From Methanobacteriota archaeon (GTDB lineage: Archaea; Halobacteriota; Bog-38; Methanoflorentales; Methanoflorentaceae): a DNA stretch of 64,000 nucleotides. Within the stretch, counting starts at the first letter, position 1; the number at the start of each line of letters is the position of its first letter. The notes beneath the pieces are model-generated. The model made no database searches. It was not told the origin of the DNA and worked only from the letters and a program-made list of their open reading frames with translations. The translations under genes and the position numbers were made by a program. The DNA lies in NCBI GenBank assembly GCA_963720465.1, contig OY970393.1, positions 2,208,001 through 2,272,000 of the forward strand, read 5' to 3'. This document shows, piece by piece, positions 1 through 64,000 of this stretch.

Positions 1-200
1 CGTTCCTCCTCCCCAATATAGAGGCGGTCATAGGCCTGCGGAACATAGTTCTCGCGTGGTATGAGTTCGAGCAGGGTAAAATTATCCTCGCCTACCACAT
101 GGATGATAGGCCTCTTCTTGTAAACGGGGCGAGGATCGTCAGGGTGGCCATGTGGCAGATAGTCTAATACGCGGACATATTGCTCTCTCTCGCCTCTCAT
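1..200 (-). CDS. DUF655 family putative RNA-binding protein (runs off window start)
   Basis: Manual translation from ATG at 200: MRGEREQYVRVLDYLPHGHPDDPRPVYKKRPIIHVVGEDNFTLLEL; conserved position downstream of rpoF. Confidence 0.85.
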   Translation of the reverse strand, partial: MRGEREQYVRVLDYLPHGHPDDPRPVYKKRPIIHVVGEDNFTLLELIPRENYVPQAYDRLYIGEEE

Positions 201-217
201 TTGGATCGCCCCAGGCC

Positions 218-562
218 TCAATAAAAGCGTGTTACTATGTCAAGTATTTCGTCGAGTTCCCCTTCTGTCAGCGAAAACCGTTCTTTTGCGTAGATGGATC
301 GCACCTCATCCTTGGACAACGGTAGTATGTCAGCGATTCTGATCGCGATCTCATCTTTCATCTTTTCGAGGTTCTTTAGCTCGTTGACGAGCTGCCTGGC
401 TTGCGATCCAGTAAGTTTTGAAAAGGTATTGACGTGGTCGAAGGCCCGTCTGAACTCGTAGGTGAACTCTTCTTCGGAACGAGGCGTTGTCAGCTCAACG
501 AAGATCTCTTTTACCTCAGAAAGCGTGAGCCTCTCCTCTGCCAATACGGTCTTTACTATCAT
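218..562 (-). CDS. rpoF: DNA-directed RNA polymerase subunit F (Rpo4)
   Basis: 114 aa, [20 protein letters not shown] motif; rpl21e-rpoF-DUF655 synteny. Confidence 0.93.
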
Positions 563-858
563 TGCGCCTGCTTCTGTGCTTTCAGATGCTGCGGGCGTGC
601 TATTACCGTCTTTATCGCGTTGCCGTCCGTTACTTCCACCACGTATGCATGGCCGCGTTGCCCGAGCACTGTTCCGGTCCTGCCATGGAACTTTGGATTC
701 GGCATGCCCTTGTGGACGCTTGCGTCTAGATCGATATGGACTTTCTGGCCTGCTTCAAAACTCCTAATTGCATGACTTACCGGAGCAATGCCTCGTTCCC
801 TGATGGTTTTTTTCAGCTTGTACCGCGTCTTCCTCCGCTCACCGTGTGATCTTGGCAT
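559..858 (-). CDS. rpl21e: 50S ribosomal protein L21e
   Basis: [12 protein letters not shown]...[13 protein letters not shown]...RPQHL. Confidence 0.97.
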
Positions 859-2069
859 TAGAGACCTCCGCCAACTTGTAGTACATCAAGTTCTTCAACT
901 TTTGCATTTACGCCCAGAAGACCGGAAAGGCTCGGGGTGGTTCTGTCACTGTCTCCAGATATTAACTCCTTTACGTAGAGTCCACCCTCACACCGAATTA
1001 TTATCTCATCACCCTCCAGCTCGGCCGAATATACTTTCTTGCGTCGCTTCAAGTCTGCACGGCGATGCACTACTCGTTGAGGGGTTGTTTGCTCTATGTC
1101 GCCTTCAAGTCGCTTGAGCGCTTCTTTTACCTTTTCCTTACGAATTGGATGTTCGTATATTACTCTAAGCCTATAAACTTTATCCAACGGGGTGTTTTTC
1201 ACGTTTACGACCGCTTCGTGGTCAGCGAACACTAAATGACTTACCGCGATTTTTTTTTGCGAAGCGTTTATCACCTGTTCTAGTTCCTGAAGGTCGACTT
1301 TTCTTTTGTGAGGAGATTTTATCTCGAGAACAAAAGGTCTGCCGTTTCCAAGCATGCGCGCGTCGATATCCTCCCTGCCAGCGCCGTGAAATATTGCGTC
1401 TTGGCCACGGCTTGCGCTAAGTGCGTGGGCCCCTATCAGTTCCTGAACGGATTCGGGATACATTTTCCCAGTTAAGTTGCATCTTGCGCAGCCTTTTCCG
1501 CTGCACTCGCGACACGGCCATTTCGTCTGCGGCAAACCCCTAACGAACTTCATGTATCGGCCGGATAAAAAAAGCGGGTTCGCGTGAATCTCAACCTTAT
1601 CTCTGGCCAAATCGACTATGAGCAAGATGTCTGGCCTGCTAAATTCTGCCTGTTTCCCGGTAAGAAGCTCGATACGCTTGCCTAATTCTCTGTTTAAAGC
1701 TGATTTGAGCGGCTCGGCTGTCGTCGTTTTAGACTCAGCCCACAGTATTTCTTCATTCTCAGCGAGTCTGCCAGTCAGTTTAGTGCCAACTAGAAAATTC
1801 GCGAACTCGTAGTCATGGAGCTGTTCGAGACACCGTTCAACCAAAGAATCGAGATTATTGAACAGACCTCCGCAAACCCAGCACGTGCCATAAGCATCTT
1901 CCCATTCGGAGATGTTCGCTGGTGTGTTGTCAAGCATTGTTTTGACAATTCGGATCGCCTGTCCTCGCTGTTTGTTGGTGAGGTTCGTAGAACATTTTGC
2001 AAATTGACGCCCAAGACAATCGTCGCAAATAGGTCCTTCGCTCAATATTGAGGTCACTATTTCAAACAT
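858..2069 (-). CDS. pus10: tRNA pseudouridine(54/55) synthase Pus10
   Basis: CxxCLGR N-terminus, [31 protein letters not shown]. Confidence 0.97.
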
Positions 2070-2074
2070 CGTCT

Positions 2075-2414
2075 GTCCTCGCTGTTCTTTGTTACTCAGT
2101 GATTGTGTTGAGCTTAGCCGGCCCGCTTATCGTCTTTCCTGACTCAGCAGAGCATCTTCGTCTCCAAATAGTCGAAGATCGCCCCATTACGAAGGTGACG
2201 CCGTGAGCGTGGAGCCCGGCGCTCCACGTGTCTGGGTCGGGTTCTTACAACCCACAATCGATGCCCCGGCATTACGGCGAGCGCAAAATGGCGCGAGAAA
2301 TCCAACGTTCACGCATTGCCAGAGTACATCGATTCTGGCTGCACATCGAGGCGCCTGGTGAAGCGAAAAATCTCCTAAAGCGGCGAGCTTGTACCTTACG
2401 GCTGTGTGCCTCAA
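2075..2414 (-). pseudogene. trmY: Decayed, internally deleted tRNA (pseudouridine(54)-N1)-methyltransferase
   Basis: GDFSLxxxPxxAxRIDVLxxCV...F..RR matches the TrmY N-terminus; L*EPDP and FVMG-D...EDALL remnants lie in shifted frames; directly upstream of pus10. Confidence 0.72.
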
Positions 2415-2432
2415 GGCCGTCTCTAGATCGTC

Positions 2433-3056
2433 TCAACCCGGTACTTTTTCGGTGAATGCGAGAGTACCCGAGATCTTCTTGACTCGTACCTTTACGGTGT
2501 CTCCTTTGTGCGCACCCGGAACGAACAGCGAGTATTTGCCGACCTTGGCAATCCCGTCTCCTCGCTTCCCGACGGCTTCGATCCGTACGTCGTAGACGCT
2601 CCCCTCTTCAAGCGCACTGGCCGCACTTTCCTTCTTCACGTATCGTTTCCGTATAGGCCTGTGAGCGCCGCACGCGTCACACTTTAGCATTACCGTTCTT
2701 TCACTCTTCGTTAGATGTGTGTCTGGTCTATTGCATTCTGAGCAAATTACGTACTCGGCAACATAATCCTCGATGAGGCTGGCTATCATCTCTTGCGAAA
2801 ATCTGCCCTGAAAAATGACCCTCCCCCCGTCCGGCTTGCCTGCAGTCCCGAGTTCTCGTAACAGAAATTTGAGCACGTGCTCAGGATTTCTATTTAACAC
2901 GTCGCTGATTTCGCCGAAATTCTCAAAAACAGTCATTCTTCCTTCGACAAACACCCGGGGTACAGGTATCGAAAAACGTTCCGCAGCTATCGTTGTCTGA
3001 GGCAAGTTTTTGATGCCGCGATTCAAGTAGTTTTCATAACTGTCCGTACTATGCAC
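2433..3056 (-). CDS. eif2b: Translation initiation factor aIF-2 beta with C-terminal TRAM domain
   Basis: ELGTAG, CSECNRPDT, CDACGA zinc ribbon, TRAM (GKRGDGIAKV). Confidence 0.95.
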   Translation of the reverse strand: MHSTDSYENYLNRGIKNLPQTTIAAERFSIPVPRVFVEGRMTVFENFGEISDVLNRNPEHVLKFLLRELGTAGKPDGGRVIFQGRFSQEMIASLIEDYVAEYVICSECNRPDTHLTKSERTVMLKCDACGAHRPIRKRYVKKESAASALEEGSVYDVRIEAVGKRGDGIAKVGKYSLFVPGAHKGDTVKVRVKKISGTLAFTEKVPG

Positions 3057-3100
3057 CTTCTTTGACTATCACAATTTGCAGAGGTCCCGGTAGCCGGGCG

Positions 3101-3622
3101 TCACGCTTTGATGAGCTCAAACCCCTCGTCTATGACAATTCTGCACGGCGGCGGCACTTTCATTGAAGCCCTACGCAGCGCTTCTTTGGCTTTTAAAAAG
3201 TTAGGAGGATTTACAAACACGGTAAACACTTTTTGGTCAGAGGCTACGCGGGCGGCGGTTCCTACTGGCTTTCCAAATGCCCTCCTCATCCCATCCTGAA
3301 CTCGATCAGCCCCAGCGCCGGTGGCCATCTTGTTCTCTCGCAGCACTTGGTGTGGATAGACGCGGAGCTTCAGCCTGAAATTAAGCCTACCTGTCGATTT
3401 CATCAGGTACCGGTTCGCTGCGATCCTGGCGGCTTCCAGCGCAGTATGTCGTATTTGGCACGGTTCATCAACGCTGAGTGAAACTGCAACCTTGAAATCG
3501 CCACTTAGGTTGCCGGTATCGAACTGTGAAATCTTACTTCCAGGGACCCCCCCCATATAATACTTCCTGGTGTAGGCGGGTCCGGTAATCTTTCTATACA
3601 TCTTAGCTGGTTTGCGTGCCAT
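3101..3622 (-). CDS. rpl10e: 50S ribosomal protein L10e (uL16)
   Basis: [10 protein letters not shown]...[26 protein letters not shown]. Confidence 0.97.
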
Positions 3623-3753
3623 TTTATCCTCGTTATTGAACTGTAACTAGCATTCACGTGATTCGTTAAAAAGTTTTGCCGGTTTGGAATCACACGCGGC
3701 GAGAAGATAAAGCTGAAGACCGTGATCTGTTTGCTCTAATGATTCTCACGCAA

Positions 3754-4380
3754 TTAAGCCAAGCGTGCAATGATTGCTGCGTGCGCCTTATAAAACGGTT
3801 CGAGCTCGTAGACGTACTCAATGTCGAATAGCTCTTCTAATTTCTTGACTTCTCTTTTATAGACTGTTTTGGGTTCCTCAGTAACATCTATGCTTCGCGC
3901 TTTAATTATAATGCAAGCGTAGCCGCGTGGTTTTAAGAACAACTCGGCGTTTTTAACAGCGATTTCAGCTTGTCTCGGCTGTGCGATGTCCTGGTACAGC
4001 AGATCAACAAGTTCGACAACAGGTCCATAGTCAGGGTGCGCAGCGTCTGAAATCAGGGGGACGATATTCGTCACGCGCTCTGACAAACGAACGAGGTCCC
4101 TTGCTACGCGTGGCGCAAACTCTACGGCGTACACGAGTGAAACAATGTTGGCTAGGTGCGAGACAGTCGTTCCAGACGCGGCCCCTAAGTAGAGCACAAT
4201 CTGCTCAGGCGCCAGAGGCACTTGCGCCTGCTTCGTCAATAATGCTGCCAGCTTACTCCTTCGCGGATTCCAAAGCCGGTACCCGTCGAATGTCCTCTCC
4301 CCGTACAGGGCTTCGCCTTTCGTGGCTAACTGCCTATCTAGTAAAAAAACTCCAGGGACCTTATGGTATCTTATCTTCAT
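3754..4380 (-). CDS. flpA: Fibrillarin-like rRNA/tRNA 2'-O-methyltransferase
   Basis: WNPRRSKLAA, LYLGAASGTTVSH, YQDIAQPRQ; ATG at 4380 overlaps the nop5 end. Confidence 0.95.
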   Translation of the reverse strand: MKIRYHKVPGVFLLDRQLATKGEALYGERTFDGYRLWNPRRSKLAALLTKQAQVPLAPEQIVLYLGAASGTTVSHLANIVSLVYAVEFAPRVARDLVRLSERVTNIVPLISDAAHPDYGPVVELVDLLYQDIAQPRQAEIAVKNAELFLKPRGYACIIIKARSIDVTEEPKTVYKREVKKLEELFDIEYVYELEPFYKAHAAIIARLA

Positions 4381-5266
4381 GTTGTTCGGGGTTGCGCTCT
4401 GCGGTCTGCAGTTCGCCAACTCGTTTTTCCACTTGGCTTAATAATTCAGGATAGACCTTTTTTGAATAGAAGTCTAAACGAGCCGCAATGGCTATTTTTG
4501 CGGCTAAGATTCTTGCAATCTTTCCTCTGTTGTTCGGGTGACTGCCGCGAACGAGCGGATGTTGAAAAATAACTCCGTGCTTGGGCGGTTTTGTGCCGTA
4601 CTTTATATGCCTGAATAGCGCCTTGGAAGCGCCTATTACCTGAATCCTGCTAGCCGGCATTCTTGCGAGTGGCCCTAAGCCACCTGCTCGAGCGATTAAT
4701 CGCGCCCCGAGCAATTCACCAGCGAGCGTGGAAAGATTGGGGGCGGTGGTGCGCATTTCAAGCTCGATGGCGCTTGCTATCTCCTGTCTCAATTCGCAAA
4801 GTTGGCGTATGGAACCGGCAAATTCCTGCGCCAGCGGTGACTGTGCGGAAGGTGAGGAGGCAAAAGCTTCCAGTAGGTCCTCTGGCATAGACGTCTCCGA
4901 CGTCAGCAAACACCACTCCGAAAGCCGTTCAGAGAGCAAGTTTATCGATTCATCAATGTCGTCGATACCATCAATTAGTTGGATGATGCGTGCGTCGGGC
5001 TGCGCAAACGCTGCGACTATCCGTTGCTTCGCGCGTTGTATCATAACAGCGCGAAGTAGTGAAACGTATTCGCGCTCGGAGCTGACAACTTGAAGTTTGA
5101 TCGCGATCTCCCTGAGACGACCTCTACATTCTTTATCGAAATCGGTAAAGTCCTCTTGCTGTAAGCGCTGTGCCATGGCGTCGATGTCTGCCTTCAAGAC
5201 CTGCGAGCGGGCGATCTCGTCGTTGTGCAGTTCAATATCTCCAAACCAAGTTTTGATATGTGCCAT
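4361..5266 (-). CDS. nop5: C/D box sRNP protein Nop5 (Nop56/58)
   Basis: APNLSTLAG, MPASRIQVIGA, PKHGVIF, RGKIAR; adjacent to flpA. Confidence 0.95.
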   Translation of the reverse strand: MAHIKTWFGDIELHNDEIARSQVLKADIDAMAQRLQQEDFTDFDKECRGRLREIAIKLQVVSSEREYVSLLRAVMIQRAKQRIVAAFAQPDARIIQLIDGIDDIDESINLLSERLSEWCLLTSETSMPEDLLEAFASSPSAQSPLAQEFAGSIRQLCELRQEIASAIELEMRTTAPNLSTLAGELLGARLIARAGGLGPLARMPASRIQVIGASKALFRHIKYGTKPPKHGVIFQHPLVRGSHPNNRGKIARILAAKIAIAARLDFYSKKVYPELLSQVEKRVGELQTAERNPEQHEDKIP

Positions 5267-5348
5267 AGCTCATTTTGTCGTCAGTTGCGCCAGTCTTCGC
5301 AACGGATGCGATGACGCCTATTCAGATTGATAGACGGCTCTATATATC

Positions 5349-6287
5349 TTGGGGCAAATTTATAGTTTGTCGGCTGGAAGTGATGAATTGGACGTCCGCA
5401 TCGGCAAACTGACGTTTAGTAACCCCACGATGCTCGCCGCAGGGATTATGGGATCTGCTGCATCTTCTCTAAGGCGTATCATGACGTGCGGTGCAGGAGG
5501 CGTAGTGACAAAGTCAGTAGGTCTCACGCCTCGCGAAGGTCATCCCGGGCCCGTCCTCGTTGAGACCTCATCTGGATTTCTTAACGCGCTTGGGTTACCC
5601 AACGCGGGACTCGCGTTTACTGCCGAACTTGAGCAGCTGATTGCCGAAGCCGAACGAAAACCACTAATCGTCAGTATATTTGGCGCCAACGCAGACGAAT
5701 TCGCTGAGCTAGCCACAACGTTTTGCCGGTTCGCTGACGCCCTTGAGCTTAACCTAAGCTGCCCTCACGCCCGGGGGTATGGAATCGAAGTTGGCTCAGA
5801 GCCGGCACTGGTCCAGTCTATTACGCGCTCTGTGAAAAAACAGGTCAAACTTCCTGTATGGGTCAAACTCACTCCTAACGTAACTGATATCACGGAAATA
5901 GGGCACGCAGCAGAAAAAGGTGGGGCTGACGCTGTAGTGGCGATAAACACCGTCAAGGGAATGGCGATCGATGTGGAAAGCGGAAGGCCCGTCTTGGGTA
6001 ACGTGTTTGGCGGACTCTCAGGCGGTGCGATAAGGCCCGTCGCGGTTAAATGTGTTTACGATCTCTACGAAGCCCTTAGCATCCCTGTTGTCGGGGTCGG
6101 CGGGGTCGGCAGTTACGAGGACGCCTTGGAGCTCATTATGGCAGGAGCGAAGGCCATTCAAATCGGGTCGGCCGTGGCCGGGGATCTATCGATCTTTAAG
6201 CGTGTGGCGGACGGAATCGACCGCTACCTTGCCAGGAAAGGCATAACACTTGAAGATGCGGTCGGAAGTGCACACGAGAGTCATTGA
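5349..6287 (+). CDS. pyrD: Dihydroorotate dehydrogenase (family 1B); probable start TTG 5388
   Basis: NALGLPN, ELNLSCPH, VKLTPN, GGLSG motifs. Confidence 0.95.
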   Translation: MGQIYSLSAGSDELDVRIGKLTFSNPTMLAAGIMGSAASSLRRIMTCGAGGVVTKSVGLTPREGHPGPVLVETSSGFLNALGLPNAGLAFTAELEQLIAEAERKPLIVSIFGANADEFAELATTFCRFADALELNLSCPHARGYGIEVGSEPALVQSITRSVKKQVKLPVWVKLTPNVTDITEIGHAAEKGGADAVVAINTVKGMAIDVESGRPVLGNVFGGLSGGAIRPVAVKCVYDLYEALSIPVVGVGGVGSYEDALELIMAGAKAIQIGSAVAGDLSIFKRVADGIDRYLARKGITLEDAVGSAHESH

Positions 6288-6288
6288 A

Positions 6289-7236
6289 ATGGATCTGAAG
6301 AAGCTGCTTAGCGCGACGAGTGTGCTGCTCGTAGACGACACGTACGCGGGCCTAAGGGATACTACCTTCTCGAAGTTTCTTCTTCGAGAGATGCTCGATT
6401 CACCGATAGACGCGATCGCTTCGTTCATTTGTGAAGGTCAAATACGCGGAATTGTCTTCAAGCAGGATTTTTGGACGTTAGTCACCGACATAGTCCGGTT
6501 TGATCCAGAGTTCGATAGCTATGCCAGAGCGCTATATCAGGGGGCCAAATCCGACAATAAGCGATCGTTTGTGATCGAGGCAGCCGATTTTCACGCGGCG
6601 GTATGCGTACTTTTGTGCGACCTGCTAGTGAGTGGTGAATCCTGTGAATGTTACGGCGGCAGACGAGCTCACGTGCTAGCATACTCGCCTGAGCGTCAGG
6701 AGCGCTTACAGCTGCTTTTTAAGACTAAAATAGACCTATTATACGATTTCAACGCGGAAGAGATGCTGGAGGTATGCTGTGGCAACGGCATGGCCACCGC
6801 TGCGCTCCGCGAGCTTGGATATAACGTGTATGCAATAGATAACGATAAATGCGCAGTTTGTGAGGGGTTATTCTACGGCGCTCTTACCAAAGAAAACACG
6901 CTGGTGATGGACGCCCGTTGCCTAGCGGAATACGAACTCGCCAAGTACCACGAGTTCAGGTGCGTCGTTGGTTTTATGCTCGGGTCCATTTATGAGTTCA
7001 ACAAACCTGATTGGCGGAAGATATTATCAGAGGCTGCCACGGTCATTAGTGAGGGGCTTTTGTTGTTTACTGTGCACAAAAAAGAAGAGGTTGATTTCAT
7101 TTACAAAACGATGCTAGACTTTGGCATCGAAGGCGAACTTATTGACAACCGGGACGATACCAGCATTTACGACCAGTGGGTCTACATCGGCCTCAAGCGA
7201 GCGAGCGCCTGTGCACCTTCAAATTCCGAGGAGTGA
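6289..7236 (+). CDS. Class I SAM-dependent methyltransferase-like protein
   Basis: Long ORF with LEVCCGNG motif I followed by YAID; starts right after the pyrD stop. Confidence 0.65.
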   Translation: MDLKKLLSATSVLLVDDTYAGLRDTTFSKFLLREMLDSPIDAIASFICEGQIRGIVFKQDFWTLVTDIVRFDPEFDSYARALYQGAKSDNKRSFVIEAADFHAAVCVLLCDLLVSGESCECYGGRRAHVLAYSPERQERLQLLFKTKIDLLYDFNAEEMLEVCCGNGMATAALRELGYNVYAIDNDKCAVCEGLFYGALTKENTLVMDARCLAEYELAKYHEFRCVVGFMLGSIYEFNKPDWRKILSEAATVISEGLLLFTVHKKEEVDFIYKTMLDFGIEGELIDNRDDTSIYDQWVYIGLKRASACAPSNSEE

Positions 7237-7377
7237 GCACTTGCGGCTCGCTGCTGAGGGCATCACTTCAACAGTCTTCATTGCTGTCTTGCTTTGGTTT
7301 CTCTCTTAATTGCTTTCGGATTACGTGCGTCGCTGTTAAAGAGAACGTCATGGACTCGCAAGGGGGCGGAGCGCCGA

Positions 7378-8847
7378 TCATTTTGATCGTCCGGCCAAAA
7401 CGTCTGCTATGCAGTCGATAACGTCTGTTGCCAAGAGGCTGTATCCAAAGCGGAAATATGCCAAGTCGCCGGCACGACCGTTAAGGTACGCAGCTGCTGA
7501 AGCTGCTTGCATTTTGCCCAGGCGCGTTGAGAGAGCACCGACAAGCCCCGCTAGGGCGTCGCCAGTGCCCCCGACGGTCATCGCGGCGTTACCGGTCTTG
7601 TTGAGCCTGTGTTTCGTTCCGTCCGAAATAATATCGATGCGACCCTTTAGTAGTGTTACTACGCCCCAATCTCGCGAAAAAGCTTTCACCGCTTCTATTC
7701 TTTCTTGAAGCGTGCTTGGAACTACGGCACCTGTGAGAGCTGCAAACTCGCCCAGGTGTGGCGTGACCGCGATTCTGCCGCTCTCATACTCTGCGTGCGC
7801 AAGGCCCAGGAGCGCGTCTGCGTCGAGCGTTAGGTTGTTAGAAGCCGTTATTAGCGCGCTAGCAGCTCGGATCGTCTCTGCGTCAGCACCGAGACCAGGA
7901 CCCAGCACCACGGAATCGTGCTTGGCAATGAGCTCGATCAGACTCTCAACGTCTCGTGTGGTGAATCGGTTGATACCTACCTTTCGAACTATGAGGTTTG
8001 GACTGAATCCTGCTATGATTTCAGCGTTTGGTGATGCAACAGTCACGATATCGACCCCGCCTCTCATCGCCGCCATAGCAGCGAACGTTGGCGCCCCCAA
8101 ATAGGGGCCCCCGCCAATAATCAGCACGCGCCCATTTTCCCCTTTGTGACTTTCCGCGCGCCGATGCAGCAACAAATCTCCCGGGCCAGTGTACAGTTCT
8201 GCCTCCAGTGGAATCCCAATATCGCAGACTGTGGTTCCCTTTAACCGTGTGCCTGCTTTAAGGCCATGAAAGGTTACTAGGTAATCTGAATCAACCACAG
8301 TCTCTGTTCGATACCCGCTTGGCACATCAACCGACAGTGTCTTGATTTCTGTGCGATTGATTAGGTGAATAACAGTTCGTTCCGGCTCGCGCACGGGCCC
8401 TGCTAACCCGGTTCCAAGAACGGCGTCGACAAGCAGGTCATAACCTTCTAACGTCGTCAGAGGACTTTCCGGGCCAAAAATTGCGGCGCCTTGACAAAGC
8501 GTTACCGAATGATCCAAGTGTTCCAAAATCTTCCAGTTCTTTCGTGATTCTTCAGTCTTCAGGGCGTTCTCATGGCCGACTAGCACCACGTGAACGGCAA
8601 AATCGCGCGACAGATGCCGAGCCGCAACAAAGCCGTCGCCCCCGTTGTTCCCTAGACCGCAGATGATGGCTATTGACTTGGAAGAGCCGCGTGAACCTTC
8701 GCAGAGCTGCCGTACGCGTTCCGCGACAGCCTTTCCCGCATTTTCCATGAGCTGCAGTTTGGAAATGCCGAGCCCAACGCAGTTTTCGTCGATGCGCCGC
8801 ATGTCTTCAGCAGATAACGGCTCGAGAGGCATAAACCTAAAATGCAT
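7378..8847 (-). CDS. nnr: Bifunctional NAD(P)H-hydrate epimerase/dehydratase
   Basis: LMENAG, GNNGGDG, SHKGENGRVLIIGG, TPHLGEF, GGTGDALAG. Confidence 0.95.
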   Translation of the reverse strand: MHFRFMPLEPLSAEDMRRIDENCVGLGISKLQLMENAGKAVAERVRQLCEGSRGSSKSIAIICGLGNNGGDGFVAARHLSRDFAVHVVLVGHENALKTEESRKNWKILEHLDHSVTLCQGAAIFGPESPLTTLEGYDLLVDAVLGTGLAGPVREPERTVIHLINRTEIKTLSVDVPSGYRTETVVDSDYLVTFHGLKAGTRLKGTTVCDIGIPLEAELYTGPGDLLLHRRAESHKGENGRVLIIGGGPYLGAPTFAAMAAMRGGVDIVTVASPNAEIIAGFSPNLIVRKVGINRFTTRDVESLIELIAKHDSVVLGPGLGADAETIRAASALITASNNLTLDADALLGLAHAEYESGRIAVTPHLGEFAALTGAVVPSTLQERIEAVKAFSRDWGVVTLLKGRIDIISDGTKHRLNKTGNAAMTVGGTGDALAGLVGALSTRLGKMQAASAAAYLNGRAGDLAYFRFGYSLLATDVIDCIADVLAGRSK

Positions 8848-8867
8848 AGCGTGGAGATATAACGCTT

Positions 8868-9326
8868 GTGCTACGACGCGTCCGGATCATTGCAGATTAC
8901 CAGTTCGGGTCTGGTGCCGGAGAAAGTCTCTTTCCTGAAACGGTCACTTTCGTGCTATCGCGAACGCGAAGGGTCAGCCAGGTTCTCGACGGCGGAATTA
9001 GGGTGGCGACACTGCGCGCGTCTGACGGACTTTTCACGCTAGGCGAGCTAGGAGCACGTCGGCTCCACGAATTTTTTTCGTACCCGAAGCTGCGTGTTGT
9101 CGTCAATGCCGAATCTGCGCCGTTCGTCGGGGCGGGAAGAACGGCCTTTGCAAAACACGTCATAGATGCTGACCCTGATTTGAGGGCGCAGGACGAGGTG
9201 CTCTTAGTCGACGAACGTGACGCGCTCATAGCGACAGGTCGGGCTCTCTTGAGCCCACTAGAGATGTGTGCGTTCAACAAGGGAGTGGCAGTGAGAACGA
9301 GGCAGGGTTTCCTTGAGACGGATTAA
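8868..9326 (+). CDS. PUA-domain protein (archaeosine TGT C-terminal-like)
   Basis: IADYQFG, FAKHVIDADPDLRAQDEVL, GVAVRTR. Confidence 0.85.
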   Translation: MLRRVRIIADYQFGSGAGESLFPETVTFVLSRTRRVSQVLDGGIRVATLRASDGLFTLGELGARRLHEFFSYPKLRVVVNAESAPFVGAGRTAFAKHVIDADPDLRAQDEVLLVDERDALIATGRALLSPLEMCAFNKGVAVRTRQGFLETD

Positions 9327-9397
9327 AGACGCATTGTGCGTTTAGACTTTCCGAATCGTGCACCATAATGTAAAAATCCTTTGAATGTGTCATTAAC

Positions 9398-9748
9398 GTG
9401 GGTGATTCTATGATTCCGGGCATGCGGGGAATGAGTCCCAAAAAACTACAGCAAATGATGAAACAAATGGGGATCGACGTCGAAGAGTTGGAAAACGTCG
9501 AGCGGGTGATCATCCAGCTTTCTGATAAAGAACTCATTTTCGAAGACGCAACGGTGACCGTGATGACGGCGCAAGGAACTAAGAACTATCAGATATCCGG
9601 GGAGCCCACAGAGCGTGCGAAAGTGAACGATGAAGACGTCAAAATAGTTACAGAACAGGCGGGAGTCAGCGAGGATGCTGCGCGAGAGGCCCTCGTGACT
9701 TCCGGCGGAGATCTTGCTGATGCCATCCTCAAATTGAAGGGGCAGTAG
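9398..9748 (+). CDS. nac: Nascent polypeptide-associated complex protein (aeNAC)
   Basis: MMKQMGIDVEEL, C-terminal UBA GDLADAILKL. Confidence 0.95.
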   Translation: MGDSMIPGMRGMSPKKLQQMMKQMGIDVEELENVERVIIQLSDKELIFEDATVTVMTAQGTKNYQISGEPTERAKVNDEDVKIVTEQAGVSEDAAREALVTSGGDLADAILKLKGQ

Positions 9749-9757
9749 CAGCAAAAT

Positions 9758-10483
9758 ATGGTAAAGCACGCGCTTTTGATCTCTGTCGCGAACGCCGAAA
9801 GGCAATTCTTAGTTAGATCCGAGGGGGAGCTTCACACGGACGCGGGCGTCATCAACCTCGAGATTCTACGAGCTCTGGAATACGGAAGCACAATTACCAC
9901 GCACCTGGGCACGGAGTTCAAGGTGCTCAAACCCCGCGCTCCTGACTATTTTCGTCACTTGAAGCGAACGGGCGCGCCCATGATGCCGAAGGACATCGGC
10001 ACTATAGTTGCTCATACGGGTCTTAACAATAAGGATATTGTCCTCGACGCAGGCGCAGGGTCGGGAATCACAGCGATCTTTTTAGGAAGCGTCGCCGAAC
10101 ACGTAACGTCGTACGAGATCAATAGTGATTTTGCTAGACGCGCTGCGCAGAATGTACGCTACGTAGGCCTGACGAACATTGATATCGTTGAAGGCGACGT
10201 GCTCGAAATGACCTCAGAGATGGAATTCGACCTCATCACCCTCGATTTGTACGAAATCGTCAAAGCAATCGGAGTGGTAAAGGGATATCTAGCGCCCGGT
10301 GGGTTCATTGCAACCTTCTCTCCGTTCTATGAGCAGGCTTTTGAAGCACGCAGGGCGCTTGCGCGCTTTACACAAATCAAGACGTTTGAGGTAATTGAGC
10401 GGGAAATACAGTTCGGAAAGAGAGGTACTCGCCCTGCGACACGAGTGGGGCACACTGGGTTCGTTACGATAGCCCGCGCGTAA
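9758..10483 (+). CDS. trmI: tRNA (adenine-N1)-methyltransferase
   Basis: PKDIGTI, DAGAGSG, TRP...GHTGF. Confidence 0.9.
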   Translation: MVKHALLISVANAERQFLVRSEGELHTDAGVINLEILRALEYGSTITTHLGTEFKVLKPRAPDYFRHLKRTGAPMMPKDIGTIVAHTGLNNKDIVLDAGAGSGITAIFLGSVAEHVTSYEINSDFARRAAQNVRYVGLTNIDIVEGDVLEMTSEMEFDLITLDLYEIVKAIGVVKGYLAPGGFIATFSPFYEQAFEARRALARFTQIKTFEVIEREIQFGKRGTRPATRVGHTGFVTIARA

Positions 10484-10574
10484 CCGCAGCGCGCTACCTC
10501 TAACGCTGTTTTTGCGTACGAAGTGAGCACCAACTTATAAATAATAATAATATGAACGATTTTTTGTGGGGTGT

Positions 10575-10751
10575 ATGGGCTTAGGAACCAGCACAACAGA
10601 ACCCGACATAGACTGTCTGGCGTTTATGGGATACGAGCAATACGGGGCAACCAAATACGTGCACTGCGGCGCTTTTGGAATAGTCCCGCTAGATTCGTGC
10701 AAGCGCTGCGTAGAATTCAGAAAAGTAAGAGCCCCTGATTACTACCGTTAG
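10575..10751 (+). CDS. Small Cys-containing hypothetical protein
   Basis: 58 aa with 4 Cys including CKRC; TTATAAATA TATA-like box about 40 nt upstream; stop overlaps the convergent GT4 stop. Confidence 0.5.
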   Translation: MGLGTSTTEPDIDCLAFMGYEQYGATKYVHCGAFGIVPLDSCKRCVEFRKVRAPDYYR

Positions 10752-11947
10752 CTACTCATCCGCGAAAGTGCCTTCGCGTACGCTTTCTCAGTCCTCAGAG
10801 CGACGTTATCCCACGTCAGGGTTTCTCTAACGGCTGCATAAGCCTCTGTTGCAAGATCGTCTCGTAGGTCTCGATCAGCTAGGAGTCGATTCACACCTTG
10901 TGACAGCGCAAACACATCTCGTGGGGGCACGAGCACGCCGCAGCGGTCGTTCAATATCTCAGGAATTCCCCCTACGTTCGTTGCGACCACCGGACGTTCG
11001 CAGGCCATTGCCTCGATTAAGAAGAGACTGGACGCTTCCATCAAGCTTGGGATCACGACGATATCCGATGCCGAAATGTACTGAGGCAACTCTGTGTGCG
11101 GCACTGCTCCGATGAACGATACCTTCTCTTGAAGGCCGTTCTGCTCAACAAGTTTTTCGAGGTGATGCCTGTGTGGCCCATCTCCAGCTATCACAAGCTG
11201 GGCATCGTGTTGCGCGATGATGTCCGGCATGGCCAAAATGAGATAGTCCACGCCGTTTTTTTCGACAAGTCTTCGCGCGGTAAACAGAACGGTTTGGTCC
11301 GAGAGGGATTCTGCGGGAACAACATCGGGGTGAAACTCGCGCGGATCGAAGCCGTTGTGTATTGTCACGACCTTGTCGGCGGGTGCGCCCCATTCAATGA
11401 CTCTGCGGGCGAAATACGCGCCCGTGTGAATCTGCATCTTGGACATTCGCGCAAGCGCGGGGGCGAGCGCGCGTTCTGTAAATCTGTAGAGTGACGCGAC
11501 TAGAGGTGGCTCTATGTAGCGCCAGATGTCATAGTAGGATCCGTGAAGTGTGTTGACGGCGGCTCCTCCATGTTTTCGAGCCAAGACGTTTGCTGCCACG
11601 CCTGATGTGTAGAAATGGCCGTGGTAGATATCAAACCCGGAGAGATCTGCTGCAAGGCTAGCAAACGGAAACGCGACCTGTCGGGCAAATCTGAGATTCG
11701 CAGGATCCCACGTGCGTTTCATAGTGCCTGCAAGGTCAACGTTTTTGACTGATACGTCTTCAATGCGAAACTCAGAGGCTCTGCTGCTTGCCCCGCTTAC
11801 TATCGTCACTTCGTGTCCGAGTTTTGCTAGCGATTTCGACAGCTCGAGCAGTGCAACTTCAATCCCCCCTAGCAATACCCCTTCCGGCTGCGGACCGAGC
11901 TCATAAATGTGTGCGATCTTCAACGAGTTCAAACGCGCACCTTCCAT
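10748..11947 (-). CDS. Glycosyltransferase family 4
   Basis: GGIE, RLVEKNG, PSLMEA...EAMACERPVVATNVGGIPE. Confidence 0.93.
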   Translation of the reverse strand: MEGARLNSLKIAHIYELGPQPEGVLLGGIEVALLELSKSLAKLGHEVTIVSGASSRASEFRIEDVSVKNVDLAGTMKRTWDPANLRFARQVAFPFASLAADLSGFDIYHGHFYTSGVAANVLARKHGGAAVNTLHGSYYDIWRYIEPPLVASLYRFTERALAPALARMSKMQIHTGAYFARRVIEWGAPADKVVTIHNGFDPREFHPDVVPAESLSDQTVLFTARRLVEKNGVDYLILAMPDIIAQHDAQLVIAGDGPHRHHLEKLVEQNGLQEKVSFIGAVPHTELPQYISASDIVVIPSLMEASSLFLIEAMACERPVVATNVGGIPEILNDRCGVLVPPRDVFALSQGVNRLLADRDLRDDLATEAYAAVRETLTWDNVALRTEKAYAKALSRMSS

Positions 11948-12771
11948 TGTCGTGCAATTTGAGCTAGCGTTAAGAATGTGAAGCGCGCGTCTTCACTCAA
12001 GTCTTGCAAGACGGAGGAGAAAAGCTCCGCATAGCAGCCTACTTCCGAGGACGGGTGTCCGTACAATACGAATGGCAGCCTCTTGCTGTGCCAACGATCT
12101 GCGCTCTCGTGTACTCGCACTTTGATCTCGTCTTCTGAGACGCCGTTCGCGCACAGTTCGCCGATCGAATCCATCGAAACCGGCACTTGCAGTACGTGCC
12201 GTGTCGCTGCGCCAGTCTTAGGGTAAAACGGAGACGTCGGTTCTAGGCATTTGAAATCACTTGAATAACTGAAGCCGAACGAATCAATGGCGCGGAGCAA
12301 AGCGCTGGTGACGGTAAATCCCGGCGACGCAAAGCCCGTTATGTTGCTTGCAGATGCTGCCGTGAGCGCCTTGAGCCCTCTGCTGATGAGCGCTTTGATA
12401 GTTCTCTCGTCCATGGCTGGCACTTCATTCATCCATGCGTAGTGATCATACCCGTGCAATCCTAGTTCGTGTCCCTCTGCGGTAATCTCCAGCAGGGCTG
12501 CCGGACACGCTGCCTCGACGCGCACGTTCCGCAAGATCCCGTTTAAACTTTGGAATCGGTATCGCAGTGGTTTCGATCTGATGAACTTCAGGTAACGTCG
12601 CGGGTTTGCGATGTGCCTGAAGAGATTAAGCGCTAGTCGGTCGGGGCCAGTGGTCACGAAGAACGTCCCTTTGATGTCAAAAACCCGAAATAAGTCCAGC
12701 AGTTTAGGCACCAAGGCAATATCTTGTGCGCTATCAACGTCCATTCGTATCGCAACAGGGGTTTCAAACAT
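11929..12771 (-). CDS. Polysaccharide deacetylase family protein (ArnD-like)
   Basis: RMDVD, TFFVTTGPD, HELGLHGYDH, SPGF, YSSD. Confidence 0.88.
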   Translation of the reverse strand: MFETPVAIRMDVDSAQDIALVPKLLDLFRVFDIKGTFFVTTGPDRLALNLFRHIANPRRYLKFIRSKPLRYRFQSLNGILRNVRVEAACPAALLEITAEGHELGLHGYDHYAWMNEVPAMDERTIKALISRGLKALTAASASNITGFASPGFTVTSALLRAIDSFGFSYSSDFKCLEPTSPFYPKTGAATRHVLQVPVSMDSIGELCANGVSEDEIKVRVHESADRWHSKRLPFVLYGHPSSEVGCYAELFSSVLQDLSEDARFTFLTLAQIARQWKVRV

Positions 12772-12920
12772 GGCAGTTTGTACAAAAAAGTATATCTATA
12801 CACGTTTTCAAAAATCGTAACTAGTATTAAGGCTGTCGTTAGCCAAGGCTATCGTTAACAGCAAGCCATTCCGTTGAGGTCGCACATTTTTTAAACTGAT
12901 TTGTTAGAGGCACAAAACCA

Positions 12921-13856
12921 GTGGATCGTTCGCAGCTCAGACAGAATCAAAGCGTCAGGCTGAAGATGGGCCTGCTCTTCGCGTGCCTCGCTCTCACTTT
13001 TTTGGTCTTCGGGAGCGCTTTTGCCAACGTCGCTCCCCCCCTTAATTACGCCACGCTAAAGCAAAACGGGTTCTATTTATGGGCAGTTCTAGCTCTGTGC
13101 GTGGCGTGGGTTTACGTTAAGCGAACGGAGATTCTCGACGCCGCCCGCACGGGGACCGATAGTCGATGGGTGGTCGCCGGCATAATACTTGCCAGCGCCT
13201 CTCTTGGGCTCCTATACTACGCTGCTACTTTTGTAGAATCGCTTCCGTTAACTCTATTTGCCATTGTTTTTGTCGTCGTCGCTCAATTTACGCTTTTTTT
13301 TGGAAAGGCGTCAAAAATACCGCTCATGCTGCTAGGAGTGTTCGGTATTGCAGTCGTTTTTCCGGCGCTACTCGAAAGCGCAGTGGCGGCTCCTTTCCCG
13401 AGGGCAACGGCAGTTCTTTGCGTGTCAACATTGCAATTGGCCAGGGTGCCTGTCACTTTGAGTGGGGTCACGGTAACGCTAAACAGCCTGATGGGCTACA
13501 ACATTGTTGTGAATGTCGACACGAGGTGCGCTGGAAGCGATTCGTTAGCGATATTTCTGGCGATTTTTGCCCTTATGCTCGTAGATCGAAAGCCAAGTAA
13601 CAAGGCCGTGCTCGGACTGTTTATTTTTGGCGTTGTTGGCGCGTATCTGCAGAACTTTGTGAGGCTGCTGGCGTTGTTCACGGCCGGGTACTACTATGGC
13701 GCTAACGCCCTGTGGGCAGTTCATGACTACGCAAGCTACATACTTTTTCCAGTGTGGTTTCTAGGCTTTGCGGTCATCTACCTGAAGTATGCTCGGAAGC
13801 CAGGTAATCCGGCAATCGGGCGTATGACAAGCGCTGAGAGCACGACGGAGCTCTAG
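12921..13856 (+). CDS. Exosortase/archaeosortase family membrane protein
   Basis: Multi-TM protein with RCAG (catalytic Cys), QNFVR (Arg) and HD (His) in family order. Confidence 0.85.
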   Translation: MDRSQLRQNQSVRLKMGLLFACLALTFLVFGSAFANVAPPLNYATLKQNGFYLWAVLALCVAWVYVKRTEILDAARTGTDSRWVVAGIILASASLGLLYYAATFVESLPLTLFAIVFVVVAQFTLFFGKASKIPLMLLGVFGIAVVFPALLESAVAAPFPRATAVLCVSTLQLARVPVTLSGVTVTLNSLMGYNIVVNVDTRCAGSDSLAIFLAIFALMLVDRKPSNKAVLGLFIFGVVGAYLQNFVRLLALFTAGYYYGANALWAVHDYASYILFPVWFLGFAVIYLKYARKPGNPAIGRMTSAESTTEL

Positions 13857-14104
13857 CGTGCTTGAGTCGAGCCCCTCGGTGATGTGTGGTATGTCCGCGC
13901 CTCGCGCCTGCTCTCATTTTCATCACGCCGCTAAAATCGCTGCCATTTGACGTTTCTAGCGCCGCAGCGCGGTCGGAATGGCAGGTACAAATAACAAAGA
14001 CTAAGTAGCATTGCAAAAAAACTAAGGAGACTGCCTATACGCCAGAATTCGTCTTTGGCTGCATATCGCTGCAGCTTTTGCCAACATCCAGAGACCTGCC
14101 AAAG

Positions 14105-16636
14105 ATGTCAACTCCTCAACAAAAAACGCGTGTCCGCATTCACGGCTGGACTCAGCGTTTCAAAAGGTTCGCATTTCTTTTGTTTTTAGGTGCGGTTTTG
14201 ATCTCTCTCACTGCGGCCACGGCAAACCTCGCGGGCGTACCCAACGCGGCCGAGGCGCAGCCAGTAGTCGGCGCGACGACGCACCCGATACAGTACTGGA
14301 TTGGCTGCGCGCCGTCAATGGTAACTACCACCAATTTGAACTATTTTAAACAACAAGGATTCACCGCTGTCTGCGTGGTTGTCCCCGACAGTCAGACGTA
14401 TCAGACGCAGCTCACCACGATCAAGTCGCTCAATATGCTGCCGATTATTGATATCGAAATGCCCATCTGGGACGGCGGGCAGCTTCAGAGCACGCCGATA
14501 AGCAATTTTGCAAGCTATTTCCAATCACTCAAAACCGCCGGATGGCAATACGTCGCCTCGGAAGGCGGCAGGAGCGGCGACCTCGAGTACATGGCGCACT
14601 ACTTCAAGGGCTATGTGAACTTCAACTGTGACCAGTGCGGCCTGTGGGAAGGGGGGTATCCAGTGTATACGAACTCATTTACGGTCGCGAACAGCTGGGA
14701 GAGCTACTACCCCTCTGAGTGGCAGTACATACAAAACGGATCAAAGCAGGCCGCTGCGCTTGGCATCCAGAACGGCATCCTCGCCGGCACGTGGGCTAAT
14801 AGTGGCGGAGACAACCAGATATACGCTAACTCAGTGAGCGGCAGCGGCACGCCCTCGTATCTCTCAATGCTGAACTGGTCGTATGCTAATGGCATCGGCT
14901 TCACCAGCTTCCACGTCTGGTGTGGTGACAATCCCGATGGGCTAAGCCAGTACCAATCGCTCGGATTTGACAAGTTGGTCGCAGCCATGCAAGTCTATTA
15001 CCCTGCGACCACGTCGGCGTCGCTTGCCAAGGGGGCCACCGGGCAGCCCACCCAGGTCACCCTCACCGCGTCGAGCACGACCCCCGCCGTCAACCAGTCC
15101 GACACCTTCACCGCCACCCTCAAGAGCGGCTCAACGGCCCTATCGTCCAAATCAGTCACAATCTACCACTACCTCAATGGCGTGCGCTACAGCGACACCA
15201 CTGCGAACACTGGCACCAACGGCCAGCTCACCCTCGCAACGAAGTGGACCACACCCGGCACACGCACCTACTACGCTGTCTTCTTCGGCGATGGTTCATA
15301 TCAGTCAATGACGAGCAGCGCCGTCACTATTAACGTCAAAGCACAGCCGCAGCTCACCCTCACCGCGTCAAGCACCACCCCCGCCGTCAACCAGTCCGAC
15401 ACCTTCACCGCCACCCTCAAGAGCGGCTCAACGGCCCTATCGTCCAAATCAGTCACAATCTACCACTACCTCAATGGCGTGCGCTACAGCGACACCACTG
15501 CGAACACTGGCACCAACGGCCAGCTCACCCTCGCAACGAAGTGGACCACACCCGGCACACGCACCTACTACGCTGTCTTCTTCGGCGATGGTTCATATCA
15601 GTCAATGACGAGCAGCGCCGTCACTATTAACGTCAAAGCACAGCCGCAGCTCACCCTCACCGCGTCAAGCACCACCCCCGCCGTCAACCAGTCCGATACC
15701 TTCACGGCTACCTTGACGAGCGGCGGAACGGCTCTCTCAGGAAAGAACGTTACCGTCTATCACTACCTCGACGGCGTTCGCTACAGCGACATCACTAAGA
15801 CCACCAACGCGAAAGGCCAGCTCACCCTCGCAACGAAGTGGACCACACCCGGCACACGCACCTACTACGCTGTCTTCTTCGGCGATGGTTCATATCAGTC
15901 AATGACGAGCAGCGCCGTCACTATTAACGTCACCAACGTCAAGACATCGGCGAGCACTGCCGTCACCGAAAACGTCACCAACGTCAAGACATCGGCGAGC
16001 ACTGCCGTCACCGAAAACGTCACCAACGTCGCCAAGATGCCGACCGCGCTCACGATTGCCGCGCCCGCATCTGCATTGATGATGCAGAACTTCACCGTCA
16101 ACGGCACGCTGAGCGCCAGCGCCGTTGGAATAGGTAACGTGACCACTGCCCTGCAGCGTTCCACGGACAACGCCACGTGGACCAACGTGACCACGAACGT
16201 GACGAACACCACGGGCGGATACCAGTTCAGTAACAACGAGTCGGCGGCGAACACCTACTACTACCGCGCCGTTTACGACGGTAACGCCACCTATACCAAC
16301 GCCACAAGCAACACGGTGAATGTGACCGTCGCCAAGATGCCGACCGCGCTCACTCTCACCGCGTCCAACTCCACTCCCGCGGTCAATCAGTCCGTCACCT
16401 TCAACGCCACTTTGAGTAATGGCACGACGCCGCTCTCAGGAGAGAACGTTATTATCTACCATTACCTCCACGGCGTCCGCTACAACGACACGACCAATCC
16501 CACCAATGCTAATGGCCAGATCACCATTACCACGAGCGGGGCCTCCACCGGACAACGCACCTACTACGCCGCCTTCGCCGGCGACAGCACCTATCAAGCA
16601 TCGACGAGCAGCGCGGTCAATGTCATAGTGCAGTAG
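14105..16636 (+). CDS. Secreted protein: signal peptide, ~250 aa catalytic-like domain, five Ig-like (Big) repeats
   Basis: Hydrophobic N-terminus; repeats ending YYAxFxGDxxYQ; many NxT sequons; no C-terminal TM. Confidence 0.85.
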   Translation: MSTPQQKTRVRIHGWTQRFKRFAFLLFLGAVLISLTAATANLAGVPNAAEAQPVVGATTHPIQYWIGCAPSMVTTTNLNYFKQQGFTAVCVVVPDSQTYQTQLTTIKSLNMLPIIDIEMPIWDGGQLQSTPISNFASYFQSLKTAGWQYVASEGGRSGDLEYMAHYFKGYVNFNCDQCGLWEGGYPVYTNSFTVANSWESYYPSEWQYIQNGSKQAAALGIQNGILAGTWANSGGDNQIYANSVSGSGTPSYLSMLNWSYANGIGFTSFHVWCGDNPDGLSQYQSLGFDKLVAAMQVYYPATTSASLAKGATGQPTQVTLTASSTTPAVNQSDTFTATLKSGSTALSSKSVTIYHYLNGVRYSDTTANTGTNGQLTLATKWTTPGTRTYYAVFFGDGSYQSMTSSAVTINVKAQPQLTLTASSTTPAVNQSDTFTATLKSGSTALSSKSVTIYHYLNGVRYSDTTANTGTNGQLTLATKWTTPGTRTYYAVFFGDGSYQSMTSSAVTINVKAQPQLTLTASSTTPAVNQSDTFTATLTSGGTALSGKNVTVYHYLDGVRYSDITKTTNAKGQLTLATKWTTPGTRTYYAVFFGDGSYQSMTSSAVTINVTNVKTSASTAVTENVTNVKTSASTAVTENVTNVAKMPTALTIAAPASALMMQNFTVNGTLSASAVGIGNVTTALQRSTDNATWTNVTTNVTNTTGGYQFSNNESAANTYYYRAVYDGNATYTNATSNTVNVTVAKMPTALTLTASNSTPAVNQSVTFNATLSNGTTPLSGENVIIYHYLHGVRYNDTTNPTNANGQITITTSGASTGQRTYYAAFAGDSTYQASTSSAVNVIVQ
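15058..15931 (+). repeat. Three 297-bp intragenic tandem repeats (99-aa Ig-like units)
   Basis: Units start at 15058, 15355 and 15652; units 1 and 2 are nearly identical. Confidence 0.95.
15932..16030 (+). repeat. 45-bp tandem repeat (TNVKTSASTAVTENV) x2 plus partial copy
   Basis: Copies start at 15932, 15977 and 16022 (partial). Confidence 0.9.
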
Positions 16637-16730
16637 TCGAGAGGCTGCACAAATCTGTAAAGAGACAGTTAACGAGGATTATCGTCATTCTTATATACGG
16701 GCCGCATGTAACGCTATCTGAGCAAATAAC

Positions 16731-17351
16731 ATGAGGAAAAGTCTTCTGTCTTTGCTGGTGGTCGCAACGGTGATCGCTACTATTTTGGTAGCTGGGTGTA
16801 CCTCTTCAACTTCTCCAACTCCTAGCCCACAAGTAGTGAGCACAAGTAATTCGTCAACAACTGCGTCATCTACGACAACGTCGAGTTCGTCAGCGGTCTC
16901 AAGCGTCACGCCGTCACCCAGTGCTAGCGCTTCGCCAACTCCGACGGCAACACCAATTCCGACGGCAACACCAACTCCAACGTCATCGCCAACTCCGACG
17001 TCGTCGCCAACGGCTACGCCTCAACCGTCAGGGCAGACTTCGATCGCACTTGGCATAGGAAGTGGCGGTCCGCCACAGCTAGTTTTCACAAAGGGGGAGC
17101 AAATAAATTGGGTGATCGATGTGACTTCCCAAGCCACCGGGACGACCGTTTGCGGGGGCACCGTTACTGTGTCGATCGCCGGCGTATCAACAACTCAGTT
17201 GACTTCAGCACCCGGCTGTTTCCACACTGCGTACTTTACGCTTAACAGCGGCGTGCCGAAAGACGGGACGTACAAGGTTACGCTCAGTTATTCTGGTTAC
17301 GGCTCGCTTCAACCCTCAACAAGCTCAACAAGCATCACGGTCAGCGGCTGA
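16731..17351 (+). CDS. Lipoprotein with Ser/Thr/Pro-rich linker and C-terminal Ig-like domain
   Basis: Lipobox ILVAGC; PT/SPT low-complexity linker; YKVTLSYSG strand. Confidence 0.8.
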   Translation: MRKSLLSLLVVATVIATILVAGCTSSTSPTPSPQVVSTSNSSTTASSTTTSSSSAVSSVTPSPSASASPTPTATPIPTATPTPTSSPTPTSSPTATPQPSGQTSIALGIGSGGPPQLVFTKGEQINWVIDVTSQATGTTVCGGTVTVSIAGVSTTQLTSAPGCFHTAYFTLNSGVPKDGTYKVTLSYSGYGSLQPSTSSTSITVSG

Positions 17352-17402
17352 AGATTTTTCTAACCAACGAAGTGAGCGAGCTCTGCTTGTGAGTGTCTCC
17401 CG

Positions 17403-17639
17403 TTACAGCCTGCAACGGAGCACGATGATCCTGAATGTTTTTCGACCCGTCGTACTGCTTAGATATAGTTGCACGTAGGATTGACGACAAACACAGCCTT
17501 TGCGCCGCGCTAACTTGCGTAAATCTACGAACGAGCTCACGATTATGGAAGCAAAACAAGTCGCGCAGTTAGTTGCTGTGTCATCATTTTCGCTGCGTGC
17601 ATATCGACAGCACATGCGCGCCTTAGTGACAGTCTTCAC
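17403..17639 (-). pseudogene. Possible degraded zinc-ribbon protein
   Basis: CCRYARSENDDTATNCATC resembles CxxCGxENxxxAxxCxxC with the first knuckle disrupted. Confidence 0.3.
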
Positions 17640-18184
17640 GGCATTTCCATGGACGTGTGTGCGAAAAGGGTCGAAGGGAACGTCTCAGTTATGCGAATCA
17701 GCACCGTGTCGTGAGAGATGATATCATAGGTTCGTGATAACAGTGGCACGTTTTGAGCCACCCCGAATAATTCGTTCAGCTCTTCGTTGCAGATGGTCTC
17801 GATGCGTCTGATTTCACGCCGCGACTCGATCTTCCGTTGATTCATTATACGTCCTATCGGTATATCGGCCTTCATCAGGTCGTCTCTGAACTCTTCTTGG
17901 AGACGTGCGATCGGCGTGTAGGACTCGGCATAGATCAGCGGTTGATCATCGTCGTCGTTTTTGAGAACGACGACGCGATAGTTTAACTCATCACCTTCTT
18001 CCACGTCCAAGACTCTCGCCCGTTCGGCGTCTGCTTCCACGACCTGCTGAAGCAGCGTCGTCACACCGATGGGTTTTCCCGTTAGCACTTCGAGCAGAGT
18101 CGTAACCGAGCCGTCAGTTACGAGCAACAATCTTTGAGCCTTCGACAGTTGCAGACTTGTGTTCTCCATACGAATCGCGTACAC
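17636..18184 (-). CDS. Chorismate pyruvate-lyase-like protein (DUF98 family)
   Basis: LLVTDGSVTTLLE, ADIPIGRI, RREI, ITETFP; adjacent to beta-RFAP synthase. Confidence 0.85.
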   Translation of the reverse strand: MYAIRMENTSLQLSKAQRLLLVTDGSVTTLLEVLTGKPIGVTTLLQQVVEADAERARVLDVEEGDELNYRVVVLKNDDDDQPLIYAESYTPIARLQEEFRDDLMKADIPIGRIMNQRKIESRREIRRIETICNEELNELFGVAQNVPLLSRTYDIISHDTVLIRITETFPSTLFAHTSMEMP

Positions 18185-18211
18185 TCCCTAACCTTTAGAA
18201 ACGTAGAGTTC

Positions 18212-19167
18212 CTAGCCGGAAGAAATCTCTCGGACACGCGCACCGCCGTTTCGCGCTTTCACCGCGTGTACGTCTCCCCCGATAGTCTCACGCAAGTAAC
18301 GCTGCACTGCTGCGTGTAGCCGCTTCCCGTCAGTTATTCCGTAAACGGCCGGACCAAACGAGCTCATTCCGGCGCCGAAAGCTCCGTTATCTCTCATATA
18401 TTGTATTAGGCCAGCGCAGAAGGGCTGTAGCGCAAGTTCTCGGCGTTTGAAACCGAGCGTCTGCACTCGATCGATCGAGCGTCCAAAACTCTCGATGTCC
18501 TGTTCCACGACTGCGGGAAGCATCTCCATTAAGAGTAAGTGGCAGAGCTCTTGGACCTCGGTGAGCGGCAGCGGACAGTGTTGTCGGAACACGTCGATCT
18601 CGCGCTCGTCACTTGCTCCGTGCAGGTCTGGAACTGCAAGAACGATCTTCCAATCTGGAAAATCGTGACGAGCGAGTATGGGTGGCGGATCATATTTTCC
18701 AGAAGCTGACGAGGGCAAGAACTGTTTTTTGCCTTTATGGCCGCCGTCGATGATGAAGCCCCCCAGCTCGTACGCCGCGACGCCGATACCAGAGGTACCC
18801 CCCTTCCTGTCAATCGTGCGATGGCGCTTGGCGTCAAGTGCAAATCGTAAAGTTCGCTCATCGCCGTTCCGACTGCTAATGCGACTTGGGTTCCCGAGCC
18901 CAATCCAACGTGAGCGGGATACTCGTCAACGACCTCGATCGCTACGCCGCCGACGTCGTGCTGCATCATGATCGCTGATGCCGCTCTTTTGATTCGGTCT
19001 TCGAACGCCGTGTTTCCTGAGACGGATAGTTGGGCATCTTCTCGCGCGTTGATCTTCATGGATGGAAAGTCGAGAGTCAGTCCTACGCTACCATCAATGC
19101 GTCCAAGGGAGCCGCTCAAGTCAATCAGGGTGATATGAAGTCTCGATGGCGTTACTACTTCGATCAT
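18212..19167 (-). pseudogene. mptG: Beta-ribofuranosylaminobenzene 5'-phosphate synthase, split by a 1-nt deletion in a G run near 18800
   Basis: TPSRLHITLIDL, HVGLGSGTQ in one frame; TSGIGVAAYELGGFIIDGGH...GMSSFGP in the next frame. Confidence 0.88.
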
Positions 19168-20063
19168 GTCGTTTTTCGCGTCGATGTCTCCGGTTCAATG
19201 TGAATAATGGACTCTTTAACGTTTGGCACGCGCGTCTTTATGTCTTTTTCCAGCTTGTTGGCAATGTTGTGAGCGTCTTCAAGGCTAAGGTTCGGCAGGA
19301 CGTGGATGCTCACGTCCACAAATAAGCTGCTGCCGGCTTGCCGGGCTCGCAGATCATGGAAGTCAGTTATGTCGCGGTTGTCCGCTATAACGTCTCTGAT
19401 TTTTGACGTGATTTCCTTCGGCGGGGCGGCGTCGAGGAGGACCTGCGTCGTTTTTCGCCCGAGCCTAATGGAAGTCGTGAGCATGATGACCGCGACGAAG
19501 ATCGCGGCCAAAGGGTCGACGACGACATAGCCGAACTTGGCGGCCACCAAGCCGAGAAGCACAGCTATGGAGCTATAGATATCCGTTGAGAAGTGATACG
19601 CGTCGGCTTCTAAGGCTGAACTTCCGTATTTTCGGGCGTTTTGAAACAGATATCTCGAAACGGCGAAATCTGCTATGATGGCAAAAATCATAATGGCGAT
19701 GGCATAATAGAGCGTATTGTTTATCTGGATAGCAAATCCTGTGAGAAGTCGCAGGCCCGCCTCATAGAAGATCCATATGCTTGTAACGCCAAGAAGTGCG
19801 GTCTGTACGAGGCTTGAAAAGTTTTCGTACTTCTCGTGCCCGTAGGGATGCTCTTCATCTAGTGGCCTATTTGCGCTTCTGATGCCTGTGTACGCGAAGC
19901 CCGATGCAAGAAGGTCGAGCAGCGAATGGGCCGCTTCGGCGAGTATTCCCAGACTACCACTGGCAACCCCCACGATAATTTTCGTGGAGAGCAGGAGCAC
20001 ATTGACAAAAACTGAAAAAGTTGCAGCGCGAAGCTTTTGGGCTGCGCCGCTGGCGTCGTCCAT
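19164..20063 (-). CDS. Cation diffusion facilitator family transporter
   Basis: AEAAHSLLD, HPYGHEKYE, ADAYHFSTD, C-terminal IHIEP. Confidence 0.93.
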   Translation of the reverse strand: MDDASGAAQKLRAATFSVFVNVLLLSTKIIVGVASGSLGILAEAAHSLLDLLASGFAYTGIRSANRPLDEEHPYGHEKYENFSSLVQTALLGVTSIWIFYEAGLRLLTGFAIQINNTLYYAIAIMIFAIIADFAVSRYLFQNARKYGSSALEADAYHFSTDIYSSIAVLLGLVAAKFGYVVVDPLAAIFVAVIMLTTSIRLGRKTTQVLLDAAPPKEITSKIRDVIADNRDITDFHDLRARQAGSSLFVDVSIHVLPNLSLEDAHNIANKLEKDIKTRVPNVKESIIHIEPETSTRKTT

Positions 20064-20136
20064 GCTTGGCCATTTATATAGGTTTTACTTTATTTAGGGG
20101 TATCGGAATCGCGTGACGCGAGCCGCAGCAGCGTCA

Positions 20137-20150
20137 GAAACCTTTAAGTA
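20137..20150 (+). promoter_or_regulatory. BRE/TATA promoter upstream of the SPOUT-rpl3 operon
   Basis: GAAACC-TTTAAGTA about 60 nt before the first ORF. Confidence 0.5.
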
Positions 20151-20209
20151 GCTTTGTTGCACTTCTAAAGACTACACGGGTCAGGCGAAATCACGCAGAA
20201 TGTGCAAAG

Positions 20210-21008
20210 ATGCACCCCAAGATACAGCTCGCAGTGCCTTCATCCTTGACCATCGAAACCGCCGATCAGAAAATAAAGACATACAAGGTCGGACAAGTCG
20301 CTCGCGCGGCGGCAATATTCAGGGTGCATCGCGTCACGATTTACCGTGATGCTGCGTACGATGACAGCCTATTCATCGCGTCGATATTGCAGTACATGGA
20401 GGCGCCGCAGTACCTTTCGAAAGCTGCTTTTTCCGCGCTCAAATGAGTTGAGATCCGTTGGGGTCGTTCCCCCGTTGAAGACCCCTCATCACGCGACCGA
20501 GCGTGATGACATTCGAGAAGGAATTGTGATAGACGTCGGAACTGACTGCGCTTGGGTTGAAATCGGTTTGGATTGCCCGGCCTTTTTGCGAACGGCCACG
20601 TTGCGCAAAGGGGAGCGCGTGACAGTTAAGATCTTTTCGCGAGACCCGCTTGAAGTTGAACTGACTCAGAAGCCGCCGCGTTATTGGGGGTATTCGGTCC
20701 GGGTGGTCGATAGCATCGCAGATGCGTTGGAGGGGTTGGTCGTCGCCACCTCGAGGCACGGACAGCCAATAAGTCCCGTTATACACAATGAAATAAGAAG
20801 GAGAAGCGCCGAAATGATGACTTTCGTATTTGGGGCTCCAAACCGCGGAGTAGAAGCGTTATTCCAGGAAGCGGGGCTATCGCTGGAGGATGCTTCAGAC
20901 TTTGTCGTTAATACGATCCCGGAGCAAGGGACAAAAACGGTGCGCACAGAAGAAGCTATCATAGCCACGTTGAGCGTGTTCAATATCGCGCTGCACGAAT
21001 CAACATGA
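20210..21008 (+). pseudogene. SPOUT-family RNA methyltransferase (DUF171), frameshifted near 20415
   Basis: KVGQVARAAAIF...YMEAPQYL, then RKLLF...PPLKTPHH...NTIPEQGTKTVRTEEA in the +1 frame; usual position upstream of rpl3. Confidence 0.85.
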
Positions 21009-21017
21009 GGTAAACCT

Positions 21018-22010
21018 ATGTCAAAAAGACATCGCCCGAGACGCGGATCGCTCGCCTACAGCCCCCGAAAGAGGGCAAAGAGCGAAGTGCCGCGAGTCCG
21101 CTCGTGGCCAGAGCAAGACGAGCCACGAGTACCGGGATTCGCGGGCTACAAAGCTGGGATGACACACGTGATCTTAGTGGATGACTCCCCCAATAGCCCA
21201 ACGGCAGGATTAGAGATAAGCGTGCCCGCCACGGTCGTCGAAACTCCCGCGATGAAAGTAGCGGCCGTGCGCGCGTACCGTAAGACGCCCTATGGAAAGC
21301 GCATTGTGCTCGAAACTTGGGCCAGCAATATCGGAGGCGATGTTGCAAAGCGCAGGCCGCTTCCCAAAGAGGCAGTACACCGTGATGCGGGTCTCGACGG
21401 CGCGGACGAGATCCGCGTACTGGTTCATACCTCGCCAGCGGCGGTTAGTGGCATTCCAAAGAAGGTGCCTGAACTAATGGAAGTGCCCGTTGGTGGAGAC
21501 GATGCAAGCGCTGCATATGCATATGCGGATGATCTCCTAGGAAAAGAAATCGATGCTGTCAACGTCTTCAAAGAAGGTATGCTCGTCGACGTAGTCGCAG
21601 TGACAAAGGGCAAAGGGGTTCAGGGGCCAGTCAAACGGTGGGGCGTCACCATCCAGGATAGAAAAGCGTTCAGGGGTGGCAAAGGGCGCCACATCGGGAA
21701 TCTTGGTCCGTGGAACCCAGCGCGTGTTAGGTGGACGGTCCCCCAACTTGGTCAGATGGGCTATCAACAAAGAACCGAGTACAATAAGCGAATACTTAAA
21801 ATCGGACCGGACGGAGCTGTAGTGACTCCCGCGGGCGGATTTCTCAAATATGGGCTCATCCGAGGTGCGTACGTTCTTCTACACGGGTCGATTCCAGGAC
21901 CTGCCAAGCGGCTCATTCGAATGAGACCGGCAACCAGGCCATTCAAAACCGCACACACGGTCCCTGATCTGAGCTACATAAGCGTTCAATCGAAGCAAGG
22001 AGTGAGATAA
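21018..22010 (+). CDS. rpl3: 50S ribosomal protein L3
   Basis: RPRRGSLAYSPRKRA, GYKAGMTH. Confidence 0.98.
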   Translation: MSKRHRPRRGSLAYSPRKRAKSEVPRVRSWPEQDEPRVPGFAGYKAGMTHVILVDDSPNSPTAGLEISVPATVVETPAMKVAAVRAYRKTPYGKRIVLETWASNIGGDVAKRRPLPKEAVHRDAGLDGADEIRVLVHTSPAAVSGIPKKVPELMEVPVGGDDASAAYAYADDLLGKEIDAVNVFKEGMLVDVVAVTKGKGVQGPVKRWGVTIQDRKAFRGGKGRHIGNLGPWNPARVRWTVPQLGQMGYQQRTEYNKRILKIGPDGAVVTPAGGFLKYGLIRGAYVLLHGSIPGPAKRLIRMRPATRPFKTAHTVPDLSYISVQSKQGVR

Positions 22011-22011
22011 G

Positions 22012-22755
22012 ATGAAAGGGCGGGTAATGAGTCTGAAGGGGAAGGCAGGGAAGAAAATAGATCTTCCGGAGCTTTTCGACGAACTCTATCGCCCAGATCT
22101 CATCAAAAAGGCAGTCGTAGTTTCCCAGGCAAACAGGAGGCAGGCATATGGATCCCAGCCCACGGCGGGCCTTAAGACCTCAGCGGAATCGTGGGGATCG
22201 GGGCGAGGAGTCGCGCAAGTCCCGCGATTGAAGAACTCCAGCAGGGTTGCGAGGGTGCCACAAGCCGTTGGCGGAAGAAAAGCACATCCGCCAAGCTCGA
22301 AGAGGGCATTTTTCGAGAAGATAAACAGGAAAGAAAGGCAGAAAGCGATGCGATCTGCGATCGCAGCAACCGCAAAACCTGATCTAGTTAAAGCGCGAGG
22401 TCATCGGTTTGAAGGAACCCTTCCGCTCATACTTGAGGACGCCTTCGAAGAGTTGGCCACGACCAGCGAGATAGCAGAAGTACTGGTCGCGCTCAACGTC
22501 TGGCAAGACGTAGAGAAAGCGAAACGCGGCAAACGCGTGCGTGCCGGGAAAGGCAAGCGGCGGGGCCGACGCTATAAGAACAAAAAGAGCATCCTTATGA
22601 TCTGCGCGAGGTCCGTGTTGGCAGCGCGCAATTTGCCCGGGGTTGATGCTGTAACCGTGGATCAGTTAAACGTTAAGCTTCTGGCCCCCGGTACGCACGC
22701 CGGTAGACTAACAATATGGACCCAGTCGGCGATAAATGCCTTAGGAAAAGAGTAG
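22012..22755 (+). CDS. rpl4: 50S ribosomal protein L4
   Basis: SAESWGSGRG, LAPGTHAGRLT. Confidence 0.98.
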   Translation: MKGRVMSLKGKAGKKIDLPELFDELYRPDLIKKAVVVSQANRRQAYGSQPTAGLKTSAESWGSGRGVAQVPRLKNSSRVARVPQAVGGRKAHPPSSKRAFFEKINRKERQKAMRSAIAATAKPDLVKARGHRFEGTLPLILEDAFEELATTSEIAEVLVALNVWQDVEKAKRGKRVRAGKGKRRGRRYKNKKSILMICARSVLAARNLPGVDAVTVDQLNVKLLAPGTHAGRLTIWTQSAINALGKE

Positions 22756-22759
22756 AGTC

Positions 22760-23005
22760 ATGTTGAAACACGCATATGTAACAGAGAAGGCGACAGCTCA
22801 GCTTGATAGAGAGAACAAGCTCACGTTCATCGCTGACGTCGAAGATACAAAGGATGACATAAAAAAAGCGGTGGAAGAAATCTATGACGTCACAGTCGTC
22901 GACGTGAAGACGCTCGTTACACCTAAAGGGTTCAAAAAAGCTACTATTACGCTTTCTAGCGACGATTCAGCGGAAGACGTTGCATCAAGACTTGGAATCT
23001 TCTGA
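22760..23005 (+). CDS. rpl23: 50S ribosomal protein L23
   Basis: TEKA...NKLTF...KKA; operon order. Confidence 0.96.
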   Translation: MLKHAYVTEKATAQLDRENKLTFIADVEDTKDDIKKAVEEIYDVTVVDVKTLVTPKGFKKATITLSSDDSAEDVASRLGIF

Positions 23006-23017
23006 TGGAGTCGGGGC

Positions 23018-23731
23018 ATGGGCAAGAGAATAATATCGCAAAATCGGGGCAAGGGAACACCGACCTATCGGGCACCGTCTCACCGCTATAAGGCAGCCTT
23101 GAAATTGATCAAAGCTGACAAGAATGAGGTTGTCAAAGCGCGCGTAGTCGAGATCCTGCACGACCCGGCTCGTAGCGCCCCTATAGCGCGAGTTGAGCTC
23201 GCAGACGGCACGGAGCGCTTGGTATTAGTACCGGAGGGCCTTTGCGTCGGCGATGAAATAGCGTGCGGAGCGTCAGCAGAGGTCAAAGCCGGGAATATTC
23301 TGCCCCTTGCCGAAATCCCTGAAGGAGTGCCGATCTGCAGTATCGAATCGCAACCTGGCGACGGAGGTTGTTTTGCGCGAGCATCCGGGGTCTACGGGAT
23401 GCTTATCGCGCACGACGTGCAAAAAACTGTCGTGCAGCTGCCCAGTGGCGAAATGAAATGGCTCCATCCGCATTGCCGAGCAATGATAGGAATGGTGGCA
23501 GGTGGAGGACGCCTTGACAAGCCGTTTGTCAAAGCGGGCAAGAAGTTTCATAAGATCCATTCAAGGGCAGCAAAATATCCTCGTGTGCGCGGGGTTGCCA
23601 TGAACGTGGTAGACCACCCATTTGGCGGTGGTGGTTGGCAGCATCCGGGCCGCCCAAAAACGGTCAGCCGAAATGCTCCGCCGGGCCGGAAAGTTGGCAG
23701 CATTGCAGCTCGCCGCACCGGTAAACGATAG
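23018..23731 (+). CDS. rpl2: 50S ribosomal protein L2
   Basis: [15 protein letters not shown]. Confidence 0.98.
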
Positions 23732-23754
23732 TCAAACCTAGAGCTGGTGAAAGT

Positions 23755-24165
23755 ATGGCTAAGAGAAGAAAAGTGGAAGCGCCACGCCGAAAGGAGGAGT
23801 TCTCGTATAGGGGGCATTCCGTTGAGGAGCTCAAGGACATGGACCTCGACACAGTGGCTCAGCTCTTTCCTGCGCGTCAACGCAGAAAGCTCAAGAGAGA
23901 GCTCACGGAAGACCAAAAAAAGCTTTTGCAAAAGATACGAGAGGGAAAAACCATCCGCACCCACCAGAGAGACATGATCGTTCTCCCTGAGATGATCGGC
24001 ACCTCGATCGGAGTCCACGACGGAAAGACGTTCACCATCCTCGAGATTATGCCGGAAATGATAGGGCATTACCTTGGGGAATACGCCCTCACAAGGAGAA
24101 GGGTATCACACGGGGGTCCGGGCGTGGGGGCGACACGATCCAGTAGGTACGTTCCACTGAAGTGA
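23755..24165 (+). CDS. rps19: 30S ribosomal protein S19
   Basis: [21 protein letters not shown]. Confidence 0.98.
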
Positions 24166-24169
24166 TCTA

Positions 24170-24640
24170 ATGGCGTTCACAAAGTATTCAGTCGAGTTTG
24201 ACACCGAGAAAACGGCCCGTTCGCAAGGCCATGAGCTTCATGTATCGCCGCGACACTGCGTCGAGATATGTAGGGAGCTGCGAGGAAAGTCGCTCGCAGA
24301 AGCGAAATCCTATTTGGAAGGAATTACCAAAATCAAGACGCCGGTGCCGTTCAAGCGCCACAATTCAGGCGTCGGACACCGAGCGGGGTTAAGTGGATGG
24401 GACGCGGGCCGATTTCCGCAGAAAGCAGCTAGGGACATACTTACGGTCTTAAAGAGTGCGGAAGCGAATGCTGAATACAAAGGGCTCGACTCGGATCGAA
24501 TGCAGATCGTCCACAGTTTGGCGAGAAGGGGGCGCGTCATTGAAGGCAGGATGCCTCGCGCGATGGGACGCGCCACCGCAAAGAACACGGCCACGGTAAC
24601 GGTCGAAATTGTGCTCCAGGAGTTGGAAAATGGGGATTGA
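24170..24640 (+). CDS. rpl22: 50S ribosomal protein L22
   Basis: GRFPQKAA, PRAMGRA. Confidence 0.97.
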   Translation: MAFTKYSVEFDTEKTARSQGHELHVSPRHCVEICRELRGKSLAEAKSYLEGITKIKTPVPFKRHNSGVGHRAGLSGWDAGRFPQKAARDILTVLKSAEANAEYKGLDSDRMQIVHSLARRGRVIEGRMPRAMGRATAKNTATVTVEIVLQELENGD

Positions 24641-25295
24641 GAAAAAATTCATAGAGGAGGGCTTGAAGAGATCTCAGATGAATGAGTACTTCAACCGGGA
24701 GCTAGAGCGGGCAGGTTATGGTGGCATGGAGATCAATCGCACTCCTATCGGCACACACATCACCTTATACGCAGAGAAACCCGGAATGATCATCGGAAAG
24801 AGCGGAAAAACGATCAGACGGGTCACCAGAGAGCTCGATGCGAATTTCAAGCTCGACAACCCGCAGCTCGATGTCCAGGAGATCGAAGTTCCTGAGCTAA
24901 ACGCGCAAATAATGGCGCACCGCTTAGCCAACGCGCTTGAGCGGGGCTGGTATTTCAGAAAGGCAGGCCAATCGACGCTCCAGCGGGTTATGGACGCCGG
25001 TGCGCTCGGATGCGAAATAATCCTAGCGGGAAAGGTCACCGGCCCGCGATCGCGAACCGAGAAGTTTCTCGCCGGATACATAAAACACTGCGGAAAACCT
25101 GCTGAGGACCTGGTAATGAAAGGCTACGCGGTCGCGAAACGGAAGCTCGGCATCATCGGGGTCAAAGTGTTTATCGTGCCTCCTGGAGTTAAACTTCCTG
25201 ATGACATACGACTGCTCGAACAAATATCAGACGAAGAGGTGACGTCGAATGGCAATATTGAGGAGCCAAGAGATACGCAAGATGAAGCCGGATGA
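24630..25295 (+). CDS. rps3: 30S ribosomal protein S3
   Basis: [12 protein letters not shown] motif, GIIGVKV. Confidence 0.97.
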
Positions 25296-25467
25296 ACGAA
25301 GCAAGCAGCTTAACGATCTGATCGCGGAGCTCTTGAGAGAGCGAGCGGTTGTGTCTGCAGGCGGCGCTCCAGAGAATCCGGGAAGACCAAAAGAGCTCCG
25401 ACGGGCCATCGCTCGAATCCGCACGATTATGAATGAAGAGAAGAACGCGCGAGCAACGGTTACGTAG
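25249..25467 (+). CDS. rpl29: 50S ribosomal protein L29
   Basis: MAILR...[16 protein letters not shown]. Confidence 0.96.
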
Positions 25468-25474
25468 GTTCTAG

Positions 25475-25765
25475 ATGAGAATTACCCCTCAGAACTTCGT
25501 GAATCACGAGCTCATTGGTTTGCGTGTGACGCTGGTGAAGAGTACTAACAGCGACGCCGTAGGCTTGAGTGGGCGGATCATTGACGAAAGGAGAAACATT
25601 TTCAAATTAGAATGCTGCGGGCAGGAAAAAACGGTTGCCAAGCACCGCAATACATTTGAATTCACGATGCCAGAAGGCGACAAAGTACGAGTAGCCGGAG
25701 ATCTTGTCGTGGGACGCCCAGAAGACCGCGTCGGAAAGAGTCTTCGAAAAAGGCACAACAGGTGA
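25475..25765 (+). CDS. rnp1: Ribonuclease P protein component 1 (Rpp29)
   Basis: HELIGL, GRIIDE, GRPEDR. Confidence 0.93.
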
Positions 25766-25769
25766 GACC

Positions 25770-26090
25770 ATGCGAACGAATATTGGCTTTGACGTAGCTG
25801 CGCCAACAGAGCAGTGCGAGGACACCAACTGTCCCTTTCACGGGACGCTTTCTGTGCGGGGTCAGGTGATCGACGGAACGGTGGTGAGCGACAAAACTGC
25901 CCGAACCGTTGTGGTGCAGCGAGAGTACCTGAAATACATTCCGAAGTACGAAAGGTACGAAAAGAGGAAGTCGAAACTGCACGCTCACAATCCGGATTGC
26001 ATCGCGGCAAAAACGGGAGACCGTGTTAGCCTAGCAGAATGCCGGCCGCTGTCCAAGACTAAGTCGTTCGTGGTGATTCAAGTACTATGA
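25770..26090 (+). CDS. rps17: 30S ribosomal protein S17
   Basis: [16 protein letters not shown]. Confidence 0.97.
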
Positions 26091-26485
26091 AGAGCCTTAA
26101 GGCGAAAATTCCTCGATCTCTCGCAACGAGCTCGAAGATTGACTGCGTCGATAATACGGGGGCAAGAACCTTAGAGATTATCGCGGTCAAACGGTATCGG
26201 GGCGTTAAGAGCCGGCAACCCAAGGCGGGATTAGGTGAGATGGTCATTGTATCGGTCAAAAAAGGGGCGCCTGATATGCGCCGACAGATTCTCAAGGCTG
26301 TGATCGTGCGGCAGAAAAAAGAATTCAGAAGGCCTGATGGGACAAGAGTGAAGTTTGAAGATAACGCAGCCGTCATAACGGATGACAACGGGGAGCCCCG
26401 TGGAACTGAGATCAAGGGGCCGATTGCCCGCGAAGTCGCAGAACGTTTCGGCAAGATTGCTTCGGCCGCGCAAATGATAGTGTGA
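26087..26485 (+). CDS. rpl14: 50S ribosomal protein L14
   Basis: [22 protein letters not shown]. Confidence 0.98.
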
Positions 26486-26494
26486 GGGTTAAGA

Positions 26495-26860
26495 GTGGCA
26501 AACAGAGTTACGTCTAAGCAACCGCGGAAACAGCGGAAAGCACGAATTGATGCTCCTCTCCACGTGCGTCAGAAGTATCTGCACGCGCCTCTCGAAAAGA
26601 AGCTTGCGGATAAATATAACCGCCGAAGGGTTCAAATACGGAAAGGAGACACAGTAAAGGTGCTTCGTGGGGACTCCCGCAATAGTGAAGGAAAGGTGGC
26701 GAAGGTCAACCTCAAGGACGTGTCGATCGAAATTGACGGCGTAACGGTGCACAAGGCCGACGGGTCTGAGGTGGCACGACCCATTCATCCTTCAAATGTG
26801 ATAATTACAAGGCTTGAGCTCAAAGACAAACTCAGGACCAGCAAATTGGAGGAGGAATAG
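26495..26860 (+). CDS. rpl24: 50S ribosomal protein L24
   Basis: SKQPRKQRK, KGDTVKVLRG, HPSNV. Confidence 0.97.
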   Translation: MANRVTSKQPRKQRKARIDAPLHVRQKYLHAPLEKKLADKYNRRRVQIRKGDTVKVLRGDSRNSEGKVAKVNLKDVSIEIDGVTVHKADGSEVARPIHPSNVIITRLELKDKLRTSKLEEE

Positions 26861-26861
26861 C

Positions 26862-27533
26862 GTGCATCAAAAAAGAATCTCCGCACCAAAGAGCTGGCCA
26901 ATCGCAAAAAAAACTGGTCACTGGGTCACCGCTCCGTCTCCCGGCACACACTCGAGAGAAGCCGTTCCGATATTGGTCGTGCTAAGGGACATGTTGCACG
27001 TCGCCGACAACGCGAAAGAAGCGAAGAGGATTTTGCATAACGGCAGCGTGACAGTGAACGGGCGCGTGGTGAAGAAGCACAAAGCTCACGTCGGTATGTT
27101 CGACGTGTTTGCGACTGCAGGCAAAAGCTACCGTATGCTCCCTAACCCGCGCGGCAAGTACGAGCTAACTCAGATAGGCGACGAGGAAGCGAAGCGCAAA
27201 CTGGCCCGTATTGACGACATTACGGTCGTGAGAGGCAGTAAGCTTCAGTACAACTTGCACGATGGGACGAACGTACTCCTCAAGGAAAAATACAGCACTG
27301 GTGACTCACTTGTGTTTTCACTGCCCGATTACCGCGTTGTCGACCGATATGAGCGCAAAGCTGGCAACAAAGCCGTGATCGTGGGCGGAAAACACTCTGG
27401 TGAGACTGGCACGATTGTAGAACTAAGGAAGATGGCGAGCTCGCGTCCGAATATGGTAAGAATTGAACGAGACGGCAAACAGTTTGAGACCATAGACGAC
27501 TACGTCTTTGCGACCGGCAGCGGTGGTGACTGA
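26862..27533 (+). CDS. rps4e: 30S ribosomal protein S4e
   Basis: HQKRISAPKSW, NLHDG, GGKHSG. Confidence 0.97.
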   Translation: MHQKRISAPKSWPIAKKTGHWVTAPSPGTHSREAVPILVVLRDMLHVADNAKEAKRILHNGSVTVNGRVVKKHKAHVGMFDVFATAGKSYRMLPNPRGKYELTQIGDEEAKRKLARIDDITVVRGSKLQYNLHDGTNVLLKEKYSTGDSLVFSLPDYRVVDRYERKAGNKAVIVGGKHSGETGTIVELRKMASSRPNMVRIERDGKQFETIDDYVFATGSGGD

Positions 27534-27535
27534 TC

Positions 27536-28075
27536 GTGGCTGAGGCCCGTGCGGAACAACAGCAAACTGATAACCCTATGACAAAGCCGACGCTTGACAA
27601 GGTGACCGTCCACATAAGTGTCGGTGAGGGGGGCCAAAAGCTAATCAACGCGGAGAATATCGTAAAAACTCTTACCGGGCAAGCCACGGTGCGGACGTCC
27701 GCAAAGAAGACTCAACCAATATTTGGGATAAGAAAGGGACAAGCAATAGGATGCAAAACGACTCTGCGAAGAGAACGAGCGAGCGCGTTTCTTCACAGCG
27801 CCCTTGAAACTAGGCAGAATTTCGTGCACGAGTTTCAGTTTGATGAGACCGGCAACGTGTCATTCGGCATCGTCGATCACACGGATTTCCCAGGAATGAC
27901 CTATGATCCCCAAATAGGCATATTTGGCATGGACGTAATTGTATCACTTAAGAAGCCAGGCTATCGCGTCGCTCGGCGTCGTGCGGCGCAACGTCGCGTT
28001 CCCATTCGACATCGAGTGACGCGTGAGCAGGCAATTTCTTTCCTTCAAGACAATTATAACGTGGTGTTGGGATAA
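27536..28075 (+). CDS. rpl5: 50S ribosomal protein L5
   Basis: [28 protein letters not shown]. Confidence 0.97.
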
Positions 28076-28218
28076 TGGCTGAAAAAAAACGCCGTGAGGC
28101 CCATGAATGCAGACGCTGTGGACGCAAGCAAGGACTCGTCACGAAGTACGAGATATACCTCTGTCGACAATGCTTCCGAGAGATCGCCAGCGACATGCAG
28201 TTTGAGAAGTATAACTGA
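28075..28218 (+). CDS. rps14: 30S ribosomal protein S14 (zinc-binding); missing from the ORF track
   Basis: Manual translation [47 protein letters not shown]. Confidence 0.96.
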
Positions 28219-28229
28219 GGTAATGTGCC

Positions 28230-28622
28230 ATGGTTCTATTAGATCCGCTCGCGAACGCTCTTTCAGCGATCAAGAACGCCGAAGGCGTCGGTAAGAGAGA
28301 ATGCTGCGTCAAGCCCGTATCAAAGCTTATCGGTAACGTGCTTCGCGTCATGCAGCAAGGGAACTACATAGGTGATTTTGAGCTCATCGAAGACGGGAAA
28401 ACCGGCGTATTCAAGATCGAGCTGCTCGGTAATATCAACCGATGTGGCGCGATCAAACCGCGAAGTTCTGTTCAAACAACTGACCTCGAGAGATGGGAAC
28501 AGCGGTATTTGCCGGCGCGCAACTTTGGTTTCCTGATACTGACAACGTCTGCTGGGATAATAACTCACGTGAAAGCACGAGAACGGGGTATCGGAGGGAA
28601 ACTAATAGCGTACTGCTACTAG
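28230..28622 (+). CDS. rps8: 30S ribosomal protein S8
   Basis: DPLANAL, LPARNFG, GGKLIAY. Confidence 0.97.
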
Positions 28623-28632
28623 GTGGTAACCC

Positions 28633-29178
28633 ATGGTCCAAGTAATTGAAAAAGAGGTTCCGGTTGCTGACGGCGTCCGGGTTGAAGTTCACAACGGAAC
28701 GGTGAGAGTAGAAGGCCCACGCGGAACACTCGAACGCGACCTGTGGTACCCAAGTATCGACATACGCGCTGAGCCAGATAAGGTGTACGTCGGGACCACC
28801 CTCGACAAGAAGACTCAGAAATCGATCGTAGGCACTTACGCCTCTCACATCGCTAACATGGTCACAGGGGTAACCGAAGGGTTTCAATACAAGCTGAAAC
28901 TAGTATACTCACATTTTCCTATTCAAGTCAAGGTAGAAGGGAAAGTCGTATCGATCGAGAACTTTTTGGGTGAACGAAAGCCCCGAACCGCTAGAGTCAT
29001 GGGGGACTCTCTCGTTGCTATTCAGGGCGACGAGCTAATCGTTACCGGCATCGATAAAGAACACGTAGGCCAAACCGCTGCGAACATCGAGCAAGCGACT
29101 CGGATCAAGGGGCGTGACCCGCGCGTGTTTCAAGACGGCATCTACCTCATTGAAAAGGGTGTCGAGGCAAGCACATGA
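28633..29178 (+). CDS. rpl6: 50S ribosomal protein L6
   Basis: YSHFP, NFLGER, DPRVFQDGIY. Confidence 0.97.
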   Translation: MVQVIEKEVPVADGVRVEVHNGTVRVEGPRGTLERDLWYPSIDIRAEPDKVYVGTTLDKKTQKSIVGTYASHIANMVTGVTEGFQYKLKLVYSHFPIQVKVEGKVVSIENFLGERKPRTARVMGDSLVAIQGDELIVTGIDKEHVGQTAANIEQATRIKGRDPRVFQDGIYLIEKGVEAST

Positions 29179-29780
29179 AGGCTTTGAATGAGATGAATGA
29201 CACTGAAATTAAAGCGCTCATAGAGGCAGGCTACCGAACGGTGGACGATCTCAAGGGTGTAACAGCGGATGAACTTGCAAACGCAGGCCTCGATGCTGAC
29301 CTTGCACAGCGAGTCGCACAAGAGTCAATTTCATTCAAGCATACAGAGTTCAGCGCCAAACACAGGCATTTGCTCGTCGTTCGTAAGCGGCACGACAAAC
29401 CCTGGTTCAAGCGCGACGACTACGAAAAGAAAAAGAAGCTAAGCTCGAGCTGGAGAAAACCACGCGGACTGTTCAACAAGATGCGGAGGGGGTTTCCAGA
29501 CAAGGGTCCGGTTGTGCAAGTAGGATACGGCGCACCAAGCGCGATAAGGGGCTTCCATCCGTCAGGATTCGAAGAAGTGCTCGTTAACACCCCAGCTGAT
29601 CTGGAAGAGGCGAAGCCAGAGCAAGCTGTCAGAATAGGTCGGACGGTCGGCGCTCGCAAGAAGCAAGTCATTCTCGAGCGGGCGTTTGCCAAGGGCTTGA
29701 AGGTGCTCAATCCCGGACCGAAAGCTCAGATCGCAGACCAACGCGATGAAACGACGGCAACAACGGAGGAGAAGCAGTGA
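29175..29780 (+). CDS. rpl32e: 50S ribosomal protein L32e with N-terminal helix-hairpin-helix-like extension
   Basis: WRKPRG, HPSGFEEVLV, KVLN; extra N-terminal LIEAGYRTVDDL segment. Confidence 0.95.
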   Translation: MKALNEMNDTEIKALIEAGYRTVDDLKGVTADELANAGLDADLAQRVAQESISFKHTEFSAKHRHLLVVRKRHDKPWFKRDDYEKKKKLSSSWRKPRGLFNKMRRGFPDKGPVVQVGYGAPSAIRGFHPSGFEEVLVNTPADLEEAKPEQAVRIGRTVGARKKQVILERAFAKGLKVLNPGPKAQIADQRDETTATTEEKQ

Positions 29781-30235
29781 CCAGCCTGTCGAACCAAAAG
29801 CGACTCGCTGCTGCGGTGCTTGGTGTTGGGGAAAGCCGGATATGGCTTGACCCGGATAAGCTCACGGACGTCGCAAACGCTATCACCCGTGAAGATGTCC
29901 GCGGGCTCATAAAGGACGGGACCGTGAAATCTAAGCAAGCGCAGGGCGTCAGCCGCGGACGGGCACGCGGGAACGATGCTAAGCGCAAGAAGGGGCATAA
30001 AACCGGCCAAGGGACTCGTAAAGGGGCAAAGAACGCCCGAAGCCCTAGGAAGCAGCTATGGATGCGCAGGATCCGAGCGCAGAGAAGGACGCTGCGCGTC
30101 TTGAGGGACAACAACACGCTCGATCGAGCCACGTATCGTCGCATGTACAGGAAGGCGAAAGGTGGCGAGTATCGAACTGTACATGTACTGAGCACTCAAG
30201 CGGAAATCGCCATGGCCACGCGGAGGCAGAAATAA
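29777..30235 (+). CDS. rpl19e: 50S ribosomal protein L19e
   Basis: QKRLAA, RIWLDP, YRKAKGG. Confidence 0.97.
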   Translation: MTSLSNQKRLAAAVLGVGESRIWLDPDKLTDVANAITREDVRGLIKDGTVKSKQAQGVSRGRARGNDAKRKKGHKTGQGTRKGAKNARSPRKQLWMRRIRAQRRTLRVLRDNNTLDRATYRRMYRKAKGGEYRTVHVLSTQAEIAMATRRQK

Positions 30236-30816
30236 TGGCGGGTCCGCGGTATCAGGTTCCATTTCGACGTCGGCGAGACGGAAAGACGAACTACCATAAG
30301 CGGTTAGGGTTGATGCTATCGGAACGGCCTCGCGTGGTCGTGCGAAAAACCGGACGCAATTTGATTATGCAGCTTGTCGAACACGGAACTGCGGGGGACA
30401 GGACGTTGACATCTGCAAACGCGCTGGAGCTAAGAAAGCTCGGCTACAAGGGCGCTACCGGGAACACACCTGCTGCGTATTTGACTGGGCTCCTTTTTGC
30501 AAGTCGAGCGCTTGCAGCTGGCCATTCGAAAGGGGTGCTCGATTTGGGACTTAATGCAAATTCACGGGGATCGCGAACGTACGCCGCCTTGTTGGGCGCC
30601 GTTGAAGCGGGGCTAGACATTCCGCACAGTCGTGAGCCGCTTCCTGTGCCTGCCAGGGTGCACGGAGAACATATTGTCGCTTATGCGACCGATAACCCAA
30701 CGCGGTTTTCGCGTTATGGAATAGATCCCAAAGACCTTCCTAACCATATTGATGCGGTGAAGCAACATATAGTCGAGCACGCTGCGCAGGAACAAACAGG
30801 GGCACACAATGGCTGA
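30235..30816 (+). CDS. rpl18: 50S ribosomal protein L18
   Basis: [19 protein letters not shown]. Confidence 0.97.
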
Positions 30817-31426
30817 AATGCAGGGATGGACACCGAAGACGAGATTAGGACGCCTTGTTTATGAGGGCAAAATAACGACGTTCGACGATGCTATAGGCAC
30901 TGGGCATCCGCTAAGGGAACCCGAAATCATTGATGTCCTCTTGCCTGAGCTATCAGACGAGGTCTTAGATATAAATATGGTGCAGCGAATGACGGATTCC
31001 GGTCGGCGCGTGAAGTTTCGAGCCGCGGTGGCAATCGGCAATCGCGATGGATATATAGGCTTCGCCGAAGGCAAGGATCTGCAAGCGGGACCCGCTATAC
31101 GGAACGCAATTGAAACTGCCAAGCTGAACCTCATTAAGATAAATCGCGGGTGTGGCTCGTGGGAATGTGGCTGCGGAGAAGCGCATACCGTTCCTTACAC
31201 CGTGGAAGGTAAAGCGGGCTCCGTAATCGTCGTGCTGAAGCCAGCGCCACGGGGCCTCGGCATAACATCGGGCGGCACGGCGCGGAAAGTGCTTGAGCTT
31301 GCAGGCATCAAAGACGTGTGGACGCGATCGTCAGGGCAAACACGTACGACTATCAACTTTGCTCACGCTACGTTTGAAGCGCTCAAGCGAACAACGACGG
31401 TGCGAATCGGCGGTGGAACGCAATGA
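30809..31426 (+). CDS. rps5: 30S ribosomal protein S5
   Basis: [26 protein letters not shown]. Confidence 0.98.
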
Positions 31427-31884
31427 CGTACGCCGTTGTCAAGATGCGTGGGACGGCAAAGACAAAACCCGACGTGCGGCGCACGCTCGAGTTATTAAAT
31501 CTCAGTAGGACTAATCACTGCGTTCTCGTCGAGGACAACGTGCATTATAACGGCATGCTCCAAAAGGTCAAAGATTATGTAGCTTGGGGCACCATCGACG
31601 GTGAAACCCTCAGTGTGCTGCTTGAATTAAGGGGTGCGCTGGAGGGGCGTTCGAGACTCACTGACGCGCACGTCAAAGAACGCACCGATTTTGATGACAT
31701 ACACTCGCTTGCGACAGCAGTTGCCAGCGGAAAGGCGATGTTGCAGGATGTGCCTGACTTAAAGCCTGTGTTAAGGCTCCATCCGCCTCGCAAAGGTCAC
31801 AGGGGCATAAAAAAACCATTTCCTGAAGGTGTTCTTGGATTTCATGGCAGTGATATCAACGAATTACTTCTCAAAATGAGGTAG
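31423..31884 (+). CDS. rpl30: 50S ribosomal protein L30
   Basis: [21 protein letters not shown]. Confidence 0.97.
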
Positions 31885-31887
31885 ACA

Positions 31888-32316
31888 ATGGGTGGCAAGA
31901 ACAAGGCCAAGAAGTTTCGAGGAAGTCGCACGTGTGGCGGCGGCACTCATAAGAACCGCCGCGGAGCAGGAAGCCGAGGAGGCCGTGGTCACGCAGGCGG
32001 CTGCAAGCACCATTTTGTAAGGGAGCTTTTGCTTGGCCGCGGCTATGGCAATTATGGGTTCGCAAGGCCACAAAAGGTGCTCAATTACCCGACAGTGATT
32101 GACATAGGCGCTCTAGACGAAACCGCTGAGCAACTTGTGGAAGTCAAGCAGGCTAGGGTGCGCACCGGCAAGTATTACATCACGCTCGATGTCGACAAAG
32201 TGCTAGGAAAGGGCCGCGTAACTAAGCCGCTTGTCGTAACAGCAAGAAGTTTTTCGAAACGGGCGCAAGAGAAGTTGGAATCAGCAGGCGGGAAAGCAAA
32301 AATCGCAGAGCCATGA
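31888..32316 (+). CDS. rpl15: 50S ribosomal protein L15
   Basis: [25 protein letters not shown]. Confidence 0.97.
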
Positions 32317-32363
32317 CCTCTTGAGCCAGTTATCGACAAGCAATCAGTTCAGCGCAGTGAATC

Positions 32364-33821
32364 ATGAGCGAGCACCCAACGATAGACAGAATTGAGCCTT
32401 TCCTGCAGAAACTTCCTGCAATCTCTAAGCCCGAAGGGCACGTGCACTTCAGACGGAAGCTCACGTGGACGATTGGCGTTCTGGTCATATACTTCGTTTT
32501 AACAAACGTCCGCATTTTTGGACTTTCGCCTGCGTCAGTGGATCTTTTCAGTTACTACCGCGCCATAATGGCCGGAAGCCAAGGCTCCCTCGTTCAGCTC
32601 GGCATTGGTCCGATCGTGACCGCGTCGATTATACTGCAGCTCTTCAAGGGCGCGGACATCATAAAGCTTGACACGAGCGATCCTCGAGACCAATCAGTCT
32701 ACCAGCAGCTGCAGAAGTTTCTGATCTTCATCATGATTGTCGTTGAAGCCGCGCCGCAAGTGCTTGGCGGTTTTCTCCTACCCGACCCGGCTGTCGCTGC
32801 TTCCACCGGTTTGGGACTTCACGGCATTTCCTTGCTTATATTTATCCAAGTGTGCATAGGCGGCGTGCTCGTGCTATTCCTGGATGAAATTGTGAGTAAA
32901 TGGGGAATTGGCTCTGGAGTCGGTATGTTTATCGTGGCCGGAGTTGCCCAAGGCCTGGTAACTGGAACCATCAATTGGACAACTAATCCTACGACCGGAT
33001 TGCCGGTGGGGTGGATCCCAGGCTTCGTTCAAATCTTCCAGACCTTCACGGTCCAGCAACTGCTTAGCGCTCAAGGAATCATATTCCTGCTTAATCAGGG
33101 CCAAATTTTGGCCATAATAAGCACGGTGGCCATATTCGCGGTTGTTGTCTACGTTGAAACCACGCGCATAGAGATCCCTCTGGGGCACAGTTCCGTACGA
33201 GGCGCGCGAGGCAGATTCCCAATAAAGCTCGTCTACGCGAGCGTGTTGCCGCTGATACTAGTGCGGGCGCTTCAGGCGAACATTCAGATGATTGGCATCC
33301 TTCTTTACAACGCAGGGTTCACTTGGGTCGGAACGTATGTAAACAATACGCCGACAAGCGGGCTGATGTACTATTTGGCGCCAATCAGTGGCCCGAGTAA
33401 CTGGTTGCCGGGGGTAGGCCAGAACCCGGCGTGGCAAATCGCACTGCGCTCATCAATTGATATCTCCTTTATGGTCATCGGAGGAATCATATTTGCCCTT
33501 TTCTGGGTGGAGACTACCGGCATGGGCCCAAAGGCCGTTTCAGAGCAAATTCAAAGTTCTGGGATGTCTATCCCCGGCTTCCGCCGCGATCCCAAAATTA
33601 TTGAACGCGTTATGAACCGGTACATTCCGAAAGTAACCATAATAGGAGGCGCTTTTATAGGGTTATTGGCGGTCGTTGCGGGTTTTTTGGGAACCATAGG
33701 AAATGTGGGGGGCACTGCGTTGCTCCTCGCGGTGAGCATTACGTATACGCTGTACGAGCAGCTTGCCAATGAAGAAGTGATGGAGATGCACCCGATGCTG
33801 CGCGGCTTCTTGGGAGAGTAG
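32364..33821 (+). CDS. secY: Preprotein translocase subunit SecY
   Basis: LGIGPIVTASIILQL, KWGIGSG, IPGFRRD, GTALLL. Confidence 0.98.
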   Translation: MSEHPTIDRIEPFLQKLPAISKPEGHVHFRRKLTWTIGVLVIYFVLTNVRIFGLSPASVDLFSYYRAIMAGSQGSLVQLGIGPIVTASIILQLFKGADIIKLDTSDPRDQSVYQQLQKFLIFIMIVVEAAPQVLGGFLLPDPAVAASTGLGLHGISLLIFIQVCIGGVLVLFLDEIVSKWGIGSGVGMFIVAGVAQGLVTGTINWTTNPTTGLPVGWIPGFVQIFQTFTVQQLLSAQGIIFLLNQGQILAIISTVAIFAVVVYVETTRIEIPLGHSSVRGARGRFPIKLVYASVLPLILVRALQANIQMIGILLYNAGFTWVGTYVNNTPTSGLMYYLAPISGPSNWLPGVGQNPAWQIALRSSIDISFMVIGGIIFALFWVETTGMGPKAVSEQIQSSGMSIPGFRRDPKIIERVMNRYIPKVTIIGGAFIGLLAVVAGFLGTIGNVGGTALLLAVSITYTLYEQLANEEVMEMHPMLRGFLGE

Positions 33822-33995
33822 CTTCTCTAACGCTCAGATTGACTCTTGACTTCCAAGCTAAGCTAACTTTTTTTTGCGCGTCAGAGGGAGTTTGGATCGT
33901 AGCAGCGGCTTTGATGGGCGAAGCCGCGCCCTGTACGATTGCGTAAGTTAAAGTAGGATGGTTGGGATAGTTCGGTACACAAATCGGGGCAACGG

Positions 33996-34574
33996 ATGCG
34001 GAAAGTGGTAATTCTAACAGGAGTTCCAGCAAGCGGCGGGACGACGGTTACAAAAAAAGCAATTGAACGGTTGGAGGCACGCGGCCAGCCGTTCAAAATG
34101 GTCACCTACAGCGACGTTATGTTAGATGAGGCGTTGCAGCGCCGATGGGTCAAGATGAGAGACGACATTCGAAAGCTCGATCCAGCTAGGCAGCGCGAGC
34201 TCCAAAAGACTGCGGCACGCGCGATATCAAAAATGGCCACCACGCCGCTTGTTGTTGACACACACGCAACGGTGCGAACGTCGCGCGGGTACCTTCCTGG
34301 TTTGCCTACGTGGGTTTTGGACGAACTTAAGCCCGAACTCATACTTATTGTCGAAACACGACCTAACGAAATTATTCGTCGCAGAAATGCTGACAAGTCA
34401 CGACAGCGCGATGCCCAAGATGCGATGGGTGTTCAGGAGCACCAGGAGATTAACAAGGCAATATGCATGGCGTACGCCGCTCACACCGGAGCAACGGTTA
34501 AGATACTGCAAAACCCCGACGGAAGGCTTGATGAGGCAGTCGCTGAACTGGTGGTCACTCTGCAGGAAGACTGA
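33996..34574 (+). CDS. adkA: Archaeal adenylate kinase
   Basis: TGVPASGGTT, VDTH, GYLPGLP. Confidence 0.95.
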   Translation: MRKVVILTGVPASGGTTVTKKAIERLEARGQPFKMVTYSDVMLDEALQRRWVKMRDDIRKLDPARQRELQKTAARAISKMATTPLVVDTHATVRTSRGYLPGLPTWVLDELKPELILIVETRPNEIIRRRNADKSRQRDAQDAMGVQEHQEINKAICMAYAAHTGATVKILQNPDGRLDEAVAELVVTLQED

Positions 34575-34604
34575 GTTCGTCGTGTGCTTAGCGGGTGTGC
34601 GATC

Positions 34605-35141
34605 GTGTTGCTTACCATCAGCGGATTTGCAGGCAGCGGCAAGACGACGGTAGCACGGGGTTTATCGCGGAAACTCGGCTATGCACACGTCTCAGCGGGA
34701 GATGCATTCAGGGAACTTGCGCGAGAGCGCGCGATGAGTCTCGAACAGCTGAGCAAGCTTGCGGAAACCGAACCGGAAATTGACAAGATGGTTGATCGAC
34801 GACAAGCCGAGCTCGCGCAGTCGTGTGAAGACGCGGTCGTCGACGGGAGGCTGTCGGGCTGGGTTCTCAAAGCTGACATCGCCGTTTGGCTTAAAGCGCC
34901 TCTGGAAGTGCGAGCAGAGCGAATAGCGGGAAGAGAAGGCAAGCTGCAGGCGGCTGCTCTCAACGAAACACGCCTGCGTGACAGCAGCGAGACTGTGCGA
35001 TATAGTACGTTTTATGATATCGATGTGACGACCCTAGACATCTATGATCTTGTGATAAATACGACGCACTGGGACCAATATGCTGTCATCGCTATCATCG
35101 CGCAGGCCGTTAAAGCGCACCGGAAAGTTGGCAAACGATGA
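34605..35141 (+). CDS. cmk: Cytidylate kinase
   Basis: ISGFAGSGKTT, SAGDAFRELA, DGRLSGW, YDLVINT. Confidence 0.93.
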   Translation: MLLTISGFAGSGKTTVARGLSRKLGYAHVSAGDAFRELARERAMSLEQLSKLAETEPEIDKMVDRRQAELAQSCEDAVVDGRLSGWVLKADIAVWLKAPLEVRAERIAGREGKLQAAALNETRLRDSSETVRYSTFYDIDVTTLDIYDLVINTTHWDQYAVIAIIAQAVKAHRKVGKR

Positions 35142-36055
35142 CGATTGCGCAGGAACGGACCATAGACGAGTTGATTCGAAAGGGCGTTATAAATCTCGAT
35201 AAGCCAGCCGGACCTACGAGTCACGAAGTGGCCGCGTGGGTAAAACGAATTTTGCGTATTAAGAAAGCGGGCCACATCGGAACGTTAGATCCTAAGGTCA
35301 CCGGAGTGCTCCCGATATTGTTGCAAGATGCGACAAAGGCAGTAGGGGCGCTCGTGAACCTGCCCAAGGAATACGTCTGTGTACTCCATCTGCATAAAAC
35401 GGTTCCCGAACCCTTGCTGCGAGACATGCTGGGGGAGTTTACAGGAGTCATATATCAGCGCCCGCCTCTTAAATCAGCGGTAAGGCGTCAAATTCGCAAA
35501 CGCGAGATTTTTTACATCGACGTGCTGGAACGGCAGGGGAACGACGTCCTCTTCAAAGTGGGATGTGAGGCCGGGACGTACATTCGCAAGCTGTGCCACG
35601 ACGTCGGTGAGGCACTAGGGGTGGGGGCGCACATGCAAGAGCTCCGCAGAACTAAGGCAGGTCCGTTTGATGAATCCAAGCTGAGCACATTACACGATTT
35701 GGCAGACGCATACCATTTTTGGATCGAAGATAACGATGAAGCTCCGCTGCGAGACATTATAATGCCAGTTGAGCGTGCGCTCAGCCACCTCCCAAAAATC
35801 ATCATCCGAGACACGGCCGTGGATGCTATTTGCCACGGGGCTCGACTCGCAGAACCTGGCGTTATATCGTTATCTGACGTTCACGCGAAACAGCTGGTTG
35901 GTATCTATACGACACGAGACGAGATTGTCGCTCTAGGCATCTCTGTACTCCAAGGCGGGGTCATCGCCGAAGTTAAAAGAGTAATGATGGAGCCTGGAAC
36001 GTATCCCCGCTATTGGAAGTCCAGAAGAATGCGCAAGTACGAAGAAGGCGCGTAA
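35138..36055 (+). CDS. cbf5: H/ACA RNA-guided pseudouridine synthase Cbf5
   Basis: DKPAGPTSHEV, GHIGTLDPKVTG, GTYIRKL, PUA tail. Confidence 0.96.
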   Translation: MTIAQERTIDELIRKGVINLDKPAGPTSHEVAAWVKRILRIKKAGHIGTLDPKVTGVLPILLQDATKAVGALVNLPKEYVCVLHLHKTVPEPLLRDMLGEFTGVIYQRPPLKSAVRRQIRKREIFYIDVLERQGNDVLFKVGCEAGTYIRKLCHDVGEALGVGAHMQELRRTKAGPFDESKLSTLHDLADAYHFWIEDNDEAPLRDIIMPVERALSHLPKIIIRDTAVDAICHGARLAEPGVISLSDVHAKQLVGIYTTRDEIVALGISVLQGGVIAEVKRVMMEPGTYPRYWKSRRMRKYEEGA

Positions 36056-36200
36056 CTCCCTTGTCGCTGCGTCGAGCGGCACGAACGCACGTGAGAAGCA
36101 ATGTTGACTTCAGTCAACAGGAGAGTTTCGTATGCGCCAGCGTTCGTTTCTTTGATGTCTCCCGACAAGCGATCATAATTTAACTTTTGCGGTTTCACTA

Positions 36201-36698
36201 ATGCCAATGAAGATATTCGCAGTATATGGATCCTCGAAATCAGGGAAGACCACTACCGTCGTTGAGATCCTAAAGGAGCTGCGAGTGCGCGGTTATTCAG
36301 TATCCACGATCAAGAACGTCCACGTGGAACACTTCGTCTTTGATGTTGTTGGAAAGGATACGTGGCGCCACTGGAAAGCTGGAGCCGAAGTAGTTGGCTT
36401 GCGGGCGCCAGACGAAAGTATCCTTATGATAAAGCGATCAGTGACGCTTGATGAGCTGATACGACATTTCAGCAGCGATTACTTGGTTCTTGAGGGATTT
36501 AGAGGCGCGAGTCTGCCGAAGATACTGTGTGCAACAGACGAAGAGCGCGTGGAAGATGAATTACAAAGCAACGTCTTTTGCATTTCGGGATTGGTGTCTG
36601 CGCACCTGTCGAACTATAAAGGCGTACCGGTGATCAACGCGCTTCTTAACGCCTCAGCGTTGGTAGATCTTGTGGAGCGCAAGAGCCTCAAGTTGTAG
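36201..36698 (+). CDS. mobB: Molybdopterin-guanine dinucleotide biosynthesis protein B
   Basis: GSSKSGKTT, GKDTWRHWKAGA, LEGF. Confidence 0.88.
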   Translation: MPMKIFAVYGSSKSGKTTTVVEILKELRVRGYSVSTIKNVHVEHFVFDVVGKDTWRHWKAGAEVVGLRAPDESILMIKRSVTLDELIRHFSSDYLVLEGFRGASLPKILCATDEERVEDELQSNVFCISGLVSAHLSNYKGVPVINALLNASALVDLVERKSLKL

Positions 36699-36709
36699 TT
36701 GAGTCATTT

Positions 36710-37324
36710 CTACTTTCGGTCGCCGACCGGGCTCGCTCTTCGAATTAGCCGACTTAGGTCGCTTCTCCTATTGATGTTGTAAAGTAGTGACTCATCGCGA
36801 ATGATAAACATCTGTTCTTTTTGTGATTGATCCAGGTGGCTTGCATCGACGATGTTAATGCCCGTAGGCACGAGCAACTTAGCGTCTGCTGCGAATGCGA
36901 GGTCAGGGGTTACATTGGCCTCATCGCAAAACTCGTAGGGGAGGTAGACGCCGAGTGCAGAACTCTCTGCGTTAGCGCGACTCTGGATAATCCGGTCGAT
37001 GAGACGATAGTCGATTAGGGGCAGATCAGCTGCGATGATGAGAACGGGACCTTGAAGGCCCAATCGGTTGCTCGCCCACGCGTAGTCCTGGATATATCCT
37101 TGCCCTGGCGCCCTTACGACCTGAATACTTGCTTCTCTTGCCCAGCGCGTCGTGCAAGGAGTTCTAGGAGAGGTTACCGTCACGACGCGTTCAATTTGCG
37201 ATTTGTTCAAGGCGGCGAATACGTGTTCGATGAGTGGCCTGCCTTTGAACTCCAAGAGCGGTTTTTCGACGCCGCCTAAGCCGAGCCGCTCTCCCTTACC
37301 GCCGGCCATGAGGAGCGCGAGCGT
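36710..37324 (-). CDS. cobY: Adenosylcobinamide-phosphate guanylyltransferase; first ATG at 37309, possible ACG start at 37324
   Basis: (L)ALLMAGGKGERL...EKPLL, ADLP, NIN..DL; next to cobS. Confidence 0.85.
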   Translation of the reverse strand, partial: TLALLMAGGKGERLGLGGVEKPLLEFKGRPLIEHVFAALNKSQIERVVTVTSPRTPCTTRWAREASIQVVRAPGQGYIQDYAWASNRLGLQGPVLIIAADLPLIDYRLIDRIIQSRANAESSALGVYLPYEFCDEANVTPDLAFAADAKLLVPTGINIVDASHLDQSQKEQMFIIRDESLLYNINRRSDLSRLIRRASPVGDRK

Positions 37325-37332
37325 GCTACCAC

Positions 37333-38079
37333 CTACAAGAAACTAATAGCAATAAGAGCAATCAAGCGCCCCAGCTCATTTGAAGATCCTATAACATCGC
37401 CATTTACTCCGCCGAACGCTTTATTGCCGAGCTTTACGAGTCCCAGCGATACAGCTAGGGGGGGCAACAAAACGAGCAGACCTCTCACGCCAAAACAGAG
37501 AACCGCTACCAGTGCCGCGAGAAGCAGTGCCACTACAAAGGTGAATATCCCACTGTTTTCGGTAAAACGGGATCCAAGTCCCTGGTGTGTGGCCTTTCCG
37601 AGCGAGGCGACTTCAACCATCGAAAGCTTCGCTGCGACTTCAGCGGTGATCAACGCGGGTAGCAACGCTGTGGGCTTGATAGATGCCACTGCAGAGAAGA
37701 GCAGCAGAAACGAGAGGACGCAAAACGCGATCCCTCCGACGCCGATGTATGGGTCTTTGATGACCCGAAGCCGTTCTTGCATTGTTCCGTGCTTGAGTAG
37801 TCCGTCGCCCACGTCAGCTAACCCATCAAGATGGATGAAACCTGTTAGCGCATAGAGGGCTACGAGCGTAAGTGCGGCGTGGACTAAGTTGCTCATGTGC
37901 GGTATGACGGTGAGCGCATAGCTGATCCCTCCGACCACGAGTCCGATGGCAGCTCCGACTAGAATATAAATCCACATGCGGCTGGCCAAGCTGTCGAGCG
38001 CTTCTTCATTGAATCCTACAGGAATCGTTGTCAAGAACCCGAAGCCAGACCGAATCGAGTCAAGGAGGCGTTGTGGCAT
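37333..38079 (-). CDS. cobS: Adenosylcobinamide-GDP ribazoletransferase
   Basis: FLTTIP, HLDGLADVGDG, FGGVNGDVIG. Confidence 0.95.
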   Translation of the reverse strand: MPQRLLDSIRSGFGFLTTIPVGFNEEALDSLASRMWIYILVGAAIGLVVGGISYALTVIPHMSNLVHAALTLVALYALTGFIHLDGLADVGDGLLKHGTMQERLRVIKDPYIGVGGIAFCVLSFLLLFSAVASIKPTALLPALITAEVAAKLSMVEVASLGKATHQGLGSRFTENSGIFTFVVALLLAALVAVLCFGVRGLLVLLPPLAVSLGLVKLGNKAFGGVNGDVIGSSNELGRLIALIAISFL

Positions 38080-38545
38080 CAGCAGCTCCTCTGTCGTACA
38101 TGTTAGCCGAAACGCCGCCTATCAGGCCGGCGACAATATCATCTAAGAATGGTCCGAGCGATTTGAGAACTCCAGGTTTGAGCTTGTCGAATCGGGCATA
38201 ATCGAAGTGCCCCTTGTAACCTCCAACGTACATCGATATTGCCATTCCCAACACTTCATCAGCTATCAAACAAGTCAAATCCTTTTCGTAGGAGACAGGA
38301 TCGAGGTTCGGGATACGGCCTTGCTGTGCGTCTCTTTCTAACGCTACTGCTGCATGCAAAAGGATCCACACGTTGGGATCAGCGAGAGCTCGCTGAAGCT
38401 CGCTCGAGAAAACATCCCTAGCACGCGCTTCTGTTTCGACCCCTGGATGTGGAACCCATAGCATCATAGCTGTATCGATGATATCATCGAGTGCGACACC
38501 CATTTCTTTCAACATTTCTTCTTTCATCATCACGACGCCTTCCAT
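38060..38545 (-). CDS. cobZ: Alpha-ribazole phosphatase CobZ (PgpA-like, Methanosarcina type)
   Basis: LADPNV, ADEVLG, FD..KPG...LGPFLDD. Confidence 0.85.
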   Translation of the reverse strand: MEGVVMMKEEMLKEMGVALDDIIDTAMMLWVPHPGVETEARARDVFSSELQRALADPNVWILLHAAVALERDAQQGRIPNLDPVSYEKDLTCLIADEVLGMAISMYVGGYKGHFDYARFDKLKPGVLKSLGPFLDDIVAGLIGGVSANMYDRGAADATTPP

Positions 38546-38700
38546 CTCAGGTTCGTGGCTTGAACCAAACCTTTCCAAAATGACTATCGGTGCGCCAGCG
38601 AAGGTTGAGAAACCGTGACAGCCGGTCCTTCTCGACTACGACACTTTCGACCTAGTTCCGACCGTTTGACTGAATCTCAAAAAATCGCGGCCTGGCCAAG

Positions 38701-39711
38701 CTATTTTGAAATTTCGACGAGCTCATCATCGTGTTGGACCCGTATTCCACGGCCAGAAATAGTACCGACTTGCTTGGAGCCGTTGCTGAGGCGTGCGATT
38801 CGTCTTACCTCACGCTGAGGCGCAATAATAGCAAAACCCATCCCCATGTTAAACGTTTTGTACATCTCTCGCACCTCAACGCCTTCCGCTTGAATCACGC
38901 CGAATATCTCTTGAGGCTCGAGAGGATCGGACAAGTCAAAGCCCAGCCGCGTAAGTCTTTTGAGATTGAGAAGGCCACCTCCGGTGATATGCGCCAATCC
39001 GTGCACCTCACAATTCGTATTAATGTCGAGGACCTCTGAGTAGATCCGCGTTGGCACGAGCAGTTCTTCGCCAAGCGTTCGCTCCATGCTTCCGTAACGC
39101 GTGTAAAGGCCGTATTTTGCCAGCAGTTTGCGCGCGAGCGTCAGACCGTTACTATGAATTCCGCTGCTTGGAATGCCGACAACAGCGTCTCCGTTCTCAA
39201 TCTTATGGCCGGTGACGAGGTCTTCTTTGGCGGCAATTCCTATGCAGCTGCCTGCCAAGTCGAACCCTCTCACGATATCTGGGAGGCTGGCGGTTTCGCC
39301 GCCGACTATGGACACGTTAGCTATCTTCGCCCCTTTTGCGAGCCCTTGCCCGATTTGATCAGCAATAGAAGGCTCAATGCTCTCCATTGCGAGGTAATCG
39401 ACAAAAGCGATGGGCTCTAAGCCCATTGCGTAAAGGTCGTTCACGTTCATTGCCATGCAATCGATTCCGATAGTCTTCCAGTTCCCCATTTCTGTTGCGA
39501 CGAGAACCTTCGATCCCACGCCGTCAGTCGTGATACCAATAATGAAATCGCCCATGTCCAGAAGTCCGGCGTAGGCGCCTTCGATGTTGATCGGACTTCC
39601 GCGTCCTTTCTTCTTGGTCGTAAAATGCTTCCGAAGGGCTTTTATTGCCTCTTCTTCAGCGCTGATGTCTACTCCTGATTCCGCGTATGTGCGGGGGTGC
39701 TGCGAATTCAT
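38701..39711 (-). CDS. purM: Phosphoribosylformylglycinamidine cyclo-ligase
   Basis: YAESGVDI, TDGVGSK, GGETA, SSGIHSNG, TFNMGMG. Confidence 0.97.
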   Translation of the reverse strand: MNSQHPRTYAESGVDISAEEEAIKALRKHFTTKKKGRGSPINIEGAYAGLLDMGDFIIGITTDGVGSKVLVATEMGNWKTIGIDCMAMNVNDLYAMGLEPIAFVDYLAMESIEPSIADQIGQGLAKGAKIANVSIVGGETASLPDIVRGFDLAGSCIGIAAKEDLVTGHKIENGDAVVGIPSSGIHSNGLTLARKLLAKYGLYTRYGSMERTLGEELLVPTRIYSEVLDINTNCEVHGLAHITGGGLLNLKRLTRLGFDLSDPLEPQEIFGVIQAEGVEVREMYKTFNMGMGFAIIAPQREVRRIARLSNGSKQVGTISGRGIRVQHDDELVEISK

Positions 39712-39921
39712 GATAAAACCTGTGCGTTAGGAAGTAGCTAGTTAAGTGAAGGTGCTCTACCTCGCGGGCCCAATCGGTCGTATGCGACGAGCGATGACTG
39801 TTCGTTTCTTCGAAGATCTGCGCTCGGGTAAAAGCAGTTAGGGTTTGTACCTTAAAAAAAGATCGTTGCAGCTCAGCAAAAACCGACTTGGTGATGGCGA
39901 TATTCCGCACATCTAGATGGG

Positions 39922-41337
39922 CTATTGCGGTTCCGAAAGCGAGAACTCCTCGTGAAGACTCTCCACAGCGCGACGCACTGAATCTCGTCTCAAAACGAAA
40001 GAGACGTTATGCTCGGTGGATCCTTGGCTGATCATGATGACGCTGACATTGATACTTCCCATGCGGCTGAAAATCCTGCCCACTATGCCCGGCGTTCCTG
40101 CCATTCGAGAGCCAACGACGGCTATTGCGCTCACGTCCTCGTTACACGAAATCTCTTTGATGACGTTGCTATTAAACTCATTCTCTAGCTCGTGCAGAGC
40201 ATTCAAGGCGCCGCTCAAATGTTGCTCCTCGACAAGCACTGATATGTTCGATTCACTCGATCCCTGACTTATCATAATGATATTAACGCCTGCGTCGGCA
40301 AGCTTCGCGAACACGTGGGCCGCGACGCCAATGGTCCCCGCCATTCCGGCGCCTGATAAGGTAACAAGAGCGACGTTGTTAACCGCCGTTACTGCTTTAA
40401 CGAGGCTTTCATCATTGGCGACCGTATGAACGATAGTTGTGTTCGCGCCGTTAGGGTTGAATGTGTTCTTTACACGCACGGGAATACCCTTAGTTACAGC
40501 CGGTTCAATTGTTTTCGGGTGTATAACCTTCGCTCCAAAATAAGAGAGCTCCATCGCCTCAGCGTAAGACACCTGTGGAAGCGTACGGGCGTTAGAAACG
40601 AGCTTAGGATCTGCGGTCATGATACCGTCAACGTCGGTCCAAATCCATATTTCGTCAGCTTCGACCGCGCTTCCGACGATTGATGCTGTATAGTCTGACC
40701 CGCCTCGGCCTAGGGTTGTGATGATGTTGTGAATGTTGTACGCGATAAAACCGGTGACGACCGGCACGATGCCCACCTTGAGAAGAGGCACAAGCCGCTC
40801 GTAGACTCGCTGTTCCGTGATTTCCGTAGGGCGCGCGCCACGGTGCTTACTATCGGTTATGATGCCCGCTTCTCCACCCGTCAAAAAGACTGACTGGACT
40901 TTGAGCGATTTCAGTGCGCCAGAGACGATCGGAGCAGACAGCCGCTCACCGAAAGACGAAACGTAATCATACGATCGGTCAGTGAGTTCGCCAAGGTGGT
41001 ATATACCTGTAAGCGCGTTTTTTAGCTCTTCTAGCCGGGTCTCTATCTCTGATATGACTTCGGTAATGATCATCTCATCTTCGATTGCGGCGTAAGTGGC
41101 GTCGAAATGCCTCTTAGCTACTAGGTGAACGAACTCTGCGACCTCGGTAATCTCGGCATATTCGCTGGTCAACCGCTCTGCTGTGGTTTGAAGCTCATCC
41201 GTCAAGCCAGACATCGCAGAAACAACGACAGCAATCTCGTTTCCCTCATCATAATAGCTTCGCACAAGCTCTCCGACCTGCCTCATCCTTGTGCCATCGG
41301 CGACCGATGTGCCGCCGAATTTCATCACGTATCTCAT
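39922..41337 (-). CDS. lysC: Aspartate kinase with two ACT domains
   Basis: KFGGTSV, TLGRGGSDYTA, WTDVDG, SQGSSE. Confidence 0.96.
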   Translation of the reverse strand: MRYVMKFGGTSVADGTRMRQVGELVRSYYDEGNEIAVVVSAMSGLTDELQTTAERLTSEYAEITEVAEFVHLVAKRHFDATYAAIEDEMIITEVISEIETRLEELKNALTGIYHLGELTDRSYDYVSSFGERLSAPIVSGALKSLKVQSVFLTGGEAGIITDSKHRGARPTEITEQRVYERLVPLLKVGIVPVVTGFIAYNIHNIITTLGRGGSDYTASIVGSAVEADEIWIWTDVDGIMTADPKLVSNARTLPQVSYAEAMELSYFGAKVIHPKTIEPAVTKGIPVRVKNTFNPNGANTTIVHTVANDESLVKAVTAVNNVALVTLSGAGMAGTIGVAAHVFAKLADAGVNIIMISQGSSESNISVLVEEQHLSGALNALHELENEFNSNVIKEISCNEDVSAIAVVGSRMAGTPGIVGRIFSRMGSINVSVIMISQGSTEHNVSFVLRRDSVRRAVESLHEEFSLSEPQ

Positions 41338-41774
41338 TTTACCTGAACCTTATGGGCTGCGTTTTAAGCTAAATATCCCGTTTGCTTGTATTAAAGCCTT
41401 CTGACAGAATGCCCGAGCTTCGAGGATACGACAAAAAGACTGTAGCAACAGAAATGGCCTGAAACTGGTGGTGTCAAGGTCGCCGTCTGAGCTCTCGGCA
41501 TTGTTGCCAGTACTCTTTTTTTTCAAAGGGCCCCATTCTCTCAATCGTCTTGGCACTGGTAACGTTCATTGATTCATTACGCTAAGCGCTCGGTATAAGG
41601 GACAGCTTCGCGTAAGCGGTTGCCGTCCTTGTTATACAGCCCGTTTTTTTATCTGCCTTTTTACGCACGTTGGACGCACCGCTGATCATCGTTTTTGTGT
41701 ATGGGATGCAACTCAGGAGCTTTTGCGTCTCCTTCGTGAGCTACGCCGGAGTTGAGGCGACACGAGAATCATTC

Positions 41775-42380
41775 CTACAGGAAAATGAATAAGATGATGT
41801 AAACAGCGGCCACAAAAGGCACGATCGCTATCGCCACGTATTGCAGGACGCCCCAGTTCAGTATTTTCCTTCCATCGAGGGGCCCTATCGGGAGCAGGTT
41901 GAAGGCGGATAGCCATATGTTGATTACAAAGCCGTATACTCCAACGTAGCTAAGCAAGCCCCCTAGGGGCGCCAGCAGGTACAGGAGTAGGTACAGCCCG
42001 CCTAACGCCAGATTAAGAAGCGGCCCGGCGGCTGATATGATCCCATTCTGCCGCTTGGTGATATTTGGACCGTAAATCATGGTCGCTCCAGGAGCTGCGA
42101 ACACGATGTGGACCACATAGGCAAACAGTATAGAAAGCCCTAGGGTGACATAGTTCGCTCTGAATTCAGACCAGAATCCAAAACGCTGGGCCGTGAACTT
42201 GTGCAAGAGCTCGTGCAAGACAAAACTTGAGCCTACGACCAGAAGCGGCAGCACGAGCGTGAGCTCAAATGATGCGTTCGGCAAAACTGCGCCAAATACA
42301 AGATAGAAGGCGAATGAAACGCCCAACCACGCTACGAAGAGATCAACGAGTTCTTTGCGGCTTGTTGAATGCTGCATCAT
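41775..42380 (-). CDS. Site-2/M50-like membrane zinc metalloprotease
   Basis: LHELLH, AAPGA, FNLLPIGPLDG. Confidence 0.9.
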   Translation of the reverse strand: MMQHSTSRKELVDLFVAWLGVSFAFYLVFGAVLPNASFELTLVLPLLVVGSSFVLHELLHKFTAQRFGFWSEFRANYVTLGLSILFAYVVHIVFAAPGATMIYGPNITKRQNGIISAAGPLLNLALGGLYLLLYLLAPLGGLLSYVGVYGFVINIWLSAFNLLPIGPLDGRKILNWGVLQYVAIAIVPFVAAVYIILFIFL

Positions 42381-42398
42381 GTGCCCTAAGCAAACCCC

Positions 42399-43130
42399 CT
42401 ATAACGTGCGAGAGCGCAGCGTCACGCGTCTTTTTGGGACAACGTTAAGCTCTTCAAGCGGCGGAATAAGCTCCGGATGATCAAGATAGCGCTTAATCCC
42501 CTCTTTGTGGCCGGCGCCGACGACAGCGACGATTTTTCCGCGTAGCGTTAGTAAATTTCCCGCTAGATACGCGTCCCGTTCGTCAACAAGCACGCGTGCA
42601 GCGTTTGGCGAGAACTGCCGCAATTCACTGACCAGCTGTGAAATAGTGTCATCGTTTGTGATGTCTTCGAGGTCGATTTCCTCGTCGCTCGTGGTAATCC
42701 CGAGAAGCGCGACAAGCATCTTTAGCTTCTCAATGGGACGCATCGTTGCCCAGAATCGAGCCATGGTCACATTGATATCTCGGTCGACGAGTGCTATGCT
42801 CGCTCCGACGCTCCCTGCCACTTCGATGGCGGAAAGCATCTCGCTTCCGGGCTTTACTCCGACTTCTGAGCCGAGCTTATTCTGCACGCGCGCCAGCAGC
42901 CAGTGAACTAAGAATTGATACAACCTGCCGCTTGAGAGGATATCTTTGATTGAAGCACTTTGCTGTTCGGGGTGCGTCAATCCTTGGTACCGACCGATGT
43001 CTAGCTCTACCGCCACGACATCAGGTCTTTCGGCTTCGATAGTGCGCCGCACCTCTTTAATGCTCTCTTCGGAGATGTGTGCAGTTCCGACAACGATGAT
43101 CTCCGCCGGTTGATCGTGGTTCTCGTGCAT
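42399..43130 (-). CDS. TraB/GumN family protein
   Basis: VGTAHIS, AVELD, DERD, VVGAGH. Confidence 0.9.
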   Translation of the reverse strand: MHENHDQPAEIIVVGTAHISEESIKEVRRTIEAERPDVVAVELDIGRYQGLTHPEQQSASIKDILSSGRLYQFLVHWLLARVQNKLGSEVGVKPGSEMLSAIEVAGSVGASIALVDRDINVTMARFWATMRPIEKLKMLVALLGITTSDEEIDLEDITNDDTISQLVSELRQFSPNAARVLVDERDAYLAGNLLTLRGKIVAVVGAGHKEGIKRYLDHPELIPPLEELNVVPKRRVTLRSRTL

Positions 43131-43135
43131 TGCGC

Positions 43136-44245
43136 CTATGCTTTGATCAAAGTGCCGTCAGGGCCGACGATCTGTTCTCGCGCCTCCCCCAGAAGGGTCA
43201 TCGCGCTCGTGACGTCTTTCTGTGTGACGATCCCGACCACACTGCCCCCCCGAACAACTGGAATCGACTCCAGCCGCCGTTGGGCGAGCCTGACGAATAC
43301 CTCAGAGGCCTCGTCATCGGGCGTTACGGGCTCAACGTTGCGCATCATCACGTTGCCTACCATGATGTCATCTCGACGGTTCGGAGGCACCTGATGCACG
43401 TTAGTGAACGTAATTAGGCCTACGAGATTACCGCCGTCAACGACCGGATAGGTTGTGTGTTTGCTTTGAAACATCACCTCAATCAGTTGAGTGATCGTCA
43501 TCGATGGAGGCACGGTCGCTACGTCAGCCGTCATGATGTCGCGCACCTTAATGCCTGACAGCGTCTGTGTAATCGTGGTTTGCCGCTCTTCATCAGACGC
43601 GGCGATGTAGATGAAAAAAGCTATGATGATCAAAATTGGACTGACGAATAGTCCGACTATACCCATCACAATTGCAAAGATCTTGCCGACTTGGACGGCG
43701 GTATGCGTCGCCTTTAAGTAGGGCTCCCGACTGGCAAGCCATGCCCGGAACACGCGTCCGCCATCCATAGGAAACGCTGGAAGAATATTGAACCCGCCGA
43801 GAACAAGGTTGATATACGCAAAGTTCTCCAAAAACAGATTTGGCACGGTTGCGGTCACCGCCAAGCTCAATGCGAAAAAGATCGCGCCGAGGGCCAGGCT
43901 GACCAGTGGCCCGATTAGCGCTGTTCTCAACTCGAGTTTCGGATCTGTCGGGATTTCGATTGCGGAAACCCCTCCGATGAGGTAAAGCGTTATGCTTTTC
44001 ACTTCGATTCCGTAGCGCAAGGCCAGAAGAGAGTGCCCTAGTTCGTGGAGCAGCACGAAAACAAAGATCATAATGCCCGCTATTGTCCCGTAAACGTAGT
44101 CGTAGGGATAGGGAACGGTTGCAAACCCTATAGGCGGGGGGGAGATGGCAAACGCGAAGGCGAAGAGGGGAATAATCAAAATGAGCGTAATATTGACTAG
44201 AATCGGGATTCCGCGAACGGTAGCGATTCGAAAAGACCAGGCCAT
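43136..44245 (-). CDS. M50 site-2 protease with CBS pair
   Basis: LHELGH, FNILPAFPMDGGR, two CBS domains. Confidence 0.93.
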   Translation of the reverse strand: MAWSFRIATVRGIPILVNITLILIIPLFAFAFAISPPPIGFATVPYPYDYVYGTIAGIMIFVFVLLHELGHSLLALRYGIEVKSITLYLIGGVSAIEIPTDPKLELRTALIGPLVSLALGAIFFALSLAVTATVPNLFLENFAYINLVLGGFNILPAFPMDGGRVFRAWLASREPYLKATHTAVQVGKIFAIVMGIVGLFVSPILIIIAFFIYIAASDEERQTTITQTLSGIKVRDIMTADVATVPPSMTITQLIEVMFQSKHTTYPVVDGGNLVGLITFTNVHQVPPNRRDDIMVGNVMMRNVEPVTPDDEASEVFVRLAQRRLESIPVVRGGSVVGIVTQKDVTSAMTLLGEAREQIVGPDGTLIKA

Positions 44246-44341
44246 ATAATCCTGATCAAGCCTTTATTTGGCAAACTATATATTACTTTAGTCGATAGTG
44301 TATGGCGGAGTTTGTGCACGAAATCCAAAAGGGAGGTTGAA

Positions 44342-44611
44342 ATGCGAATCGAGCTGACACAAATCATGGACCTCAACGTGTATACTGATCGGGGGGATTA
44401 CATAGGGAAAGTTGAGGATATCAAGATCGACACGAACGATAAGAGGGTAACGGGCCTCGTTATAGGCGACATTAACCATAATATCTTCGATATAAAGTAC
44501 CGATTCGTAGTGATACCCTACCGGTTTGCCAAATCGATAGCAGACATAATTCTCGTCAGTAGCGTCGTGAAAACGCTCATCGGCCGAGCTAAGCCAAAAG
44601 AAGAAGCTTAA
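44342..44611 (+). CDS. PRC-barrel domain protein
   Basis: VYTDRGDYIGKVEDIKID...IPY...IADIILV. Confidence 0.88.
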   Translation: MRIELTQIMDLNVYTDRGDYIGKVEDIKIDTNDKRVTGLVIGDINHNIFDIKYRFVVIPYRFAKSIADIILVSSVVKTLIGRAKPKEEA

Positions 44612-45351
44612 TGAAAGAGCGCGAGATCTACGCAGGCTTGCGCACAGTCGTCCCTTTTTTCGTGCGTGTTGACGGACGCAATTTCCGGCACGCGCTTTCG
44701 CTGCTCAAGTGCGAACAACCGTACGATCTCGCCTTTGCAGAGTCCATGGGCGCCGCATCGGAAGCGCTCATGCGACGTAGTGGACTGTCCGTGCAACTCG
44801 TTTTCGCATTCTCTGACGAAGCAAACGCCCTCTTTTTGGAAGCTCCATTTGACGGCAGGGTCGAGAAGCTTGACTCCGTCGTCGCCAGCTTCTTCGCCAG
44901 CGCTCTGACACTTAACCTCTCGTCAGACGTCCCTTTAGCGTTTGATGCGCGCGTCATTCCGGTGAGCACAATGGATATCCCGATCTACCTCGAATCGAGG
45001 CAAAATGAAGCGTGGCGAAATCACGTGCACGCGTACGGCTACTATTACTTGCGACAAAGTGGTCAAACAGGACGAGAAGCTCACGCAGCATTGCTTGGGA
45101 TGAGCTCGAGCGAGATGCACGAGCTCATGTTCAGCCACGGGGTCAATCTGGCGAAGACCCCTGCGTGGCAGAGGAGGGGGATACTCGTCCATAAGCAAGG
45201 CTATGAGAAGAAGGGCTTTGATCCGATGTCCGCTCGCCCGATCACTACACGCCGATCAAAAGTTGTGCAAAACTGGGACCTTCCCATTTTTAAATCGCCT
45301 CAGGGGCGCGAGATGCTCCTCGGGCTCATAGGCTCTACCATAAATAAATAG
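44611..45351 (+). CDS. thg1: tRNA(His) guanylyltransferase Thg1-like protein
   Basis: RVDGRNF, FSDE, FDAR, RQNEAWRN, WQRRG. Confidence 0.93.
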   Translation: MKEREIYAGLRTVVPFFVRVDGRNFRHALSLLKCEQPYDLAFAESMGAASEALMRRSGLSVQLVFAFSDEANALFLEAPFDGRVEKLDSVVASFFASALTLNLSSDVPLAFDARVIPVSTMDIPIYLESRQNEAWRNHVHAYGYYYLRQSGQTGREAHAALLGMSSSEMHELMFSHGVNLAKTPAWQRRGILVHKQGYEKKGFDPMSARPITTRRSKVVQNWDLPIFKSPQGREMLLGLIGSTINK

Positions 45352-45480
45352 CAAGAATTATATATTAATATCCAGCGAAAATGGCTTTTTAGCATCACAT
45401 TCAAAGCGATAAACGTGCCTGTTAAACAGCGGGAAGAAATCGGTAACAGCGCGAGTACGGGGTAAGGAAGGGAACGCGTC

Positions 45481-46920
45481 GTGGCTTTAGGTCTTTTAGG
45501 AGCGAAACCGAAGGTAGCAAAGAACGAACAGGTGTCCCTGCTTGACATCAAGAAGGGGCCGTACTACGTTGTGGCGTCGGTAGAAGTGGGAAACACGACA
45601 ACGAAGTGCATTCTTACCGCGACGAACATGCTTGAGGGCAAGGCCTACGTCGTCAACAAGGTCGTCAACATGACGCGCGACGTGCGCGACCCAAAACCAG
45701 GCGAAGAAATCTTTGGCAGGACCCTGACCTACAAGCCGCTTACACGAAACAGCATTGCTGAAATGGTGAAGCGTACTCTCATTCAGTCAGTTCGAAACGC
45801 AAATCTCGACCTTGCCGATGACCTCCACTTTGTCGTGCGCTCCACGGGCGTGGTCGCTGGCTTTGATCAGCCCGAGGATATAGGTGAGTTCATAAAGGCA
45901 CTTGCAGATGGCTGCTTAATGGCGGGAGTTACGGCTCGGAAAATGACGCCTGCGATGAGCATTCATCAACTTCCAAAGAAGTTTCGCGAATACAGTCTTC
46001 TCGACAAAGTCGCTTTTGATGGTTCGGTAAGCGGCGTGCTCCCTCCGATTGGCTCAACAGGTGTTGAAGTTGTCGCAAATGAAATGGAGGGCGAGCTGGC
46101 GACGGCAGGAATCAAGGAAGGCGCGAAATGGGCAAACGTCGATTTCAGAAATCCGTGCCTTTCTATGGATTTCGGGACGACCTTCAAAGGGCGCATCACC
46201 AACGACGTTCTCCCCTATGCAAACACGATCGCGAACTTCTGTGGGATCTCAGGGGAAATCGTCGATTCCGTCGGCCGCGGCACCGGGCTGGTAGACGAAA
46301 CGAGTGGCACAACATTTGACCTGCCAAAGCCGAGCCGGCTGAGGGTCAGCGTTGCGAGAGAACGGGACGTTAGAGCTCTAGCAAACGAGATCCACGAACA
46401 TATTCGAATCGAGGAAGTCCCAAAAACGTCCAAGCGCTTTGGCAGCGTTCCAGTGAATCCTCACGCAGCGGCGCAAATCGGGTTGACCCTCATCGGCGTC
46501 GATTCCGGTGAGAATGGCAGTGATCTTCACCGTATTTCGAAAGTCGGTGGCGAAATCTACGAAGATTATGGGCTCGGAATGCTATACAGCGTCATTGACT
46601 GGGTATCGACGGGCATAGCCGAACGGACCATCAATACAGCATTTACCAAAGGTCTGATCAACGACAAGGTGAGCATCGGGATAACCGGGCGCGCAGGCAT
46701 AACCGGAAACAAGCCAAATCATATCTTAAAAGTTATCAGAGAGATGGGCCTCTACGGCAAGCCCGAAGAGTATGTCGTGTTTGTGGACGATGGGCTGGCG
46801 CGGGGAGCGGCTATCATGGCACGATGTATGAATTCGCTTGGCACGCCCAAGAATCCGTTTGGGGGGCTTAGAGGTGGGAAGTGCATATTGGGCCAGCGAA
46901 TGAGGCTGCAGACCTACTGA
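45481..46920 (+). CDS. Methanogenesis marker 14 protein (DUF2114)
   Basis: VASVEVGNTTTKCIL, MTRDVR, NEMEGEL, DFGTT, DDGLARGAA.MARCM. Confidence 0.88.
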   Translation: MALGLLGAKPKVAKNEQVSLLDIKKGPYYVVASVEVGNTTTKCILTATNMLEGKAYVVNKVVNMTRDVRDPKPGEEIFGRTLTYKPLTRNSIAEMVKRTLIQSVRNANLDLADDLHFVVRSTGVVAGFDQPEDIGEFIKALADGCLMAGVTARKMTPAMSIHQLPKKFREYSLLDKVAFDGSVSGVLPPIGSTGVEVVANEMEGELATAGIKEGAKWANVDFRNPCLSMDFGTTFKGRITNDVLPYANTIANFCGISGEIVDSVGRGTGLVDETSGTTFDLPKPSRLRVSVARERDVRALANEIHEHIRIEEVPKTSKRFGSVPVNPHAAAQIGLTLIGVDSGENGSDLHRISKVGGEIYEDYGLGMLYSVIDWVSTGIAERTINTAFTKGLINDKVSIGITGRAGITGNKPNHILKVIREMGLYGKPEEYVVFVDDGLARGAAIMARCMNSLGTPKNPFGGLRGGKCILGQRMRLQTY

Positions 46921-47253
46921 AAGGTCGTCGTGCTGCGGTTTTTTTTGGCGGAGATTGCGACGCTCGTATCATCTTTGCGAGAGCTCTGAGCGGTTTTTGT
47001 AACTGCATCGTCTTGGAAATCAGCTAGAATGTTGAAAGCTGTGCGTGGAAAAAGGATTCTAAAATAGCCCGCAGCACAGCGTGACACGGGCGCCGGCCCC
47101 GTAAAAAAAGCGGAAGGATTATTAAACAAGAGCCACACAAAAAAATATAACTATAATTATAAAGATATTGTTTGCATCGACATGCTGACATAACTGTGCC
47201 ATTCGGACTGAAAACAATTTATAGTCCGCTCGCGGAAAAAAACAACGATCGCA

Positions 47254-48465
47254 ATGTTGAAAAGACACGGACCGACAGAGAGAAAATTACTCATTGGTCT
47301 TTCGGTGGCGCTTATAATTTTGATGTGCTGCTCCGCAACGGGCGTTGCGGCGGCGCAGCCATCAGCGTCTTCGGCCACAACCACGGCTGCGAGCTCGAAA
47401 TACCCGCCGTATCCGGTGAACCTTTACGAGTTTTATCTGTCGACCTGCCCGCATTGCCAGGCGCTCGCGCCGCACATTGCCGCACTGAAAGCCGAATATC
47501 CAACATTGCACGTGTATCAGTACGAAACGTCAAATTCTGCGAATTACAGCCTTTTTCAGACGTTCCAGAGCGCGTACGGAGTGAAGTTTGACACCGTCCC
47601 TAGCGTTTTTGTCGGAACGCAGTTTTGGCAATCGGACCTTGACGCGCCGCAGATTGCAGCAGCTGTTGCGCAAGCCATTCAACACGGAGCGACAGGCAAG
47701 GGTGACACAATAACCGGCAACTCTGTGCCAATGCCGAAACCAGGGACCCAGGATTCGACTACCGCTGGGACATTAGTGAATACGCCGCCTCTGCCACTGC
47801 CGCTTTTCATCACGACCGGCATCATAAGCGGCATGAATCCGTGCGTCTTTTCGGTCCTCATATTTTTGATGGGGACGATCGCTCTCACAGGTTCGCGTGC
47901 GCGAGCCCTTGCCATTGGCGTGACTTACATCGCGACGGTGTTCATCGTCTTCTTCCTTTCGGCACTTGCTATTGTGCAGTTCGTTCAAGTCATAGGCCTA
48001 CAGAACTTAGACCTGACTAAGACCGTGATTGGCATTTTCCTCCTCGTCGTTGGTATCGTATCGATCAAGGATTTCTTTTGGTACAACCGCTGGTTCAGTT
48101 TTAAGATCCCAACCTTCACGAAACACAGCATCAGCACTCTCGGGAACACCGGGTCTTTTCTTGCTATTATAGGGCTCGGCATCATCGCGACGATTGCCGC
48201 TTTGCCGTGCACGCTCGGTCCGTTTACCTTCTTCTCCACCACCTATTTGACCAGCATGGCCGCGATGCAATACAACCTCTACGTTGCCCTCTTCGCATTA
48301 GCATTCATCATACCGATGATCATCGTTTTTGTTGCCATATACGCCGTCAAGGTGGGAACGGACAGGGCAGAAGCATGGAGAATGCAATCAGCGCGCTATA
48401 TGAGGCTAGTGGCCGGGGTCCTAATGGTCACGTTTGGTCTCCTGCTCGTGCTCAAAGTGTTCTAA
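47254..48465 (+). CDS. Secreted thioredoxin-fold domain fused to a CcdA/DsbD-like membrane domain
   Basis: Signal peptide, CPHC, then TM region with NPC and LPC motifs. Confidence 0.8.
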   Translation: MLKRHGPTERKLLIGLSVALIILMCCSATGVAAAQPSASSATTTAASSKYPPYPVNLYEFYLSTCPHCQALAPHIAALKAEYPTLHVYQYETSNSANYSLFQTFQSAYGVKFDTVPSVFVGTQFWQSDLDAPQIAAAVAQAIQHGATGKGDTITGNSVPMPKPGTQDSTTAGTLVNTPPLPLPLFITTGIISGMNPCVFSVLIFLMGTIALTGSRARALAIGVTYIATVFIVFFLSALAIVQFVQVIGLQNLDLTKTVIGIFLLVVGIVSIKDFFWYNRWFSFKIPTFTKHSISTLGNTGSFLAIIGLGIIATIAALPCTLGPFTFFSTTYLTSMAAMQYNLYVALFALAFIIPMIIVFVAIYAVKVGTDRAEAWRMQSARYMRLVAGVLMVTFGLLLVLKVF

Positions 48466-48655
48466 GGCAGGCTAGTCTTTCGGTAGCGCAGCCTCGCGAG
48501 GCGCTTCTCAAGCCGTCCTGCTGACAGCTGCGTGGTTTTTTTAGCATAGTCGAGTTAAGCCGGACTATTGCGCGCGGCGACTATAGTTATGTTAAAGGCC
48601 GTGAGCAAACTCACGTCGACAAGGAAACGACAAGACCAAGTATCTTGTCTGCTTT

Positions 48656-49234
48656 ATGGCATCACGTCGTGATTCGATGCATCACACATATCGAGACGAA
48701 GCCGAAAGGCGAACGTGGCAGAACCCTGAAATGATTCTTGCGGAAGTTGGGGTCACGGTCGGCGATGTGTTTATAGATTTGGCCTGCGGTTTTGGGTTTT
48801 TTGCGATTCCCGCAGCAAAAATAGTTGGCCCGAAAGGTGTCGTTTGCGGCGTTGACATTGACAAAGAAGCTTTGGAAGAACTACGTGAAAAAGCTGCGCT
48901 TGTCGGCCTGCGAAATCTGCGGCTAACACTCGCCGCGGCAGAAGATGTCGTTCTGTGCGAGCAGTGCGCTGATAAAGTGTTCGTTGGGATAGCGCTTCAC
49001 GATTTCAAAGATCCGCTCAAGGTTTTGCAGAACGTGAAGAGGGCCCTCAAAACGGGCGGCAGATTGGTAAATCTAGATTGGAAGAAAGAGCAAACGCCTT
49101 TCGGCCCTCCTCTCGAAATACGGTTCAGTGAGAGCGAAGCCGTTTCTCTCATCGAAAGAGCAGGATTTAAAGTCGTCTCAGTAAAAGATTCAGGGCCCTA
49201 TCACTACATGATTTCAGCGAATTTGCTTCAGTAG
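48656..49234 (+). CDS. Class I SAM-dependent methyltransferase
   Basis: DLACGFG, VDID, LHD, LKTGG..DW...GPP. Confidence 0.88.
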   Translation: MASRRDSMHHTYRDEAERRTWQNPEMILAEVGVTVGDVFIDLACGFGFFAIPAAKIVGPKGVVCGVDIDKEALEELREKAALVGLRNLRLTLAAAEDVVLCEQCADKVFVGIALHDFKDPLKVLQNVKRALKTGGRLVNLDWKKEQTPFGPPLEIRFSESEAVSLIERAGFKVVSVKDSGPYHYMISANLLQ

Positions 49235-49353
49235 ACTCGTGCTAGGCTCAAAACAGGCAGGAACACTTACTTTCTTCGCCAATTTTGATAATGTTATATC
49301 CTCTCGAACCCATTTATTAAGAAGAACGTCTAGATCAGCAAAGGAGTCTGGTT

Positions 49354-49581
49354 TTGCCGACTTATCCAGTCTCTATGTGTTTGGTCTGCAAGCATTATCG
49401 AAAAGCGCAGCGATGTGAAGTTTTTCCGGCACGAATACCTCAGGCCATTCTTACTGGCAGATTTGATCACAGAAAACGACACGACGGAGACCGTGGAATT
49501 AGATTTCAGCCAAGAGATGATGTCAGCCAAGTAGAGTTAGAAAGCATTTTAAGCATATTCGACAAAAAAACCGCTTTTTGA
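49354..49581 (+). CDS. Small Cys/His hypothetical protein, possibly of mobile-element origin
   Basis: CLVCKH...C.VFP..IP..IL.G.FDH....GD.GIRF pattern recalled from phage-associated small proteins. Confidence 0.6.
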   Translation: MPTYPVSMCLVCKHYRKAQRCEVFPARIPQAILTGRFDHRKRHDGDRGIRFQPRDDVSQVELESILSIFDKKTAF

Positions 49582-50300
49582 GCGCGGTTTTAACTTTAAA
49601 TCTGCAAGTGACGCCAGTGCGCGTGTAACAGTTTAGAGTTCTGCGAAATTGCCTAAACTCTCACTTTTGCCTGATTCAGGCGTGAAAATTGCCTAATTGT
49701 TCCGAGAAAAACGAGGGTCTTAGAAAATAGTTGCTATGCTTACCAAGCAAGGTTGAAGTTGAAGTGCTTAATTTTGTTACATGTATTCTTAATTAAAGTG
49801 GTTGCTAAAGTATTAATGCTATAATATAGATTCTTATATTATTACAATTTATATATTACTTATATTAATAATCTGAGAATACCATTTATTCGGATTTTTA
49901 CAAAAATTCGTAATATAATATTCAACTCTCATTTTAGCTAAAAAGTCCAAATTCGCGGTTATTAAGGTATCTTTTTTCCAATATAACTCAAAAAATATAG
50001 AAATCGTACGGTCTTGACCAAATAACTATGATTTTTTGGCTCTGCGCTATTTGCTGACGTCATATGAGAACGGAAATCGTAGTGATTAGTAGAAGAGGTC
50101 CTGAGGAAGATATCTCCAATTAGATCTGCATTCTAACACTTAGTTAATCCGTGGTGTTAACAATATGATACCAAAAATAGTCGTGAGAAATTCAATGATA
50201 TCAAAAACCAAAAAATTAGTTAATAGATGAGAGTAATTCTTTGTACCAGGGGTTTTTAGGCCACTAGCTCTCACTTTTATAAAAATAGCTGGAAAAAAAC

Positions 50301-50834
50301 TTAAAATGAAACCTTTCCATACGCTTCCCTCAAATCATCGTCTTTGAATTGAAGGTAGACCTGCGTTATGCTAAGGCTGGAATGCCCTAATAGCAGCTGT
50401 AAACCCGTAGATCCATTCCTGACCGTACTAAATGTATAGTAAAACTATGGCGAAGCGTGGGCGGATGGATCTGAACACCTATCATATTCCCGTATCTCTT
50501 GCTTAAGTTGGAAACTTGTGCTCGACTGATAGGGAAAATAGGTTGATCCTCAGGGGTATTTAGTGCTAAGACATAATCGAAGAGCATTTTGAGAGTTTCT
50601 TGGTCAAGAACTACCCTCCGCTGCCGCCCTCCCTTGGCTTTTCGTGTGTTCACTACGTTATTCTTGAATTCGATATCGTTCGGTGTGACATTGATGACTT
50701 CGCTCACTCGTACTCCGGTTCGCCACATGAACCGCACCAGCATAGTCCCGTTGACTGCACGTTTTGGCAGCATGCAGCATCTCATCGACCTGCTCTTTTT
50801 CAAGATAGTTGGGAATTTTGGTCACATTTGACAA
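50301..50834 (-). pseudogene. Tyrosine recombinase pseudogene, paralog of 50993-51529
   Basis: Colinear with the neighbour; frameshifts near 50742 and 50404; HPHTLR changed to HPPTLR. Confidence 0.88.
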
Positions 50835-50992
50835 AGATATGTTTTGTTTAACCGCAAAAGCGATTCTTAGCCTGATTTGCCGTTTTTTCGATAAATTATA
50901 AAAAAAAGAAGAATTGATTTTAGCGTTATTTATAACACTGTTATAGGTGCTATAACTCTCACTTTTATAAAAAAAGCATTAAGAAAAAATGT

Positions 50993-51529
50993 TTAAAAAG
51001 CTACTTTTTCGTACGCTTCTCGTAGGTCATTATCGTTGAATTGAAGGTAAACCTGCGTAATGCTGAGGCTTGTATGCCCTAGCATGAGCTGTACACGCCT
51101 TAAATCTGTCCCGCCACGAACCATATTAATAGCAAAACTGTGTCGCAGAGTATGTGGATGTATATTAACCCCTGCCATATTTCCGTATTTTTTGACGATG
51201 CTAAATACTCGATTTCTTTGAATAGGAAAAACAGGTTGATCCTCTAGGATATTTAGTGCTAAAACATAGTCCGAAAGCATTTTGAGGGTATCTTGATCAA
51301 GCGGGACTCTCCGCTGCCGCCCTCCCTTAGCCTTTCTGATGTTAACAACACCGTTCTTATATTCAATATCCTTCGGGGTAACGTTTATGACCTCACTTAC
51401 CCGTACGCCGGTACGCCACATAAACCGGAGCAGTAAGTAATCCCGATGATTACAAGTTTTAGCAGCGTTGAGTATCTCATCGACCTGTTCTTTTTCAAGA
51501 TAATCGGGTATTTTAGTCACATGATACAA
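50993..51529 (-). CDS. Minimal tyrosine recombinase (catalytic domain only, 178 aa)
   Basis: TGVRVSE (R), KGG (K), HTLRH (HxxR), LGH, TQVY (Y). Confidence 0.93.
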   Translation of the reverse strand: MYHVTKIPDYLEKEQVDEILNAAKTCNHRDYLLLRFMWRTGVRVSEVINVTPKDIEYKNGVVNIRKAKGGRQRRVPLDQDTLKMLSDYVLALNILEDQPVFPIQRNRVFSIVKKYGNMAGVNIHPHTLRHSFAINMVRGGTDLRRVQLMLGHTSLSITQVYLQFNDNDLREAYEKVAF

Positions 51530-52115
51530 AAGATAGGTTTTGTATCTTAAAGGTTGTCATTTTGGTCTTCTTTACGATGAGATCCTCCTAGTTTATACAA
51601 TGAGGACAATTTTGGGCTAACTGAAGCACTTTTCCAATAATTCAGTTTTTATAAAATAGTGAATATTTAATTTGATTGTGATTCCCATGGATTTCGTGAG
51701 TTTGTATGTTAAGCCATCTTTCAGGTTAACGAGAATGGGTTGAAACAAAAGTGAGAGTTGAGCCTGTCTATCTCCAGACAGCTAGGTATTTTCTGACAAG
51801 GCATCTTGGGTATTGCCTATCAATATTTGCGTCAGAGATTCGTGGCTCCGGTACCGCCGAAGTTTTTGGAATGACTAGTAAGACCAGCTCTTGAAAACAA
51901 CCTGCTGCTGACCTTCGTAACAACGTCAAGTCCGCACAAAGGAATAGGTAGCAAGTGAAAGTGAGAGTTAAATGGCGGAGCTGATGAAGCCGGAAACCCG
52001 AGCACTTCTACAGGTAGATTAGGCGGTAAACGCAAGTGCGGGTGCATAGAAGCAAAAGTGAGACTAGAGGTAAGTCCTTCTTGTTCGCCTTTTTGCTGAC
52101 CGGTCGCGTGCTGCG

Positions 52116-52418
52116 TCAACGCGTCTTGTCGTCTGGTGTATCCAGTGCGCTTAAAATGTAAGGTCTTGAGGACACCTTGTGGTATTTGGGTCCTCCACCC
52201 ATCGACAAAATCCCTATGTAGCCTGCCGCCAGTAACTCGTGGAGGGCTTCTTGGACTTCGAGCTTCGTCCCGTCGACTTTTTTCTGCACCTGCCACGAGC
52301 GAAGGCCTTCGCTGCTAGACTCATAGATGCTTCTCAAAACCTTCTTTTGAAGACCGGTCATCAAAGCCACTTCACCGGGACCGTCGTGCAGCATCGGATT
52401 TAGCATAGTGACACGCAC
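52116..52418 (-). CDS. Small winged-helix-like protein
   Basis: LQKKVLRSI...VQEALHELLAAGYI helix pattern. Confidence 0.55.
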   Translation of the reverse strand: MRVTMLNPMLHDGPGEVALMTGLQKKVLRSIYESSSEGLRSWQVQKKVDGTKLEVQEALHELLAAGYIGILSMGGGPKYHKVSSRPYILSALDTPDDKTR

Positions 52419-52830
52419 CTTTCGGGATTGACCGTGTTAGTTAATCGCATATAGCTCTCCTTGTTGGCACCACCGCTGCAGAAAAACAAGAGACTTAGAC
52501 GCCTAGCCGACCAAAAAGTTTCTGTGCCACGCGCGCCGGCACCCCCTTAGACCGGCTGACAGACGTGGTCAAAGGATGCTCGAATGGCGGTTTGTCTGCG
52601 TGCAAGAGCATTTATCAACCATCCCGAGGAAATGAAACTGAGCTGAGAACATGTTGTTACACGTTACCATACCCGACGCAGATACTGGTTGTCCCCGATA
52701 CAATTCTAACAACATCTTGCTTGGTGTCGATAGACGTAAGAAACGCATGATCTGGCGCAGTTTCTATGCGATCGTTGCCCCAAATAGCTTGGCGCTCGCG
52801 TACGAAGCTTATCGTGCATAGGGTGGTTAG

Positions 52831-53295
52831 ATGGAAATGGGTTCACAAGTGCCGGCATTCTGTCTTCCGGATAAGGCCGGAGAGCAGCGGTGTTTAAGCG
52901 ATTTCAAGGGTAAGTGGGTGGTCCTTTACTTCTACCCGAGAGACAACACCAGTGGCTGTACGAGAGAAGCTATGGATTTTAGCGAACAGCTACCGGATTT
53001 TGAGAAGCACAACGCAGCAATCATCGGAATAAGCCCTGATTCGCCTGCGAGTCATGAGAAATTCGCTGAAAAGCATCAACTTCGTGTAGTGCTTTTGAGT
53101 GACGAAAAGCATGAAGTGGCGGAAACGTATGACGTCTGGAAACTAAAACGCCTATACGGGAAAGAGTATCACGGCATTGAACGGAGCACCTTTCTCATAA
53201 ACCCAGAAGGGAAGCTGGCCCAGGCTTGGAGAAACGTGAAAGTGAGCGGCCACGCTGATGCTGTCAAACGAACCCTCGAAGCGTTCATACAATAA
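52831..53295 (+). CDS. bcp: Peroxiredoxin, Bcp family
   Basis: LYFYPRDNTSGCTREA, RSTFLI. Confidence 0.95.
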   Translation: MEMGSQVPAFCLPDKAGEQRCLSDFKGKWVVLYFYPRDNTSGCTREAMDFSEQLPDFEKHNAAIIGISPDSPASHEKFAEKHQLRVVLLSDEKHEVAETYDVWKLKRLYGKEYHGIERSTFLINPEGKLAQAWRNVKVSGHADAVKRTLEAFIQ

Positions 53296-53433
53296 AAACG
53301 GCCTCAACGAGTCAGATCTGAATCTGGTAGTCGTCGCGAAGAAGCGAGGGCAGCCCTACAAACCCGATTGCAGTAGATTACGCAGAATTTACGAGTACCG
53401 CCGCCGATCCGCTCAAAGTAGGTCACAAAGAGG

Positions 53434-53742
53434 TTACCATTCCGGTTCGCCCTCTGTGCCAAATAAGCCGGAATAGAACAAGCCGTTGAAGCGATAGTCC
53501 TTGAGGTTGTCTGTAATCTCGTGCGATTCGTTGTTTTTGCTGCCCACTAACCTGCCATCTTCAAACCATCTGAGAGTGTCATAGCGGGAAAGCGCCAGAA
53601 TGACCTTCTGCTCAATGCGCTCTTCATCGGACCCTTCAGAACTCGCCGCTTTCACGTCGTCGATCGCCCATTTCGAAACGTCAGGTTTCAGCCACTGGAG
53701 GAATTCTCCCACTAGCCACGGGTACACGATAAGCGAGCGCAT
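53434..53742 (-). CDS. Hypothetical protein downstream of the DNA methyltransferase, possibly truncated
   Basis: 102-aa ORF 15 nt after the MTase stop, same strand. Confidence 0.5.
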   Translation of the reverse strand: MRSLIVYPWLVGEFLQWLKPDVSKWAIDDVKAASSEGSDEERIEQKVILALSRYDTLRWFEDGRLVGSKNNESHEITDNLKDYRFNGLFYSGLFGTEGEPEW

Positions 53743-53757
53743 GCTACTCTCTGCCTT

Positions 53758-55098
53758 TTAGGTGGACTCATCATCCTTCTTGAAGATTAAAACCTTTTCC
53801 TTTTGCATTATGTTGTACAGGCCAAAGATGGTCTTGTCGATGCTTCTTGTGAGTCGCAGTCCAATTCCGCTTGCGTGTTCCGTAATGAGCTCGGCAGATT
53901 GTAGTGACGTGCCGCCAAAGACGGCATTCCCAATAACGATCAGAGCGTATTTGTTTGGCTTCAATACGCGCATCATCTCGTCTAAACAGCCCTTTATGTC
54001 CTCATCGTAAAGGCGTACCCGGTCTTTCATCCGACCCCGCAACCCAATGAACTGTTCCCGGATCTCACTCGTATCAAATCCAAGGGCCTCAAGCGCGTGC
54101 GCATCGTTCTTGATATAATCGAGTGCAATCGAGTACGGAGGAGACGTGATTATACCATCGATGCTGTTATCCCGCACAGGCAGTGCGCGCGCGTCGCCGC
54201 GTTCAATAGTTGCACATCCCAGCGTTAGGCCGAGGTCCTTTCGGATCTGATCGTAGTCGGCAACCGACTGGACCATTAGTTTGGTTTTTGAGGCAAGTGC
54301 CGCAGCAGCGTCTTTTCTTCGTCGCACGCTATCGCTTAACGCTACCAGTTGGGCCAAGCGAAAGAAGTCCCCGACCCGTTGGTCTGTATCCACGGACATT
54401 GTCGACGTTGCTTCGTGCAGCGACGTGTTTGCCGCGTTTACTTTCGAAAGCTCCGCGCAGCGTTCTCGTATCTTGTCGATGACCTCGTGCGAGACGGTCT
54501 TGACCCTGCTCTGCAGAACGCACAGAGGCGAGGCATCGAACCCGACGCAGTTAACGCCCAATAATTGGGCCTCGAGCGCCGTCGTGCCGCTTCCGACAAA
54601 GGGATCCAAGACGGTGTCTCCCGGTCCCAGTCCGATTATGTTGAGCGCCGCTCGGACCAATTGCGGGTGGAATTTGCCTTTGTAGGGATATATCCAGTGT
54701 GTGAGATACTGGTTGACCGAACGCGTGCGATTTTTTCGCGAAATGTAAACGTAATCGGTGTCCTCCCCTCTGACCGTTTGAAAATATGCGAGCTGCCTCT
54801 TGAGTCGTTCATTATCGTCGACATCGAGCAGCCTGAAGCTCGAACACCCGTCGGTCATCTCGAAAACGGCTCCCAGAGACCGGAGTTCGAGGCCCGCTAG
54901 GATGAGTTCGTAAATGAACTGAACGTTGTCAAATAGGCGCGCCTGGTCGTGTAACGGGCTTTCTTCTTGTTTTTTCAAAGGTGCGTTGTTTGCAAGGCGT
55001 GACTTGTCGTTCACGTTATTTTCTGCCTCATAACCGTTTTTTAAATGCAAAGATAAAGTGTAGGTGACTTTATCGCTGAGCCGTACAGAGGATCCCAC
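53758..55098 (-). CDS. N4-cytosine/N6-adenine DNA methyltransferase
   Basis: HWIYPYKGKFHP, LDPFVGSGTT, ITSPPY. Confidence 0.9.
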   Translation of the reverse strand: MGSSVRLSDKVTYTLSLHLKNGYEAENNVNDKSRLANNAPLKKQEESPLHDQARLFDNVQFIYELILAGLELRSLGAVFEMTDGCSSFRLLDVDDNERLKRQLAYFQTVRGEDTDYVYISRKNRTRSVNQYLTHWIYPYKGKFHPQLVRAALNIIGLGPGDTVLDPFVGSGTTALEAQLLGVNCVGFDASPLCVLQSRVKTVSHEVIDKIRERCAELSKVNAANTSLHEATSTMSVDTDQRVGDFFRLAQLVALSDSVRRRKDAAAALASKTKLMVQSVADYDQIRKDLGLTLGCATIERGDARALPVRDNSIDGIITSPPYSIALDYIKNDAHALEALGFDTSEIREQFIGLRGRMKDRVRLYDEDIKGCLDEMMRVLKPNKYALIVIGNAVFGGTSLQSAELITEHASGIGLRLTRSIDKTIFGLYNIMQKEKVLIFKKDDEST

Positions 55099-55237
55099 CG
55101 AGTCTTGCTCATTAGGCCCCGGTGGACCTTACAAAACTCAAACAGGTTTTGAACGACCTTCGATTTAAAATTAATGCGCGAACGCCTTTCAGGCAGCGTG
55201 CTTTGCTATTCCTAAAAAAACACCTAACCGCAGTGTT

Positions 55238-55275
55238 AAAAAAAGCAAAAAAGGAAGCCAGGTTATCCCTGGCTT
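55238..55275 (-). terminator. Hairpin plus T tracts downstream of the Cys-rich gene
   Basis: AAGCCAGG/CCTGGCTT inverted repeat at 55255-55275 followed by T runs on the minus strand. Confidence 0.55.
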
Positions 55276-55496
55276 AAATCGAATTCGATTTTAGCTTTTG
55301 CGACTGCCCTGATTAATGACTGACCTTATCAGGTCGCTCGTAAATCGATGACCGGTTACGGATCACTGCAATAAGGGCACTCGCCTTTTTCTCTAATGCT
55401 CCCAGTTTTTGTAGCAGCGCCTACAGCTGAGATCAACTGTAGGCACTCGCCGTCGTTCTACAGTTGAACTGTATCACGACGTGCTGTCATTGCTAT

Positions 55497-56081
55497 TTAG
55501 TTACTGTCCGCGATTGCGGTGCCATTATCCCAAGCCACGGCAGGGCTAATGTTGACACTCTTGATGACGACGTTGCTGTTGATAGCGACGTTGCTCTGGT
55601 CGTTGTCGCTTACGGTGTTATTGTTGCCAGTGACTGTTATGGTGTTTGTCTGGGTGATCTTTTGCGTGGTTGCAGTTGCTTGGCTGTTTCCACTCGCGCT
55701 CGCGGCCGCGGCTCCCTTAGTAGCGACTGCGGCTGGCGTAACGACTGCTGGGGCGACGACTCCAACGACTCCCGGCGTAACGGCTGCTGGCTTTGCCGCG
55801 TAGTAGACTGGCTTGTAGACTGGCTTAAAGACTGGCATTGCCGAGACGGTCTTTACTTCACAGCACTGAGTGACTACGCAGCACGCGACTGTTGGACAGC
55901 AGCATGTCGTGGGGCACGCACAGCTGCAGCACGTTGATGTCACGCAGCTCGTGCACTGAGCACATACCGTCGCTGCACTAGTGCTTGTCGTGGCCTTGGC
56001 GGCGCACTGGGCTGAAACTGTGCCCGTCGCTGCAAGTGCCACAAAAGCGAGCACTAATAGAGACACGATAACTTTTTTCAT
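55497..56081 (-). CDS. Secreted Cys/Thr-rich protein with Asn/Thr/Val-rich C-terminus
   Basis: Signal peptide MKKVIVSLL...VSA; Cys cluster; AGGAG RBS; TATA upstream. Confidence 0.78.
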   Translation of the reverse strand: MKKVIVSLLVLAFVALAATGTVSAQCAAKATTSTSAATVCAQCTSCVTSTCCSCACPTTCCCPTVACCVVTQCCEVKTVSAMPVFKPVYKPVYYAAKPAAVTPGVVGVVAPAVVTPAAVATKGAAAASASGNSQATATTQKITQTNTITVTGNNNTVSDNDQSNVAINSNVVIKSVNISPAVAWDNGTAIADSN

Positions 56082-56391
56082 GATTCATCTCCTTTTGTTT
56101 AACACAGAGGGCTTATGCCCAACTTCTATGTCGTAACTCCTCTTTTTTCTAAGATATAAAAAGGTTTTGATATTGTTGGATGGTAAATTGCACTTAAATG
56201 GCCATATTGAGCGCTCATGTAAGTCTTTTTCAGTTACGCTTCGCGGCGTAGGAAATGCTCAACGTTTCGGCTGATTGCGTCAGCCCGCGGCTCATCTTGG
56301 GAAGAGCCAGAGAAAAAAAAGTCCGCGCGCTGTACAGCAGCAAGCGCCGTCCTTTTCGCTTCAGCTATGGCTCGTTGAAGGCTTAAGAAAC

Positions 56392-56418
56392 AAAAAGCCT
56401 GGAGATGAGCTCCCGGCT
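56392..56418 (-). terminator. Hairpin plus T tract downstream of the second Cys-rich gene
   Basis: AGCCGGGAG..CTCCAGGCT-TTTT on the minus strand. Confidence 0.45.
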
Positions 56419-56496
56419 CTAAAAGCTGTTTGAAAAAAGCTAGTTCATTTGGCTAAACGCGATCACGCGAGATCGATAAGAGTTAGGCGTGTGGCG

Positions 56497-56901
56497 TTAT
56501 GCAAGCCGGCACGTAGGACACGTTACCGCGTGTTGGACAGGCGCGAACGCACTGTGCCTGCAGGCCATTGTCGGATAATTCGCGCACTTCATCGTTGTCG
56601 GATAATTCGCGCACTTCATCGTTGTCGTAGGACACGCTGAAGTCTTTTGACAGCTCGTACACTGAGCGCACGTTGTCGTAGGACACGCTGAAGTCTTTTG
56701 ACAGCTCGTACACTGAGCGCACGTTGTCGTAGGACACGCTGAAGTCTTTTGACAGCTCGTACACTGAGCGCACGTTGTCGCAGCGCATGCGCTTGTACTA
56801 GTCGTGGTTGCGGGCTTAGCCGCGCACTGGGCTGAAACTGTGCCTGTTGCTGCGAGCGCCACAAAAACGAGCGCTAGTAGAGATACAATTACTTTCTTCA
56901 T
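56497..56901 (-). CDS. Secreted Cys/Thr-rich repeat protein, paralog of 55497-56081
   Basis: Nearly identical signal peptide; (TTTCAQCTSCQKTSACP)x3 and (TTMKCANYP)x2. Confidence 0.78.
   Translation of the reverse strand: MKKVIVSLLALVFVALAATGTVSAQCAAKPATTTSTSACAATTCAQCTSCQKTSACPTTTCAQCTSCQKTSACPTTTCAQCTSCQKTSACPTTTMKCANYPTTMKCANYPTMACRHSAFAPVQHAVTCPTCRLA
56568..56780. repeat. Intragenic tandem repeats: 27 bp x2 and 51 bp x3
   Basis: 27-bp units at 56568 and 56595; 51-bp units at 56621, 56672 and 56723. Confidence 0.93.
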
Positions 56902-57223
56902 TCTAGTTCTCCTGTTTTACTGATTGAGGGCTTCGATGCCCTTGCGTCTGTCGCTCTTTTTCCAATGATATAAATATATTCTGCATAGAATATTATTTCT
57001 GAGTAAACCTTTCGAGCTTATGAGGCCCTTAAGAGCAAATTAGCGTTTGAGTGCTTTCTTATGCATGCGTCCTCCGTTAGCAGTTTTAATGTGCTCCTCC
57101 TCGTGGGGTCGTGAGCCTGTGTCAGCGTCTAGGGCGAAATGGACGGCTCGCGTTTTTCCTGTGGGACAAGGGCTGCTCACCGTTGCGCAAGGTATATATC
57201 CGCGCGATTTGAGATCGAATGAC

Positions 57224-57919
57224 ATGCAATCTAATCCAGCTAGTGCCTCAACAAGCGCAACAGCAAATACACAAGCCGCGAGAGGAATTCCGCTGATCGG
57301 GGACAGATTCCCGCAGATGGAAGTTCAAACGACGCACGGCAAGATGACGCTGCCGGATGTTTTTAGCGGCAAGTGGTTCGTGCTTTTTAGTCACCCTGCA
57401 GATTTTACGCCGGTGTGCACGACTGAGTTTGTGGCCTTTGCTAAACGATATGACGAATTCCAAAAGCTTGACTGTGAGCTCATCGGACTGTCCGTTGATC
57501 AAATAATAGCGCACATGAAGTGGACCGAGTGGATCCAGCAGAACCTGGACGTCGAAATTCCGTTCCCGATTATTGCGGACACCGGCAAAGTAGCCTCGAT
57601 GCTGGGGATGATTCACCCTAACAAGGCGTCGAATACCGTGCGCGCAGTGTTCATTGTCGATCCGAAAAGCACCGTTCGGTTGATTATCTATTATCCGCAG
57701 GAAGTCGGCAGAAATATGGACGAAATTCTTCGAGCCGTGAAAGCTCTCCAAACCGCTGACAAATACGGCGTCGCCATGCCCGCTGGGTGGCCGCAAAACG
57801 AGCTTATCGGGAAGAAGGTACTCATACCACCGCCGGCCGATGAAAAGACGGCAAAAGAACGCGCTAAAATGTATGAAAACTACGACTGGTGGTTCTGCTA
57901 CAAAGAGCTCGAAGAGTGA
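57224..57919 (+). CDS. Peroxiredoxin (archaeal Prx6-type)
   Basis: [27 protein letters not shown]. Confidence 0.95.
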
Positions 57920-57989
57920 TGTCCTACGGCTCAGGCAGTATTCATCCGCGAAGCCCTGAGAAAGCAGGACATGATAAGCCGCGTGTATA

Positions 57990-58355
57990 ATGGAGGATGC
58001 GTTGACCGATACAGATCTGCCGCGTGAAAATGTGCAGGCGGGTTTGTTCTACGTGTCGCCAGAGGAGCTCGCTCGAAGACTGCATTCAGACCGGGCGCCG
58101 CTGGTGCTCGACGTGCGAGACCCTCCCGAATTAGGGGGGGAGTTGGGGCAGCTGTCTGGCGCCCTGAATATCCCGCTCGGGCAGCTTAAACAACGGGTAG
58201 GCGAACTCTCGACTCACAAAAGCCGGGACATCGTTGTTGTGTGCCGCACGGGAAGACGCTCAGAGGCCGCCGCTCGACTTCTTCAGGATATGGGATTTGA
58301 GCGGGTCTCCGTCTTGAAGGGTGGCATGACGGCGTGGCGGGACGCGCACCGATGA
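57990..58355 (+). CDS. Rhodanese-like domain protein
   Basis: LDVR, NIPL, CRTGRRS, LKGGMTAW. Confidence 0.92.
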   Translation: MEDALTDTDLPRENVQAGLFYVSPEELARRLHSDRAPLVLDVRDPPELGGELGQLSGALNIPLGQLKQRVGELSTHKSRDIVVVCRTGRRSEAAARLLQDMGFERVSVLKGGMTAWRDAHR

Positions 58356-58536
58356 ACAGCGCCTGACGGTTCCATTGCCGGCGCCCTCCAAGCGTGCACC
58401 TCCCAGCGGGGCCAAAAACACCGCACGAAGATCGCTCGTTTGGGCGCCTCTTTTTGTTTGTGACAACACCCATCAAGAAAGGGCGCTGCCCCCGTCGTTT
58501 AGGGAGGGTGAGCAAACGACTGGCGCAGTTGCGACG

Positions 58537-59905
58537 CTAGCCTCTTTCGAGCGGATATCTTCGGCTTTTCCAAGCCCTGATCGCGCCGAGAACGTTGTAG
58601 ACGCTTGCGTACCCGTGGTGTGCTAGAATGCTCGCAGCGAGACTGGCACGCCCTCCCCAGGAACAGTGTACGGCGAGGGGCGTATCCCGTGGCACACGTG
58701 CAACTTGCTGTTTGAGGTATCCTACGAAGAGGTGCTGTGCCCCTTTGATGTGACCATCCCTCCACTCGTGATCGTCGCGGACGTCGAGCACGATGACAGC
58801 CGCGCGGTCCACGGCATTTTTCAGCTGCTCAACCGAACACGTCTTGAGCCGCGCGATTGGCTTTCCGCGGTTCCGCCAGTCGGGCATTCCGTTACAGAGA
58901 TAGGTAGCGACGTTGTCAAAGCCAAGCCGATTCAGATACGTCTGAGCCACCTTGGCGTCCCCCGGTCTTTCGGTAACGAGCGCAACGGACTCGTCAGCAT
59001 CTAACACCCATCCGGGATAGATGCTGACACCATCCAGCCATATGCTGAGTGACCCAGGAATGTGCGATCCGGCAAATGCCCCTGGCTCTCGCGTGTCGAT
59101 AGTGGTTGTCGCGTTAGCCTCAATAATTCTCTCGAACTCGTCAGGGTCTGCCTCACGGAGCGTCCGAGGCATCGGAGGTGGGCCTTGAACATTAAGCTCC
59201 TGTGTTCTGCTGAAGTAAGGCGGCAGCGAGAGCTCCTGCTGGGTCAGGTAGCGCACGAAACCGTCTTCGTCCAGCTGAAGCAGCGGATTCGATTGGCGTT
59301 CGTAGCCCACGGTGCTGTACCGATCTGGTACTCATGTGGTTTCCGCAGACGCTTCCCGCGCCGTGGGCCGGATACACGAGAGCGTGATCACCAAGCGGCA
59401 AGAGTTTTTCAAAGATGCTGCTATGGAGCTTCTTTGACTGTGCGTGGGCTAACTCAGTTCCGAGGAGATCAATCCGCCCGACATCGCCCGCGAAGAGCGC
59501 GTCTCCCGTAAACACAATGAGCGGCACGCGGCTATCAAGCCGCTCGTAGACGACAAAGCAAAGGCTGTCGTTGGTGTGTCCGGGCGTGCTGAGGACTTCA
59601 ACCTTCAGGTCGCCGACACGGAACGTTTCGCCTTGGGCAAGGTTATGGTCTCCGTATCGAAAATGGGTTTCCTTGCTGTGGCCGATTTCTGCGTCGGTCC
59701 GCCGTTGAAGGTCGAGAGAACCGGCGACAAAATCCTCGTTGCAGTGCGTCTCGAAGATGTACTTAATTTCGGTGCACTCACGTACTGCCAGTTCGGCATA
59801 GATCGCGCAGTCTCGACGAGGATCTACGACCATCGCCTCGTTGTGGTCAGACAGGAAGTAGCTTTTGTGTGCCAGCCCCTCGGCCGTTACAGTCTCCAGC
59901 AGCAT
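58537..59905 (-). pseudogene. MBL-fold hydrolase with two rhodanese domains, frameshifted near 59320
   Basis: ETHCNEDF, TPGHT, TGDALF, PAHGAGSVCG; continues STVGYE in another frame to CSWGGRA. Confidence 0.85.
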
Positions 59906-60217
59906 TCGTACCTACTTGGGCCTTCGCGTTTATCACATTTTCTCGCCACAGTGAGAAACTCTGCATGCCACACCCCCCCATCGTGCTCGTCCGATAGCCT
60001 TGTAAATGGCAATCCGGACCTAACGCGGTACTATCGGGCACCGCAGGCCATCTGTGCGAATCGCGGAGCCAAGTGGCGAGGCAGGCTACGACAAGGATGC
60101 TGTAGATCGTCGTCCAGAGCGCTTATCTTCGTAACAAGCTAACCCCTCATGTTGTGAGTCAGCGTCGTGTGGCGAAGAAGCCGTGAAACTGCTGTGCAGC
60201 GTCATTCAGGAGCTCAT

Positions 60218-60653
60218 TTATGGTGAGGATTCGATGAGATGAAACCCGCGTTCGGTTAGCAATCCGGCCGCTTTCTTTAGGTCGCTTGCTTGGAGAATCA
60301 AGATCGCCTTATTCGGCGTTGCGCTCGTGTAAGCGTAGGCGTAATCGATGTTTATGGCGTTGTCGGAGAGCGCACGGCTGATCTCGAACAAGGCCCCAGG
60401 CGTGTCGTGTATTTCAAGGCCGACACCTTTGTTTCAGAGACGGAAAAACCGCCCTTCTTAGGTGGCGCAGAGACGCGTCTGCATCATCAACGACGAACCG
60501 AATGATGCCGAATTCGCCGCTATCAGCGATCGTAAAGGCGCGTACGTTTATGCCGTTTTCAGAGAGTATTTTCGTCGCGCTTGCAAGCCGGCCAGGTTTA
60601 TTCTCGGCAAAAAGCGTGATCTGCTTCAACAGTTTGTTTGTGACCATTCGCAT
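60218..60653 (-). pseudogene. ACT-domain protein with two frameshifts
   Basis: QITLFAENKPGRL...FGIIR; continues GGFSVSET, then LEIHDTPGAL...NIDYAYAY in shifted frames. Confidence 0.8.
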
Positions 60654-60668
60654 TACGACCTCGTTAGC

Positions 60669-61967
60669 CTAAATATGTCGCAGGTCGATGACCTTCTGCG
60701 ACTTTCCCGATGACCGAGGCAGGGTGCCTCGTTCCACGAGTTCCACCTTTGCGTTAACCATGAGCACATCGCGGAGCTGCTTCGCGACCCGTTCTTCCAG
60801 CTGCATCAACGCGCCGACTCGGTCGCTCAGCGTGCTCTCCGTTACTTCAATCTTAACCGCCATGACGTCCATGGGGCCGGCTCGGTCGACCACGATCTGG
60901 AAGTGGTCACCGACTTCCGGAATTTGCATGAGCACCGATTCGATCTGGCTCGGAAACACGTTCACGCCTCTGACCACGATCATATCGTCAACGCGCCCTT
61001 GAATGCGCATGATTCTCGGATGGGTCCGACCACACTCGCACTCTTCCCACACCAGCGAGGTGATACCACCCATCTCGACCGGATGAGCGGCAGGGCTTCC
61101 TTTGACAGCGTCGTGACAACGAGTTCGCCTTTTTCGCCCTCTTCGACGGGGCTGCCATAATCGTCGACGATCTCGATCAAGAAGTGATCCGCCCACGCGT
61201 GGATGCCATTCTGAGCGGAACATTCGGTAAAGAGCGGACCGCTCATCTCAGACGTGCCGTAGATGTCATAGGCCTTGATCCCAAGGTTCTGCTCGATGCG
61301 TGTGCGCGATTCTAGCGACCAGGGCTCGGCTCCAAGGATGCCCGCTCGCAGTCGCGTCTGCGATGCTATGTCGATGTTCATTGACTCGGCGACTTCACCG
61401 ATGTGGAGCAGATACGAGGGCGTGCACGCGATCGCCGTCGTTCCCAGGTCTTTCATGAGGCTTATCTGTCACGTCGTGGTGCCAGCGCCTACAGGGAGGA
61501 CGGCTGCGCCAATCTGCTCGACGCCGTAATGAAGGCCAAGCCCTCCCGTAAACAATCCATAGGCGTAGGCGACTTGGACGACGTCACCGCGCCCGAGCCC
61601 GCACGCGGTCAGCGAGCGCGCCAAGCAGGTCGTCCAAACGTCAATGTCGTTGGCGCTGTAGCCGACAACGGTCGGGACGCCTGTCGTACCGCTTGAAACG
61701 TGAAATCGCACGATCTGGCTCTGTGGCACTGAGAACATGCCGGTCGGATAGGTGTCCCGCAGATCGGTCTTGTGCGTGAACGGCAGCTGCTGGATATCCT
61801 CGAGTGATCGTATGTCGTGCGGAGAAACGCCGGCTGCCGCAAAACGCTTCTTGTAGAAACTGGAGTATTCGTACGCGTTTTCGACTAACCGTCTAAGCTT
61901 GCGTTCTTGCAGCTGTTTGAGCTCTTCCGCGGACAATCGTTCGACTTTCGGGTTCCAGTACCTCCAT
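60669..61967 (-). pseudogene. paaK: Phenylacetate-CoA ligase family pseudogene
   Basis: SSGTTG, YGLFTGGLG, DIYGTSE, GRVDDM, RGVNVFP; frameshift near 61961, in-frame TGA at 61469-61471, frameshift near 61075. Confidence 0.88.
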
Positions 61968-62402
61968 GGCGATATCAGCCTCTCTCAATCTGGCACGTAC
62001 TCAATGCCATTTTAGTACTTTAACGTTATGAGTCGCAGCATGCAGTCTAACAGCCCGTCAGGGGCGTTAGGGCGCTCCAAAAGTGCATCAAGGAATGTTG
62101 AACAGCTCGGGCAGCGGCTCTGGCAGTGACCAAGGATGGTGAAGTATTGTGCGTTCGCCGCACAGCGATCTAAGCTTGGCGCGGCTCAGTTTCTCGGTCT
62201 TGTGGTTTCCTGAGAGCGGCGTGTAATCAGTTAGGTCTTGCCATGGATGCCCTCTGTCTCGAGTGAGCGCGCGAAGAATGCTGACCACGTTATACTACCG
62301 AGTAATATATCAACAAGTTATATATAGAAACTGAAACTACTAAATAATACACACAAATGTGCTGAGTGCGCTTAAACCCACTCACGTGCTTTTTATGCCC
62401 TC

Positions 62403-63395
62403 GTGATCAAAATGAAAGCCATCGAAACAAAAGATCTCGTAAAGCGGTTTGAAGACGTTGAAGCCGTGAAAGGAATCAATTTGGAAATTGAAGAAGGGGA
62501 GCTTTTCGGGCTGCTCGGACCCAACGGAGCCGGCAAGACGACGACCATCTCCATGCTGTGCACCATTACGAAGCCCACGAGCGGCTCAGCGAGCGTCTTC
62601 GGGCACGACGTGAAAAAAGAATCCAGCACCGTGCGCGGAATGATAGGCATCGTGTTTCAGGACCCCAGTCTCGACGATAACCTCACCGGGAAGGAAAACC
62701 TCGACTTCCACGGCCGGCTCTACAAGGTGCCCAGAAATGAAATTTCCGGGAGAATCCGCGACGTTCTCGAGCTCGTTGAACTCGCCGATAAGGCGAACGT
62801 GATCGTTAAGAAGTATTCTGGTGGTATGAAGCGGCGGTTGGAGATCGCGCGCGGCCTGCTTCACCACCCTAAGGTGCTCTTTCTCGATGAGCCCACGCTC
62901 GGGCTTGACCCGCAGACCCGGCTTCATATCTGGGAGTACATAGAGAAGCTCAATAGAGAAAAGAAGATCACGATGATCCTAACCACGCACTACATGGACG
63001 AAGCCGATAAGTTGTGCGACCGCATCGCCATTATCGACCACGGGAAGATCGTTGCGATGGACACTCCCGAGAACCTTAAACACGACGTTGGCGGCGACGT
63101 CGTGACCATGACGGTGCCACACGGGAGTGAGCAGCTCAAGACTAAACTCGAACAGCTCGAATTCGTGAAGTCGAGCCAACTCGTTGACGGCACATTGAGG
63201 CTCAGCGTCGACAAAGGCGACACCGCGATACCGATTTTCATGGACGTGGCGCGTCAAGAGGGGATCCCCGTGCCCTCGATTTCGCTTCACGAGCCCACGC
63301 TGGAGGACATCTTCATCAAGTACACGGGACGGGAGATTCGGGCTCAGGAGGCCGCGAGCGGGTTCGCTGCGTTCCACGGCCCGGGGAGACGCTAG
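62403..63395 (+). CDS. ABC transporter ATP-binding protein (DrrA-like)
   Basis: GPNGAGKTT, YSGGM, FLDEPT, TTHYM, PTLEDIF. Confidence 0.95.
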   Translation: MIKMKAIETKDLVKRFEDVEAVKGINLEIEEGELFGLLGPNGAGKTTTISMLCTITKPTSGSASVFGHDVKKESSTVRGMIGIVFQDPSLDDNLTGKENLDFHGRLYKVPRNEISGRIRDVLELVELADKANVIVKKYSGGMKRRLEIARGLLHHPKVLFLDEPTLGLDPQTRLHIWEYIEKLNREKKITMILTTHYMDEADKLCDRIAIIDHGKIVAMDTPENLKHDVGGDVVTMTVPHGSEQLKTKLEQLEFVKSSQLVDGTLRLSVDKGDTAIPIFMDVARQEGIPVPSISLHEPTLEDIFIKYTGREIRAQEAASGFAAFHGPGRR

Positions 63396-63397
63396 CG

Positions 63398-64000
63398 ATG
63401 CCAGACGGACGAATGGCTTTTTTGGGTGACATCTATTCGATCTGGCTCCGGGAGATGACCCGGTACGTAAGAGCCCGGTCGCGGGTCGTTACCTCGCTTA
63501 TAACTCCCCTGCTGTGGCTCATCATATTCGGGACCGGATTTAGCTCCGCCTTGTCGTTCCCTGGAGCAAGCGGCACGACGAATTACATAAACTTCCTCGC
63601 GCCTGGGATCCTCGGCATGATAGTGCTCTTCACCTCGATATTCTCAGGGATGAGCGTGATGTTCGACAAAGAATTCGGTTTTCTGAAAGAAATTCTCGTC
63701 GCCCCCGTTTCGCGGACGTCTATCGTCATCGGAAAGGCTCTCGGGGGAACGACGCAAGCGTCAATACAGGCCCTGCTGATACTCGCCCTTTCCACGTTCA
63801 TCGGGGTGAAAATATCGAGCACGCTCGGACTCGCAGGCGCCATCGCGCTCATACTCGTGTGCATATTCTTTCTCGGCATGGGTTTTGTCGGGTTTGGAAT
63901 TAGCATCGCCTCTCGGCTCGAGAATATCGAGGGCTTTCAAGTCGTCGCTAACCTTCTCGTGCTGCCCATCTTCTTCCTGAGCGGCGCATTCTTCCCGGTC
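63398..64000 (+). CDS. ABC-2 type permease (runs off window end)
   Basis: Manual translation IWLREM...FLAPGILGM...DKEFGFLKEILVAPVSR..IVIGK. Confidence 0.9.
   Translation, partial: MPDGRMAFLGDIYSIWLREMTRYVRARSRVVTSLITPLLWLIIFGTGFSSALSFPGASGTTNYINFLAPGILGMIVLFTSIFSGMSVMFDKEFGFLKEILVAPVSRTSIVIGKALGGTTQASIQALLILALSTFIGVKISSTLGLAGAIALILVCIFFLGMGFVGFGISIASRLENIEGFQVVANLLVLPIFFLSGAFFPV

Follow-up and report, generated by a model that had tools for sequence, protein, structure and literature searches.

The stretch of archaeal chromosome analysed here, 64,000 nucleotides in length and called the window below, carries a locus in which genes for short tyrosine recombinases, a dif-like palindrome (P) at their start codons and converging copies of an asymmetric 13-mer are combined. 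Its anatomy, its conservation, the polarity of the 13-mer, the covariation of the palindrome with the recombinase and the cassette-level differences between genomes are observed directly. With slightly less than even confidence, we lean towards a vertically kept array of short recombinase cassettes, in which P would provide the core site and the 13-mer a polar boundary or accessory element. Sequence comparison marks the 13-mer as a genuine cis element under selection that is associated with the short recombinase family.

Short recombinases and the anatomy of the locus

The original prediction had described a recombinase of 178 amino acids with complete R-K-HxxR-H-Y residues and no N-terminal domain, which the open reading frame of REC1 (Table 1), its match to PF00589 (E 4.4e-37, profile positions 2–170 of 172, residues 10–166 of 178) and an alignment of 27 homologues bear out. 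In this alignment no variation occurs at R40, K63/K65, H123, R126, H149 and Y158 (GTG-start numbering), and the part of PMC8138268 available to us defines the catalytic R-K-H-R-H pentad and tyrosine nucleophile of tyrosine recombinases. The profile search with REC1 returned no N-terminal (core-binding) domain. Translation more likely starts at the GTG at 51520, which gives 175 amino acids, than at the TTG, and homologues are 175–204 amino acids long. By its catalytic domain REC1 is closest to archaeal XerA, of which the model NF040815 is matched with 153.7 bits (cut-off 220; E 6.5e-45) over model positions 92–263 only; the nearest solved chain is 4A8E (residues 101–276, E 1.4e-32), and the XerH structure 5JJV is also among the solved relatives (E 8.5e-11). 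The enzyme had been judged too short for the integron integrase IntI, and the matches to TIGR02249 (84.3 bits, cut-off 265) and NF011946 (58.4 bits, cut-off 435) indeed cover short stretches only. On its own, a catalytic-domain-only enzyme might be inactive.

Table 1. Features of the recombinase locus, in positions of the window
Feature	Position	Strand	Basis or context
Decayed eighth 13-mer copy (site a, AACACTTACTTTC, 3 mismatches)	49262..49274	+	about 80 nt upstream of orf75
orf75, small Cys/His-bearing protein	49354..49581	+	ORF list; always between two 13-mer copies in congeners
13-mer copy M1 (site b), exact	49656..49668	+	75 nt past orf75
AT-rich segment, about 600 bp, no convincing ORF	49669..50265	.	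bounded by sites b and c
13-mer variant M2 (AACTCTCATTTTA, 2 mismatches)	49924..49936	+	within AT-rich segment
13-mer copy M3 (site c), 1 mismatch	50266..50278	+	22 nt past decayed REC2 stop
REC2, decayed second recombinase gene (pseudogene)	50301..50825	-	residues 3–178 matched; two TGA, one TAG, one TAA
P2, degenerate palindrome of REC2	50826..50852	.	one base short in one A-tract
13-mer copy M4 (site d), exact	50954..50966	+	26 nt past REC1 stop
REC1, intact catalytic-domain-only tyrosine recombinase	50993..51529	-	ORF, 178 aa from TTG start
P, 28-bp dif-like palindrome, 11-6-11	51521..51548	.	ATGATACAAAA-GATAGG-TTTTGTATCTT on + strand, abuts REC1 GTG start
13-mer copy M5 (site e), exact, inverted	51747..51759	-	218 nt upstream of REC1
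13-mer copy M6, 1 mismatch, inverted	51957..51969	-	pattern match
13-mer copy M7 (site f), 2 mismatches, inverted	52054..52066	-	50 nt past wHTH gene stop
Putative winged-helix protein (wHTH), 100 aa	52116..52418	-	ORF and synteny

In the genome, all 10 matches to PF00589 belong to the short REC1-type family, no match to PF02899 (Phage_int_SAM_1) or PF13495 (SAM_4) was obtained at E up to 0.1 and no serine recombinase was found. REC1 itself is the best genome match to the XerA model NF040815, the cut-off of which is passed by none of 24 family genomes. Same-genome paralogues of REC1 resemble the locus in coding DNA only and lack the 13-mer in their flanks, and the flank DNA of the locus is single-copy in the genome.

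The segment previously delimited at about 690 bp is filled by REC2, a tandem copy 74% identical to REC1 in DNA and intact in several relatives, with intact orthologues in G009 and G011. This pseudogene, one of the two recombinase copies in the window, would suit a graveyard of decaying integrase remnants of mobile elements, with P as a leader hairpin or old att remnant and the 13-mers as functionless terminal repeats, as would the 15 matches to the family in the genome, most of them broken, and the multi-copy repeat which has replaced the gene end in 6 of the 12 recombinase genes without a 13-mer at the 3′ end. We consider mere decay distinctly improbable, however, as the locus keeps its synteny in every congener in which it is assembled, most loci retain an intact first recombinase gene, the catalytic residues do not vary, and 13-mer and P are conserved amid flanks that have diverged beyond alignment.

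The locus lies in an AT-rich island, as had been proposed, with a GC content of 0.29–0.42 over 49600–51800 versus about 0.50–0.55 outside. The product of orf75 gave no Pfam or NCBIfam match and its homologues fall into only 16 clusters, each of 54% identity or more; C9, C12, C21 and H39 are invariant, and the AlphaFold model is poor (pLDDT 64.5). The 600-bp AT-rich segment is homologous in all congeneric loci of a seven-genome alignment (GC 0.29–0.37). The wHTH gene borders the variable side of the locus in most congeners, and its product gave no Pfam match at E ≤ 0.01 and weak feature-level leads to MarR/IclR-like proteins (scores 0.92–0.94, fewer than 170 shared features). An Rfam search of 47000–55000 at E up to 1 found nothing, and a tRNA-derived att site was rejected, the window holding no tRNA.

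A polar 13-mer that accompanies the recombinase genes

All seven copies of the 13-mer, AACTCTCACTTTT, that the original prediction had reported were found at their positions and on their strands, and the segments given as about 270, 340, 690, 210 and 100 bp correspond to spacings of 268, 342, 688, 210 and 97 bp. A pattern search allowing up to two mismatches yields 8 matches in the window versus 1.56 ± 1.41 expected, a number reached in none of 100 shuffles, with a sole match outside the locus (12989). Over the genome (2,313,764 bp) there are 59 such matches, 7 of them within the 2.4 kb of the locus, where about 0.06 would be expected, so that the motif stands above background; with at most one mismatch, five of nine genome matches fall in the locus, and the reversed-pattern control gives 1. 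Relatives carry a clean copy, AACACTCACTTTT, at the position of site a, where contigs of the runs X5, X6 and X15 have C at 49268 and T at 49274. Two relatives have a variant comparable to M2 at the equivalent place, a triple arrangement of the M5-M6-M7 type recurs in L067, L076 and L077, and M7 has positional homologues in the single site of G014 and a degenerate G011 copy.

The enrichment beside homologous recombinases, by which the motif was to be judged, is borne out by position and polarity in 84 loci with orthologous recombinases of about 175 amino acids. The 13-mer follows the stop codon by 14–37 nt in 98 of 110 recombinase genes and precedes the first recombinase gene by 123–336 nt in 59 of 64 cases, and all but two (G008 and L083) of 262 copies point toward the array. 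The motif remains unchanged after recombinases that are only 58–65% identical, and loci of the sister genus have one to three copies only. Information content around the 13-mer is partly circular, since the copies were chosen by pattern; the gene-anchored alignment of 12 loci and the alignment of seven genomes are non-circular, and in the former, anchored on the recombinase gene, site e is the only fully conserved block (12/12) within otherwise unalignable DNA.

Differences between genomes, be it in recombinase cassettes or in cargo, end at 13-mer copies. Sites e and c enclose one to three recombinase genes in differing order, the presence or absence of REC2 is delimited precisely by sites c and d, and a variable cargo of about 0 to 16 kb, with a second 13-mer at its far end, separates site e from the wHTH gene. 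The segments between 13-mers contain whole genes or non-coding DNA, and short ones of 62–876 bp occur among the loci. In all loci, orf75, the 600-bp segment and the recombinase genes keep one order and orientation. Since the differences are bounded by the 13-mer, an accreting, cassette-like history is plausible, which upholds one half of the earlier proposal of a system that gains short DNA segments or inverts itself.

These 13-mer-bounded differences, with REC2 between c and d and inserts between e and f, could also mean that the 13-mer is an att-like crossover site at which the segments between copies, recombinase genes included, excise as circles and insert at other copies, similar to an integron or a self-integrating mini-element. 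The short bounded segments would agree with this, as would a loose end at 50954 in run X6, of which two contigs match the window only from there onward, with a flank of the site-c type before it. Like intI from attI, the recombinase diverges from the variable side, and as in integrons the number of cassettes varies between strains; also, the genome yielded no second family of site-specific recombinases. On balance we nevertheless hold a crossover at the 13-mer to be unlikely. The motif is asymmetric without a second arm, and it is constant across recombinase subtypes whereas P covaries with them. Several identical direct copies coexist in each locus with orf75 and the 600-bp segment retained between them, and the one double copy of 25 bp is a plain tandem duplication. 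The continuations GTTGAAT, GTTGAGC and GTTAAAT are present after three window copies as had been described, but the link drawn from them to the integron core GTTRRRY is not supported across the 84 loci, where 9 of 267 copies (at most one mismatch) fit it versus about 1 in 16 by chance. Unlike integron integrases, REC1 is without the IntI-specific parts, and the cassettes here include the recombinase genes themselves. By inspection, pooled 13-mer contexts show no conserved inverted repeat and no attC-like hairpins next to the motif, with isolated hairpins adjoining M1, M5 and one site of G014. No inversion, circle or deletion joint at the 13-mer or P was seen in the four runs X4, X5, X6 and X15, examined as Logan contigs, which drop rare variants. 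A backward joint of 695 bp in run contigs was traced to the tandem gene pair of a relative, placed on two paralogous copies.

If the 13-mer were only a transcription factor operator, for instance of the wHTH protein or the orf75 product, it would co-regulate the island with no part in recombination. Both genes are conserved neighbours, site a is located just upstream of a TATA-like stretch before orf75, and sites c and d abut TTTATAAAA. An operator is nonetheless improbable in our estimation, as the 13-mer is fixed relative to the upstream recombinase stop while its distance to the next gene start varies (about 120–580 nt), as does the distance of site e, and as sister-genus loci in which neither orf75 nor the wHTH gene was found still carry it; nor would an operator need to point so strictly toward the array.

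Least credible is a switch of the FimB/FimE or shufflon type, in which the recombinase inverts the DNA between opposed 13-mers. Perfect 13-bp inverted repeats do flank REC1 at a distance of 780 bp, and FimB and FimE are likewise enzymes of about 200 amino acids, essentially a catalytic domain, encoded by tandem paralogous genes with short repeats nearby. Yet REC1 is nearer to Xer than to Fim in sequence, and its matches to the tyrosine-type DNA invertase models NF007371 and NF007370, full-length but weak, reach 62 and 56.8 bits, far under the cut-offs of 222 and 221. None of the 84 loci has a segment in opposite orientation, so that the suggested self-inversion finds no counterpart among them, all 139 recombinase matches are co-oriented, and the run contigs hold no inverted joints. 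In contrast to the shufflon (Rci/sfx), no segment is inverted singly or in groups and there are no alternative gene ends.

Of the proposal that the 13-mers are recombination or binding sites, the association of a cis element with the recombinase family thus holds, while a crossover function is not supported; more probably, the 13-mer acts as a polar boundary or accessory element common to the subtypes.

The palindrome at the recombinase start codon

P is the sole site of the 11-6-11 form in the 2.31-Mb genome, and intact orthologues of P2 read TTTAACAAAA-CATATC-TTTTGTCAAA. A P-type palindrome adjoins 103 of 109 recombinase 5′ ends, and the architecture extends to the sister genus and another family. 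The 6-bp spacer length and the A4/T4 tracts are invariant, while the arms covary with the recombinase subtype: arm positions pair in 87% of cells versus 73.4% in shuffles and 37–51% in slid controls, and double-sided arm changes number 47 versus 18.7, values that none of 500 shuffles reaches in either case. P sites that reside together in an array are always heterotypic, differing at 7 or more of 28 nucleotides in 31 of 31 arrays. In the contig L120, P is a hybrid whose left arm belongs to one type and whose spacer and right arm belong to another, and L111 has a half site. An arm of 11 bp, a spacer of 6 bp and a second arm of 11 bp constitute archaeal dif in the portion of PMC2958812 at hand. 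Being unique, placed at recombinase 5′ ends, covariant with the subtype in its arms and heterotypic, P is a likelier core site than the 13-mer. DNA adjacent to the 13-mer was rejected as a P-type arm (mean PWM score −4.5 versus −6.0 in controls and +4.4 in true arms); the Mann-Whitney p of 0.014 derives from non-independent data, and the weak resemblance to P arms is not claimed.

P could instead be an RNA hairpin in the 5′ leader. TATA-like blocks are conserved at about 68 and 115 nt upstream of it, a relative's RNA-library contig extends across the region, which is weak evidence, and diverging hairpins would also yield compensatory changes and heterotypy.

With two opposed clusters of an asymmetric 13-mer converging on a unique dif-like site, an AT-rich centre and a small putative wHTH gene adjacent, the 13-mers might resemble Ter sites that focus termination on P, or ORB-like boxes round an unwinding region, and the accessible part of PMC2958812 has inverted repeats flanking archaeal dif sites, namely those of Thermococcales. 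This seems very unlikely, as the Orc1/Cdc6 genes at 1.594 and 1.925 Mb are far from the locus at 2.258 Mb, the 13-mer travels with each recombinase cassette and numbers only one to three copies in the sister genus. GC, AT and ORF-strand skews give no usable origin or terminus signal, the cumulative AT skew having a weak maximum near 2.08–2.25 Mb.

Proposed mechanism and relation to known systems

In the array reading that we favour, the module would be kept vertically in the chromosome of one genus of peat and wetland archaea, with a looser form in the sister genus. Its core would be an array of one to three cassettes for catalytic-domain-only Xer-like tyrosine recombinases, here one intact and one decayed, each cassette beginning with its own 28-bp dif-like P (arms of 9–11 bp ending in AAAA/TTTT, a 6-bp spacer, abutting the start codon) and ending with one 13-mer copy about 25 nt past the stop. 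The recombinase would bind and cut P, which, because of its position at the start codon, probably doubles as the operator of the same gene. The 13-mer would not be a self-sufficient crossover site; it would be read by a factor common to all subtypes, either a conserved recombinase surface or a host factor, and would mark the ends of segments that are gained, lost and re-ordered in evolution.

Single recombinases with the target site right beside their own gene, as in REC1 and P, are known from XerS/difSL and XerH/difH, which are bacterial and full-length (about 360 amino acids) with core-binding domains, and have no cassette arrays or flanking polar motif. The pdif modules of Acinetobacter are bounded by 28-bp Xer-type sites and use the host XerC/D; here, in contrast, a 13-mer that differs from the palindromic site forms the boundary, and the locus keeps a fixed chromosomal place. 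Archaeal XerA/dif is resembled in the 11-6-11 form of P, compared by form only, and in its uniqueness in the genome, but differs in that REC1 lacks the core-binding domain and in that tandem heterospecific gene-plus-site cassettes and an additional polar 13-mer are present here. While P abuts the recombinase gene, the dif of Thermococcales is not beside xerA, according to the part of PMC2958812 considered. RIT elements, which PMC8138268 mentions, likewise have tandem tyrosine recombinase genes between inverted repeats; they comprise three different full-length recombinases (RitA, RitB and RitC) and are mobile and multi-copy, as opposed to one to three copies of one short family in a fixed syntenic place.

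A bolder version, which we think rather doubtful, is that the family swapped XerA for a catalytic-domain-only ‘mini-Xer’, whose dif-like site at its own start codon would serve both recombination and self-control. The locus would then be an array of mutually heterospecific recombinase-plus-site cassettes, of which only the cassette beside the fixed upstream region would lie behind a promoter-like stretch, and a separate factor would act at the converging 13-mers, as polar sites, to restrict recombination or fork convergence to the locus.

Tyrosine recombinases are usually said to require both a core-binding and a catalytic domain. In the available part of PMC8138268, they are all classed as CB+CAT or AB+CB+CAT, and those parts of PMC8371274, PMC2958812 and PMC8138268 at our disposal contain no description of catalytic-domain-only Xer-like recombinases, of the 13-mer or of the locus. 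Catalytic-domain-only enzymes, each paired with a covarying lox/dif-like site, appear to be the only kind in a whole archaeal family, closed genomes from an abundant lineage of peat and wetlands included. Should the genes be inactive relics, the deep conservation of 13-mer and P would still need explaining. If the enzymes are active, they would represent the smallest natural recombinase-plus-site pairs and a naturally occurring set of heterospecific pairs that would interest genome engineers, the polar 13-mer would be a new accessory or boundary element, and the locus would provide an answer to how chromosome dimers are resolved without XerA in these archaea.

A catalytic-domain recombinase and its relatives

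The 178-residue product of REC1, the intact short recombinase gene of the locus, is, as originally predicted, a tyrosine recombinase consisting of the catalytic domain only (PF00589, E 4.4e-37, profile positions 2-170 of 172), and its complete catalytic set R, K, HxxR, H and Y is invariant across 27 sequences. Homologues measure 175-204 amino acids, and base composition agrees with the AT-rich island in which the gene had been placed. That the enzyme is not an IntI is likewise borne out, as REC1 fails membership of that model; it equally fails membership of the Fim invertases, aligning end to end with FimB/FimE-type models at 62 and 57 bits (cut-offs 222 and 221), and of XerA, since it is without the core-binding domain and matches the archaeal XerA model solely at positions 92-263, with a score of 154 bits (cut-off 220). 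Among solved structures the nearest is that of P. abyssi XerA, at residues 101-276, and, judged by sequence, the enzyme would work like an Xer-type recombinase.

All ten PF00589 matches in G000, the genome to which the window belongs, are of this short family, two of them intact; the family itself counts 15 matches there, mostly broken and again with two intact (for example 1136055-1136573, 1889956-1890456 and 1544441-1544650), and neither a SAM-like N-terminal domain nor a serine recombinase was found in the genome. Of 24 genomes examined in the taxonomic family, among them four single-contig assemblies, none passes the XerA cut-off. All but one of their matches to the XerA model begin at about position 57-95 of the model or contain stops, the exception being a 286-aa frame in G007 (115 bits), and full XerA is present in four genomes of other families of the same phylum. 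In the sister genus the short family is expanded: its two closed genomes, G018 and G022, gave 34 and 60 matches, respectively, to the REC1 protein, and copies there are often clustered, in tandem or divergent. Paralogues in G000 at about 1136, 1544 and 1865 kb have a common upstream block of about 150 nt ending in a palindrome of the type GCCGATAA-N6-TTTTCGGC, and those at 1883, 1890 and 1897 kb a common downstream block; such conserved flanks suggest further recombinase-plus-site units of other specificities.

Cumulative AT skew of G000 runs from a minimum at about 0.45 Mb to a maximum at about 2.08-2.25 Mb, near the locus, with small amplitude and in disagreement with GC skew and gene-strand skew. 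As the skews did not locate a terminus in this genome and the Orc1 genes lie far from the recombinase locus, any chromosome-dimer role of the locus is hypothetical.

Features of the recombinase locus (window positions)
Feature	Position	Strand	Description
SAM methyltransferase	48656-49234		small-molecule type; borders the region
Site a	49262		13-mer, eighth copy
orf75	49354-49581	+	small Cys/His protein gene
Site b	49656	+	13-mer
Non-coding segment	49669-50265		between sites b and c
13-mer copy	49924	+
Site c	50266	+	13-mer
REC2	50301-50825	-	second recombinase gene, decayed
Palindrome	50930-50945		TTATAACACTGTTATA, just past site d
Site d	50954	+	13-mer
REC1	50993-51529	-	intact recombinase gene
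P	51521-51548		gene strand: AAGATACAAAA-CCTATC-TTTTGTATCAT; directly before the GTG used as start by most homologues
Site e	51747	-	13-mer
13-mer copy	51957	-
Site f	52054	-	13-mer
wHTH gene	52116-52418	-	putative winged-helix gene
DNA methylase	53758-55098		N6_N4_Mtase, E 2.2e-16; borders the region

A dif-like palindrome before the recombinase genes

The 11-6-11 architecture reported for archaeal dif (PMC2958812) is also that of P, the 28-bp palindrome abutting the start of REC1, whose form N6-AAAA-N6-TTTT-N6 with matching arms occurs once in the whole G000 genome. Among 84 loci carrying the recombinase, a P-type site stands at 103 of 109 recombinase 5' ends. Its A4/T4 tracts and the length of its 6-bp spacer are constant, and the outer arms vary by recombinase subtype, both sides altering together: arms pair in 87% of cells as against 73.4% in shuffles (reached by 0/500) and 37-51% in slid controls, and double-sided changes number 47 as against 18.7 in shuffles (0/500). 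In each of the 31 arrays of two or three genes, the P sites that share the array differ, spacers counted, at 7 or more of their 28 nt. In one contig P is a hybrid whose left arm is of one type and whose spacer plus right arm are of a second type, the break falling where arm and spacer meet; another contig has the right half alone. P has the behaviour of a site cognate to its recombinase: it evolves in step with the protein, occurs once in the genome and never lies adjacent to a like copy.

The 11-6-11 design also precedes short recombinase genes in the sister genus and in another family. Two loci of that other family, L040 (G039) and L041 (G029), carry a perfect ATTTAACAAAA-N6-TTTTGTTAAAT just upstream of recombinase genes of 179-182 aa, and their 6-bp spacers, TGTGTC and GACACA, are reverse complements of each other. 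As an alternative, P could form a hairpin in leader RNA, in keeping with conserved TATA-like blocks about 68 and 115 nt upstream and, weakly, with an RNA-library contig of a relative that spans the region; four A-T pairs around a fixed 6-nt loop, kept in three lineages, would however be less expected of a stable hairpin than of a recombinase site.

The 13-mer and the order of the locus

The seven copies of the 13-mer all lie at the positions and on the strands first described, and the eighth, decayed here with 3 mismatches, is clean in relatives. The motif stands above background, as 8 window matches at <=2 mismatches compare with 1.56 +/- 1.41 expected, a number to which 0/100 shuffles came; seven of the eight fall between 49656 and 52066. 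At this threshold the single-contig genome of 2,313,764 bp has 59 matches, 7 of them inside this 2.4-kb stretch, and at <=1 mismatch 5/9 genome matches are at the locus, the reversed control pattern giving 1.

The order of genes and sites is shared with seven further genomes of the genus and with 74 metagenome contigs. It begins with the methyltransferase, followed by site a, orf75 and site b; an AT-rich non-coding stretch of about 600 bp then leads to site c. Next come none to two extra recombinase genes, with a motif copy after each, then the first recombinase and inverted site e, beyond which lie variable DNA, the small wHTH gene and bcp. The motif is, as had been asked of it, enriched near homologous recombinases, being found in the 84 loci 14-37 nt past the stop in 98 of 110 3' ends with enough flank and, inverted, 123-336 nt upstream of 59 of 64 first recombinase genes, with 260 of 262 copies (<=1 mismatch) directed toward the array. 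When 12 upstream regions picked by gene position, not by motif, were aligned, the 13-mer was the sole fully conserved block and the remaining DNA could not be aligned. In six of the 12 motif-less 3' ends the gene end is swapped for a multi-copy repeat. This short MITE- or IS-like repeat stands in place of both the recombinase 3' end and the 13-mer (L076, L077, L127, G003 (L047), L105 and L106), and dozens of partial copies occur in G000, for example at 330-383 kb and 2.29-2.31 Mb.

The sister-genus locus is looser, with a near-copy of the 13-mer 123 nt upstream of the recombinase gene and one or two copies about 4 kb downstream, past three unrelated genes. In L145, L050 and L144 of this genus three conserved genes come after the orthologous recombinase, and 13-mer copies stand upstream of the third; by eye from translations, we take these genes to encode an RDD-like membrane protein, an EamA-like transporter and, as the third, a TFE-like transcription factor. 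orf75 is confined to the genus of the window, and the sister-genus loci yielded neither it nor the wHTH gene. Two loci, L141 (G008:C8, 2739-6160) and L083, have a reversed 13-mer upstream of orf75; in G008 it is followed, before the methyltransferase gene, by a 3.4-kb insert with genes for three proteins, one of them ion-channel-like. The non-coding segment between sites b and c, homologous in all seven aligned genomes, contains short conserved blocks in which GATATC palindromes occur (GAGATATCTC, ATGATATCAAAA) and had no family match in an Rfam search; it could represent an RNA gene, a regulatory region or leftovers of old cassettes. The palindrome past site d recurs in relatives and is kept also where the second recombinase ORF is deleted, leaving a motif-bounded remnant of 134 bp.

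Gain and loss of DNA

A system that inverts itself, as first envisaged, is ruled against by the 139/139 recombinase matches co-oriented within their own loci and by the constant order and orientation of orf75 and the 600-bp segment across loci; inverted or circular joints were absent from the four runs examined, as contigs, which can miss rare forms. GTTRRRY, proposed as an integron-type crossover core of the motif, was discarded, since it follows merely 9 of 267 13-mer copies.

The 690-bp segment of the original prediction exists but is REC2, which had been overlooked: a second, tandem copy of the recombinase gene, now decayed. Sites c and d are the exact limits of its presence or absence between genomes, and two run contigs agree with the window solely from 50954 onward. 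The order of recombinase subtypes varies among loci, and the units that vary by genome reach from the outer border of P to the distal border of the 13-mer. Comparison of the locus in relatives, likewise proposed at the outset, showed that the DNA separating site e from the wHTH gene is absent in G014 and reaches about 16 kb in G008, with a second motif copy, clean or decayed, at the far end. By genome comparison, the 13-mer is thus tied to gain and loss of DNA.

The 13-mer is identical after every recombinase subtype, including genes merely 58-65% identical, and up to eight copies, direct and inverted, coexist, the intervening DNA never being lost in the loci compared. Since P covaries with subtype, while the 13-mer is blind to it, has no second arm and coexists without loss, we infer that P would be the core site of the recombinase and the 13-mer a polar boundary or accessory element common to the subtypes. 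Of the proposal that the motif copies are recombination or binding sites, the tie to DNA gain and loss stands, but the core-site role would fall to P. In the part of the literature covered by our search, catalytic-domain-only enzymes, a dif-like site that abuts each gene and covaries with subtype, heterospecific cassettes in tandem and a polar 13-mer are absent as a combination; the novelty would lie in these four features together, in an enzyme that is itself Xer-like at the level of sequence.
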